64,000 nt of DNA from NCBI GenBank assembly GCA_002104945.1, contig MCFH01000008.1, positions 620,001-684,000 of the forward strand, given 5' to 3'. Below, in pieces: positions 1-64,000 of this stretch (the first letter of the stretch is position 1; each line of letters opens with the position of its first letter). The stretch is from Piromyces finnis finn (lineage: Eukaryota; Fungi; Neocallimastigomycota). The notes beneath the pieces were generated by a model, which worked only from the letters and a program-made list of their open reading frames with translations, had not been told where the DNA came from and did not search any database. A program made the position numbers and the translations under genes.

Positions 1-26
1 AAGACAATTATATTTATATGATATAG

Positions 27-3000
27 ATAAGGAATGCTGTTCAACCTTACTTCATTTCTGTAGTTATGTTCAAGTAAATATTAACTTTAGTCATTATATA
101 AAATATTGAAGGTTATTGAGAAAATAGAAAAAATATTTATATAATTATATAAATCGATATTATAATATTATAGTGGGTTCCAAATAGTGATGTTGTTGTA
201 GCTCAAAGTAGAAATAATTTATGTATTTGGTATTCAATTGATTCACCAGATCGTGTTACAATGTTTCCTATTAAAGTAAATATTAACTTAAATATAATCA
301 GACTTAATATACATTGATAAAAAAGGGAAATAATATTTAAAATATAAATTATAATAATATTTTATATTTTTAGGGTGAAATTGAAGATATTGAACGTATT
401 AATGGAAAGACAGAAGTTATTGTTGATGAAGGTGTAAATACAGTTTCTTACACTTTAGATGAAGGTTTAATTGAATTTGGAACAGCAATTGACGATTATG
501 ATTATGAAAGGTGACAATAAATTTTAAATTTTTAATTAATCTTTTTTTAAATTAATAAAATTATCGATATATTTTATTAAATAATAAAACATAATGAAAA
601 ATAAAAAACTTTAAATAATTTAATTAATAACAATAATAAATAAAAATAGAGCAATAAGCATTTTAGAGAAATTAGAGATTACAACAGAAACTGAAGCAAT
701 GTGGAAAACATTAGGTCAAATAACTTTAAAGAATAGAAACTTATTAATTGCAGAAAGGTAGTAGTAGTAGTATATATTATATATTATTTTTGTATATTTT
801 TATTTATTAAAAGGAAGAAAAAAACTAATTGAATGTAATAATAATATGAATAGATGTTATGCGGCTTTAGGTGATGTTTCAAAGGTTAGATACCTAAGAA
901 AACTTAATGAAATTGCTCAAAGTAAAAAGAATGAGGTAAATAAATTGTATTATTAATTCAATAATGTTATTTATCTTGTGAATAATTAATTATAATTGTA
1001 TTATTATTATATAATGATGATAATATTGTTAATGATAATTTTAATAGCAACATGATGGAACGGATTACTATTTAGTTAGAGCTAAATTAGCTGTATTAGA
1101 TAAGCAATTCAAACTTGCTGAAAATATTTATTTAGATCAAGTAAATAATTAACATAAAAAGATTTATATATTATTATATATTTATATTATCTATAATAAT
1201 TTATTAACTGTAATAATAATAAAAATTAAAGAATCGTGTCGAAGAAGCAATGCAAATGTATCAAGAGATGCATCAATGGGATAAATCTATTAAAGTTGCT
1301 GAAATTAAAAATCATCCAGAATTAACTACACTTAAAAAGAATTACTTTAGATGGTTAATTGATTCAGGACAAGAAGAAAAAGCTGGTGAACTCAAAGAAG
1401 AAGATTGTGATTATGTTGGTGCTGTTTCATTATATTTAAAAGGAGGTAAATTGTATAATTTAGCATTTTATTCATAATTTAATATTTATATATAATTTAA
1501 TATTTATACACATAATTTATATTTTAATAAAATCGTAATTAATACATATATTTAAAACTTTCATATTATAATATTAAGGTATGCCTGGAAGAGCATCCTA
1601 TATATTAAAACAACAAGGTTTAACGTCTAATACAGAGTTAACTGAAAGAGTTGCTGCTGCTTTATTCAATTCTGGATTATATGAAAAGGTGATATGAGTA
1701 TAAAATTATTTTTATTAATACAATCTGTTATCTAATGATTTTTTATTTGAATAATTAATTGCAATAAATAATAGGCTGGTGAATTATATGAGAAATTAGG
1801 TAATAATGAAAGAGCATTTAATGCATACAGAAAAGGAAAAGCATTTAGAGCTGCTGTTGAAATTAGTAGAACTGCTTTCCCACAAGAAGTTATTAATTTA
1901 GAAGAACAATGGGGAGACTATTTAGTTTCAATTAAACAGGTTGAAGCTGCAATTAATCATTATATTGAAGCTGGCCAATCTATCAAGGCTATGGAAGCTG
2001 CAATTAATTCTAAACAAGTAAGTATTACTACAGAAATATTATTGGGATAACTTTATATAATTCCCTATATAATATATATATATAAAGATTATTAATTATT
2101 CCTATATTATTTTTTTAATATATAAAAATGATATATAGTGGAAAAAAGCATCTGGAATTGTTGATTCGTTAGAATTAAATGAAAATACCAAGAAATATTG
2201 TGTTATCTTAGCGGAGCATTTTGAAAAAATTAATGATTTGGAATTAGCTGAAAAATACTATGTACAAGGTGGTAAGCCACAAAGAGCTGTTGATATGTAT
2301 ACTAAAGCAAATAAATGGGAAATGGCTCATTCATTAGCAACTTCATTTATGACTCCCGAAGCTGTTAATGAATTATACATTTCACAAGCAAGAGAAATGG
2401 AGATGAAAGGTATTAATAAATTCAAAGTTATTTATATATAACATATAGTAAATAATATAAATATTGATATTTTTTGTTTTTGTAAATAGGTAAGCTTAAG
2501 GATGCCGAAAAGTTATATATTACTGTTAATCAGCCAGATATTGCTATTAATATGTACAAGAAGAATAAACAATATGATCAAATGATTAGACTTGTCACAG
2601 CATATCATAAAGATTTATTATCTGAAACTCATTTATACCTTGCTAAAACGTTAGAATCAGAAGGTAACTTTAAGATGGCTGAACATCATTATCTAGAAGA
2701 GAATGATTGGAAATCTGTCATTAATATGTATTGTGCTAATAATATGTATGAAGAAGCATATAGAGTAAGTTGCGAATAATAAGTTAAAATAATATTTCCT
2801 TTCTTATATTGCAATAAATATCAAATGAAGTTACTTATTTTAATTATTCTATTTTCCTTATCATAATAGATTGGAAAGACCTATGGTGGTCCAAATTCTG
2901 CTAAGCAAGTGGCTTACCTATGGGCTAGATCTCTTAGTCCAGAATCAGCAGTTAAATTATTAAACAAATTTGGATTATTAGACGCTGCTATTGACTTTGC

Positions 3001-5419
3001 CACCGATAATGGCGCTTTTGAATTTGCTTTTGAATTAGGTAGATTTACTGATAAAGATAAGATTTCTGATATTCATTTCAAACATGCCTTATACTTGGAA
3101 GATGTAGGTAAATATGATGAAGCTGAAAGTAAATTCATTATGGCAGGTAAGCCAAGAGAAGCAATTTTAATGTATATTCATAATGAAAATTGGGATGCTG
3201 CTATTCGTGTAGCTGAAACTTATGATTCAAAGAGTGTTCCAGAAGTATTAATTGGACAAGCTAAATTAACATTTGAAAAAAAAGATTACAATAAAGCTGA
3301 ATCTTTATTATTACGTGCTCAACGTCCAGATTTAGCAATAAAATTCTATAAGGATGCTGGTATGTGGGAAGAGGCATTAAAGTTTACTAAAGAATATCTT
3401 CCAAATAAATTGGCTGATATTAATGAAGAATATAACAACTTTATTGTTAATAAAGGTAATTCTGGAATTAATAATTTACTTCATTCTGCAAGAATGCTTG
3501 AACAACAAAAGAATTATTCAGGAGCTATTGATATATATTTAAAGATTAATGAATCTCTTACTAAGAACAAAGATATCTTACATGCAGCTTGGAGTAAGGC
3601 AGTAGAATTATCTGCTAAATTTGTTTCTCAAAGAGAAATCGAAGTAGTTAATACTGTTGGTACACGTTTAATTCAAGATAGACAATATGATCAAGCTGCT
3701 CAACTCTATATTAGCATACGCATGTATAAGGAAGCAATTGATGCTTATATTATTGGAAAGATGTGGAATAAAGCCAAAGAAATTACAAATATAGCTCCAA
3801 GTTACAAAGATTATGTAGATAATGCCTATGTTAGCCAACTGAAGAATGATGGACAAGCAGATGAACTTGTATCTATTGATGTATCTGCAGGATTAAATAT
3901 GTATATTAAAAATGGAGACTGGGATAAATGTTTAGAAACTTCAAGTGGATATGTATGAATATATGGTTTACTATATTAAAAATGAGTATATAATAATATT
4001 AAAATAAAATCTAAAATATATTAAAAATTAATTATTATTTAAAATAGGGAAAAGAAGTATTAAATAAATATTTAATTCAATATTGTGAAACCTTAATCAA
4101 ATCTCAAAGTTATGATAAAGCAGTTAAGAGTATTATAAAGTACAATGTTCCAAATTTCAAATCTAACTATGATTTGTATTTAGTTATTGCAAGAGAAATA
4201 CTAAAATCTACTAATGTTTCTATTGAAACATATTCAATGTTACGTGAAATGCTATATAAATTGGTATAAAATTATCTCAATATAATATAATATATAAAAA
4301 AAAACAACAGTAATAATAATATAAATATTATTTATATTTCATAATATTATAATCTGTACTAGATATTAATGGAAGGATCCGATCCAAATAATAGTTTACC
4401 ATCTACATTTATTACATATATGTTTATTGTTCATTTAATAACATTAAAGAGTTATTGTTCTAGTAAGAAAGATTTACAAACATTTGCTGCTAAACAATCT
4501 ATCTCATTATTACGTTACACTAATTACATTCCAGTTGATTATGCATTCTATAATGCAGGAAAACTATCTAAGGTTAGTTAATTTATTATAAAAAACAAAT
4601 AGGTTCTAATAGTAATAATAATAATTTTAATTAATTTTTTTTATTTTTTAAAATTAATAGTTATGTGGTATGAATAGTATGGCTTTTGTTACATGGAATA
4701 GATTTTTGGATATTACAGAAGCTATTGATGAAGGAAGTAAATATATTAATGAAAATACTGATTTCCAAAATACCGATGTGCCATTTGATGTTAAATTACC
4801 ATCAGAAAATATGCCTGTATGAATGAATTTTATTTAATGAATTTTATTTCTTCTATAAAATATTTTATATAATATTTTATTATATTAATTTATATTAATT
4901 ATAATATTGTATATATACTTATATATATCAGGAACAGGAAAGAGAAGCTGTTAGAGATTGGATCCTTCAAGTTTCTCTTGACCAAAAGGTTAATCAAGAA
5001 ATTGATAAAAGATTATGTGATGAATGTAACGCAGAAATATATAGTGCAGCATTAGAGTGCTATAATTGTCATGCAAAATATGAACCTTGTATTATAACAG
5101 GTAATTAAATATATAAAAAATGGAATAATTAAAGTAAATTTAATTTTTGTTATTATGTAATATATTTACTATTTATTTATCGTAAAAAGGTTATCCTGTT
5201 TTAAAGAATAAAATCCAATGCAGTCAATGTAAAAAGTCAGCAAATAGAGATGATTGGAATAAATTCATTATGTCTGAGAAGGTATATACTTTATCAAATA
5301 TTTAGTTATTAAAAAATTATGAGTGAATTTTGTTATTAAATGTTTATTATTTGATTAAATTCATATAGGCATGTCCATGGTGTGGAACAAGTCAAAACCC
5401 AATATATTCTTTGAAATGA
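27..5419 (+). CDS. IFT172: Intraflagellar transport protein 172 (3' part, many exons; 5' end outside window)
   Basis: Spliced exons give TPR/alpha-solenoid sequence ([31 protein letters not shown]...[24 protein letters not shown]). A C-terminal Cys-rich region (CDEC...CYNC...CIITG...CSQC...CPWC) ends at TGA 5417-5419. GT-AG introns throughout. Confidence 0.93.
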
Positions 5420-8400
5420 GATTTAAAAGTTTAAATAATAATAAATTATTTTATTTATATAATTCTTATATAATTATTAAAAACATTGTTTTTCATATTT
5501 AATAATGAATAATATTCTATTACATTATATTTACAGTTGAGAAAAATACATTGCTATTTTAAATATTTATATATATTAATTATTAATATTTGCACAAATA
5601 ATTTAAAAATAAGAAGCCTTAGAAATGCTTCTTAAAACAAATAAAAGACTATAAAAATATATATATATAAAAGAGAAAATAATTTATTATGAATGTTAGA
5701 ATTATAAGTTTAATTTTATATTGAAACTTTTTTTTTTAGATTTGGGTTAAACAATTTCATTTCTATGTGTGCAAAATTTTTAATCCTTACTTTAATATAT
5801 AAGAATATTTTTTCAGAAAATGGTTTTTTATTTCTAAATAATATATTATAAATTAATAAAGCATTTTTTTACAACATGTAATTAAAATTTTAAATATTTA
5901 AGTTTATTAAACTTCAAAACTTTAATTAATATAAAAATAAGACTTAAGAATGTTCATTGGTTTAAATAACATATATTGAAGTTTTAAATTTTAAATATTA
6001 AATTTTAAAATTTTAAAAAGTAATTAATAAAAGTTTGTGTTACCTTTTCAAAATGAAAACAAAATTAAATTTTAAATTATTAAATAAAAGCCTATTACAT
6101 CTGTAAAAATTAAAGGAATGATGAAGATAGTATAAAAACTAATAAAAGTTTTTTTTTTTTTTTGAGGACTATTTTATTATAATTATTAATAATGTTAAAG
6201 TGAAATGGTTTTTTATGAAGTAAAATTTTAGCTTTTTATTATTAATTTTTATTCATTTAAATAAATCATGTTAAGTTTCATATATTAATTTTTTTACCCC
6301 TTATAAATGTGGATAGTCATGCTGTATTCCTATATCCTAAACCTGAAAGTATTATTTCAAATATAATAATATATATAATATATAATGAAAAATTAATTTA
6401 AATAAAATATTAAAACATATGTTTGTATAGAATTATAAATAATAATAGTAGAACAGCAAACTATCAATTATTTTCTTATTTATTATTGCGATTATAATAT
6501 ATTATTAATATTTCAAATAACTTTTCACATCACCTTTTTTTTTTTTGTAATGATTCATACAAGTAATTTTTTTGAATCCTACTTTTAAGTATAAGCATCT
6601 TATTGATTTTTTGTATTATTATTTAAAATAATTAATAGTGCCATTAATTATAATTTTTATCATTTCTTGTCTTTTTCCATAAATTCATCGTTGCTATTTT
6701 CTTTTTTATTTTTCTTTATTTAATAAATTCTAAAATAATTACTAGTTAATTTTGATTTATTTATATTTTTTTGCGGTGTTTGATTTAGCCTATTTTTTTT
6801 TTTTTTTTTGGTAATTACAAAATAAAAATATATTAGTGAATATTTTAATAATAACTATAGTTTTTCAATTGAATATAATATATTATTTGCTAACATTTTA
6901 TTGTTATATTAAATAAAATTAATTATAATAATAATATATTGAATTTTGGCCTATTTTATATTATTTTATATTGATAGTGTAATTTAATATATTTACAATA
7001 GTAATTAAAATTCATATGATATATTACTATCAAAATATATTATAACAATTATAACTATATTTTCAATTAATATTGATATATTAATGCCAATTCATTTATA
7101 TATCATATTAAATTACAAGAAAAATATAATTCCAAAATATAATTATTAATATATTAATAGCAATATATTATAATATATATAAACATAATATAAATATAAT
7201 AAATAGTGGTGATTTTTGTCTATCTTGTTGTCTATTAAGCTTAATATATTAAATATATTATTCTATTAATTCTATTGATATTTATTATAAAGATAATATA
7301 TGAAGGTCAGTCTCTTATTATAAATTACCATTTTTACATTCTTATTTATTTATTATTATTTGTTAAACTTTATTAATTATTATTTTTATTCTAATTTATT
7401 AATACTTTTATTTTATTTTTTATTTTTTTATTTCCAAACTTACCCAAACTTATTCACATCTACATTTACCATATTTCCTTAATATAATAAATATTATAAA
7501 AATCAATTTAAAATAATATAAAATAAATAATAAAAAAAAACGCTTCAGCATATTTATTAAATTATTCATATATCTTTATCAGCAAAATCCACATAAACAG
7601 ATATTTTTACTTTATTTTTTAATATAGTAATAGATAATCTATGTTTTTAACACATTTTGAAATGTTGAATTAAATTTTTCAAAATACTGTAATAAAGCAA
7701 TTGTTAGTTATATATATACATAAAAATAAAATATATCTCTAATAAACATATATTTATTTATTTTTATTAGTACTAAATATATATATTTTTTTATATTTAA
7801 ATTAGGTTATATTATTATTGAAATTTGAAAATAATAAAAATTATAATATAAAAATTGGATTATATTCTTTATAATATTTAAAGAAGATAACTGTTTTAGT
7901 ATTTTATAAAAAGTTATATTCAATTTTCAATACTCCAACTTTATAATTATCAATCTCTATACTTAATATTCAATAATTATTCTTTTGTAAATAAGAAGTA
8001 CTTCTTATTATCGAAAGAGAATTACAAAATCATTATAAATATCATAAAATATTTAGTATTTTTTATATTTTCATTTTATCTTTTTATTAAAAATAGAATA
8101 AATAATAAACAAGTATTATTTCATTTTGATTAAATAAATAAAAAAAATAAAAAGAAAAAATAATATAAAATAAAATAGAACATAAAACATACTTCTTGGT
8201 AATACCCGCATATTTTTTGCTATTATTGAAATATATTATTTCATAATATCAAAAATACACATAAACAAGTGAAATAAAAAAAAGCAATTTTAATTCAAAG
8301 CGTTTAAACAAATAAAAAAATTAAAACAATAATAAAATATATACAATATATTTTAAAAATTTGTAAATATAAAATAATATCAATAATAACTAATTTAACG

Positions 8401-8422
8401 TCGTCGCAATTCGTCGCAATTC
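8401..8422. promoter_or_regulatory. Tandem 10-mer TCGTCGCAAT x2, ~145 bp upstream of the PAS-kinase ATG
   Basis: Exact direct repeat, CpG-rich, in otherwise nearly G/C-free upstream DNA. Function is inferred only. Confidence 0.3.
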
Positions 8423-8566
8423 AAGTAATTATTTATAAAAATATAATATATATTTTCCAAAAAAAAAAAAAAAAAAACAATATATTTTGTGAAATTTTAT
8501 TAATTAATTTGTATTTTTTTTCTTTTTAAATGTATTTGTATATATAAAGTATACTAATAAATAATA

Positions 8567-11500
8567 ATGTATACAGCATGCAATGATTTATTAAACTCAC
8601 CTTTACGTACTTCAACTGGAAGTTCATTATCATTTTCAAATGTCACATTTTTACTAAATTCAATACCGGAATCTATAGTAATAATATCTGAAAAAGGATT
8701 AATTCTTGAATTAAATTCGGCAACTTCAAGATTATTTGGTTGGACAAAAGATGAAATTGTAAGTTCTTTTTTAATTTTTAATATAATATATTTATTGTAG
8801 ATAATTATAATAATGCATAAGTTTTGAAATATCAAATTATATTAATATGATTTTGTCTATATAGATAAATAGAAAAAACATTAGTTTTTTATTAACTAAT
8901 AGAGATGGTGAGAAATTAATGAATATAATTAATAATGAGGAATTATCATCATATGTTGAATCATGTTTTCATTATCATGGTTTAAATAAAAATGGATCGA
9001 CATTTCCATGTGATATAAGTCTTGGACTTTTTCCAAAATCCTTATTAGAAACTTCGTCAGTATCATCATCTTTATCTATTAAAATGTATTCTAATAATGC
9101 CATAGTAGTTGTTATAAACACAAATAAAAAAGTATATCGTTCAAGTGATTCAGTTTTATTAGATTTGAAATCAAGATATCAAAATGAATATGAAGAAATC
9201 AAAACACTTGGAAAAGGCGGTTTTGGTCAAGTATATAAGGCCAGAAATCGTCTTGATGGTCAGTTATATGCAATAAAAAAAATAAAACTACAGAGTAAAC
9301 CTAAAGAATTTAGTAGTAATTTTGATTTACAAGGCATTGTAAATCCTAAATCATTTAATTCTCAAAATACTACTTCAACAACCACATCTAATCTGTCTTT
9401 TCTTTCAGAAGAAGATTTAAGAATTGTTCGTGAAGTAAAAACATTCGCAAGAATTTCTAATCATCCAAATATTGTAAGATATCATGCTTCTTGGATTGAA
9501 GTTGAAGAAAAAAGATCTAAGAAGGATAAAAATAATTCTAATGGTGATGACGATAGTTTAGATAGTTCATGTGATGAGGATGATGAAATTGATGAAAGTT
9601 ATAATAATATTGAAAAAAATTTAGAAAATAGCTATTCTTACTCAAATAATAGTAGTGTTAGTAATAATGTAAACTTCCATAGCCATGGAAGTAGTCTAAG
9701 TGATGAATCTAGACAACAAACTTCAAATGATTTTATTATATCTTTTGTTGATACACAAAATAGAAATAATACCAATATTAATAATGATAGCAATAATAAC
9801 ATAAGTGAAAGGATTAATAATAGTTCTAACGAATATTTTATTAATATGAATGATTTAGATTCTTTACATAGTAATGATAGTAAAAGTAGTGGAAGTGATG
9901 AAAGTGATGAAAGTGATGACTCCACAAATATTAATAGTTCTAAAGAAAATTCTTATACTCCATTTTCTTTCATATCTAATGAGGATAATTCAAAATCTTA
10001 TGAACATATACGTCTTAATTCATTGCAAATCCAAAAAAATAGAAAAAAGAAATTAAGTTTAGATCCAATTAACACTTCAGTTATTAAACCACAGGAAAAG
10101 AAAAATAATTTGATGCTTTATTTAATTATTCAAATGGAACTTTGCTCAGGTCAAACTTTAGAAACGTGGATTCATGAACGTAATAAATTGACAGAAAAGA
10201 AAGAAATTCACGTGGATAGAAAAGTTATTTTTAAGATTTTTAAACAAATCGTTCAAGCAATTGCTCATGTTCATTGGAATGGCTGCATCCATCGCGATGT
10301 AAAACCAGCAAATGTATTTTTACAAGATGATAATCATATTCTATTAGGTGATTTTGGTCTTGCAAAAGATGTTGATCTTAACGTTAACTCACCTAAAACT
10401 GAAACAATACCATTTTCAACAACATTAGTTGATAATGAAGATGAATATGAGCTTTCGTCCGAAATATTAAAAGAACTTAAGGATAATGAAACTGAAATAA
10501 CATCAGCTCAAGTTTCAAAATTTCACAAATTAACTTCTGGTGTAGGTACATACATATATGCATCTCCAGAACAATTAGCTTCATCTCAAGGATATGATAA
10601 TAAAACTGATATTTATTCTCTTGGAATTTTATTATTTGAATTACTATGGCCGTTTAAAACTGGTATGGAACGAATAAAGACTTTAACCAATATTAGAGAT
10701 GGTAAGTTTCCAGATAATTTTGTTGAAAAATGGCCATTGGAACTACCATTTTTAAAAAGTTTATTAAATCCGGATCCAGCATTACGCCCAACGGCACAAG
10801 AGATTTTAGACTCTGAAGTCTTAAACATTAATTATATTACGCCTTTATATAGTAATCCCACAAATTTATTAAATGCTCTTGATCTACGTGTAACTCGTAT
10901 TTCACTTGATCCAAATGAAAGTTTAGTAATAACTGGAAGAGGTAAATCTAAAGAAAGAAAAGGTCATAATAAAACCTTATCAACCACATCCAAAATAATT
11001 AAAAATTATAGTGATTGTGGTGCATGTAAACAAAAGGATTTAGCCATCAATTCATTTAAAAGTCAATTTGTTAAAACTAAGGATACCATAATTAAATTGG
11101 AAGGTAAATATAACATTATTTAATCTTGTAACTTGTAATATTCTAATTATAATCATGTATTTTTTAAAATATTATATATTGTATTGATTTTCAATTTTTT
11201 AATAATAATAAATCCTTCTTTCATAGATTCTGTTGCCAAAGCCTCAAGACGTGTTTGGGTAGTTTCTATAATTACTTTTTTTATTGGCAGTATTCTTACA
11301 TTAGGCATAACTTCTTTTATTACTAACAGAAATAGTGGATCTTTATTCGACACTTCATCAATCCGATCTACTGATATACCTATTAATATGAAAGCTAGTT
11401 TGCATAGTAGTTTAGATATAAATGACAAGTATAATTTAGCTCACGCATCAGAAATACAAGAAATACCTGTAATAAATGAAGTTCCAGTTATTCAAGAAAT

Positions 11501-11789
11501 ACAAGATGATCATGCTCAAATTGATAAATCTAATTTTATATCAAAAAAAAGTAAATTTAATAAGGAAAAAATCGAAATCAATGATGAAAAATTAAATAAA
11601 AGGTTAGGAAAAGAGAATAGTTATAAATCAAACAATAATAAAGTTAAAAGCAAAGATTTTACTGTAACTCAAACATTTTCTATTAATTATTTTTATCAAA
11701 GTAAAACAATTACTGTTACTAGAACAAAAACAAGAGTAATTACTTATAGTACTAGTACGCAATCAGATATTTCAATTCCAACAATTTAG
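8567..11789 (+). CDS. PAS-domain eIF2-alpha (HRI/PEK-family) kinase with C-terminal coiled coil and transmembrane helix, ~997 aa, 3 exons (8567-8758, 8865-11103, 11227-11789)
   Basis: Exon 1 and the start of exon 2 give a PAS signature (LLNSIPESIVIISEKGLILELNSATSRLFGWTKDEIINRKNISFLL...GLNKNGSTFPCDIS). Kinase motifs: GKGGFG, YAIKKI, HPNIVRYH, a long acidic/Ser/Asn insert, IQMELC, IHRDVKPANVF, LGDFGLA, TSGVGTYIYASPEQ, YDNKTDIYSLG. Both introns are phase-compatible. Exon 3 has the hydrophobic stretch VWVVSIITFFIGSILTLGITSFIT. Confidence 0.85.
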
Positions 11790-12068
11790 ATTTACTCAAT
11801 AACAATTAAAAAATAAAATATAATAACCCAAAAAAATATTAGTAATAATAATAAAAATTAAAATAACAATATCAAATTTAATTGAAAAATATCTTCCCAT
11901 AAATAAACTATTAAAAAAACTTGGTTTATTCTTTTAATTTTAATATAATTCTTATTATACTAAAATTAAAAATCATATCTAGTAATATTTTCACAATTTA
12001 TTATTAGTTACAAAAAAATAAAAAAGAATAAGATCAAACCAATAACAGCAACAAAGCAACAACAATAA

Positions 12069-12101
<33 letters not shown>

Positions 12102-12759
12102 AAGAAAGAAAGAAAAATGAAAAATAAATGAATAGATAAATTAAAAAATTTTTTTTTTATTCACATTTATTTAATTTTTATTTTTTTTAAATAAAGATAT
12201 AAAATTAAAAAATAAAATATAATAAAATAAGAAAAAAAATAAAAATAAATAAAAATATAAGTATACCTAAAAAAAAAAAAAAAAAAAGGTAAAATAAAAG
12301 TAATACTTAAATAAATAATACAAAATTATTATACACTGAAATTTAATGTAATTGTCTATTTTAGTTATTTCTTTTAAGTGTATTAATTATTTATCCAATA
12401 ATGAAATATATATATATATATAATTTAAATAATATTGCAAAAATTTTTGTATTGTTTTTGTTTACTATTATGGAAATAATAATTTTAAATTAAGATTTTT
12501 AAAATTTTAAAGCAATTTAGGATTTATAATAATGATTTACAAAATAGAAATTAAAATATGTATATATATATTATTAAAATATTATTTTATGAATATATTT
12601 ATTATGTACTAAGCAATAAAATAGATAAATATATTATTACTAAAAAAATAAATACACATTTTAATAAATGTATGAATAAAAATTGACTTCTATAAATTAT
12701 TAAACTTTTTTTCTATATATTATAAAATATATACTAAAATAATAATAAAATATAAAATC

Positions 12760-12804
<45 letters not shown>

Positions 12805-13279
12805 TTACTAATTTATCGAAGATATTTTTTGACAATATTCTACTTTGCTTTAGTGAATTATATATAATTCAAAGTGATTACCATTTTCATATAAAAATAT
12901 AAAATATTTTTTTAAAAAATAATTTATAAATAATAATAATAAATATTAGTAAAGTGTAAACTATTAATTTATAATATTCAATAATTAATAATTATATACT
13001 ATTATTTGAATTTTATGAAAAATAGTCGATATTTTTAATACCATAGTATATTATATATGATTAAAATTTCTATTATTTGATGATAACCATTTATATTAGA
13101 TAAATAGACTGAAATCTAAATTATACAAAATTCACATTGAAATATATTATTCTATTATATTATACATCCGCAAGTCATTATTATTTGAAACAAGATATTG
13201 AGAAAAAAAAAAAAAAAAAAAAAAAACAAGAAAACAATAATAACGGTTTATTCAACAATATTCATATTTAATATTAAAA

Positions 13280-16200
13280 ATGAATTGTTGTTGTTTATTC
13301 AAGAAAAAAAGTAAAAAAAATATATCGACAGAATATTTAGATTCTGTAAATTCACGTGTAAATGTTCTATCAACAAGTGAACTCAATTGTTCAAAAGATG
13401 AAAATCCAACAGGTAAATAGTAAATAATTATTTATTCAAAGACCAAATATATTTATTAATTAAATAAATCATCATATTATATCAAAAAAAAAAAAAAAAA
13501 AAAGATATTCAAAAGGAAATTCCTGCTATAATTGATATCGCAAGCATTAATGAAAGAGCAACTAAGCAAAAATGGAATGTCTCATCAAAGGTCAGTTTTT
13601 GAGATATATATTATATGTCATGATATTATGATATTTTTATTTAATTTTACTAAGATAGTAACGATTATATTTTATTATTATTATTAAAAATAGTTCGATT
13701 TATTATGCTTAGACAGAATTCTAAGTCCATTAAAGGAATATTCATTAAATGTTGAGTTACCACCAAAAACATTAAGTATAGAAAATGTTTATGGTAAGGC
13801 ATTGGAATTTATAATAAATTAAAATATTTTATGTAATAATAATAACATTATTACATATATTTTAATATTGATGAATATATTTTATTTTCATTTAAAAAGG
13901 GTATCAAGGAATATATGCAAGAAAAAATCTATATTATCCAATGGATTCACCAAGTGCTCAACCTATTATATATTTTTCAGGAAAATTAGGTATTTTGTCT
14001 TATTTTTCACTTAAAATTCAAGTGTTTTATACAGGCCACAATAGACCAATTACATGTATGGCAATTCATCCTGATAGTAAAATATGTGCAACTGGAGAAT
14101 ATGGATCTGGCCCATCAATTCATATATGGAATATTCCATATATTGAAAGAGCTGATAGTAGAGATTATGAAACGAACATTGTAAAACCATTGTTTATATT
14201 AAATTTAGACAAAAGATTTATACAAACAGTTTGTATATCATTTTCAAGATGTGGTAATTGGTTAATTGTTATTGCTTTAAATCAATCTTATATTTCTGAA
14301 GTAAATAAAAAAAAATAATTTTAGTCATTATATAATAATAAAAATAATAATTAATTGATTAAGAGTAATACGCTAATAATATATATTAAAAAATATTATA
14401 CTATAGATTTTATGTTATGATTGGAAAAAAGGAAAAGAAGTTAGCTGTCAACTTTGTCATGATGATAAAGTAAAATCATATATAATGAATAATTATAAAG
14501 ATAAATTATCAACTTATTATTAATGGTATTATTATGTATTTTAAATAATTTTATTAAATTATATTTAGGTATTCAATCTTATTGTAAATCCATTTTCAAG
14601 AAGAGAATTTGTAACTCTTGGAGTAAAACATATTAGATTTTGGTCTATAGACAATTTAATTCATCCTGTAGATAACTCCGAAAAGAATCAAAACCTCACA
14701 GTTGTAATTTTTATTTTTATATAAAAGCATTAAAATATTATTATAAATACTAATTTTAATTACCAAATTTTATTATTATTTAGTCACATATTAGTGGAGC
14801 TTATTTAAAATCAAAAACATTCGCATCAGGGACAATCAAAGGGGATGTTTATTTCTGGAAAAATTGTTTATTGAGTGTCGTTTGTAATAACGTTCATAAA
14901 GTATGCTTTATTTTTTATTTATTCATTATTAATATATAAATTATATATTAATTATTTTAAAATTATTTTAAACATACAAATTATTAAATTAAAAAAAAAA
15001 AACATCACCAATAATAAAACAATAAATTATACATTTAAACATAATATAAAATAATAATGTATCCGATAACAGGGTCCAGTAACTGTAGTATCACCATTAC
15101 CAAATAATAATTTTTTAACAGGTGGTCGTGATGGTAGAATTGTATATTGGAATGAACAACATCAACCCATAAATGAATATACTTTCGATAATAATTCATG
15201 TATTCGTTCTATCGACGCTGGTGGTTTAGAAGGTATATTATGGGGCTGGGGAGATGGTATTGGTAGAAGAGCTAGTAGATCATTTAAAGGACTTAATGGT
15301 GGTTTTAAAAATAGAGCTTCTGTCTGTTCAAATTCATTTTTACAAGAACTTACGAGATCAAATTCATTATTGACTGTTTCTAGTAATACTTATAGTGTAA
15401 ATGTTAATAACATTTCCAATAATCTTGAAATATTGTCAAATGATGAGCCTGTAGATGAACAAAAAATGGCCGATATTTCATATATTGTTGGATGTGAAGA
15501 TTCCAGTATGTATATATTTTCTCAAACAGATAAGGAACCAATAAGATTAACCGAAGTAAATTATAATCTAATATTATTAAAAAAAGTAAAAATGATAATT
15601 TTTCATATTGAATTATATAATATATATAACTTTATTATAAAAAGGGTTCTTATTGTAGTTCTGATGGATATGAATTATGGGGTTTAGATACTCATCCATT
15701 AAATTCAAATATATTTATTACAGCTGGTGATGATGGTTTTATTAAAGTTTATAATTTAGAAAAAAAAGAACTTGTATGTTAATTATTTTAATATTTTTTA
15801 TATTGCTGAATAAATATTAATTAACAATATTATATATAAATAATAATTATAAAATTAATAAAATAGATAAGAAAAAAAAATTATGGTATAAGACTTCGTT
15901 CTATATGTTATAATCCATCTGGAATAAATATAGCTGTAGGAACAAACGATGGAAGTGTAAGTATTACTTATTACTTAAATATTAAATATAATTATAAAAA
16001 ATTATTTAAAAAGTAATAATTTTTTATTAACAAACATATAATATTTGTTATATTTTAATAGTTCTTCATTGTTAATGAAAATCTTGATATTATAATAAGT
16101 GCAATAATCGATAGAAGAGCTACTATTTATGATTTAGCGTATTCGCCAAATGGTAAATACTTAGCAGTAGCTAGTCATGATAATTATATTGATATATATG

Positions 16201-17219
16201 AGGTTGAAAGTGATTTAGGATATTATCAAAGATTTATGAGTTGTAGAGTAAGTTTTAAATTAAATTTTTATAGAAATATTCTATGACTCAAAATAAGTCT
16301 AATTATATATTTATGAATATATAATTATTTTAGGGTCATTCTAGTTATGTCACACATATTGATTGGGATATAAATTCATCAATGATTAGATCAAATAGTG
16401 CAAATAATGAATTATTTTATTGTATGTAGATTCTAAAAACATACTTTAAATAGGCTCATTTCTTTTATTTTATTAATCGATGTTTATTTTTCAATATATA
16501 TAAAGGGTCATTAATAACTGATGCCACGAAAGCAATTGATCCTACTTCATATAGAAAAGTTGATTGGCATTCATCGAAATGCATTCTTCAATGGGAAACA
16601 AAAGGTATATTTGGACCAAAGATAGTAAAGAATACTACAACCCAAGAAGAAATTGAGCATTTTCTTAGTCCATGTACTGTAAGTATTTATAAAAAAAAAA
16701 AACTTAAATATAGTAATATTTGATATAAAATTTCAATTACTTTTACTATAAATAACATTAATTAATATTTTTATAATTATTTTTTTAATTAAAAAAGGTT
16801 TATTGTTGTGATAGAATAAAAATTAACAATGATTTACAATTATTAGCCGTTGGGGATGCTTTTGGTAATATATACATATATAGATTCCCAGCTTTTAGTA
16901 GTGATGTAAATATTTCATTTAATAAATATAAATAATTTAGGCGATAATTAAATTTATAAATTAACAAATATTATTTTTAAAATATATATAAGATGAAATA
17001 TCAAGCTTTTCATGCTCATGGTGGTCCAGTAGCAAATGTCAAATTTGCTGTTAATTTAAAAACATTAATATCTGTTGGTGCAACAGATGGATTAGTTATT
17101 CAAGTATATATATATATAATAATAGTATAATTGATAAATATTAAAATAGATATTAATATAAATAATATACACTAACCCTTTATTTATTTTTATAGTGGAA
17201 TTTGGAAAATATAGATTAA
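13280..17219 (+). CDS. Echinoderm microtubule-associated protein-like (EML; HELP motif + WD40/TAPE domain), multi-exon
   Basis: HELP-like motif PPKTLSIENVY/GYQGIYARKNLYY...QVFYTGHNRPITCMAIHPDSKICATGEYG, followed by WD repeats (LGVKHIRFW, LLAVGDAFGNIYIYRFP, AHGGPVANVKF). The last exon ends WNLENID-TAA at 17219. The N-terminus reads MNCCCLFKKKSKK. Confidence 0.8.
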
Positions 17220-18895
17220 AATTCTCCTTTCTCTCTGTCATATACAAAATAACAAAAACTATTAAAAAAAATTATTCGAAATACAAACAGCAACAATAAA
17301 AGATTTATGTTATATATTCATAAGAATTAAAAATTAAAATATCAACTAATTACCAACTAAATAGAAAACCAACTATATAAATTACTAGATAAATGAATAT
17401 TACAATTAATATTTAACATTTAATTGAATTTACATATTATATTAATTTATTATTTAATATTTTACTTTCTTTAATAATATTTTTTTATAATTTACATTTA
17501 AGTAGTTTATTATAACATATAATAATTAACATATAATATATATATGTATACTATCCAAAATAATGTATAAAATATAATAAAACAACATTAAATATATGTT
17601 CTTATATATATTTTTTGTTAAAATATTTTAATGTATAATATTTATTATCATTCTATAAAATCAGTTAAACAACAATTACTATTGGTTAAAATTATAAATA
17701 AGTACTTTTTTCATTATATTTTCATCAAACTCTTCATACTTATAATACAATATATTTTTTGTAATTAAAACTTTAATTATAATAATTTGTTATAAATTAA
17801 TATTTATATTAATAAATATACAAACGTTTTTCAAATGTATATATATATTTTTAGTTTTTTTATTTTTACGAAAATACGAATTGTAAATAAAAATATATAA
17901 CAGAATACATTTTGTTGTCATTATTATTTCTTAATTGTTTTTAATAAATGTTTTTGAATTTTAAAAAATATAACTTCAAAATTAAATGAAAATAAATAGT
18001 GTAAATAATAAATGCTTAAAATCTTAAAAATTTTAATATAGAAACAAAAAAAGATTTTATGAATTTAAGTTTTAAAGTTTTTTATTAGGGTTTAATTATT
18101 ATAATATAGTAAAATAAATATTCAAAATGATAATATTACTTTTTTTTATATAATTTATTATTTAAAATAAGATATATAGTAAATATAAATTATTCAGAAT
18201 TAATGAAGTAATAATCTTTTGTTTTATTGAATTCATTTTCAAATATTTTTTTTTTTATTATGTATTTTTATATATAATATATAATTTTTTTTAAAAAATT
18301 TTATTAAATTTTTTAATATTCATGTAGATAAATTTTTAAAAACTGAATTTACTTTAATTAATAACATACTTTTTACTTTATATTAAATAATCGCTATTAT
18401 AAACTTTCTTTTTTTAAAAAAAAAATTATTTATTATTATAACACAATTTTTATAATATTTATATTGGTATTCCTTTTATTTAGTTTTTTTTATATTTATT
18501 ATTATTATTATTTTTTTTTTTTTTTTTGAAGAAAACATATAAAAATTATTAGTTATTTATACCATTTAAAATTATTAATTTTAATAACACTAATACCTAA
18601 ATATCTAATACAAATAATAATACATCGAAATAAGGGATAAAAACAATATTTTTTATAAATAATAAAAAAATTTGCAAAACTTGAATTCTTTTATATAAAC
18701 ATATTAATGATATTTCAACTATGGTTTTGATATAAAACATACATCAAAAATTATAATAAATTTTTATAATAGCTTCAAATTAACAATAAAGTTTTATAAA
18801 AAGGAAGAAAAAAAAACAATAATATATTATTAGGATTTTCTTATAATTACCATTTAGTCATTTATTCATATTGTTATTTATAAACAAAACTAAAT

Positions 18896-21800
18896 ATGGA
18901 TCGGTATAAGACATTACAAGTTCTTGGTGATGGTTCATTTGGTGTTGTAGTAAAAGCAGAAAATTTAAAGACGGGAGAAATTGTAAAGACTTTTATTATT
19001 CTATTTTATATATAATAATAACATGATATTATCAACTCCTTATATTATGATAATATTTTTTTATATATTCATTATATCAACTTTCATTAAAAAATATTTT
19101 TATTAAAATAATATTTAAGGTTGCAATAAAACGTATGAAGAAAAAATTTTATTCATGGGAAGAATGCATACAATTAAGGGAAGTTAAGGTAAATATTGAA
19201 AAAGCTAGATACATTTTATTATGAAATACTTATTGAAGAATAATTAAATATCAACTAAGAAATATAAATATAAAACTGTTGTTTACGTGATTTTTAATAT
19301 AGTCACTGAAAAAGTTAAATAATAATCCAAATCTTGTTAAACTAAAAGAAGTAATACGTGAAAATGATGAATTATATTTTGTATTTGAATATATGGATGG
19401 AAATTTATACCAGTTTTTAAAAGAACAGGAAGGAAAATTATTACCAGAATTTGAAGTTAAAAAAATAATGTAAATAAAATATCAATTATAAATAAAGAAA
19501 AATCAATATTATTAATTAGTTGTTTAATAAATAAAAGGTTTCAAGTATTACAAGGTTTAGCACATATGCATAAGCATGGATTTTTCCATAGGGATATGAA
19601 GCCTGGTAAATATCCAAAAACAGCATTGAACAACAATAAAATTTAGATTTAAAAGTAAAACTAATATTTTATTTCATATTTTGAATAATATAGAGAATCT
19701 TCTTACTTCAGGTCCATTTGTAAAAATTGGTGATTTTGGTTTAGCAAGAGAAATTCGTAGTAGACCACCATACACTGAATATGTCAGTACGAGATGGTAA
19801 TAATAAGCGTGATATAAAAAATTTAAAAATATATAATTTTGCTTAAATAAATAAATTTATTAAAATAAAAAAATTATAATTATGAAAAAGGTATCGTGCT
19901 CCTGAAGTTCTTCTTCGTTCGACTTCATATTCGTCACCCATAGATATGTGGGCAATGGGTGCAATAGCGGCAGAGTTATTTACCTTAAGACCTTTATTCC
20001 CAGGGTCATCAGAAATGGATGAGTTATATAGAATATGCTCCGTAATAGGAACTCCAACAGATTCTTATTCTGGTAATCAAGGTTCGGGAGCCAATCAAAG
20101 TTTCGATACCCCATCTGATAATAATAGTGTTATATTAAGTGGTGGTGGTTCATGGCAAGAGGGAATACGATTAGCATCAGCTATGGGTTTTAAATTTCCT
20201 ACTATGGCACCCGTTCCTCTTAATAATTTAATACCAAATGCTTCTGTAGAAGCACTTCAATTAATATTAGACATGCTAAAATGGGATCCAAATTCACGAC
20301 CTACAGCTCAAGAATCACTACAATATCCTTGGTTCAGGGATATATGGTCAAATAGTGTGTTAAAAAATTCATTGCTTGCGGGTACTCTTAATAAAATTGA
20401 AACAACAAAGGAAAATACTGAAAGTAAAAAAAATGAATTAGAAATTGCAAAAACAGAAAATTTAGATAAGAAATTTCAAAAACTTAATAATTTATCTTCA
20501 ACTAGCAACAGTAATTCAAATAATACCTTATCTTCACCCACAGGTTCTTTTGATTTTGATATTGATGATGATGGTAATATAATAAAGAGTAAACATGGTA
20601 ATAAAAAGGACTATATGAATAATAATGAATCGTTATCTAATATAAATAATATGACCTTTTCAAGTCTTTATTCTCTAAATAATCAAAATAATGATGCTAC
20701 AGTTTCAACATTAAATTTTAATCGCAGTATGAGCTATACTAATATTTCACCAAAAACAAATGGAAATGAATTAAGCAGTAGAAGTAGTAGAAAGAGTTTA
20801 TTTAGAAGTGATAGTACTAAAAAAAATGATGATGAAAAGCTCTATTGTGGATCATCTACTAGTGTTATTAATCCATCGGATTCATTATTTAATACTAATA
20901 ATGAAAATTATGGAATAGAATCTACTACATATAAAAAAAAAGCTGAAAGCTCTCATGCATCCAAATCAAACTTTAATAATTATAACCATAGTAATCATAG
21001 TGATATTAGTAATAGTAATAATACTGTAAATGAAACAGAAGATAAAATAGACGATGAATTTAATAACAATACAAAACAAGAAAATGATAATTTATCATAT
21101 CGTAATACAATAAATCATAATTCCAATAATAATATAGCTGGAATAGGTATTAAAAATGTTAAAAGATACAACAGTCCAACAGAAGATAATAAAGGTTTAA
21201 GTTCCAGTTTTGGAAAGCTATCATTATCTGGAAGTATAAATAATGGAAACCATACATCTGAAAGCTTAATAAAAAATAAACTAAAACCAATGAATACTAC
21301 TAATTCTGAAACATCAAATGATCATTCATTAGAATCTAATTCGGATCACTCAAAAACTTCTTTAAATGGATTAAATTTTAATAGTGGCAGTAAATCTGTT
21401 AATTCAAATTCTGGAAATGTAGGAAAAATGAATCAATATTCCTCTAGTATTTATGCTCCTCCTCATTCATTGGTACCAAAGTCTCAAAACAATAGTTGTG
21501 ATAGTGTAAATAATCCAAATTTTTTAAATTATCAATCCTCTTTTAGTTCAAATAATATAAACCAACGTATTGGAACATCAAGTTCTGTAAATAGTTCTCG
21601 TCACTATAATAATAATCATCATGACCAATCTTTAACTTCCTTACCTATTAGTAGTAATAATAGTATAAATGGACACCATCAATCAATTCCATCCAGACCA
21701 TCAAAATATAAACAATTACCCGCTATTGATAATCAGTTAACTAATAAAAATTTTCTAAAGTCACCAGACATATCAATGAATAATATATTCCATGAAAATA

Positions 21801-24800
21801 TAGAACTAAATAAAGGATCTCATAAAAATCAACAGACATCGCCTAATTTAGAGAATACAAATTCTCAATTAAATTCCAGCAATAGTTTAAATATGCTTCA
21901 ACATTCAAACAAACTTAATTCTCTAACATATAATAGTCACAATGTATTTGAATCTGCTTCAAATGGCTCATTTTCAAATTCTAAATCATCTCATCCATCA
22001 TTATTGAAGCCATTACTAACCAATCAATCAAAATCAAATATAATAAATGATGGTATGAATTCACAGCAGTTTCAAAAACCTGTTAAATTAGAATCATTAA
22101 ATTCTTTTGAATTGAATAGTACGAGACGTCCATCAAGAGGTGAAGATTTTACTAAATTGTAATAAAATTTATTCTTTTATATACTATTTATTATTAAATA
22201 TTATATATTATTCTAATTTATTTTATTGCAATATTTATTATGAAGAATTATTAGAAATTGAAATAGTCATTTATATATCGATTTAAATATAATTATTAAT
22301 TATTAGAATTAAATATATTTATCATACTATAATTATATAAAAAAGATATTTTTAATTGGTTATTATAAAGAATGATATTTAATAGGACAGCATAATAGGC
22401 AGGCTATTTTTGTGTTAAAAATGAATTAGTATTAAATAAAATAATTTGATATAAAATTAATGGAAAATTAAAGAAATTATAAAATATTATTTAGTTTATA
22501 TATATATTAGATTAAAAATAGTTTTTTTTGTACGATATTATTAAATTAAAGCTTACATAGATTAAAATGATTTATAGTTTATATTTATATTATTTCATAT
22601 ATTATTTAATATTATCAACTTTTTAAAAAAAATTATAAATTTCATTTTATTATGAATTTTAAAAATTTGTTTTAATTAATTCTTTAATTTTATATCAAAT
22701 ATTAATTTATTTTTTATATATTAATAATATAGATACACCTATCAACATTCCAAATGAATTAGAAAGAAAATTATCCATTATCAAGCCAGTATTATTACCA
22801 AGTAATTCAAAATATAATGGTAGTTCATATGATGTAAATTCTCTTGATCGTAGTAACAGTAGGAATAGTATCACACTTAATACAAAATATCCTGTTCCAT
22901 TAGAACCTATTAATAAAACACCTTCACATTCTTCAATTAATAATGAGTCTTCTTATGTTGATAATTCTTATCTACCAGCAAGCCCAAAATTGCATACCTA
23001 TAGGTCACAGGGAGAAGACATTTTGAAGACTAGAAAAATATGTGTTGTAAATACTCCTAGTAACAACTTAATGAATATAATTGATAGTCACTCAAATAAT
23101 CTATCAATCAACTCCTTGAATCAAAAGGTAGGCAATAATGAAACATCTAGTTTAAGTAATAGCAATAGTAATACTGATAATAAAACAACTAAAAATAATA
23201 AAAAGTCTAAAAATAACAACAAAAATAAAAATATTAAAAGTAAAAATAACAAAAATGGCAATTCTAAAATATCTAAAACTACTACATATACAGCAAAGAA
23301 AAAGAAGTCACTACATCCAAAACAGACCGAGACTGGAGACACTACCAAAAAGTTATCATCATCTACTCTTTTAAAGCAGGAAAATAAAGCGTCTGAAAAA
23401 GAATCACCTTTTATTCAAAAAGAAGAAATTAAAACATTAAATATTTCCACAAAAAATGAGGAACCCATGATAGTAAAAACTCCTCAAGGAAATACCAATA
23501 TTAATAATCATAGTAATAATAATATAATTTTAAATGAAAATAATAATATTAATATAATTAATAAAACTAAAAGTATTGATACATTTGATAATAATGGCAA
23601 TAGTAATATTAAGAATAATGATAAAGATAAGAATAAGAATAATAGTAATATCACTACTTTAAAGAGTAATAGTAAAGAAAAGAATAATAAAAAACCAGAT
23701 AACATTGACAAGAAAAATAATACAAGTAATATTACAGAAAACTGTAATTCTATAACCAAAAAGAAAAAAGCACAAACAACTATTGGAAAAGGTAAAACAA
23801 CAACTAAATCAACAATCACTTCTTCAACAAAAAAAGATTCAAATAAAAAGGTTAATACTAATGGAAGTAATACCAAAAAACCTGAAAAACTTGATACATC
23901 AAAACAGGTAATAGATGTCAATGAAAATAAAATACAAAACATAGTACAAAATGATATGATTAGTAGTACATCAAATAAGTCATTAATAAATAATAGTGAA
24001 ATTAAAGAAAGTATAACAGTGGAAAATCAAACCATTAAAAATGACACTAATGAAAATTCATTACAATTAAATAATAAAAAACAAATCTCATTAACTAACA
24101 GTATATCTGAAAAGAAAACTATTCAATTCAATGTTGTTATTAATGATTCAATTAATATCACTTCAGAACCAACAACATCAACTACAACTAATATTAATAT
24201 TACTAGTAATAATAAAGATAATGATAATAAAAATTCCAATGCAGTAAAATCAAAGGATAATGAGAATTCGATCAATCTAAATCATATTAATACTACCGGA
24301 AAAGAAACCATTTCAACTATAACATCTCCACCACTCAAAAATACAAATAATAGAACTAAAAAACTTAAAAACACTTCAAATGTAGCTAATAATATTGGCT
24401 CTGAAGATAAATTAAAGGAGCGCAAAGATCAATCAAATAAAAAATCAAATATTGAACAAAGTAATTCAAATATACCTTCCAAGAAAAAAGAGAATGGGAA
24501 TTCTACTGATAACAAAAAATTGGAAGAACCAACAAGTAATAACAATAAATTACCTATACTATCAAATACCTCATCTAAGGCATCTACTTACTTGAAACCA
24601 AAAGCATCTCAATTGAACCCTCTGAATCAAACATCAATTCCTCCAACATCATCTATTTCACAACAATCAATACGCAATCAGAATATTCTTTCTACTGTAG
24701 ATTTTGGTACTAATTTCAATGACAATGTGAAACAGTCAATTTATAATCATGACCCAAAAGGAATATATCAAGGAACAAATAATCTTTTCAGTGATAGTGG

Positions 24801-25491
24801 TGGGAAATCTCACACTTCAGGACTTCTGGATACTGCAAAAAATTGTCAATCTACAATTAATAAAATTAAATTACCTACTATGTCTGAAAATAATACTCAT
24901 CCTCAAAAATTAACTTCTACTCCCGCTCCTAAAACATCTGCAATTTCTGGAAATGTTAATTTAAATGATATGTTTCCAATGCCTAATACTAAATTAACAC
25001 CTTTGTCATCTATTAATGCAAACAATAAAATAAACTATTTAATGGAAAAAGAAAATCAACAATATCAAGGTAATATTTTGATTCCTATTTTTTTTTTTTT
25101 TTTTTTACAAATTTTTAATTAAAATAGAAATTTAAATAAGAAAATAATAAATAATATTTCATTTTTTCAAAACAATATATATGTAGAATCATCAAGTATC
25201 ATAAATAATTTCCCTCAAAGTCGACCTATCCATACTGTACTAAAGCCTATTCAATTAACTGGTAATCTACCTTTTGGTAATGAACAAACAATAGAAAATA
25301 TAGGTATTAAAAATAAGTATACACCATTAGATAATATACCCTCCAAACCTGCTGTACAAATATTACAACCTCTTAAATCTCATAATCAAATTAAGCCAGA
25401 TTTTGGTAATCAATCATTAAATCCTTTACCAAAAATCCCTAACAATAAACATGATTTACCCTTCCCTGCAATAAGAAAATCAAAAAAATAA
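18896..25491 (+). CDS. MAK/ICK/Ime2-family (RCK) Ser/Thr kinase with very long Asn/Ser-rich tail, roughly 1,800 aa, ~8 exons
   Basis: [16 protein letters not shown]...[23 protein letters not shown]...[30 protein letters not shown] (TEY activation loop). Downstream ORFs 19946-22162 and 22990-25122 join in frame via a phase-1 intron 22140-22732. The last exon is 25187-25491. The kinase call is secure; joining of the distal exons is less so. Confidence 0.85.
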
Positions 25492-26133
25492 CTATTAATA
25501 TATCAAAATCAGTTTTCATACATTATTAAAAATATACCAATGTAATATAGAGATATATTTTATAAATCTGAATAAATCTATAAAAGTTTTATTTTTCTTC
25601 TTCAGTATTAATTTACATAAAACTATAACATTCATAATGTTATTATACCATTAAAATTGCATAGAAAACCATCATTTTAACATACTACATATACATAAAC
25701 TTCAACTCTAAATTAATGATTTGTCATAAATATTTCCGAAATTACGGATATTACTATTTGTAAATTATATAAATTATAAATTAAAAAATTTATAAAAAAA
25801 TAAAATAAAGTAATAATGAAAAAAAAAAAAAAGAAAGAAATATTTAATAAATTTGAAAGAAATGAAAAAAAATATATATATATATATATAAATTTAAAAA
25901 AAAGTATAAATTACTTTATTTTTTTTTTTTTTTTCAATTTATATGAATTATTTGTTGTATAGTAGTCAAATTAAATTTAAATTTAAAAAAACCATTTATT
26001 ATCAAAATTAAAAGTTTTTTATTTGCTTGCATATTTGTATATTAAACACATGTTTATATTATTTTAAAAGTCATATAATAAATAAGATATTGTATATGAA
26101 GAATTATAAGAAATTAAAGTAAATGATATTAGT

Positions 26134-29100
26134 TTAGTTATTAAGTGACAAAAAGAATGATGTAGGTTTTAGTGAAGTAGAAGAAGAATAAAAGTCATTT
26201 AAAGATGTTGAATTTAAATATTTTCTTGACCTTTTTTTAATAGCAATAGCTTCTATTGACTCATTTATCATTTTTGCAATTATACTATCCATTACACGTG
26301 ACACTACTTGATCACAAACATTTTCAATTAATGGAGCAAAAAGTGCTTCATTATCTTTATTCATAGTCACAGTTGATAAGTCTGCTTGAATTTTATTTCC
26401 TTTAGTATAAAATCTATTACTGGTATCATAAATTTTTACAATTTTCTGATTTGGATTCTTCATATGATTCTCAATTTTACTACTCATTAATGCATTTTTC
26501 ATAGGTGATGATGTTAGCACTACAGAAACTTTTGGAATAGTTAAATCTTTATTAATAATATTTTTGGACTTATTATATATGTTTTTTCCTTTGTTTTTTG
26601 ATATAGGTGTTGTGCTTAGGTTTAAAGATGATTTTGCTAAAACATTACATGATCTGCTTTTTGAATATGAAAGAGTATTACCTACTTTTTGAAATTTAGA
26701 AGGATTTACTTTAGATTCTAATTTAACTGCTTCTAGTTTTCTTTTTGTCATTTTATTGGAATTATTTTTAGATGATTTTACATATTGATTTGGTAAAACC
26801 CACACTGCCTTATCATTACCAAGTACTAACCTATTTCCTTTAACTGATTTAACTTTAAAAGAATCATAATCAATTGGAAGCCCACGCTGTATACGAGCTT
26901 TAGCCATTTGATCATCTAATTCCTTTAAGTCTGCATTTGAACCGAAAACTACAGAATTACCATCATTTAATCGATAGACACATGGATTTGTAATATTTAA
27001 TTTCTTATTACCTAAAGTTTGATTACATTGTCTGTGACGCCATTTTAGCTGTTTGCCTATTCGAATAATTTCTCTCTTACTTTTTTTCGGTTCTGAATCT
27101 TTAAATTCCCATGAACAATTAATCTCTCCATAAGTAGCAAGTTCATCCCATGTTCGTTTTAATAAAAATTCTGGTTGATGGGGGAAAATATCTCGAATAA
27201 TAACTCTAAATGATTTTTCATATACTTGAGTGCCGGATTTAATAACTTCACGCTCCAAATAGATTAAAGGTTTAAATTGTTCTAAATACCAATCCTTCAC
27301 AGGACTTTCTGGTGTTCTTCTTGAAATTAGATTTTTATATCTTGTTTTTAATTGTTTCCTGGTTTTCGTAGGTAAATAATAAGCACGAATACTAAACCAA
27401 TCGTCATCTCCAAATCTTTTCAATCCTGCCAATAATAATTCATCCTCAATTGGTAAAAATCTCATTCTTCCTCTTCTTACCCTCAGCACATCAGGGAAAA
27501 GACAAGGGTTAAAAACATCGCTGTACATTTCAATCATTTGTTCAATTGATTCAGGTAATTGAACGGGAACGATACTTTTAAATTTAACACGCTTATCAAT
27601 ATCATCTGCAGTACGATACTTTACAACTTCAGATTTACTATATTGTCTACTGAAATTCCTACTAAATTGTCGTGATTTTGTAGAGCTAATATTATAAGGA
27701 ATGTCAAAAAGTTGCTGTAAACGATCAAAACCAGGAATATCAAAAAACGATTTATTCAAACATGTTTTTCGCTTTATCGTATTATTATTATCATTCATTA
27801 TATCCATTTCATTTTTATTATTATTTTCTACTTCTTCATCAAACTTATTATTATACTTTTCCTTTTGAATATCGGACCAACGTTTACATTGATCCATCTC
27901 TATTAATTGATTCTTCCAATGGCCAGCTTGAACGGAATCTGGACCTCTCAATTCCTTTTCGATTGCATAAGCCTGTGCCGTTATTTGGAAATTTTGAAGC
28001 ATTTGTTCTTTTAATAAGTTGATTTGTTCATGACTAAAAAGATGATTTTCATCAACAACCCAATTTGGAATGGTAATATCATTTTTTAATTCGGTTGTAT
28101 TTTGATTGATTTCATTAGGATCTTGAATAAAATCTTGAAAAAGATCATCAATTTCTTCTACTGACACAGATTTCGTATAATCAATATCATTTGTTGGGTT
28201 TCTTTGTTCATTATATTCACCATCATCATCATCAGAAATATTTTTCGTACCATGAGCAATATCCATACAAAACCTTCTATATTCAATTGATTCTTTATCA
28301 ATATTTAATTTATTAACATTAGAAGCAAGAGATGCAGATAACATACCATCCAATGAATCCATATTAAACTGTTTTAAAGATAAGTTTTTTCTTGTACGCC
28401 TAAAAACAGGAGCATCTTCTACACCTTTAAGTACTTGATCAATGGTTAAATTTTGATCTTTCAAACCTAGGGTTGCATCTGTCAAAAGGTATGTTAACTC
28501 ATCAGATAAAGGCATAGATTCTGAACTTTTCTCAATTTCATCCATATTATCATTATCATTATCGTTATCACTTTCACTGGGACAATAATCTAAATCAAGT
28601 TTTTTATCTTCAAGTATCAAATCAGATATATGTTTTTGCTGTTGATCAATTAACTTTAAATTATCAAAATTATAATATGGAACAGTATTTTGAGGTGTAG
28701 ATTTATTTGATAACGATATCATAGATGATGGATCTAATATTAATGACGACGATAGAGTACTATTTGGTACTGTTGGTACTGATTGATTCAAAAGATTTAG
28801 ATCCAATACTTGGTTTATTTGTTGATTATTTAATGAGCTAGAGTGATTATATGAACTGGTTATTGTTGAAGAAGTAGATAAATTGTTAGAAAGTGGAATG
28901 GAATTATATAAAGTATTATTAGATGATAAACCAGATGTGTCAAGTGGGGTATCATTTATATAAGAATAATTTAATAATTTAGTATCAGATGATGACAAAA
29001 TATGATTACTATTTTCTTCTATGTTTTTACATGTTGAAATTTCATTTATATTAGGCTTTAAAGGTTTAGTATTTAACGAATTAATAAATTCATAGAAATC

Positions 29101-30345
29101 TTTATCTTCTTCTAAGTTCAAGTAATTTGGATCTGAAACATCCATAGTTGAATCACTATTTAGTGATGGTGTATTTAAAGTTTTTAATATGTTTATAATA
29201 TTACAATTGTCATTTTTATTATTGTTGTGAGAATTTGAAATTGTATTAGGATCTTGACTATTTATTATCGCAGAATTAAGTGAGGATATAGAGCCTGTGA
29301 TCAAGGAACTATCTTCAATACCTATTAGTGGCGGATGAATATTTTGTTTATCCGTTATATTATTCTTATATAGATCAGGATCAGAAACAAGATTCATAAC
29401 AACTTCATTATCAGTATTATCAGAAAATATTTCTGAGCTTAAAAGATCACTTAACTCACTTTTTTGTTCCATTCTTTTATTAATATCATTAGAGTGCATT
29501 ACAGTTCTTATAGGTGAACTAGATAGAATGTGCTCAACTAATTGATAATTAGGTATAGCATTACCTGGTATTGAATTATTATGAAGTCCTGGTGATAAAT
29601 TTGAATTTCTAATAGATAGAAGAGAATTGGTATCATTAGTAAGACTAATATTATTATTTCTATTATTCCTATTAGTATTAGCATTTGCTAAAGACAATGA
29701 AGAAGTGTTATTAATAAAATTTTTGGTATCATATACACTTGGGATTGTAGATAAAGATGTGTTTAAATTTATTAAATTGGTATTATTTGTTGCTTGCGAA
29801 ACTACTAAATTTAAATCATATGGATTAAATGAAATAAAGTTATTAGCAGTTGGTGTAGTACTTGGTATATTTGTATGAAGTGAATTTTGATTCACATTAA
29901 CATATGAATTAACACTTGTATTTGTTGCATTATTTTGAGGAAAATGATTAAATGAAGGATTTATATTAACAATATCATTGATATTCTTTGTAAGTGGCAG
30001 TAAAGAATTATTAATTGACGATAGTTCTGGTTCAGATGTAGTCAATAAATTTAAATTATTTTTAGAATTTAAATTCTTATTTAAAGAATCATATAAATTA
30101 TTATAATAATTTAAAAAAGAGTCTTTATCGTTCATTTCTGAAATTAAAGTTTTATTATCATTTTTTGACAATGAATTTAGATTTACGATAAAATTTTCTT
30201 TATTATCTAAATTAGATATATAAGATTCTATATTACTACTATCAAATCCTGTTATTTTATTGTTATTGTTTATTTCATCTAAATCTGTTTGCTTATTGTT
30301 TATATTATTAATTAAATTTTGATAATTCATTTTATTATTATACAA
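26134..30345 (-). CDS. GON4L/YY1AP1-like protein with tandem Myb/SANT-like repeats, single exon, 1403 aa
   Basis: RMRFLPIEDELLLAGLKRFGDDDWFSIRAYYLPTKTRKQLKTRYKNLISRRTPESPVKDW is followed by a second Myb-like repeat (PLIYLEREVIKSGTQVY...FLLKRTW). Upstream blocks resemble GON4L family motifs as I recall them (RRTRKNLSLK, DDDDGEY, EIDDLFQD, FSHEQINLLKEQMLQNFQITAQ). Confidence 0.7.
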   Translation of the reverse strand: MYNNKMNYQNLINNINNKQTDLDEINNNNKITGFDSSNIESYISNLDNKENFIVNLNSLSKNDNKTLISEMNDKDSFLNYYNNLYDSLNKNLNSKNNLNLLTTSEPELSSINNSLLPLTKNINDIVNINPSFNHFPQNNATNTSVNSYVNVNQNSLHTNIPSTTPTANNFISFNPYDLNLVVSQATNNTNLINLNTSLSTIPSVYDTKNFINNTSSLSLANANTNRNNRNNNISLTNDTNSLLSIRNSNLSPGLHNNSIPGNAIPNYQLVEHILSSSPIRTVMHSNDINKRMEQKSELSDLLSSEIFSDNTDNEVVMNLVSDPDLYKNNITDKQNIHPPLIGIEDSSLITGSISSLNSAIINSQDPNTISNSHNNNKNDNCNIINILKTLNTPSLNSDSTMDVSDPNYLNLEEDKDFYEFINSLNTKPLKPNINEISTCKNIEENSNHILSSSDTKLLNYSYINDTPLDTSGLSSNNTLYNSIPLSNNLSTSSTITSSYNHSSSLNNQQINQVLDLNLLNQSVPTVPNSTLSSSLILDPSSMISLSNKSTPQNTVPYYNFDNLKLIDQQQKHISDLILEDKKLDLDYCPSESDNDNDNDNMDEIEKSSESMPLSDELTYLLTDATLGLKDQNLTIDQVLKGVEDAPVFRRTRKNLSLKQFNMDSLDGMLSASLASNVNKLNIDKESIEYRRFCMDIAHGTKNISDDDDGEYNEQRNPTNDIDYTKSVSVEEIDDLFQDFIQDPNEINQNTTELKNDITIPNWVVDENHLFSHEQINLLKEQMLQNFQITAQAYAIEKELRGPDSVQAGHWKNQLIEMDQCKRWSDIQKEKYNNKFDEEVENNNKNEMDIMNDNNNTIKRKTCLNKSFFDIPGFDRLQQLFDIPYNISSTKSRQFSRNFSRQYSKSEVVKYRTADDIDKRVKFKSIVPVQLPESIEQMIEMYSDVFNPCLFPDVLRVRRGRMRFLPIEDELLLAGLKRFGDDDWFSIRAYYLPTKTRKQLKTRYKNLISRRTPESPVKDWYLEQFKPLIYLEREVIKSGTQVYEKSFRVIIRDIFPHQPEFLLKRTWDELATYGEINCSWEFKDSEPKKSKREIIRIGKQLKWRHRQCNQTLGNKKLNITNPCVYRLNDGNSVVFGSNADLKELDDQMAKARIQRGLPIDYDSFKVKSVKGNRLVLGNDKAVWVLPNQYVKSSKNNSNKMTKRKLEAVKLESKVNPSKFQKVGNTLSYSKSRSCNVLAKSSLNLSTTPISKNKGKNIYNKSKNIINKDLTIPKVSVVLTSSPMKNALMSSKIENHMKNPNQKIVKIYDTSNRFYTKGNKIQADLSTVTMNKDNEALFAPLIENVCDQVVSRVMDSIIAKMINESIEAIAIKKRSRKYLNSTSLNDFYSSSTSLKPTSFFLSLNN

Positions 30346-33267
30346 TTTATATTATTCTATTTCAATTCATAATAATATTTAAATGATTAATATGAAATAA
30401 AAAAAAATAAAAAAAAAGAAAAATAATTAAAATAAAAACAATCAAAATATATAATGTACAAAAATGTTAATTAAATAATAAGTTCTTAATTGGTAATGAG
30501 GAATATATATTTATTTTAATATTTCAAAATATAAATTAATTAAAACATTTCAAAATTATTACTATTAAAATCTGTTAAATGTGTATATTTTAAATAAAAA
30601 AAAAAAGCCACTACTTTATATTTTAAGAAATTTTGTTTTTTGTTTTACAACAATTACAAAAATGTTTAGTAATTGACATTTCTTTATTTTAATTTTAACA
30701 TTTTAATAGTAATATGATAATTTATTAAAACAATAAAATATCTTAAATTATAATTGATTAAACTAATTAAAAATAAATATTAATATTAATAGAAAGTTAA
30801 TGTATTCAACTTTTGAAATATATATTATATAATTTTTATAATTTTTGTTGTTGTAAATATATCTATAATTTTATACCAAAAAAAAAAAAAAAAAAAAAAG
30901 AAGATAATAAAAATAAAAATAATAAATTAAAATTGTTGGTTTTAATTTTTTTTTTTTTTTTTTTTTTTTTTTCAAAAGGTTTTTCAATAATTAATTTATT
31001 TTATTAATATATAATATATTATATTATTCATTCACATAAATTACACATAATTTAATACTTGCATTTCAAAATTTAATATATAGTTAAAAATATTCATTGT
31101 CACATCATGTAAAATATAAAAAATATATATAATAAAATTTATTGTCCATATAATCCAATAAAAGTAAAGTAGAAAAATAATAATAAAAATAGCAAGTAAT
31201 AAATAACGCTAATATTTTATTTTATATATTATTTTAATACTAATATTATTAATAGTATTTTGTATTTAATAATAATAGTAGCATTGTATTTTTATATTAA
31301 TATTTATGATATAAAGACATTTTCATTTTATTGAATATAAAAATAAGTGTTGAAATAATACATAAAGAAATAGTATAATTTTATTAAACTATTATTCTTT
31401 CAATATTCATTTATTATATCCTAAAAGTCATATTTCATAATCTATAAAATAATAATTTTTAGAATAATATAAATAGTAGAAAATATTTGCTTTAATTACC
31501 ATGTTCTTTGTTTAAATCAAGTTTATTAAACCTCTTTTAATTGACAAAAATATTAATTATATACTGAATATTTTACAAATATATATATTAAATTGCCCTT
31601 AAAAAAAAAAAAGAATGAAAAAAAAATAGTAATAGCAATAATATATATTATTTAATCTTATAATAATAATATAGGTTTCTTGTTATTATATACTAAATAT
31701 ACTTAACTACTATAAAAATCTAAAATTTTATGTGTTGACTTTAATCAAAATAATAAATGATGTTATTACTCACTTCATATAAAAAAATATATATTAAAAA
31801 AAAAAAAAAGAGAGATGGAATTTAAAAATACTTTATTACTATATATTAAAATGCATTTTGATGTTTTATATTATAAATATAAATATTTTAATTGTAAATT
31901 TTATAAATATATTTAAGATAATTTATTAATTAAAAGAAAGAAAGGATAATCATTTATAAATCTATTGAAATACTTTTATTTTAATAAAAAGATATTAGTA
32001 TAAGCTTATCTCCAAATAAGCATAATAAAACAACAATAATAAAATGTTTTTTTTTTATTTATTTTATTAATTGTATCATAGAAATTTCTATTATATTATG
32101 TCCTACATTTTTTTTTTATTATTAATATAGGATTTTATATATCAAATATAATACATTATTACCTACATAAAATTGTTTATTTTCCAATAATATTTTTTTA
32201 TTATTTAATATTAAACTTTATTAAATAATGAAAAATATTAATAATAATTAACACCAACAAAATAAATACCACTAGTGAACCACAGAATAATATGATAATA
32301 AGTAATAAAAAAAAAGTTAAGTTTGCTTATTTTAAAGTCATAGTTATATTTTAATAATAATATTTATATTTTTTCTATTTCAAAAATTTTAATTAATACA
32401 AAATAAATATATATTGAATATTATTTTTATTTTATTCTTATATGATTGATGATTAATTCCTACTATTATTTTTATTTTTTCCTATTTTATTGAATGGAAA
32501 TAAATTTTTATTATAAATCGTAATTATTAATATTATAACATTTATAATAATTGTTTTTATTATCATTACATATATTTTTTTTATCAAATAAAAAAAAATA
32601 AAAACAAAAAAAATAATATATAATAATTACTTTAAAAAATATAAAATAAAAAAAAACACTAGAAAATTGAAAATTGATTTGAAACTTTATAAAATAAAAA
32701 GAAAATACAATATAGTAAAATATACTATTATATTCTTTTTATTTATTCTTTATTTTTATTTATGAAAATTAATGTTTTAAAAATAAAAACAATTTTTTTG
32801 TAATTTATAATTTTAAATATTATCATCAATCACAAAACAAAGATTTATTGAAAACAATATAATAAAAATAATACTTATAAATAAAACATTTTATCATTCA
32901 TTCAAAGAAATAAAAAGAATAGTTTTAAATAATAAATATAATATTTTTAAAATAACATAATAGTAAATCAAAGATTACTATAATAATAAATATATAATCA
33001 ATATATTTTCATAATAAAAAATAAAGTAAGAATAAATGAAATAAATAATAAATTATAATAGTATTGAAATATTAAATTCTTCCTTTTATATATAAATTAT
33101 ATACTAATAATATTTCCAAAAAAAAAAAATAAAATTTATCCCGAAAATTATTGTTATATAATAATAAAACCTATATTTAGTAACAATTATATCTATACAT
33201 CAGTTGTTATATTTTACTCCTTTATTATTTTACATATATATCCATATTTAAATAATTAGTAAAGAAA

Positions 33268-34465
33268 ATGGTAAAAAAAAAATTATTATTAAAAGTTAAA
33301 AATGATATTTTTATTATGTTTATATAATTCATTTTTTTTTATAAAAAAATAAAAATATTAATTAAATCTGTAAACTATATTATATGTCATAAATATTACA
33401 TTTTATTCTATATATATTGTTTCTTTTAAATGCTAGTCTGACGCTACTACTGAACCACAAACAGGTTTTAGTGCCTTCATTGCAGGTTTTGCTATGATTA
33501 TGGTATCTGAAATGGGGGACAGAACTTTTTTAAGTAATTGTGTTATGGCCATGAAACATGATAGAAAGTTAGTTTTCTTTTCTGCTATGTCTGCTTTAGC
33601 ACTTATGGCTATTCTTTCAGCTATTTTAGGTTATAGTTTACCTGCTCTTTTATCAAAGAAATATACCCAATATTTAGCTATTGTCTTATTTATTTTCTTT
33701 GGTTACAGAATGATAATGGAAGCTAAAGAAATGTCACATAATCAAGCTGAAGAAGAATTAGAAGAAGTCAATAAACAACTTATTGGAGGTAATGATGAAT
33801 TACATAAATTAGATGAATTAGAAAGTGGTGGTTATGTTGTTGAACCAGTTAAACAAACTTCTGGTTGGATCAACTTAGTTAACTATATCTTCTCACCAAC
33901 CTTTGTTCAAATATTTACTATTACTTTCCTTGCCGAGGTAAATTAGATAAATTATAAGTTGATAATATATATATTAAAATAAATACTTTTTTTATATAAT
34001 ATTCATTACAAAAAATGAAAGTTATCAATATTTATTATTATATAAAAATTATTTATTAACTATTTTTATAATATTGACATATTATTTAAAATTAATTATG
34101 ATTATAAAGTGGGGAGATCGTTCACAAATTGGTACTATTATCTTAGCAGCATCTTCCGATGTAAGTTTAATAATAAAAAAAAAACTAATTTTATAAAAAA
34201 CATTTTAGGTATTTAATGTTTTTCTTTTCTCTTTTCTATTTATTAAAACAACACTTTACATATTGAATGAATATAGTATCCAATCAATGTTATTTTAGGT
34301 ACAATCATTGGACATGGTATTTGTACTGCATTAGCTGTTGTTTGCGGTAAATTATTAGCTCAAAAGATTTCTGTGAAGACTGTTACATTCTTTGGTGGTT
34401 GTCTCTTCTTATTATTTGGTTTATATACTTTAGTAGAAGCTGTCTTTTTCCCAGAAGAAGAATAA
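33268..34465 (+). CDS. GDT1: GDT1/TMEM165 (UPF0016) Ca2+/Mn2+ transporter, 4 exons
   Basis: Two family motifs, SEMGDRT and AE/WGDRSQ (the latter split by an intron), plus hydrophobic helices. Exon 1 codes only ATG (33268-33270), which is in frame with exon 2 starting at 33437. Confidence 0.92.
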
Positions 34466-35559
34466 AAAAATTGACATTTAAAATAACGCTATGAAATAAA
34501 ATTAATATATATATATATAGAATTAGACAAAATTTATAATGTTAATACAAAAAAAAGTAATAATAATAATAAAAGAAAATAGATAATTCTTATAATTAAT
34601 TATATAAAGTATATAGTAACTACTTTGTAAAATAAATAAATTTATTTTAATTTTTATTTTATTTTTTAAATATTATCACACCAGATTAATATATGTTCAG
34701 TTCATCTTTATATTCTATCTATTTCATTTATTTTATTAATAAAATCATATTAAATAATTAAATATATAAAAATAATGCATATATGCAATATAATAAGAGA
34801 AAAAAAAAAATAAGAAAAAAATTCAATAAATAAAATTAATGGGTTTTTTATTTAAAAAGAATAATAATAAATAGTATTTAGTGTATACTTTTTCAAAAAG
34901 GATGATTAAAAAATTTTAAATACATTAATTATAATAATTAGAAAAAAAAAAAAAATATTTAAAAAAATATTAAAATAAAATTTATTTTTAATTTTATATA
35001 TAATAATAATGCTTTTTATAAAATATAGAAATGTACAAGTACACATTTCTCAATTTATCTCAGCCTTTAAACACAATAAATATTATTATCTAAAACCATT
35101 GTTACCAACTTAAAATGAATATTGGTGAATAAAAAATAAATTATTTCAATATAAAAAAAGATAATAATGATAAGTTTTTGTATTAATATGATAATCTTAT
35201 CAATAGGATAAAATTTAAAAAATAAAAATATCATTTATATAATAATAAATTTCCTATATAAAGTAAAGGTTTTTCTTTTATATTTTTTCTAAAAATTATT
35301 TATTTATTTTAATGTTTTTATATTATATATATTTATTTTATATATTAATAAAGTTTGAGGTTTTACTTATAATAAAAAATAAATAATAACATCTATGTAT
35401 ATAGAGTTTTTTGCAATCGAGAGTTATAACATATGTTTATAAATTTTCATAAATAAATAAAAAATAAAATTCTATTCATTATCACTAAAAGTTTACAAAT
35501 AATGCTGTATTGTATTTTAAAACCATAAAAGCATTTTATGATCTTAAGGGTTATAATTG

Positions 35560-35590
<31 letters not shown>

Positions 35591-36341
35591 AATTAAAAAT
35601 ATATATATATATATTAATATAATAACATAAATATATTGGAAATATAAAAAAAAAATATATAATTATAAAAATAATAAAATCACAGTTTTATTATTTTTTG
35701 TTTTTTAAAACTGTATTTTTTATAGATATAATAATAAATACTAATTAATAATAATAATATTTATTATAGAAAATTTCTGAAGAATCAACAATAAAAGAAT
35801 AACTTAATGAAAATAAATAAAATTATTAAAACGGTGTTAGATTTAATGGGAAAGAAATTATATGATTCTCTCATTGTTGTTAATTACTAATTGTTGTTCT
35901 TTAAAAATAAATAATTCCCCAAAGTGAATAAACTTTTCAGTTATTAAATATTAAGTGTTAAAAAAATAGCATTTTTAATAAATATATCAATAGTAACGAA
36001 TAGCAATGATTGAATGATTGTAATAACTTTAAAATTAAATGGATATATGATGAATTGATGAATATTTTATAATTGATTATATTTATTTGTTTTTAAGTTT
36101 ATCAATTTTATAGAATTAACATAAATTTGAGACTGTTTTTTTATCACTTGACGACGTTGTATTCAAAACTTTGGTGATTGTATTTACAATGGTATTGCTG
36201 AAAAAAATAAATATTAATTGGATATATCTATTAATAAAACTATATTCTGCATATTTTTTTATAAAAAAAAATAAATTGTTAATTATAAACTTATACTTGA
36301 ATTCTATTTTTTTTTTTTTTTTTTTTTAATATTTTCTTTTA

Positions 36342-39300
36342 TTAATAGTCATCAATAAAAGAATAATTAATAGAATTAAAAAGATCATGTTCGGAGAAAA
36401 AGTCCATATGTTCTCTTACTAATGGATTAGATAAGAGATTATTGTTAGCTGCAGAAGTAGTAGCATTCTCAGTGCTTTCCTGGGTTGTTAAAGTTTCCGC
36501 AGCTGTAGTAGTAGTAGGTTGATTGCCAGATAATGAAATTAAGTAATTATAATCGGTTGTGGAACTACCAATATTATGATTAGAATCATCCGATATACTG
36601 GAATTTGACGTGGAGTCTAAAGTGGTAATACCTGGTAAATGAAATGGTGGATTTACTAAGGATGGCATTTTTGTCTTAGCAATATTACTAAGGGTAAGTT
36701 CTTGTCCAGCAGTAGTAGTGCCGAAGGAAAGATTTAAATAATTATTCATAATAGTCTTGGAAGTAGCTGGATCCTCTGAATCAATTTTCATACCATCATC
36801 TGCATCGCCTAATAAACTTTTTTTATTCGTTATTGGAGAATTATTAAGGTTCATACTGCTAGCACCACTACTAGGTTGGTTTGATACTGGTGTTATATAA
36901 TCAGACATGATAATGCTATCATTAAAACTACCATCGTAGCCAAATCCAGCATTAACAGTAGAAGGTGTTATAGTTGACATGGCAGGATCTGCTAAACTAT
37001 TCATGGTAGTTAATAAGGAAGACGCGTTTAAAGAAGATGTTGTAATATCCTGATCCATTCGATCAGTAAAATTATTAACTGATGCATCTGAAGAATTAGG
37101 ATTTTGAGAATTTACAAGTTGTAAAAGCTGTTTTAATACTTGTTCCTGATTTTGACCTTTATTTTGATTTAATAATTCTTGAAGTTTAGTTACATCTATA
37201 AGATTATTGGAAATATTAGTGGTACTGGTTGTAGGTGTTGTATTCATGTTATTTGTAGATGATGTATTGAAAAGGGAAGTTGTTGTTGCAGTAGTTGATG
37301 ATACATTGGAATTAGTAGAATTAGTCGGTTTAGCCTTTTTTAAAAGTTGCTCTAATTGCATTTTTTTAAGATCAACTAAACTTTGAATTTGAGAATAAAA
37401 AGAATCTGAATTCATTATATCATTAATCGTATAATCACTGCGTTCAACCTTTTGAATAGTATTTTCAAGGGTTAATAATTGTTGCATCTTTTGTAAAAGT
37501 TGATCAGAACTTTGTAAAGCTTCTATTGACATGCTATCAGAAAGCTTTGAATTTGTATTTGGAGTTGCAGTAGTAGAAGTAGTATTAACAGTACTAGTAC
37601 TAGTTCCACTGGTCATTTTTAAAAGTCTCTTAAGATTATTGATATCATTAAAATTCATCATTGCTGAATTAGTAGAATCTCGACTAGCGGATGCTGGAAT
37701 GATAATACTATCCTTTGATGTACTTTGATTAAGATTAATTTTATTTAAATTACTAGTACTAGAAAGGGTATTTGATGTATCTTTAGTAGATCCATTTAAG
37801 ATATTTCCTGGGGAATTTTTTGTTGCTGTTGCTAGAAAAGATGGATTATTTAATCCTAGTGAAGTAGCGATTGAAGACAACGAATTTTTAGAACTAAGAG
37901 ATAAAGACGTTGTTGTTGGCAAGGTTTGATTTGGTAATAAAGAACTATTAATAGAATTTATTGTTGATAAAGTTGATGTTGTTGTTATAGCGGATTGAGA
38001 ATGTCCTGAAGAAGGTGTAGAAGTTATTGGATTTGGAGCAATAGCATGCATTTTAGTATTTAAATTATTTTGGGAATTAGTACTAGAAGCAAAAACTGCC
38101 TTTGTGGAACCTAAAATAATATTATTAATTTATATATCAATATTTATCAATATTTCACAATTACAAATATCACTGTATTTAACAAAAATATTATCTTATT
38201 AATAAATTAAATTAAATCTTACTTCTAGAACCTTTCACAGAAGAATCTAAAGAATTTTTTGAATACTTCGTTTCCAAAAGTACATCACGTTTTCCACTAC
38301 GATTACGTTTACGAATAATATCTGTTTTCATACTAATTGGTCTTACTACACCATGTAATTTATAAAATAGACCACAAGCATTACATAAAGATTCACCATT
38401 GGCATTTCTACGCCATAATGGTGTTTTTGTAGTACCACAATTGGAACATACAATATTACCTGCCTCCCCATTAGCCTTTTTGGAATTAAGACGACGTTTA
38501 ATTGGTTTACCATTAGCACTCTTTGTTTTATCACCCTTGGTAGTAGACTTAGAATTTGTAGCACTTGAGGATGTAGAATTGGATTTTTGTGAAGAAATAG
38601 ATTTTATGGAAGTTCCATCTATATTTTGTGTATTAATAGCTTTATTATCAATCAACATAGAGTTTGTATTTGCGGAAGTTGTTGGAAATGAAATAGATGC
38701 TGATTTTATCGGTAGATTTGGAGTAGTATTTATTTTTTTAGTTGGGGCAACAAATGAATCATTCATAGTTGATGACGGTGATGAGCTAAAAATACCAGTA
38801 GAAGTTGGTATGCTGTTAAGAGGATTAGATTGTTTAGATCCAGATTGAAAGGTATGGTTTAATATACTAGCCTTGTTTGATGGTGGATACTTATTATTAG
38901 ATTTAAAGAATTGATTTTTTGATAGAGAAGATAAATTATTTTCAGTTTTAATAATATTTGCATTTTTAGATAATGGATTAGTTTTTGAAAGTGGAGCAGA
39001 AAATTGAGTTCTAAAGTATTCTAAATTCGTTAATGGTAATGACATATTATCATTAACAGCTAAATTATCAAAAGCCATAAATTGCTTCATCCATTCATCA
39101 CCATCAAGATTAGAAGTATACGAAGCTGATTGTTGAGAATTATAACTTAGGTTATCATTAATAACAGTATTGAAAGAAGAATAACTGTCTGCATCTGTTG
39201 TATTGTTACGCATTTCCATAAATAACGAATTGCTTTTCATTGACCCTAGTACATTTTTTGAATTAGTTTCATCTTCTTTTTTAATATTAAGTTCAATCTT

Positions 39301-40331
39301 TGATATATCAAATGGCATATTAAGAGATTCATTAAGACTTTCAGTCATTAAAGCATCACCAGGAATAATAGCACTTTTATTGCTCTTTGTTAATATATAA
39401 TAAATATAATATAATTATTTATAAAATATTAATAACATATTATCTAATATTATATTTTTATTCATTTTTTATTTATTTAAAAGTTTTATTATAAATTTTT
39501 TTCTTTTACTAATAAATGATGTATATCTTTTTTTTTTTACTTTTTTTTACTAATATATATTAGTAATAAATGAAAAAAAAAAAAAGTAATAATAATAATA
39601 ATAATGTTGTTCTGATATTTTGCATTACAATTACAATTGTACATTTATTTATTTTAATTTTTCTGTATTTTATTATTGGTTAAAAATAAAATTTTTGTAT
39701 TTGCTCGACGTTTTGTATTTAAAATAGGGTATAATTATGTATATTATGTATATAAATATAATTATATTAAATCTTAAAAAAATAATAAAAAAAGACTTAC
39801 TATTGATGGCAACTGAGGTATTTTTTCTAATTGATTTGTTTGCTTTACAATATCATTCATTCGTACACTGAAATTTATTTTTTCCTTGGTTAATGTTGGA
39901 GTTTTTCGTACGTCTGATGTCACTGTATACTCCATAGCATCAGAATTACTTACTGTCGAAGAAATTGGAGTTGTTATATTACTTAAATCTGGAATGTTTG
40001 TTTTAAAACCCTTTTTATAATTCATTATACGCCAAGACAAATTTTCAAGACGTTCGCCATTTGGTAAAACATCTTTAGATTTAGTAAAAAGTTTCCATGC
40101 ATCTATTGATTCATTTTTAAGTTGAGTTTTACTTGTAATACATTGAATGAGTTCATCATTTAATACACCGGCTTTTATTAATTGTTCTTGATAAAGTTGT
40201 GATATACTTTTAGATTTTGGTGTAACATCTCCTTTCTGTATATTTGTATTTATTTCATTATCTTGTTGTGAAATATCCAATAATAACTTTAATAATATGG
40301 TTCTATCATTATTTTGAGCTACCAAAGCCAT
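36342..40331 (-). CDS. AreA/Gat1-like GATA transcription factor (N-terminal DUF1752-like motif + GATA zinc finger), ~1153 aa, 3 exons (40331-39801, 39384-38223, 38110-36342)
   Basis: [25 protein letters not shown] (AreA N-terminal motif) and [50 protein letters not shown] (C-X2-C-X17-C-X2-C). Both introns are phase-compatible. Confidence 0.88.
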
Positions 40332-42686
40332 CTTTAATTTAAACTTTTTCGAGTTTTATGAATGAATAATTGTTTTTTTTTTTTTTTTTTTTTTATCTTT
40401 TTTTATAAATTATATATAAAAATGAAAATCTTGTTTAATCTCTATAAAAATATATTTCTATCTTTTTAAATTATTGTTACTTTTAATATAATTGTTATTA
40501 TTTTTACTATTATTATGTATTAGATTTTAAAATGCTTGATACAATACTTTATAAGATTGATGATTATTGCTAAGTATTCTTTTTAAAGCACTGATTTACT
40601 TAATGTTATTATACTTTGAATATTTTTTATATTATTCTTTGAAATTTTATTATTTTAATATATGAGGTCTATTTGTATAAAAAATGAAATGTTATTGTTT
40701 CATTTTAGAAATTTAAATTTTTATACCAATAAAAATACTTTTTAATTTGTTAAATGATAAATTCTAAATATTTTTATTTACTTTTTTTATAATATAAATA
40801 GTAAAGAATCCCGTATTTTTTATTATTATTGTTATTTTAAAATTATATTCTTTCAATTACTAATTGTAATATATTTGTATTAAACAATAAATTTATGTCT
40901 AATTTTGTTATTAAAATAATATAAATTTTAAAAAATATATAATTAATAAATTAGATATCTATAAAAATTATATGAAATAAAAATATTATCATTTAAATCT
41001 AAATGAAATAATGAATATTTAATATTCTTTTTGCACTTTTAAAGAATATTTGTTAAATAAAAATTGATACTTCTTAAATTTCAATTGTTAATTCTTTTTA
41101 TATTTTTATTCAGTAATAGCATAGAAAACTATGATGATGATAACAAATATAATTTTCCTATAAAATTGAATTGATATTATAACTGAATTATTGTTATTAA
41201 AATTAAAATTTAATTGAAATTTAATTTTATACAAAGTTTATTTAACAAAAACAAAACTGGATAGATTAACAATTTTTTAAAATTTCAACTTTCTTTAACA
41301 CTATTTTTTCTCCTCTTTTTTTTTTTTTTTTATATTTATTAAATTGTTGTTTGTTATTTATAAAAATGATAATATAATATTTACTTTCAATTTCAATTTA
41401 AAAAAAAAACAAGAAATATCAACACAATTTAAGTTAATTGTAATCTTGTTATTAAAAGACAATTAAAATAAAAAGTTAAAAAAAAATAAAAAAAAAAAAA
41501 AAGATTAATTCATAATTAAATAAATATTCTTCCTTTTTTAATATATATATTAAACTTTATTATTAATTATTTTCATATTCACTTTTAATATTTTTTTAAC
41601 TTTTTTTAGTACTATTTAGAAAAATATATTATTATTTTACATTTATTATATTCAATTATATAGTAAAAACAATTTAAATACTAAATAAATTTTTTAATAA
41701 AAATTATTTATATATTAAAAATAAATTATAAAAAAAAGAAAGTAAAAAAAATAACCATACCTTTTTCCTTTAACTGCTTTTTTACTAATAGAAAACCTAT
41801 GTTTAATCATTCCTACTTATAAATATATAATTAAAAAGGTATATTTTATATCATTATAACTATAACTATTACTATTAGAATACTATTTATAATTATTATT
41901 GTTATTCTTATTTCTTTTATGATTATTATTATTATTATTAGTATAACTATAATATATATAACATTTATGATAGAGTTTTAACAACAAAATTTATTTGATA
42001 ATGAAATATAATAAAATTAAATATCTATCAAAATAAACTTAAATATTAGAACATGATGGTTTAAAGTTGCTTAATTAATATGGTCTTTGAAAACAAAATT
42101 TTAAATATATAAAGATAAAAGAAATAATTAATATAACAGAAAATAGTATTAAAACATATATTATAATATATTATTTAATATAATCAATTTAATCAGATAT
42201 TAATGAAATGTTAATTTAAATTTGATATGTCACATTACAAAGTTATCATTGCTATTCAACAGATACGAAGCTATTCTATTAAAATTTATTGAAATATTAC
42301 AATATATTATTAATTATATCATTATATTGTAATATATTGCTTTATTAATTAATAGATCCAATAAAAGGTTATTATAAATGTTACCAATATAGATTTAAAG
42401 TTATCAAATTTTATTTTAATAAAAAATATGTTAATATTATCAATATACTTTAATATATTATGATAAAGTTTATCTATTTAAACTTATCAAAATATTATCT
42501 TTATTCAAAAATGATAATGAATTTTTGATAACAGAATTCAATAAAAGATAATAATTTATAATTGATAATGAAAATTTATAATTTTTTCAAATAATTATAT
42601 TATAATTATGGCAGTATGATAATATACAAACAAAACGTTTTTTTGTTTATCATATAAAATATGGTAAATTAAAGGTGGTAAAAGTA

Positions 42687-43245
42687 TTTTTTTTTTTTTT
42701 TTTTTTTTTAACTTCCGAGTGCATTTCTCCCATCGATCAGAGTTAGCTCCAATGGTGGTTCTTAGAGAAACGTTGGCTCATTCCTATTGCTAGGTGGTTG
42801 TGACCCTCCTGGTCTGTCATACTGTTTCTTCAGCTTCGACGCTCACTTAATCCATGTACATTAGATGCATGTCGTTGTACGATATTTCACAACTACAATG
42901 CTAAGCCTCTTATAGTCAATTTGATCACGTGTCAACCGCCCCCTAATGTTTACACTTAAATTGATTAAGGAATATTATGTGTTTTTTGGCATAGCCTAAG
43001 TCACCACTTATTAAGTTCTAATTTGGAATGTACCATGTACACTAGACCCTCTCAGGCCGGCTAGACGAGTGTTATTATCATAGTAGTAAATTAGAAAGTT
43101 CATTTATACTTACCTGAATATCATAACCCAACCCATGGCAAACCCAGTGGGAAAATCCACAGGCACTGACATCTGCGGGGTCGAACCAGAAGCCTTATGT
43201 ATGCTAAGGAAACGCCTTAACAACCAGGATAAAAACTGGAACAAC
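42687..43245 (-). mobile_element. SINE-like retroposon copy 1 (536-bp body + poly(A), seen as T-run 42687-42709)
   Basis: Reverse complement of 61910-62444 with only 2 differences. Flanked by the direct repeat GGTAAAAGTATT at 42677-42688 and 43246-43257 (TSD). Carries the B-box GGTTCGACCCC on the minus strand. Confidence 0.88.
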
Positions 43246-46030
43246 GGTAAAAGTATTCACTACTTTAAAACTACTAATAAAAGCAAGATTATTAAATTAA
43301 CTATATATAAAAAACTTTATTTTTATATATATATTATTAATTAATTATATATTTAAATTATTTCTATCAAAATTACAAATGATCAAAATATATAAAGAAA
43401 AAATTATATAACTTATACAATATACAAATAAAAAAAATAATTTATAATAATATATTTTATCAGATTATGCTTAAATATTATTTATAATGAATAATAAAAA
43501 TAATAATATTACTAAAACAAAGCAAAGTGATTATAAAAATAGATGTTTTTATTTAATAGTTAAAATTGATGAACAGTTTAAATAGGTGCATTATTATTAT
43601 AATTGGCTAATATATATTTGAACTATGTGGAAAATTAAAATATAAAAGATTTTAAATTCAAATAAAAATTTATTAAAAATTGAATAATACAGAAAAAATA
43701 AATTAATAATCTTTTCTTGAGTAACAAATAAAAAAGCTTATAAAATTAATAACATTTGCTATATAATTAATAATAATTTATCTTGTGTTAATAATAATTC
43801 ATATAAATACTATAATTACAATTACTAGAAATATGGTTTTATAAATTATAATATATAAATAATACTATGTCTAAAATACACCACATAATATTAGTTAATA
43901 TTGAATTTAACCGTCTTTATAGTACTAATTTTTATACTAGGATACTAGTGAATTTGTTTTATTTTTAATATCATTTTATATATTATTTATCTTATATTAA
44001 CTATATAATAGATTTAATGTAGATTTTTTTAATATATGCATCAGTCATAATCTTTTCATTTTTTCTTTAAATAAGAACTCTTAAATTAATAAAGTAATAT
44101 TTATGATTGTCTATATATAAATAAATTAAGTAATACAAAATATACACGTGATTAAATGATAAGCATTTATTAAGAAGAAAAAATTGAATGATTAATTTTA
44201 TTAATCTTCTTCATATATTCTTATAAAATAATTAAAATATGAAGCCCTATATTATCTATACTAACGAGATTTATTTAACAATAAAAATACTAAAATATAT
44301 GGATCTTACATATGCATTACCACTTTTGCATTCTTTATTACTTTGTTGTTTTTTTTTTTTATACTGTAAAAATAAGTTTATTGGAAATAGTTTATATATT
44401 TATAGTAATATAATTTTTATATCAATAAATAAAAACTATACTTTGATTTATTACTTAATATTAAAAGTATTAATATTAATAAGCCATGTTATTATATATT
44501 TCTTCAATCATATTTTTATTGAAACATTAATGTAATTCTTGATATAAGCCACATATTTTAGTATAATAAGTAATACCTTAAATGTATTATTAAAATTTTC
44601 CGTAACTACATGAATATATAATGATTTTTTAGTTTCTTTGAAAAAAAAATAAATTATTATAAAGCCATATTATATATTTCCTTAATATGAAAGTTATAAT
44701 TTTTTCTGTTATATACTTTTCTACAGTATACATAAATGAAATTAAGAATTTAAATGGCTTTATTAATATATTTGAATATGCTCATTAAAATAAAATAATA
44801 ATATTTATATATAATAAATTCATTATAATCTGCAATACTAAATAAATAATATTCTGTTTCATAAAACAAAACATTAATTATGTAAATTATGAAAGAAATT
44901 TATTAATAATATATTTAAATGCTTTATATTGTTAATAAAAAGAAATTATTGGTAGATGATGATTTATAATATATATTTTGCAAAGAATTCTGTGATCTAC
45001 TACTTAAAAGAATGCAAAATTCATAAATCAATAATTAAAAATTCTCTAATTCATGTGCTTTCGAAATTCTGGTTCGACGTCATGATTTTGTTGAAATTTT
45101 CTGGCTAAAAAGTCTGGCTAAAAGGCAAAAATTCTAGGATAAAATATATACCTAGCATATTTATAGAATGTCTAGTCTATAAATTAAGATATATATCCTA
45201 AGTAAAGTTATTAAAACCCAAAAAAGGAATTTAATTATAATTTCAAATACTACACTTATTAGTTATCTGAAAAGATTGATATCATTTTTAATATTTGCGG
45301 GAGGACGAGAATTCCAGTAAAATGCTGGCCAGTTTTCTAAAGAAAAACTGTTAAGAACACATCCTTATCCTTATTGAAAATGTTATGGCAATATGAACAC
45401 CAAAATTCTGTATATCATCATGTGAAAACACATGACATGGTTTAAAAAAATAAAATAAAAAATACGCTTTTATAACATACTATATATAAAATATAAATTA
45501 AGATTAATATAATATATATTAATTATATCAATTTGAATAATAATAAAATAATAATAATTCATATAATAAATTAAATATTTTCATAAACAACTCACAATGA
45601 CTTTTTTACAATAATTTTTTTTTTAATAATATATTATTCTTTTATTTCTATTTTTCAAACAATTATTTAAATTTTTTCTAATATATGTGTCTCGTTTTTG
45701 TTTTGTTTTTTTTCTGTTAAAAATATACTTTAAATATATATTAAAAAAATTAATAAATATTAATAAATATTATAGTATAATAATTAACAAAATTTCCGCA
45801 ATAATTAGTTCTTATAATGTATTATTTTTACTGCAGTTTTGCTTATTTAATAAGTTGTTATATCAATAATAAAAATACTAGGTGTATTTATTAATAAAAA
45901 AAAATATGACTAAAATATACATTAAAAGTATTATGTATTTTATTATTATATTATTATTGAATTAAATATTACATTTTATTTTTATAAATATGTTTATGTT
46001 TATTTTTAATATTTCTAAACATTGATATCC

Positions 46031-46031
<1 letters not shown>

Positions 46032-46114
<83 letters not shown>
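46032..46114. repeat. (ATT)n microsatellite, about 27 units
   Basis: Uninterrupted ATT/TAT run; it explains the spurious poly-Ile ORF 46022-46207. Confidence 0.95.
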
Positions 46115-46116
<2 letters not shown>

Positions 46117-46394
46117 TTTTGAGAATAGTACTTTTATAAAGAGTATATATCTATACATTGTAATACTTATGTTATTATTATTGTTTCCCTCATCCCTTTT
46201 AAAATAAATTCATTAAAATTTAATTATGATATAGAGTTTTTTTTTTATCCTTATTTCTAGCAAAAATAAAAAATAAAGATATTTAATTATATTATTTATA
46301 AATGATGTTTAACAATTTTTTCATTATTTCTTATTATACTAAATAATTCCAATTATTTAAAAGTTAAAAATAAAAAATCAAACATTAATTCTGA

Positions 46395-47739
46395 TTATTG
46401 ATCAGTATCTAATTTAGTTTCTTCAACTGGCAATTTAGAAACAATATTTATACGTTCTTCACTCTTTGTTACTTCTTCGCTACATAAAATATTGTTTTGA
46501 ATCAAAAGTTTCTTTAACATTTCAATTTCCTTTTCCAACTTTTCAATTTTATATTCATATATTTTATGACAATTACTAAATGGATCTGGAAGACTAGCAT
46601 GATCTAATATTTTTTCAACTTTCACACCCCTTTGACGTACAACCTTACCAGGAATACCGACAACGGTTGAATGTGGAATAACATCTTTAATCACAACAGA
46701 ACCTGCACCAATTCTACTACCAGTTCCAATATTTAATGGACCTAGAACAATAGCACCAGCACCAATAACAACACCATCATTAACTGTTGGGTGTCTTTTT
46801 CCTTTTTTTGAACTAGTACCACCAAGAGTTACACCTTGATATAATGTAACATCATCACCAATATATGTGGTTTCACCAATAACCACACCCATACCATGAT
46901 CAATAAAAAATCTTTTGCCAATGACAGCTCCAGGATGCTATTAATAATAATATATTTAAATAAATATGAGTTACTTAAAGAAAAAATATACTTATTCATA
47001 AATTATAAATCAATAATAATACTAGTTTTTAAAAATATAATATAAATCTAATAATTAAATATATATAATAGAAATTATTTAAAAATTATCAATTCTTAGA
47101 TTTGTTAATAATTATATATAACACATGAATAACTTAATTAGTGAAATATTACTAAAGCAATAAAAATTAATTATTGATAAAATACTCTAATAATACCACA
47201 GCATTATTACTTTATAAAAATTTAAGTTTTCTATATTATTAAACTATTAAAATACTAACTAAATAAAGATTTTCTTATTGTCTATGATGCTTTTTATCAT
47301 TACAATTATTTTAATTTTTTCATATATACATTTATATTTATGTATGTTATAATAAAATAAAAAGAAGTATAATAATACAAAATAAGAATAATATATATTC
47401 ATTTTATTATAAAATGCTTACTATATCACAACCAGTCCATAATCTTGATATGAATGATATTATTCTAGCAATCAATAAGAAATTATGTGTCCATAATAAA
47501 TGAGCAAATCTTTGTAATAAAATAGCATGAAAACCTGGATATAAAAGTATAATTTCAAAATAACTTCTTGCAGCTGGATCACGTTCATAACCATATTTAA
47601 CATCATCAATTATATCTTTTATAACATCACGAAAAATAGCATAAAAACTTTTCTTTTCAAGAGTTTTTTTCTCATGATTTTCTTCATTATTATTACTATT
47701 ATTATCACTTATAAGTTTTTCTTTTTCTTCGGTAGACAT
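46395..47739 (-). CDS. cysE: Serine O-acetyltransferase, bacterial CysE type, 286 aa, 2 exons (47739-47422, 46937-46395)
   Basis: [29 protein letters not shown]...[62 protein letters not shown]...[15 protein letters not shown]...DHASLPDP. Phase-0 intron 47421-46938 (GTAAGC...TAG). Confidence 0.95.
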
Positions 47740-50025
47740 CTTATATTACCAAACTTCCTTTATGATATATGATATATTTATATAAAATAGTAGTACGAAA
47801 ATTACTTTTATTATTGTTAAATTTAATTTATGTTACTTTATTTTTATTGAAGTTGATGCTTATTATTTAAATAATTAATTATTGCTGTTTTTTAGTTTTT
47901 AATGTTGTTGCTTTTGAATATTTTAATAATTGAAATTTTTAATTTGATTCTGGATTAAAAAATATAATTTTAACACAAAAAATATTATTATATATTATAT
48001 TATATATTGATTTCAGAATAAAAAAGGTATATTTTTCTATATTTTATTGACTCAATAGACTTATTTTTCTGTATAAAGAAATTTTACATATAAAAAAGAT
48101 ATATATTAATTAATATATAAAAAAATCTTTTATATTTATACACATAAATATCTGGCTTTATTTTTAAGTATTAATATGTATAAAACGATATAACTATCTT
48201 TTAATTAAAATTAATGTATTTCAAAATTTTAATTTAATATTATTATATATAATAATTAAATATAAAAAAAATAAATAACCGGGATTAATTATTTTCTTTT
48301 TTTTTTTACCTTTATTAAAGATTTATATATTTTTAATATTCAAAAGTTAATTTCTTTATTTTTTTTTTAAAAAAATATTTTACAATTATTAAAAAAATAA
48401 TAAAAAAAATAATTTTATCTATATATATATATTATAAAAAAAAAAAAAAAAAAAACAATTATCCTTTTCCGTTCTTATAATTAATAAAACTAATTAATAA
48501 TTATTAACACAAAAAACACATAATATTTTTATTGAAATTAATATACATTTTTATATATTGAATAGTATAAAAAAATAAAAATGTATATATAATAGAATTA
48601 AAAAAGCATAATTCAGTGTAAATTAAATATAATTTAATTTATTAATAATAATAAATTCATTTTAATTCTAATCATATTGACAAATTCACTTACGGAATGT
48701 TTAACTTTAATTATATTCAATTTCATTACTAATAAAATAAGAAAATATCTTTTTTATAAAAAAAAAAATATTATTTATATATAAAAAATAACTTTATGAA
48801 TTTTCAATTAATATTATTTGTTAATTTTATCATATATTAATGTTTTTTTTTTTTTTGGTATAATAACATAACTTATTAATTTATTTATATTATAAATAAT
48901 CAAACTACTTCGATATTTTATAATACACTTCCTATTTTCCGCTTTAATATATATTATTTTAATCAAATACTTTTTTTTTTTTTGAAATCTATTTAAATAA
49001 ATATTAAAAAAAATTATTAATGCTCTAGTTAATGTATAGATGTTAATAATGGATGCACTTATATGTGAATAATATAATAAATAATGATATGTAAATATTA
49101 TGTAATAACATTGATTTTCAATCTAAATGTTTATAAAAAAAAAAGTAAAAATTCAAATATTAAAATAAATCTTATGAAATAATCAATAAGTATAGGGTTA
49201 GGTAATTTGTTAAAAATATATTATGAATATGCTTTGTTGCTTAGCTTATATTTAAAAATAAAAAAAATAATATATATTTTAAATATGATACATAATTATC
49301 CACAATTGCATATAAATATTTAATTTAAAAATATATATATATTTATCAAAACAATTATAATGAAATAATTAAATATCCGCCGTTATTTTATCATTAAACA
49401 ATAACAAATTCATATAGAAAATTTTTATACTTTGTTTCTTTTTTTATTATACATATACATATAAAGCATTTAAAAGAACAATAGATAATAATTATATTTA
49501 TTAAAAAAGAAAAAAGTAAATAAATAAAATTTAAAATTAAATAAATAATTTTAATTGATTGACATGCATTGAATATAAAAAATAAAGAAGAAATAAACTA
49601 ATTCTTAGTGAACTTCTTTTTTTAAAATTCAAAAAAATCTGTTAAAAATTCTGTTTAATATATATTGAAAAATAATTGTATATTGTATACAATAAGAATA
49701 CATCATTCTTGTAATTTATCAAAATCTAACCCACAATCTTCTATATTTGGAGATTGTTTTTTTTTTAATAAAATTTTAATCAATTATATTTTAGAATTTT
49801 GAAATTTCTAGCAAACCAAAATATATAAAAAAAAATTAATTTATTTGAATCATAATAAAACTTTAAATAACTGAATTTCCAATTTAACTATTTTTGTTAA
49901 ACCATTTATAACTTACTAAATTTGTTATAAAATTTATTATAAAACTTTTTATAGTAATATAATTAGTATTTTATTACAATATTATTAAGATTATTTAATA
50001 AAAATATAATTATTAGTAAATAATA

Positions 50026-51800
50026 ATGAGTAGTTTAATTAATACAAAACCTGAATTATATTTAGGATGGGCTTATGATAGAGTCGAAGAATCAGACAAA
50101 AATAATCCATATATTGATAAAATCGGAGGAAAACCAGTATATAGAATATTACTATATAATAATTTTATATAACATTAATATTATTGATTTATGTAAGACT
50201 TATGAAAATTATTTGTTAATTTAATAATTTTTTAATTGTTTTTATTTATTTTATTATAAACAAAATAATCAACAAAAATATAAAAAGATTTGGTTAAATC
50301 AAAATTGCCCACCACCAACAAATTACTCAATTTGTGATAATTGTGGTGAAAGGCTATTCTTCTTAATGCAACTTCAAGGACATATTAATAAAAGAAAATA
50401 TGATAGAGTTTTTTATGTTTTTGGATGTAACAATAGTCAGTGTATGGGAAAGGAAGGTAGTTTCAAGGTATTAAGAGCACATAAAGGTACTCATTTTAAA
50501 AAACATTCAAAGATCAATAAAACCATGAAAAAAGCAGAAGAAATTCCTCAATTAACAATTGATGATAATGATTTCAATTCTACACCAATTGAATCTCAAT
50601 CATTTATTAATTCAGAAAATGATACAATAATTAAACATTCTATTGATATGAGTCCAGTAATAATTGACCCAAAAGAATTTGAAAAGGTAAATTTTTATTT
50701 TTTAATATTTTTGTTATTTAATTAGTTTTTCATAAACATGATTATTATCAATTGTTATTTATAATATTTAAGTATTATTAAAATCCAATATGCCTAAGCT
50801 TGATAATAAATAAATATAATATATATTCAAAAAAAATGTATTTCAATTTAATTTCATCCTATAGATTATCTCTTGTATATCATATATATTGAATATGAAT
50901 TAGTTATTTATTGAAATTTTATTATGTATATTATTTATAATAATAGGAAATTGATGAAATAAAAGAAATAAATAATAATGAAAATGGCTTTGAATTTGGA
51001 TTTGGTAATGTAACTGATTTTAATTGGGAAACTCCGGGATTCGGTAATTCTAATGATGATTGGGGTTCATTTGGTAATGATGATAATTCAAATGGATTTG
51101 GTTTTGGTGATAATTCTAATGTTTTTGGTAGCAATAATGATACCAATGATAAAAAAATTGATGATTTAAATAAACTCCTTGAACTTAGAAACAAAAAATA
51201 TGAAGAAGAAGAAAGTGATGATGATTATAATAACGAAAGTCAAAAGAAGCAGGAAAAAAAAGAACAAAAAATAGAAAAAAAAGCTAAAAATATAATTAAG
51301 CAAGAATCAAACCCAAAAGAATTAATAGAAAATGAAAAAGAAAATAATTCAGATAAAAATATAAATATAGAAAAAGTTGAAGAGGAAACTGAAGAAAATA
51401 AAGAGGAACTTGGTAAAAAAAATTTTTTAAGTATAATAGAAGTAAATATATATTCATTTTACTAATTATATATTTAATGATATAATAATTAATGAATTAA
51501 AGAAAATTTAAAACAATATTGGAATAAAGGAAGATTTTTCCCAGATTATTATTTAGATATGGATTTAGATCAACCTAATAATAAGGAAGATGATTATTCT
51601 CACGAAAAGAAATTGATTGAAGAATACGAAAAACAAAATAAATTAAATGGTAATAATTCTACTGATATCAACTGGGGAGAAGAAAAATATGAAAAGTCTG
51701 ATAATAAATATTATAATAAAGTTTTTAGAAAATTCAATGAAGTTGTACAAGAAGAACCAGAACAGTGCTTAAGGTAAATTTTATTATTATTATTAACAGT

Positions 51801-51839
<39 letters not shown>

Positions 51840-52283
51840 ATTATAAAAAATTATTAAAATAATTTAAAACATAGATACTGTATTAAAGGTGAACCTTTGT
51901 TCTATGATAATGATGATATCTCTAAGAAATATTCCAATTCAAAAAATATTCCAAAATGCGAAAGATGTGGTGCTCTACGTACTTTTGAATTCCAACTTAT
52001 GCCAAATTTACTTTCTATCTTACCAACTGAAAAATTCTTAAATAAGCATAAGCCTTATAAAAATATTCGTAACATAAAAGATGTAAATACCATCTCAAAA
52101 TCTGATTTAATTAATCAATTTGATACTGGTATGGAATGGGGTACTATTTTAGTATTTACCTGTTCAAAAGATTGTGATATGGATGAGCTTAAACAAAAAG
52201 AAATAGAAGATGATGGTATGTGGAGAGAAGATGTTAGTTATTATGAAGAATTACCAGTAGTCGAAAAAGAATCATTATTTTAA
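50026..52283 (+). CDS. TSR4: TSR4/PDCD2-family protein (PDCD2_C domain), multi-exon
   Basis: N-terminal KIGGKP, C-D-N-C...LLMQL...YDRVFYVFGC; C-terminal EKYE, EPEQCLRY, IPKCERCGALRTFEFQLMPNLL, MEWGTILVFTCSKDC. Confidence 0.85.
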
Positions 52284-52661
52284 ATGAATTCATTAATGGA
52301 ATTAGAATTAAAACATGTGATTATATTAATTTATTTTTTAATACATTAGAAAGCCTTTTTAAGTATATTATTTTAATTTGGTTCATATTTTAGAAAAACA
52401 TTATATATAATAGTTAGAGTAGGACTTTGGGATTATTTTATTTTTTTTATTTTATTTTTAATTTCAAATAATATAATTAATATTAATATTGTTCAATAAA
52501 ATGCGTTAATAATCATAAGATTTATTAATAATAGATAAAAAAAAAAAGTTTTTAGTGTGAATGATATTTAAAACTATGATACAATTATTTAATAATTTAT
52601 TTAATATTAATTTTATTTTATATATTAATATTATTTCCTTTAAAAATTTTATAAAAATAAA

Positions 52662-52677
<16 letters not shown>

Positions 52678-52736
<59 letters not shown>
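52678..52736. repeat. (AAT)n microsatellite, about 20 units
   Basis: Direct reading of the sequence. Shorter similar runs occur near 12763-12800 and 63130-63160. Confidence 0.9.
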
Positions 52737-52737
<1 letters not shown>

Positions 52738-53076
52738 GCAAAAACAAAACAAAAAAAAAAAAAAAAAAAAAAGAATTATAGAATAAATAGGTTTATAAAA
52801 TAAAAATTTTATTGTTGCATTATACCATACATATGTTAAATATTATTGATTAATAAATATCTTATGCTACATAATATTAAAATATAAGAAATGAATAATA
52901 ATAATAATTATTTATTTTAGCATTATACTAACTCTAGATATATAAATTTTTATCAATTCTTTCTATAAAGAGATATTGCTTGAACATATAAATTATTTTA
53001 AATAATATATGAGATTTATTATTCTTTTTTATTATTTCTAATAGCCTATTAAATAAAAGTATTAAAAACTAATAAT

Positions 53077-54333
53077 TTAAAAATTTTCAACCATCCAATC
53101 CTTAATTTCACTAATACCAGAATTGGCATTTCCTGATTTAAGTTCACATTCAATAAATGATATTTGGTTTGGAAGATGTTCAAATTTAAAGGCTTCATTT
53201 TCATAACCTAAGAAATCATCAACATTATCTTCATCTTGTTCTTCAACACCTGCAGCTCTAGTGGAACGAAGATTATTACTATAGATAAAAAAATCAATAT
53301 AATATAAATATATTAATCAATAAATTAAATTATGTATATAATTTGATAATAATAATAAATAAACTATTAATTATCCTAAACTTACATTTCATTTTCTAAA
53401 GCAGTCTTTATTCTTTCCTTTGGTAAAGCTATTAAATAATCTTGTTTATTACAAGCAATTAAAATTGAAACTTCATTCTCTGAAATATATTTATTAGCTA
53501 AAATTTCATATAAATATTCAGTGACTTCTCTTTCGTTCTTTATGAAAGTAGCAGAATCGATAACAAAAATAACACCCTTAGTAATTGGAGTAAAATCTTG
53601 ATATTTGTATCTTAACTTATAATGACCTGGGAAATCAATAACATGGAAAACCTTTTCTTCATCCTGATTAAAAAAAAAAAAAAAAAAAAAAAGTAAAATT
53701 GATATATATATAAAAACAGTAAAATGGGATTAGTTCAAAGTAATATATGTAATTATTAATATTTACATTTAACTATTATTTTATATTTAATGTTAAGTAA
53801 AAAAAAATATTTAATAATAACTTCTTGAGCTAATGGAAATCTTCCTTCATTTTCTGTAATTGAAGTGTGAGTTTCCATGACCTTATCATTTCTTAACTTT
53901 ATAAATTAAAATAAAATTAATAATTAATTTAACAATATATATAATTAATAAATATTTAAAAATATATATATGAATTGAATTGTATTTATATAAATCATAT
54001 TTATTATTTTATATAATTCATACTCTTAAGTATAAAGAAGTTTTTCCTGAATCACAAATACCAGTAATAATAAATGTATCTTTTTTTTCTCTATTTCCTG
54101 TAAGCTTTAAAATTACTATAGCAGCTATATTTATTACGTTAAAATATTTTTATATTAGCAATATTAAAAAATTAATCATTTGAAATATTTATTCGTTAAT
54201 ATAGTGGAATCCATTCAGATTTTCATTAAACATAAAAAAAAAAAATAAAATAAAAATAAAAAATATTACCAATTAATAAAATGGCAATTGAGGCTATTGC
54301 TATTATAATTATTAAATTGTTATTCATCTCCAT
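53077..54333 (-). CDS. SRPRB: Signal recognition particle receptor beta subunit, multi-exon
   Basis: N-terminal signal-anchor (LIIIIAIASIAILLI), P-loop GICDSGKT, THTSI, VIDFPGH, GVIFVIDS, LIACNKQD, C-terminal LRSTRAAG...FLGYENEAFKFEHL...IKDWMVENF-TAA. Confidence 0.9.
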
Positions 54334-56280
54334 TTTATATTAGATATTAATTATTAATATTTCGAAAATTAAAGCTCAAAATAAAATTATTTTATTTCTT
54401 GTTAAACGTTATATATATATATTGCTATTATTGATGTTGTTTTATTTTTTTTTTTTTTTTTTTTGCTTTTGCTTTTGCTTTTGCTTTTGTTTTTGTTTTT
54501 TAAATAATATATTATTGATATTAATAATAATTTATTCTTGCTTTATTTTTATTTTGTTTTATTGTTTTTTTATTTTTTTAATATTAAATTGATTAATCGT
54601 TCAATTTGTTTTTCTTTTTCTTTTTTCTTTAAATGTATAATAAATATATAAATGCATTAAAATATTATATTTATTATATAATTTGTTAGTTAAAGGACTA
54701 TAAAAGCACCTCTTTTATTATTGTTATTGTTGCTGTTTGATTTTAATTTTTTATTATGTATAAACAAAAAACAATTAAATTTTGAAAGAATAAAAATTGT
54801 TATGTTGTATATCTATTTTTATTATTATTAAAGTATTCATTTTTTGATTAATTAATTTAATCAATTATATATTTTAATATATGAATGAACAATAAATGAT
54901 TTAATGTTTAATAAATATAAAAAATTAATTTTTATTAAATTACTTTTATTGGTATAATAGTTCTAAAAGTAAATTTTGAAATAATAATCTTATAGTCTTA
55001 TTTTTATCTCTTTTGCAATGATACTGATCCTATTTATACTATAATTATTATTCTACAATTTTATATAATTTCACTCTTTTTTTTGTCAAAATATATGAAT
55101 CCTTCAAAAGGTTTACATATAACTATGTAAATATCTAAATATATTCTAACCATCTTTTCTTTCATAAAAGTTTTAATTATTTACATTATTTCTATTCAAT
55201 TAAATTATAAATTTTATCACTTTGAAAATATAATTTCCAATTGTGTAATTAAATGTAATATTAAAAATTTCCGCATCATTTGTATTTTCTTAATTAATAA
55301 AATTAATAAAGAAATTCACTTCTAAATCTTACAAACCACTTTGTTGATAATAATTTTTTTTTAAATTTTACATAAACTATTTTTATCTAATACATTTTTC
55401 TTCTTTAAATTGAAATAATTTATTCTAATTAAATATCCTATTAAATTATTATATTTTAAATAACTTATTTAAAAGAAATTAAAGTTAAAATAATAAAAAT
55501 TCATCAAAGAATACATTTTTTATAAAAACTAATATATAATATTTCCCCTAAAATCATTAACGTCATAAATAGAATTCTAATGATACTCTTAAGTTTATCA
55601 TCCAGAAACAAAAAAAAAAATTCTATAAAAGAAATATTTAATAATTTAAATATTTTCTTAAAAATTTTACTATTTAAATATCAAAGAAGTATAATTTTAT
55701 TATTGAAAACCAATATTTTTTAATTAAATTTTTTATATGAAAGATTTTTAATTGAAAGAAATTATACTGAATCTGGCATATTGTTTCTAAAGTATTGACG
55801 CTTTCGATTGTTATTATAAACCTATTAAATATTGATAATTATTAGTTAGTAGCATATTTTTTTCATAATAATAAATATTTTAAGGTTCTATTATACTGAT
55901 TGATGTATTATAATGTCATAAAATATAATTTTTGTAAAATGTTTTGCATTGATAGTTAAAAAAAAAAAAAAAAAAAGGAAATATATTCGGTTACATTTTC
56001 TTTTAAAGCTCTTTTCCTAATTACTATTAAAATTTCTTTCCCCAAGAAGTAATTTAAATAATTAAATACATTAATACAATATATAAATATATAAATTTTA
56101 TAATAAGGAATAAAATTTACTTTTTTATTTATTTAATTTGTAGTTTTACATTATATTAGGTGATAATACACATTGATATAATAAACATTAAATAAAATAT
56201 AAGTATTTAAAAATATAAATATAAATATAAATATAAATATAAAATAAAATAATTATTAAAGTTGCATAAAAATTCAATGA

Positions 56281-56880
56281 ATACACCAGGGCAGTCAGGT
56301 GTAACTCTATCACTGGAAATTTTGGTAGTGCTTTCATAACCACATCAAATATGAATAATTCAGGTAATTCCTAAATTTAAGTGATAGAACGACGTGCATT
56401 AGGTGATTTGAATTAAGGAAATTTCTGTTAGTATATCTAAGAGCTTTATTTCCATTATTTAAGCTACTATTATTCCAATAATATTCCCTAATATCTTTAG
56501 TATTTTTAATATTTTTATTTTCTTAAGTATCTTATGTCGGGAACAAGATTCTTTGGCCCAAAAGTAATAAGACATGGGAGGAATAGATCGGACGAGATCT
56601 TTAATACTACAATTTGATTTTCTCTATTTAGCAAAGCATTTTACTCGTTGCGCAGCACAAATGCCTGAAAATGTCGTAATCTTCAAATCTCTTGTAAGAG
56701 TATACAGACTAATAAATGAATTTCGTTCAAAAACAAAATCATTGTTATTTAGACCTTCATTGTGAAAGCTGTATTGATTTGAAAGTTCTATTTTTGATAG
56801 AATCAAGTAATGGAACATAATTAGAGACTATACTTAAAATATAGGAATGAATGACTATATTTTTTAAACCAATAGGAACA
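56281..56880 (-). pseudogene. Decayed non-LTR retrotransposon (LINE) ORF2 3' fragment
   Basis: Reading across stops and frameshifts on the minus strand gives VPIGLKNIVIHSYILSIVSNYVPLLDSIKNRT / SLYTLTRDLKITTFSGICAAQRVKCFAK*RKSNCSIKDLVRSIPPMSYYFWAKES / KDIREYYWN / CGY...DCPG. These blocks resemble the post-RT region of LINE proteins as I recall them from gut fungi. G+C is locally raised. No RT catalytic core is present. Confidence 0.55.
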
Positions 56881-57531
56881 TAATTATTATTTTAAACTTT
56901 GAATATTAACATTATTATTTGAAATACTTGTATACTTAATATTTTTTTAACAGCAAATACTTTTATTCTTATAATAAAAAATATAAATATTTACTTTTTA
57001 TAATTTTTCTACTACAAAATCCTTTTAAAATAATACATATTTAAACCTTCAATTATAAAATACAAAATAAATATTTTAACTTAAAACCAACCAACATTAT
57101 TAAATAATTTCCTGTCTCTTGCTTTTTATTTTTATACACCTTATACTAAAACAATTTTTAAAGCAAACTAATAATTTATTAAAATTATATTATAAAAATA
57201 AATATAAATAAAATTGGAATACTGACAAATCTTTTTAATCATTTCAATTGAATTAATTTAATTATATATTAATATTCTTCTTTCCTTCGAATATTAAACT
57301 ACATCATAATGTGCTTTTGTTTATTTGTTCTTACATATCTACATAATTCTACTTCTATTTAAAAAATTATCCACAATAAGTTTTTGATAAAATTTGACAC
57401 TATTAACATAAAACTGATTCTTCATTTTAAATCAACTGTTTTTTTTTCATCAATCAATTTTCAAGTACCCGAAAATTGATATTTTTATTATATATTTCAT
57501 TTTTAACAATTTAATTCTTAATAAAAATGAT

Positions 57532-58286
57532 TTACTATAGTAATTAATTATTAAAATAATAAAATAAAATTAGAATTTTAAAAACATAATATTTTATTAT
57601 TAATTATATTGTACTTACTTGCTTGTTGGCAGCCTTACGTTCTAAGAGATCCTTTCTGTCCTTATCCATCTTTAACTTGGTGATCATAACCTTAGATGGG
57701 TGGATTGGGATTGGGACGGCAGCACCGTTGGTCTTTTCCTTGGTGACACGTTCAATGTGAATAATCCACTTCTTACGGTAGACAGTGACAACCTTTCCTT
57801 CACGACCCTTGAAGGCACCACGAACGATGGTAACTTCATCATCCTTACGGATTGGCATGGAACGAACCTTTATAATAAAAAAATATTTAATTAATTTTTG
57901 AATTTAATTTTCAACTATGCTTAAATATAAAACTTACATGGTGCTTTTCTCTTAATTCCTTGGAGAGGGAAGCGCTCATGATCTTACGGCGAATAGAAGA
58001 TGGAGCAGAGAAGTGAGCCTTACGGGACTTACTGCGTGAAGAAGAAACTATTTATTCATTAATAATATATTGTGCATAATTAGTAATAAGCATAATGATA
58101 ATACATTGTACAGTAAATAATAAACAAAGTTCATTTCAACATAATAACACACATATTTCGTAATTATTTTTAAACATACATTAACATAACACAAAAACTA
58201 TATTAAAACATTTGTAAAAACATTCATAAATATAAAAAAAAGTAATCATTCATTCATCAATCTTTACCGTCGTTAGAGAACTTCAT
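57532..58286 (-). CDS. RPL26: 60S ribosomal protein L26 (uL24), 3 coding exons plus a probable terminal exon holding only the stop codon
   Basis: [88 protein letters not shown]. Strong GTAAGT donor at 57618, acceptor TAG at 57535, then TAA at 57534-57532. If that intron is retained the ORF ends at 57604. Confidence 0.97.
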
Positions 58287-60391
58287 TTTTATCGAACAAA
58301 ATTAAATATATCGTCCTAGCAGTGTAAAAGGAGGAAAAAAGGAATTCACAAAAGGTAATTCAACTTTAACAGTATTCAGTAACAATATTTTTTGACCAAT
58401 AATGATTGATTATAAATTAGTATGATTGGATATTCGAAGCCCATATATTATAAGTATAATATTTTTATATATAATTTTATATATTAAATTTTTTAAAATT
58501 TTAAATAAAATTTTATAAATTATATAAGTTAACCCTTTGGATATATTAAATAACCAGAAAGAAAATATTAAATTATGAACTTTAATTCTAAAAATTACTA
58601 TAAAAGAGAAAATTTTTACTTCACAAAATTTATTGTTTAATATTTTTAAAATAAAAATATAATGTGTTAACTTTAAGTTAATTATATTATTTTGTTAGGT
58701 GTTAGAAATGGTTTTGATAATTAATATAATTAATATATATTATTTTAATAAAAGATATTTAACAATATTAGAATAAAATAAAATAATTATGTTTTTTTCA
58801 TATATATGTAAAACTTTTAAGTATTTTTTAATTCATTATATTATATATTATATATTATTGAAGATAAATATTATCTATACTTAATATTTTTACCTACAAT
58901 TTATGTTATTTAATAATTAAATAAAAATTACACATTGTTATTATAAATTACAATTAATCATCTCTTTTATATATATATCTACGTGTTAATGAATATAATT
59001 ACTTTATTCATTAACACTAGTTATTCATTATTCAATATATTTACATTTTGTAATAAAAAAAATTTTAAGCCATTAAATAAAAATAGCTTTATGATATATT
59101 TATAAATTAAAGCATTTTAACTGAATTTGTTCTTGCTTTTCATAAACTTTAATTTTAATAAAGAATTTGAAAATAAAACAATATGAAAATAATGTATGAA
59201 AAATTAATTTTAAAATATCAAAATATCAAAGTATATATTATTAATTTACTTTTATAAAATAAAATACTAACTGAAAAATAGTTTTAATTAAATAATATTG
59301 ATGATAATAAATAATAATAATAATAATTAATATAGTGTGTGTTTTCATTCTCAATGAAATAATACTTAATAAAAATAAAAAAAAAAATACTTTTTCTTCA
59401 TTTTATACATCTAATATTTAATCATATGAGTTACACTTAAAATATTTGTTTTGTTTTCAAAAGGTAAAACAAAATCTAAATTAAAATTTCCTTTTTTGTA
59501 AATATATGCATTTTATTTAAATACAAAAATTAGCATGAAAATAGAATAATTATAAAAATACTATAATATATTTATTATTATAAACATCCAAATAATCATA
59601 TAGGGGTTTAATAAATAAAATTAAAACCTTTTTAATTATATAAATAACTATTTAGTTTGAACCACAACAATCATAAGTCGATAAAATAACTAATATATGG
59701 ATAATTTATATTAATACTAATATATATAAATTAAAATTTGTATTGTACAATGCTAAATTAAAAATAGTATTTATTAAACTTTAATTATATTTGTATAGTA
59801 TATTATTATACCATACAATAATTTATATAATATTAAAATATAAATGACTATATAATAGAAAATATTAATATATATATTAAATGGCTTTATTATAATGAAA
59901 ATACTATAAATATAGTAAAATAACAATATTTTTTTTAAAAATAAAAGTGAAAAAAGATAAATTGAAATATTTTGAAATCAATAAAATTTAAAAGAAAGTA
60001 ATAATAATATAAAAAAAATAAAAAAAATAAAAAAATCATTTTTCACTTTTAATCAATAAAATTATTTATTTATTTAAAAAATAAGTAAAAAAAAAATTGA
60101 TAAATTATCTTGTAAATAATTTACAAAATTTCATATGCAAAATAAATAGGAATGATAATTAAATTTGGCTTTTAAAATTTACACCATGTTTTGTTTTGTT
60201 TTGTTTTTTAATATTAGAAATAATATTAAAACTATGAAATTATATAAATAAACATGTTTATTTTATCGTAATACATTAAATATATAATTTTTAATATGAA
60301 TTTTTAATTTTTTATATAATCATAAAAATTTCAAAATAATATTCACTAAGCCATAACTAGAAAAATAAAATAAAAATAAAGATTAAAAAAA

Positions 60392-61384
60392 ATGATTACA
60401 AATTACAATGCCCAAACAGCTGAAGAACATATAAAATCAGCTGAGAAATTAAAAAATAGTTGGTTTTATAGAAAGTAAGTATTCTTATAAATGGTATAAA
60501 GGGTTAATGTTTAAAAAAAATCTAATTTTTATAGAATGTAATATTGAATGTTTTTTATTTTTATAAAATAAAATTCAATTACAATTCTAAGTACAAAAAT
60601 TATGAAAGCTGGAGAGTTATACAAAAAAGCTGGTCTTATTTATAAACTTTCGAAAAAATGGATGGAAGCAGGCGATGCTTATTTCCAAGCAGCAAATTGT
60701 TTTAATAAACGAAATCCTATAGAAGCTATAACACTCTATATAGATTCTTCAAATTGTTATAGAGACTATAGTTCAAATGATGCTATTTATGCTTTACATA
60801 ATGCTATTGAATTATGTAAAGAAAACGGAAGATTTAGAACAGCAGCAAAACACCAAATAACTATAGGTGAAATATATGAATCAAATCTAAATGATATTCA
60901 AAATGCAATAAAATCTTATGAATTAGCAGTAGAATTGTTAAATAATGAAATGGATGAAACTAAACAATTGGAATGTTATATAAAATTAGGAGTTTTTTAT
61001 AGTGAATTAGAACAATACGAAAAAGCAATAGATATATTTTTAAAAGTTGCGAATATATCGAAAAAATTAAATAAGTCATGGTATCCTACGGACAAATATA
61101 TTTTAAATGCTGGACTTTGTCAACTAATACAAAACTTAAAAAATGATATACTTCCCAATAAACTTAAAAATATATTAAGATTTTGTCTAAAATTTAATGA
61201 AAATTTCAAGAATAGTAAAGAATATACATTTTTAAAAAAATTAATATTTTCAATTGAAAAAAAAGATCCAGAAAATTTTGTTCAAATACTTCAAGAATAT
61301 GATAAATATACACCATTTGAAACATGGAAATTAAAGCTATTACTTCAAATAAAACAATTTATAAGCATGAAAATAATTTGTTAG
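60392..61384 (+). CDS. Alpha-SNAP/Sec17-family protein, divergent, 2 exons (60392-60474, 60592-61384)
   Basis: AGELYKKAGLIYKLSKKWMEAGDAYFQAA...GRFRTAAKHQITIGEIYE...AIKSYELA...EQYEKAIDIF...KYILNAGLCQL. The phase-2 intron is in frame. Confidence 0.8.
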
Positions 61385-61909
61385 ATTTCTCATTAACAAT
61401 AATTAAATATAAAAAAAAATAATAATGTTAATTATACATAATACCATATAATACATATATAATATAATTTTAATTTAAATAATATAAGCAAAAAAAAAAA
61501 AAAAAAATGTTAATATATCAACATTCATTAATATAAATTCATAAAATCTTATATAATACCACATTATACATTAATATTAATCAATTGTAAATAATAATAT
61601 TCTTTAATATTATAAAAGCATATTACTTTTAATACATTAACTTTTTTTTAAAAAAGTATTAATATTATTACTTTTTATTGTAATTAAATACCATATGTTA
61701 TAAAAATTTTTTTCTAGTATTTTATATATATTTATAATATATTTATGTTATTATTTTTTATTAATGCTGCAAATATATTATAAATATATATGTTATTTTT
61801 TATTAATGCTGTAAATAAATGATAAATGATAAAAAACATAAATTATTTATTATATTTCACGTGTAATAGAATAAAATATTTAATATTTAATATAATATCA
61901 TAAAGCACT

Positions 61910-62441
61910 GTCGTTCCAGTTTTTATCCTGGTTGTTAAGGCGTTTCCTTAGCATACATAAGGCTTCTGGTTCGACCCCGCAGATGTCAGTGCCTGTGGAT
62001 TTTCCCACTGGGTTTGCCATGGGTTGGGTTATGATATTCAGGTAAGTATAAATGAACTTTCTAATTTACTACTATGATAATAACACTCGTCTAGCCGGCC
62101 TGAGAGGGTCTAGTGTACATGGTACATTCCAAATTAGAACTTAATAAGTGGTGACTTAGGCTATGCCAAAAACACATAATATTCCTTAATCAATTTAAGT
62201 GTAAACATTAGGGGGCGGTTGACACGTGATCAAATTGACTATAAGAGGCTTAGCATTGTAGTTGTGAAATATCGTACAACGACATGCATCTAATGTACAT
62301 GGATTAAGTGAGCGTCGAAGCTGAAGAAACAGTATGACAGACCAGGAGGGTCACAACCACCTAGCAATAGGAATGAGCCAACGTTTCTCTAAGAACCACC
62401 ATTGGAGCTAACTCTGATCGATGGGAGAAATGCACTCGGAA

Positions 62442-62489
<48 letters not shown>
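61910..62489 (+). mobile_element. SINE-like retroposon copy 2 (535-bp body 61910-62444 + 45-nt A-run)
   Basis: Flanked by the 13-bp direct repeat ATCATAAAGCACT (61897-61909, 62489-62501). tRNA-like head: TGGTTGTTAAGGCG, stem-loop CCTTA-7nt-TAAGG, B-box GGTTCGACCCC at 61968-61978. About 42% GC by hand count (223/535). Confidence 0.9.
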
Positions 62490-62494
<5 letters not shown>

Positions 62495-62635
62495 AAGCAC
62501 TAATTTTTCTACTTTTTTTTTTTTGTACAATTTAAAATTTAATTTTTTTAATTTATAAAAGTTTGAAATAATATCAAAGTTAATACTAAATATAAAAGAA
62601 GAAAAAGTTATAAATAGTTATTAAATAAGTGAATA

Positions 62636-64000
<1,365 letters not shown>

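Follow-up and report, generated by a model that had tools for sequence, protein, structure and literature searches.

The window analysed here, a stretch of 64,000 nucleotides of the Piromyces finnis genome, harbours on its forward strand a three-exon gene whose product of 997 aa was read from the window and matched to an NCBI protein. The corresponding entry (P0001, P. finnis, annotated as 'kinase-like protein') is identical to the gene model. The gene has been placed between flagellar genes in a preliminary description; this is correct only in part, with an IFT172-type TPR gene upstream and a WD40/EML-like gene downstream, and we give the arrangement no functional weight. The features of the gene are, in order of position:

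8567 to 8758, forward strand: exon 1, aa 1-64, with the start codon and the N-terminal half of the PAS domain
8639 to 9122, forward strand, interrupted by intron 1: PAS domain, aa ~25-150, from Pfam, the AF2 model and FixL matches
8759 to 8864, forward strand: intron 1 (GTAAGT...TATAG, phase 0), inside the PAS domain
8865 to 11103, forward strand: exon 2, aa 65-810, with the remaining PAS domain, the kinase with its inserts, the CxxC motif and the coiled coil
8916 to 8918, forward strand: codon of Leu82, at the position of the proximal haem His of FixL in helix F-alpha
9168 to 9506, forward strand: kinase N-lobe, aa 166-278, with GKGGFG and Lys202 of 'YAIKKI', from alignment to HRI
9507 to 10106, forward strand: kinase insert, aa 279-478, ~200 aa of low complexity, rich in N, S and D
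10107 to 10823, forward strand: kinase C-lobe, aa 479-717, with Asp542 of HRD and Asp560 of DFG, from alignment to HRI and PERK structures
11016 to 11103, forward strand: CxxC motif and start of a short coiled coil, 'DCGACKQKD' with Cys782 and Cys785 (aa 782-785), invariant in orthologues
11104 to 11226, forward strand: intron 2 (GTAAAT...CATAG, phase 1)
11227 to 11789, forward strand: exon 3, aa 811-997 and stop codon, with the membrane anchor and tail
11250 to 11318, forward strand: transmembrane (TM) helix, aa 819-841, preceded by K/R/R, from Kyte-Doolittle hydropathy
11319 to 11786, forward strand: polar tail, aa 842-997, 156 aa beyond the membrane

Gene model and earlier descriptions

The preliminary description had read three in-frame exons that encode a PAS domain, an eIF2-alpha kinase, a CxxC motif with a coiled coil, a hydrophobic helix and a polar tail. 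All of these elements are found on the forward strand and in this order, with a tail of 156 aa. The one point that had to be revised is the start of exon 2, formerly placed at ~8904-8919, where no canonical in-frame acceptor exists. The acceptor of intron 1 is the AG at 8863-8864; exon 2 thus begins at 8865, which adds INRKNISFLLTNRDGEKL to the PAS domain. Exon 1 alone matches the Pfam family PAS (PF00989) with 28.6 bits (cut-off 22.6).

Both introns are confirmed by an orthologous transcript contig (L002, 3985 nt). The contig carries an 80%-identical orthologue as a single uninterrupted ORF of 1020 codons, with in-frame stops upstream of its ATG, and aligns to the window in three blocks (748-964 to 8557-8758, 965-3204 to 8865-11089 and 3219-3883 to 11227-11846). 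The junctions fall exactly at 8758/8865, corresponding to 964/965 of the contig, and at 11103/11227; both introns are absent from the contig, and all three exons are joined in it. Four probable RNA runs, all of one organism, contain 83-89% of the words sampled from 8500-11900, which fits the expectation for a spliced transcript.

The architecture itself, for which the preliminary description knew of no characterised example, has been catalogued. Swift et al. 2021 (Front Fungal Biol, PMC10512342) describe 'PERK-like transmembrane kinases' of anaerobic fungi with unknown function, found by using PERK as the query and consisting of an N-terminal PAS domain, a PEK-type kinase and a C-terminal TM helix, without a signal peptide. 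The authors speculate that the PAS domain senses redox or oxidative stress. As far as the available text of that paper goes, its set probably includes the P. finnis protein (MycoCosm 367815). The gene is therefore less novel than first thought. Relative to the same text, what the present analysis adds is the lean of the kinase towards HRI, a FixL-type PAS domain that has lost its haem ligands, a family that extends to aerobic chytrids and Rigifila with the ligands kept, and a TM helix on a lineage-specific last exon common to a second paralogue.

PAS domain and haem ligands

Within the full protein, exon 1 and the start of exon 2 match PAS (PF00989, 32.4 bits) and PAS_9 (30.1 bits), both above cut-off. 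The AF2 model of the domain (pLDDT 80) has a complete PAS fold; strands H and I of the domain are linked by a Ser-rich loop. The FixL-type character proposed earlier is borne out by sequence as well as by fold: the best PDB match by sequence is FixL (E=7e-7), the top phmmer matches are all FixL, and the top 14 Foldseek matches of the model are FixL haem domains (TM-scores 0.6-0.73). Among known systems, the domain is closest to FixL, the haem-PAS oxygen sensor of rhizobia (PDB 1DRM, 1DP6, 1D06), and to DosP. The output of FixL is a histidine kinase, whereas the P. finnis protein has a eukaryotic Ser/Thr kinase; the P. finnis domain further differs by Leu82 and Phe99 in place of His and Arg and by the inserted H-I loop. 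With 86% identity across five orthologues, the PAS core is under constraint, and its strong conservation argues that the domain still senses some signal.

The replaced residues are the haem ligands. In a HMMER alignment to BjFixL (1dp6/1y28), the proximal His (BjFixL His200, helix F-alpha; the His of 'RHDSY') pairs with Leu82, the L of 'GEKLMN'. The distal Arg (BjFixL Arg220, strand G-beta) corresponds to Phe99, with 'IGIGRIVTG' of FixL aligned to 'VESCFHYHG'. Neither the proximal His nor the distal Arg is present in any of the Neocallimastigomycota orthologues and paralogues compared. The preliminary description had itself cautioned that no His is seen at the proximal position, and the FixL alignment agrees. 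In the FixL/DosP cluster, haem binding depends primarily on the F-alpha His (Xing et al. 2023, PMC10468136). The P. finnis domain has a FixL-derived fold devoid of the FixL haem ligands, and with His and Arg gone it has most likely ceased to bind haem or O2 in the canonical manner of FixL.

The ligands are kept in aerobic relatives. The proximal His and the distal Arg are both found in P0017, P0019, P0020, P0037 (Rigifila), P0261 and Polychytrium, and haem-type relatives carry 'GVTR' at the site of the distal Arg. P0017 matches BjFixL with E=4e-22 and has 'NHDRY' as well as 'IGVTR'. For Polychytrium aggregatum, unannotated PAS exons were found upstream of the kinase gene, with both His and Arg kept. 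The haem signature is intact in P. aggregatum, Rigifila and several uncultured eukaryotes, and its completeness in aerobic relatives suggests that the ancestral protein probably bound haem.

These observations bear on the function proposed in the preliminary description, namely that binding of haem, a porphyrin or O2 by the PAS domain would switch the kinase, such that haem or O2 in the rumen would lead to translation arrest, for example at zoosporogenesis. The derivation from FixL and the complete haem signature of the aerobic relatives speak for such a switch, as does the HRI-like chassis of the kinase, HRI being haem-regulated. Within the conserved PAS domain, His100, His102, Cys98 and Cys113 are all kept in the P. 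finnis orthogroup. It is also the case, as the preliminary description had stated and a review reports, that water-soluble haems and porphyrins trigger zoospore release in rumen fungi (PMC7609409). The loss of the F-alpha His and the distal Arg in every anaerobic-fungal copy speaks against the proposal. In addition, the FixL alignment suggests Tyr94, Phe99 and Tyr101 as the pocket-facing residues of strand G-beta, which would fill the pocket; paralogue B does not keep His100, His102 or Cys113; and the Cys-Pro haem-regulatory motif is missing, as there is no 'CP' dipeptide anywhere in P0001. The loss of the haem-binding His makes the switch improbable: the P. finnis protein is probably not the proposed haem/O2 switch, and we consider this reading unlikely. 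Non-canonical binding of haem or porphyrin may be compatible with the loss of His and Arg, and we give little credence to the version in which the domain would still bind rumen haem or porphyrin through such ligands and time the translation of zoospores.

Kinase domain and membrane anchor

The kinase matches Pfam Pkinase with 147 bits, the match being split by the insert. The N-lobe aligns to human HRI (9rhh, 'SRYLNEFEE..LGKGGYG..YAIKKI'), and the insert separates profile positions up to ~70 from those from 72 onward, in the region between beta4 and beta5. An insert at this place of the N-lobe is a hallmark of eIF2-alpha kinases. Among orthologues the insert is only 44% identical, compared to 92% for the N-lobe and 92-94% for the C-lobe. 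GKGGFG, Lys202, Asp542 and Asp560 have aligned counterparts in HRI and PERK and do not vary among 10 orthologues; the catalytic core is intact. The C-lobe holds an activation-loop insert (aa 567-618), the activation-loop segment TSGVGTYIYASPEQL, which aligns to TSRVGTCLYASPEQL of HRI, and the alpha-G motif PFKTGMERIKTLTNIRDGKFP, which aligns to PFGTEMERAEVLTGLRTGQLP of HRI and to the PERK equivalent. It is known that the alpha-G motif ('PF.T.MER..L..R...P') docks eIF2-alpha in PKR, PERK, HRI and GCN2.

Searched against the PDB, the kinase scores 186 bits with HRI, 183 with PERK, 160 with GCN2 and 132 with PKR. The first 19 distinct PDB sequences all belong to HRI, PERK, GCN2 or PKR (121-186 bits), followed by Nek2 with 78 bits. 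In the kinase tree the protein groups among the PEK sequences and is separate from the non-PEK outgroups. By scores and tree alike, the kinase clearly belongs to the eIF2-alpha kinases (PEK family), and activity towards this substrate is predicted.

Within the family the kinase appears to lean to HRI, although the affinity to HRI versus PERK is not robustly settled. The N-lobe matches HRI better (47.6 bits, 28.7 for PERK), and the C-lobe matches PERK slightly better (88 bits, 73 for HRI). Most of the top named matches in the first protein search are eIF2AK1 of molluscs, nematodes and insects. In the tree, the PAS-bearing kinases fall into an unresolved assemblage that contains HRI (SH-aLRT 89), off the main PERK+PKR clade and off GCN2. 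PERK-labelled proteins fall into two groups, the support of the 26-row PAS clade dropped from 98 to 38 between two tree builds, and deep nodes are 'open'. AU tests, which are fast searches under a simple model with domain labels assigned by the analyst, do not reject monophyly with HRI (p = 0.37), marginally reject PERK (p = 0.043), and reject GCN2 (p = 0.003) and PKR (p = 0.006). The N-lobe, the tree, the AU tests and the coiled coil favour the HRI-like kinase of the preliminary description over a PERK-like one.

HRI (EIF2AK1 in metazoa; Hri1 and Hri2 in S. pombe) is the best solved match (9rhh) and closely resembles the P. finnis kinase in its N-lobe, its kinase insert and its activation-loop and alpha-G motifs. 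After the kinase, HRI and the P. finnis protein alike have a C-terminal coiled coil that starts similarly to 'KD.EI..LK'; in the metazoan HRIs inspected it is found without the CxxC motif. The CxxC-x-KD motif with the coiled coil recurs in the paralogue, the chytrid relatives and Rigifila. HRI is soluble; the P. finnis protein differs from it by a PAS domain in place of the N-terminal haem-binding region, by the lack of a Cys-Pro motif, and by the added CxxC motif before the coiled coil and the membrane anchor. For the N-terminal haem region of HRI, Pfam gave no match before the kinase except PAS. A jackhmmer search with the N-terminus of a mollusc HRI labelled 62 proteins, none of which is also PAS-labelled, and there is thus no PAS-bearing kinase among them.

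The TM helix (Kyte-Doolittle maximum 2.29 over 19 residues) is the sole such segment in the protein and is found in all full-length orthologues (2.3-2.7). The same helix is given by TMHMM, and no signal peptide by SignalP, in the available text of Swift et al. 2021 (PMC10512342). Its position after the kinase matches the earlier reading of a cytosolic sensor and kinase with a C-terminal anchor, the reverse of PERK. The tail is 28% identical among orthologues over most of its length and 68% identical over aa 951-980, and the conserved motif FTVTQTFSINYFYQSKTITVTRTKT is found near its end (aa 955-979, nt 11658-11732). No Pfam family and no N-glycosylation sequons were found in the tail, and an Atlas search with it returned only weak mucin-like look-alikes. 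Relatives outside Neocallimastigomycota end ~30-40 aa past the CxxC motif and have no TM helix; the last exon with the anchor is a lineage-specific addition in Neocallimastigomycota.

PERK (EIF2AK3) is likewise a membrane protein and a PEK kinase with an insert. It is of type I, with a signal peptide, a luminal IRE1-like sensor, a TM helix and then the cytosolic kinase, whereas the P. finnis protein consists of a cytosolic PAS domain, kinase, TM helix and a short disordered tail without a luminal domain. Similarity to the luminal domain was found neither with Pfam nor in a domain-labelled homologue search. The published suggestion is that of a PERK-like unfolded-protein sensor, in which ER stress would be perceived by the portion past the membrane and passed on to the cytosolic kinase. 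It accounts for the TM helix together with a PEK kinase that scores 183 bits with PERK against 186 with HRI, and for the retrieval of these proteins by a PERK search (Swift et al. 2021, PMC10512342, available text). The missing signal peptide and IRE1/PERK-type luminal domain make it very unlikely, as do the extracytosolic part of low complexity and poor conservation, the marginal rejection of a grouping with PERK, and the mere ~8-10 residues past the TM helix in paralogue B. According to the available text of the same paper, the genes of A. robustus and N. californiae are not differentially regulated after heat shock (PMC10512342).

Further membrane-bound eIF2-alpha kinases outside animals, all distinct from the present layout, are Trypanosoma eIF2K2 and Toxoplasma TgIF2K-A. 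In these kinases the TM helix comes after an N-terminal extracytosolic domain, a PERK-like topology, and none is known to carry a PAS domain or to be anchored at its C-terminus. TgIF2K-A is cited in the available text of Swift et al. 2021 (PMC10512342). A similar domain order exists in PAS kinase (PASK; yeast Psk1 and Psk2), where an N-terminal PAS domain regulates a C-terminal Ser/Thr kinase. The PAS domain of PASK clusters near the FixL cluster (Xing et al. 2023, PMC10468136). The P. finnis kinase domain differs in belonging to the PEK group, and PASK is absent from its best 60 PDB matches, the first non-PEK match being Nek2. A PAS-regulated kinase with a substrate other than eIF2-alpha, nearer to PASK/Psk or another signalling kinase and with PEK features as ancestral leftovers, would suit the divergence and very large inserts of the family and its superficially PASK-like layout, but is the least probable of the readings considered, as the alpha-G docking motif and the activation-loop 'GT..Y.SPEQ' are intact and invariant among orthologues and the top PDB matches, all eIF2-alpha kinases, score more than 50 bits above any other kinase.

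Family, proposed mechanism and significance

The reading that we consider likely is that of a membrane-tethered, cytosol-facing eIF2-alpha kinase with a PAS domain devoid of canonical haem binding, encoded by one of two paralogues of anaerobic gut fungi within an HRI-like subfamily of zoosporic fungi. The family extends to chytrids and Rigifila, and its ancestral layout appears to be a FixL-type PAS domain, a PEK kinase with insert, and the CxxC motif with the coiled coil. Paralogue B likewise ends in a tail-anchor exon, preceded by an intron at the position of intron 2, as seen at the paralogue locus L001. The short end of paralogue B implies that the shared feature is the anchor itself and no luminal sensor. 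Both Neocallimastigomycota paralogues are thus predicted to be membrane-anchored via the lineage-specific last exon.

The membrane-tethered kinase would be inserted N-in, with the PAS domain and the kinase on the cytosolic side, because positive charges precede the helix and the substrate eIF2-alpha is cytosolic. Dimerisation would involve the coiled coil/CxxC and the PAS domain. An activating signal would lead to autophosphorylation on Thr621/Thr626 of the activation loop, and the active kinase would phosphorylate Ser51 of eIF2-alpha, thereby lowering ternary complex and general translation. The PAS domain probably has a role in regulation or dimerisation, or responds to some other signal; one candidate input is thiol/redox sensing via the conserved CxxC motif. 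The membrane anchor would localise the kinase, PERK-like luminal sensing being unlikely.

More tentatively, and with somewhat less than even confidence, the P. finnis gene can be seen as the haem-blind, membrane-tethered descendant of an undescribed class of eukaryotic sensors in which a FixL-type haem-PAS domain is joined directly to an HRI-like eIF2-alpha kinase. In this class, occupancy by O2, NO, CO or haem would gate translation initiation within a single polypeptide, and the obligately anaerobic gut fungi would have lost the haem signature and re-purposed the PAS domain.

Signals enter the integrated stress response through the eIF2-alpha kinases, for which textbooks list four sensor types. 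The family described here, which occurs across zoosporic fungi, would add a fifth, a bacterial-type PAS domain on an HRI-like chassis. Next to the haem-type chytrid relatives, the P. finnis gene has the look of a natural 'ligand-loss' version. A comparison with these relatives from aerobic chytrids may reveal whether a FixL-type gas/haem sensor can drive eukaryotic translation control, and which input replaces haem or gas in an obligate anaerobe. The present findings would also correct the label 'PERK-like', or extra UPR branch, that the available text of the published work gives to these kinases of anaerobic fungi, and the corrected label matters for engineering anaerobic fungi towards protein secretion.

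Gene structure, transcripts and neighbourhood

The preliminary description had read a PAS domain fused to an eIF2-alpha kinase with a C-terminal membrane anchor, and both this architecture and its FixL/HRI flavour hold. The window has an extreme AT content: GC is 10-15% in the intergenic parts of the window and 22-32% within the PAS-kinase gene. Translation of the long middle open reading frame (ORF) gives 100% identity to P0001, the annotated protein of 997 aa listed at NCBI as 'kinase-like protein [Piromyces finnis]'. The exons below were read from the sequence against P0001.

Gene model and neighbouring features (window coordinates)
2909-3958, +, upstream neighbour, IFT172/IFT140-type TPR region
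8567-8758, +, exon 1
8759-8864, +, intron 1 (GTAAGT...AG)
8865-11103, +, exon 2
11104-11226, +, intron 2 (GTAAAT...AG)
11227-11789, +, exon 3
13941-14318, +, downstream neighbour, WD40/EML-like exon
19946-22162, +, 738-aa ORF; its first 130 residues align with the C-terminal portion of the Pkinase profile

The start of exon 2 had been placed at 8904/8919, some 40-55 nt too far downstream and without a canonical in-frame acceptor. It was abandoned for 8865, which is favoured by the acceptor, by P0001 and by the alignment with L002, a contig encoding the orthologue P0124; the corrected start contributes an extra INRKNISFLLTNRDGEKL, part of the PAS domain. P0124 (1020 aa, 80% identical in the kinase exon) is encoded by a single uninterrupted ORF on JGI contigs of 3.7-4.0 kb from three samples, which we read as assembled transcripts because both introns are absent. 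The alignment of L002 with the window consists of three blocks, which meet exactly at 8758|8865 and 11103|11227, and in-frame stops are found upstream of its ATG. Sampled words of the locus are present to 83-89% in four probable RNA runs, all from one organism; according to Swift et al. 2021 (PMC10512342), the gene models of that study were checked against RNA-seq coverage. The leader of the contig (L002:1-757; 757 nt, 84% A+T) holds a single ATG, opening an 8-codon uORF, where about ten would be expected as a rough estimate from base composition; this scarcity suggests selection against upstream starts.

The flanking IFT172-type TPR region and WD40/EML-like exon explain the earlier remark that the gene lies between flagellar genes, but these neighbours are uninformative on its function. 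The ORF at 19946-22162 probably represents the final exon of a further protein kinase gene.

Protein regions and placement of the kinase

A Pfam scan recovers the proposed PAS domain (PAS 32.4 bits, PAS_9 30.1 bits, both exceeding the cut-off) and a Pkinase domain of 147 bits in three stretches.

Regions of the P. finnis protein, with mean pairwise identities among five full-length orthologues
aa 29-118: PAS domain (core 86%)
aa 166-278: kinase N-lobe (both lobes 92-94%)
aa 279-478: kinase insert of 200 aa, N/S/D-rich (44%)
aa 479-717: kinase C-lobe, with a second insert of ~50 aa in the activation segment
Post-kinase segment: conserved NPTNLLNALDLRVTR, then a variable linker
Cys782/Cys785: CxxC motif 'DCGACKQKD', running into a short coiled coil (75%)
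aa 819-841: hydrophobic helix at the start of exon 3, preceded by K/R/R; Kyte-Doolittle 2.29, the only such helix in the protein (66%)
C-terminal 156 aa: polar tail (28% over most of its length)
aa 955-979: tail motif FTVTQTFSINYFYQSKTITVTRTKT, near the end (68%)

Scored across the PDB, the kinase region matches HRI (9rhh, 186 bits) and PERK (4x7h, 183 bits), followed by GCN2 (160 bits), PKR (132 bits) and Nek2 (78 bits). The alignments display the signatures 'SRYQNEYEE..LGKGGFG..YAIKKI', HRD and DFG; the activation-loop TSGVGTYIYASPEQL pairs with TSRVGTCLYASPEQL of HRI, and the alpha-G motif PFKTGMERIKTLTNIRDGKFP with PFGTEMERAEVLTGLRTGQLP of HRI as well as with the corresponding segment of PERK. 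In PKR, eIF2-alpha docks on the alpha-G helix. All catalytic residues are invariant among ten orthologues. Together, the scores, motifs and invariant residues make membership of the eIF2-alpha kinase (PEK) family well supported.

For the subfamily tree, the best 150 representatives of an exhaustive search were cut into kinase units, since tandem-kinase PKR fusions inflate the raw search ranking. They were labelled by their non-kinase domains using our own profile searches (62 HRI N-terminus, 23 PERK luminal, 16 GCN2 HisRS-like, 8 PKR dsRBD, 39 PAS). We note that six top-ranking proteins of this search (P0136, P0137, P0139, P0141, P0144, P0146) combine two kinase domains with several dsRBDs, one of them also with a Z-alpha domain; they would be either PKR-like fusions in tandem or gene models that have been merged. 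In the resulting tree of 88 rows, one group (SH-aLRT 98) unites the PAS-bearing kinases with ten proteins of chytrids in which no PAS was detected. It falls within an unresolved assemblage containing the HRI groups (89); GCN2 and a PERK+PKR clade (94) lie outside it. The group is kept when the tree is rebuilt minus four long branches, with a support of only 38; a 12-row subclade including the anaerobic fungi has a support of 98-99 throughout.

Constrained trees were compared by AU tests from fast searches under LG+F+G4, which makes the outcome weaker. On this footing the tests do not reject a grouping with HRI (p 0.37) but do reject those with GCN2 (0.003) and PKR (0.006). The grouping with PERK is marginally rejected (p 0.043), a test confounded by the PERK-labelled rows, which themselves split in the free tree. 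Independently of the tree, the N-lobe alone scores far higher against HRI (47.6 bits) than against PERK (28.7 bits) in the PDB alignments. In the metazoan HRI proteins inspected, a coiled coil starting 'KD.(E/L)I..LK' comes straight after the kinase, a feature common to the PAS-kinase family. In line with the earlier HRI-type label, we would with moderate confidence call the P. finnis kinase 'HRI-like'; 'PERK-like' suits it less well.

The PAS domain and its haem ligands

The impression of a FixL-type PAS domain proves correct by both sequence and fold comparison. Against the PDB, the top matches of the P. finnis domain are FixL entries only (E=7e-7). Its AlphaFold model (pLDDT 80) forms a complete PAS fold of five strands, H and I being connected by a disordered loop rich in Ser, and the top 14 Foldseek matches of this model are FixL haem domains. 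Queried on its own in word-based searches, the PAS region returns few relatives (13 and 6 matches), the nearest outside the family being bacterial PAS histidine kinases at ~29% identity.

Relatives that do not belong to the anaerobic fungi have PAS domains much nearer to FixL. One of these, P0017, matches BjFixL with E=4e-22 and ~50% identity, followed by DosP haem-PAS domains; its 'NHDRYMSEYR' aligns over 'RHDSYISRYR' of FixL, and its IGVTRTLRGLRKDGGTFP over FixL IGIGRIVTGKRRDGTTFP. By the established numbering, these two FixL segments include His200 on the proximal side and Arg220 on the distal side. Both His and Arg are present in the PAS-kinase relatives P0017, P0019, P0020, P0261 and P0037, the last from Rigifila ramosa. 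For the FixL/DosP PAS cluster, the F-alpha histidine has been described as the primary determinant of haem binding (Xing et al. 2023, PMC10468136). In the aerobic chytrid Polychytrium aggregatum, PAS exons missing from the annotation read 'NHDKYMSTY' and 'LGITR', so that His and Arg are intact there too:

L006:3332-3856 (JAHLKK010000003.1): FixL-type PAS in three exon-like stretches, directly upstream of the annotated HRI-like kinase gene P0140 (4001-6439)

The P0140 model, which starts at the kinase, is probably truncated at its 5' end. A search of the 4 kb upstream of the Nowakowskiella kinase gene (L007) found no PAS exon.

In all Neocallimastigomycota copies of both paralogues, the His position is occupied by Leu or another non-ligand and the Arg position by an aromatic residue; P. 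finnis has Leu82 (codon 8916-8918) and Phe99. Both residues are likewise replaced in Rhizophlyctis, Borealophlyctis and some others. The P. finnis protein also lacks a Cys-Pro haem-regulatory motif, and with the ligand residues replaced canonical haem binding is unlikely. The proposed haem/O2 switch is only partly upheld: it probably does not carry over to P. finnis, while aerobic relatives such as Polychytrium retain the residues on which it would depend. Non-canonical binding of haem or a porphyrin ranks second among the possible inputs, with only a small chance. His100, His102, Cys98 and Cys113 are conserved in this orthogroup and not in paralogue B, and both histidines would, judged from the alignment with FixL, face away from the pocket. 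The PAS domain must still do something, since its core is so strongly conserved, and the input signal is most likely redox, a partner protein or some ligand other than haem.

The membrane anchor and the family

Named proteins in the kinase clade belong to Nowakowskiella, Polychytrium (two genes), Boothiomyces and Terramyces, Phlyctochytrium, Borealophlyctis, Rhizophlyctis and Batrachochytrium dendrobatidis (annotated 'eIF2-alpha kinase 3'); the PAS-bearing Rigifila protein falls just outside it. At NCBI, P0149 and its cluster members from Boothiomyces and Terramyces are named 'ornithine decarboxylase antizyme with +1 programmed ribosomal shift Spa1', a name evidently mis-transferred, as these proteins carry a PEK-type kinase domain.

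Most of the members with a clean end stop 30-40 residues past a CxxC-x-KD coiled coil, without a transmembrane (TM) helix. This end point is exactly the exon 2/3 boundary of the P. finnis gene, making exon 3 an added membrane module. The anchor is not exclusive to this paralogue, as a tail-anchor exon in paralogue B shows. P0134, an orthologue of paralogue B, ends in a classic tail anchor ('...KKILIYNILTVLTCVILTILYHIFFTN'), and a homologous exon is found at the P. finnis locus:

L001:7497-7850 (MCFH01000020.1): paralogue B anchor exon, ESLYKANRKLFYYNIFVVFTFITLLILLQFITLNK*, following an intron placed as intron 2 of the window gene

The NCBI model of this locus (P0018, 1268 aa) misses the anchor exon, its last exon being mis-called with a spurious 'VIH*' end. 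Homology and a shared intron position place the predicted anchor exon before the duplication in anaerobic fungi, and what the two paralogues share is the anchor rather than a luminal domain. The third-ranked input, PERK-like sensing by the tail, is more improbable still: most of the tail is poorly conserved, and it matches no Pfam family. It contains no N-glycosylation sequons. A relation of the tail to mucin-like or viral glycoproteins was also considered and rejected, as the Atlas look-alikes (score 0.54, TM <0.33) provide no evidence of homology.

Swift et al. 2021 (PMC10512342) describe 'PERK-like' kinases of anaerobic fungi with a PAS at the N-terminus and a TM helix at the C-terminus but without a signal peptide. 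They regarded this architecture as inconsistent with PERK, remarked on the missing haem domains of HRI, considered that the PAS might sense redox, and left function open. Within the open-access literature searched, no other paper connects a PAS of FixL type with an eIF2-alpha kinase. The architecture, taken as new in the preliminary description, had been reported already, so that its novelty is only partly upheld; the addition made here is the apparent FixL-PAS/HRI-like family in aerobic zoosporic fungi and protists.

The proposed working of the P. finnis protein builds on an intact PEK kinase, a FixL-derived PAS without ligand residues, the conserved CxxC with coiled coil, and the C-terminal anchor. 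Insertion with the N-terminus inside would hold PAS and kinase on the cytosolic side, and dimerisation may proceed via the coiled coil/CxxC (possibly with a zinc or disulfide bridge) and via the PAS. A signal would then lead to autophosphorylation, phosphorylation of eIF2-alpha at Ser51 and attenuated translation. In aerobic zoosporic fungi and other protists, a bacterial-type haem-PAS appears to have been fused to an HRI-like eIF2-alpha kinase, of which the anaerobic gut fungi appear to retain a haem-blind, membrane-tethered derivative. This family-level result, a fusion of haem-PAS and eIF2-alpha kinase that would have lost its ligands in gut fungi, is more interesting than the P. finnis gene alone.
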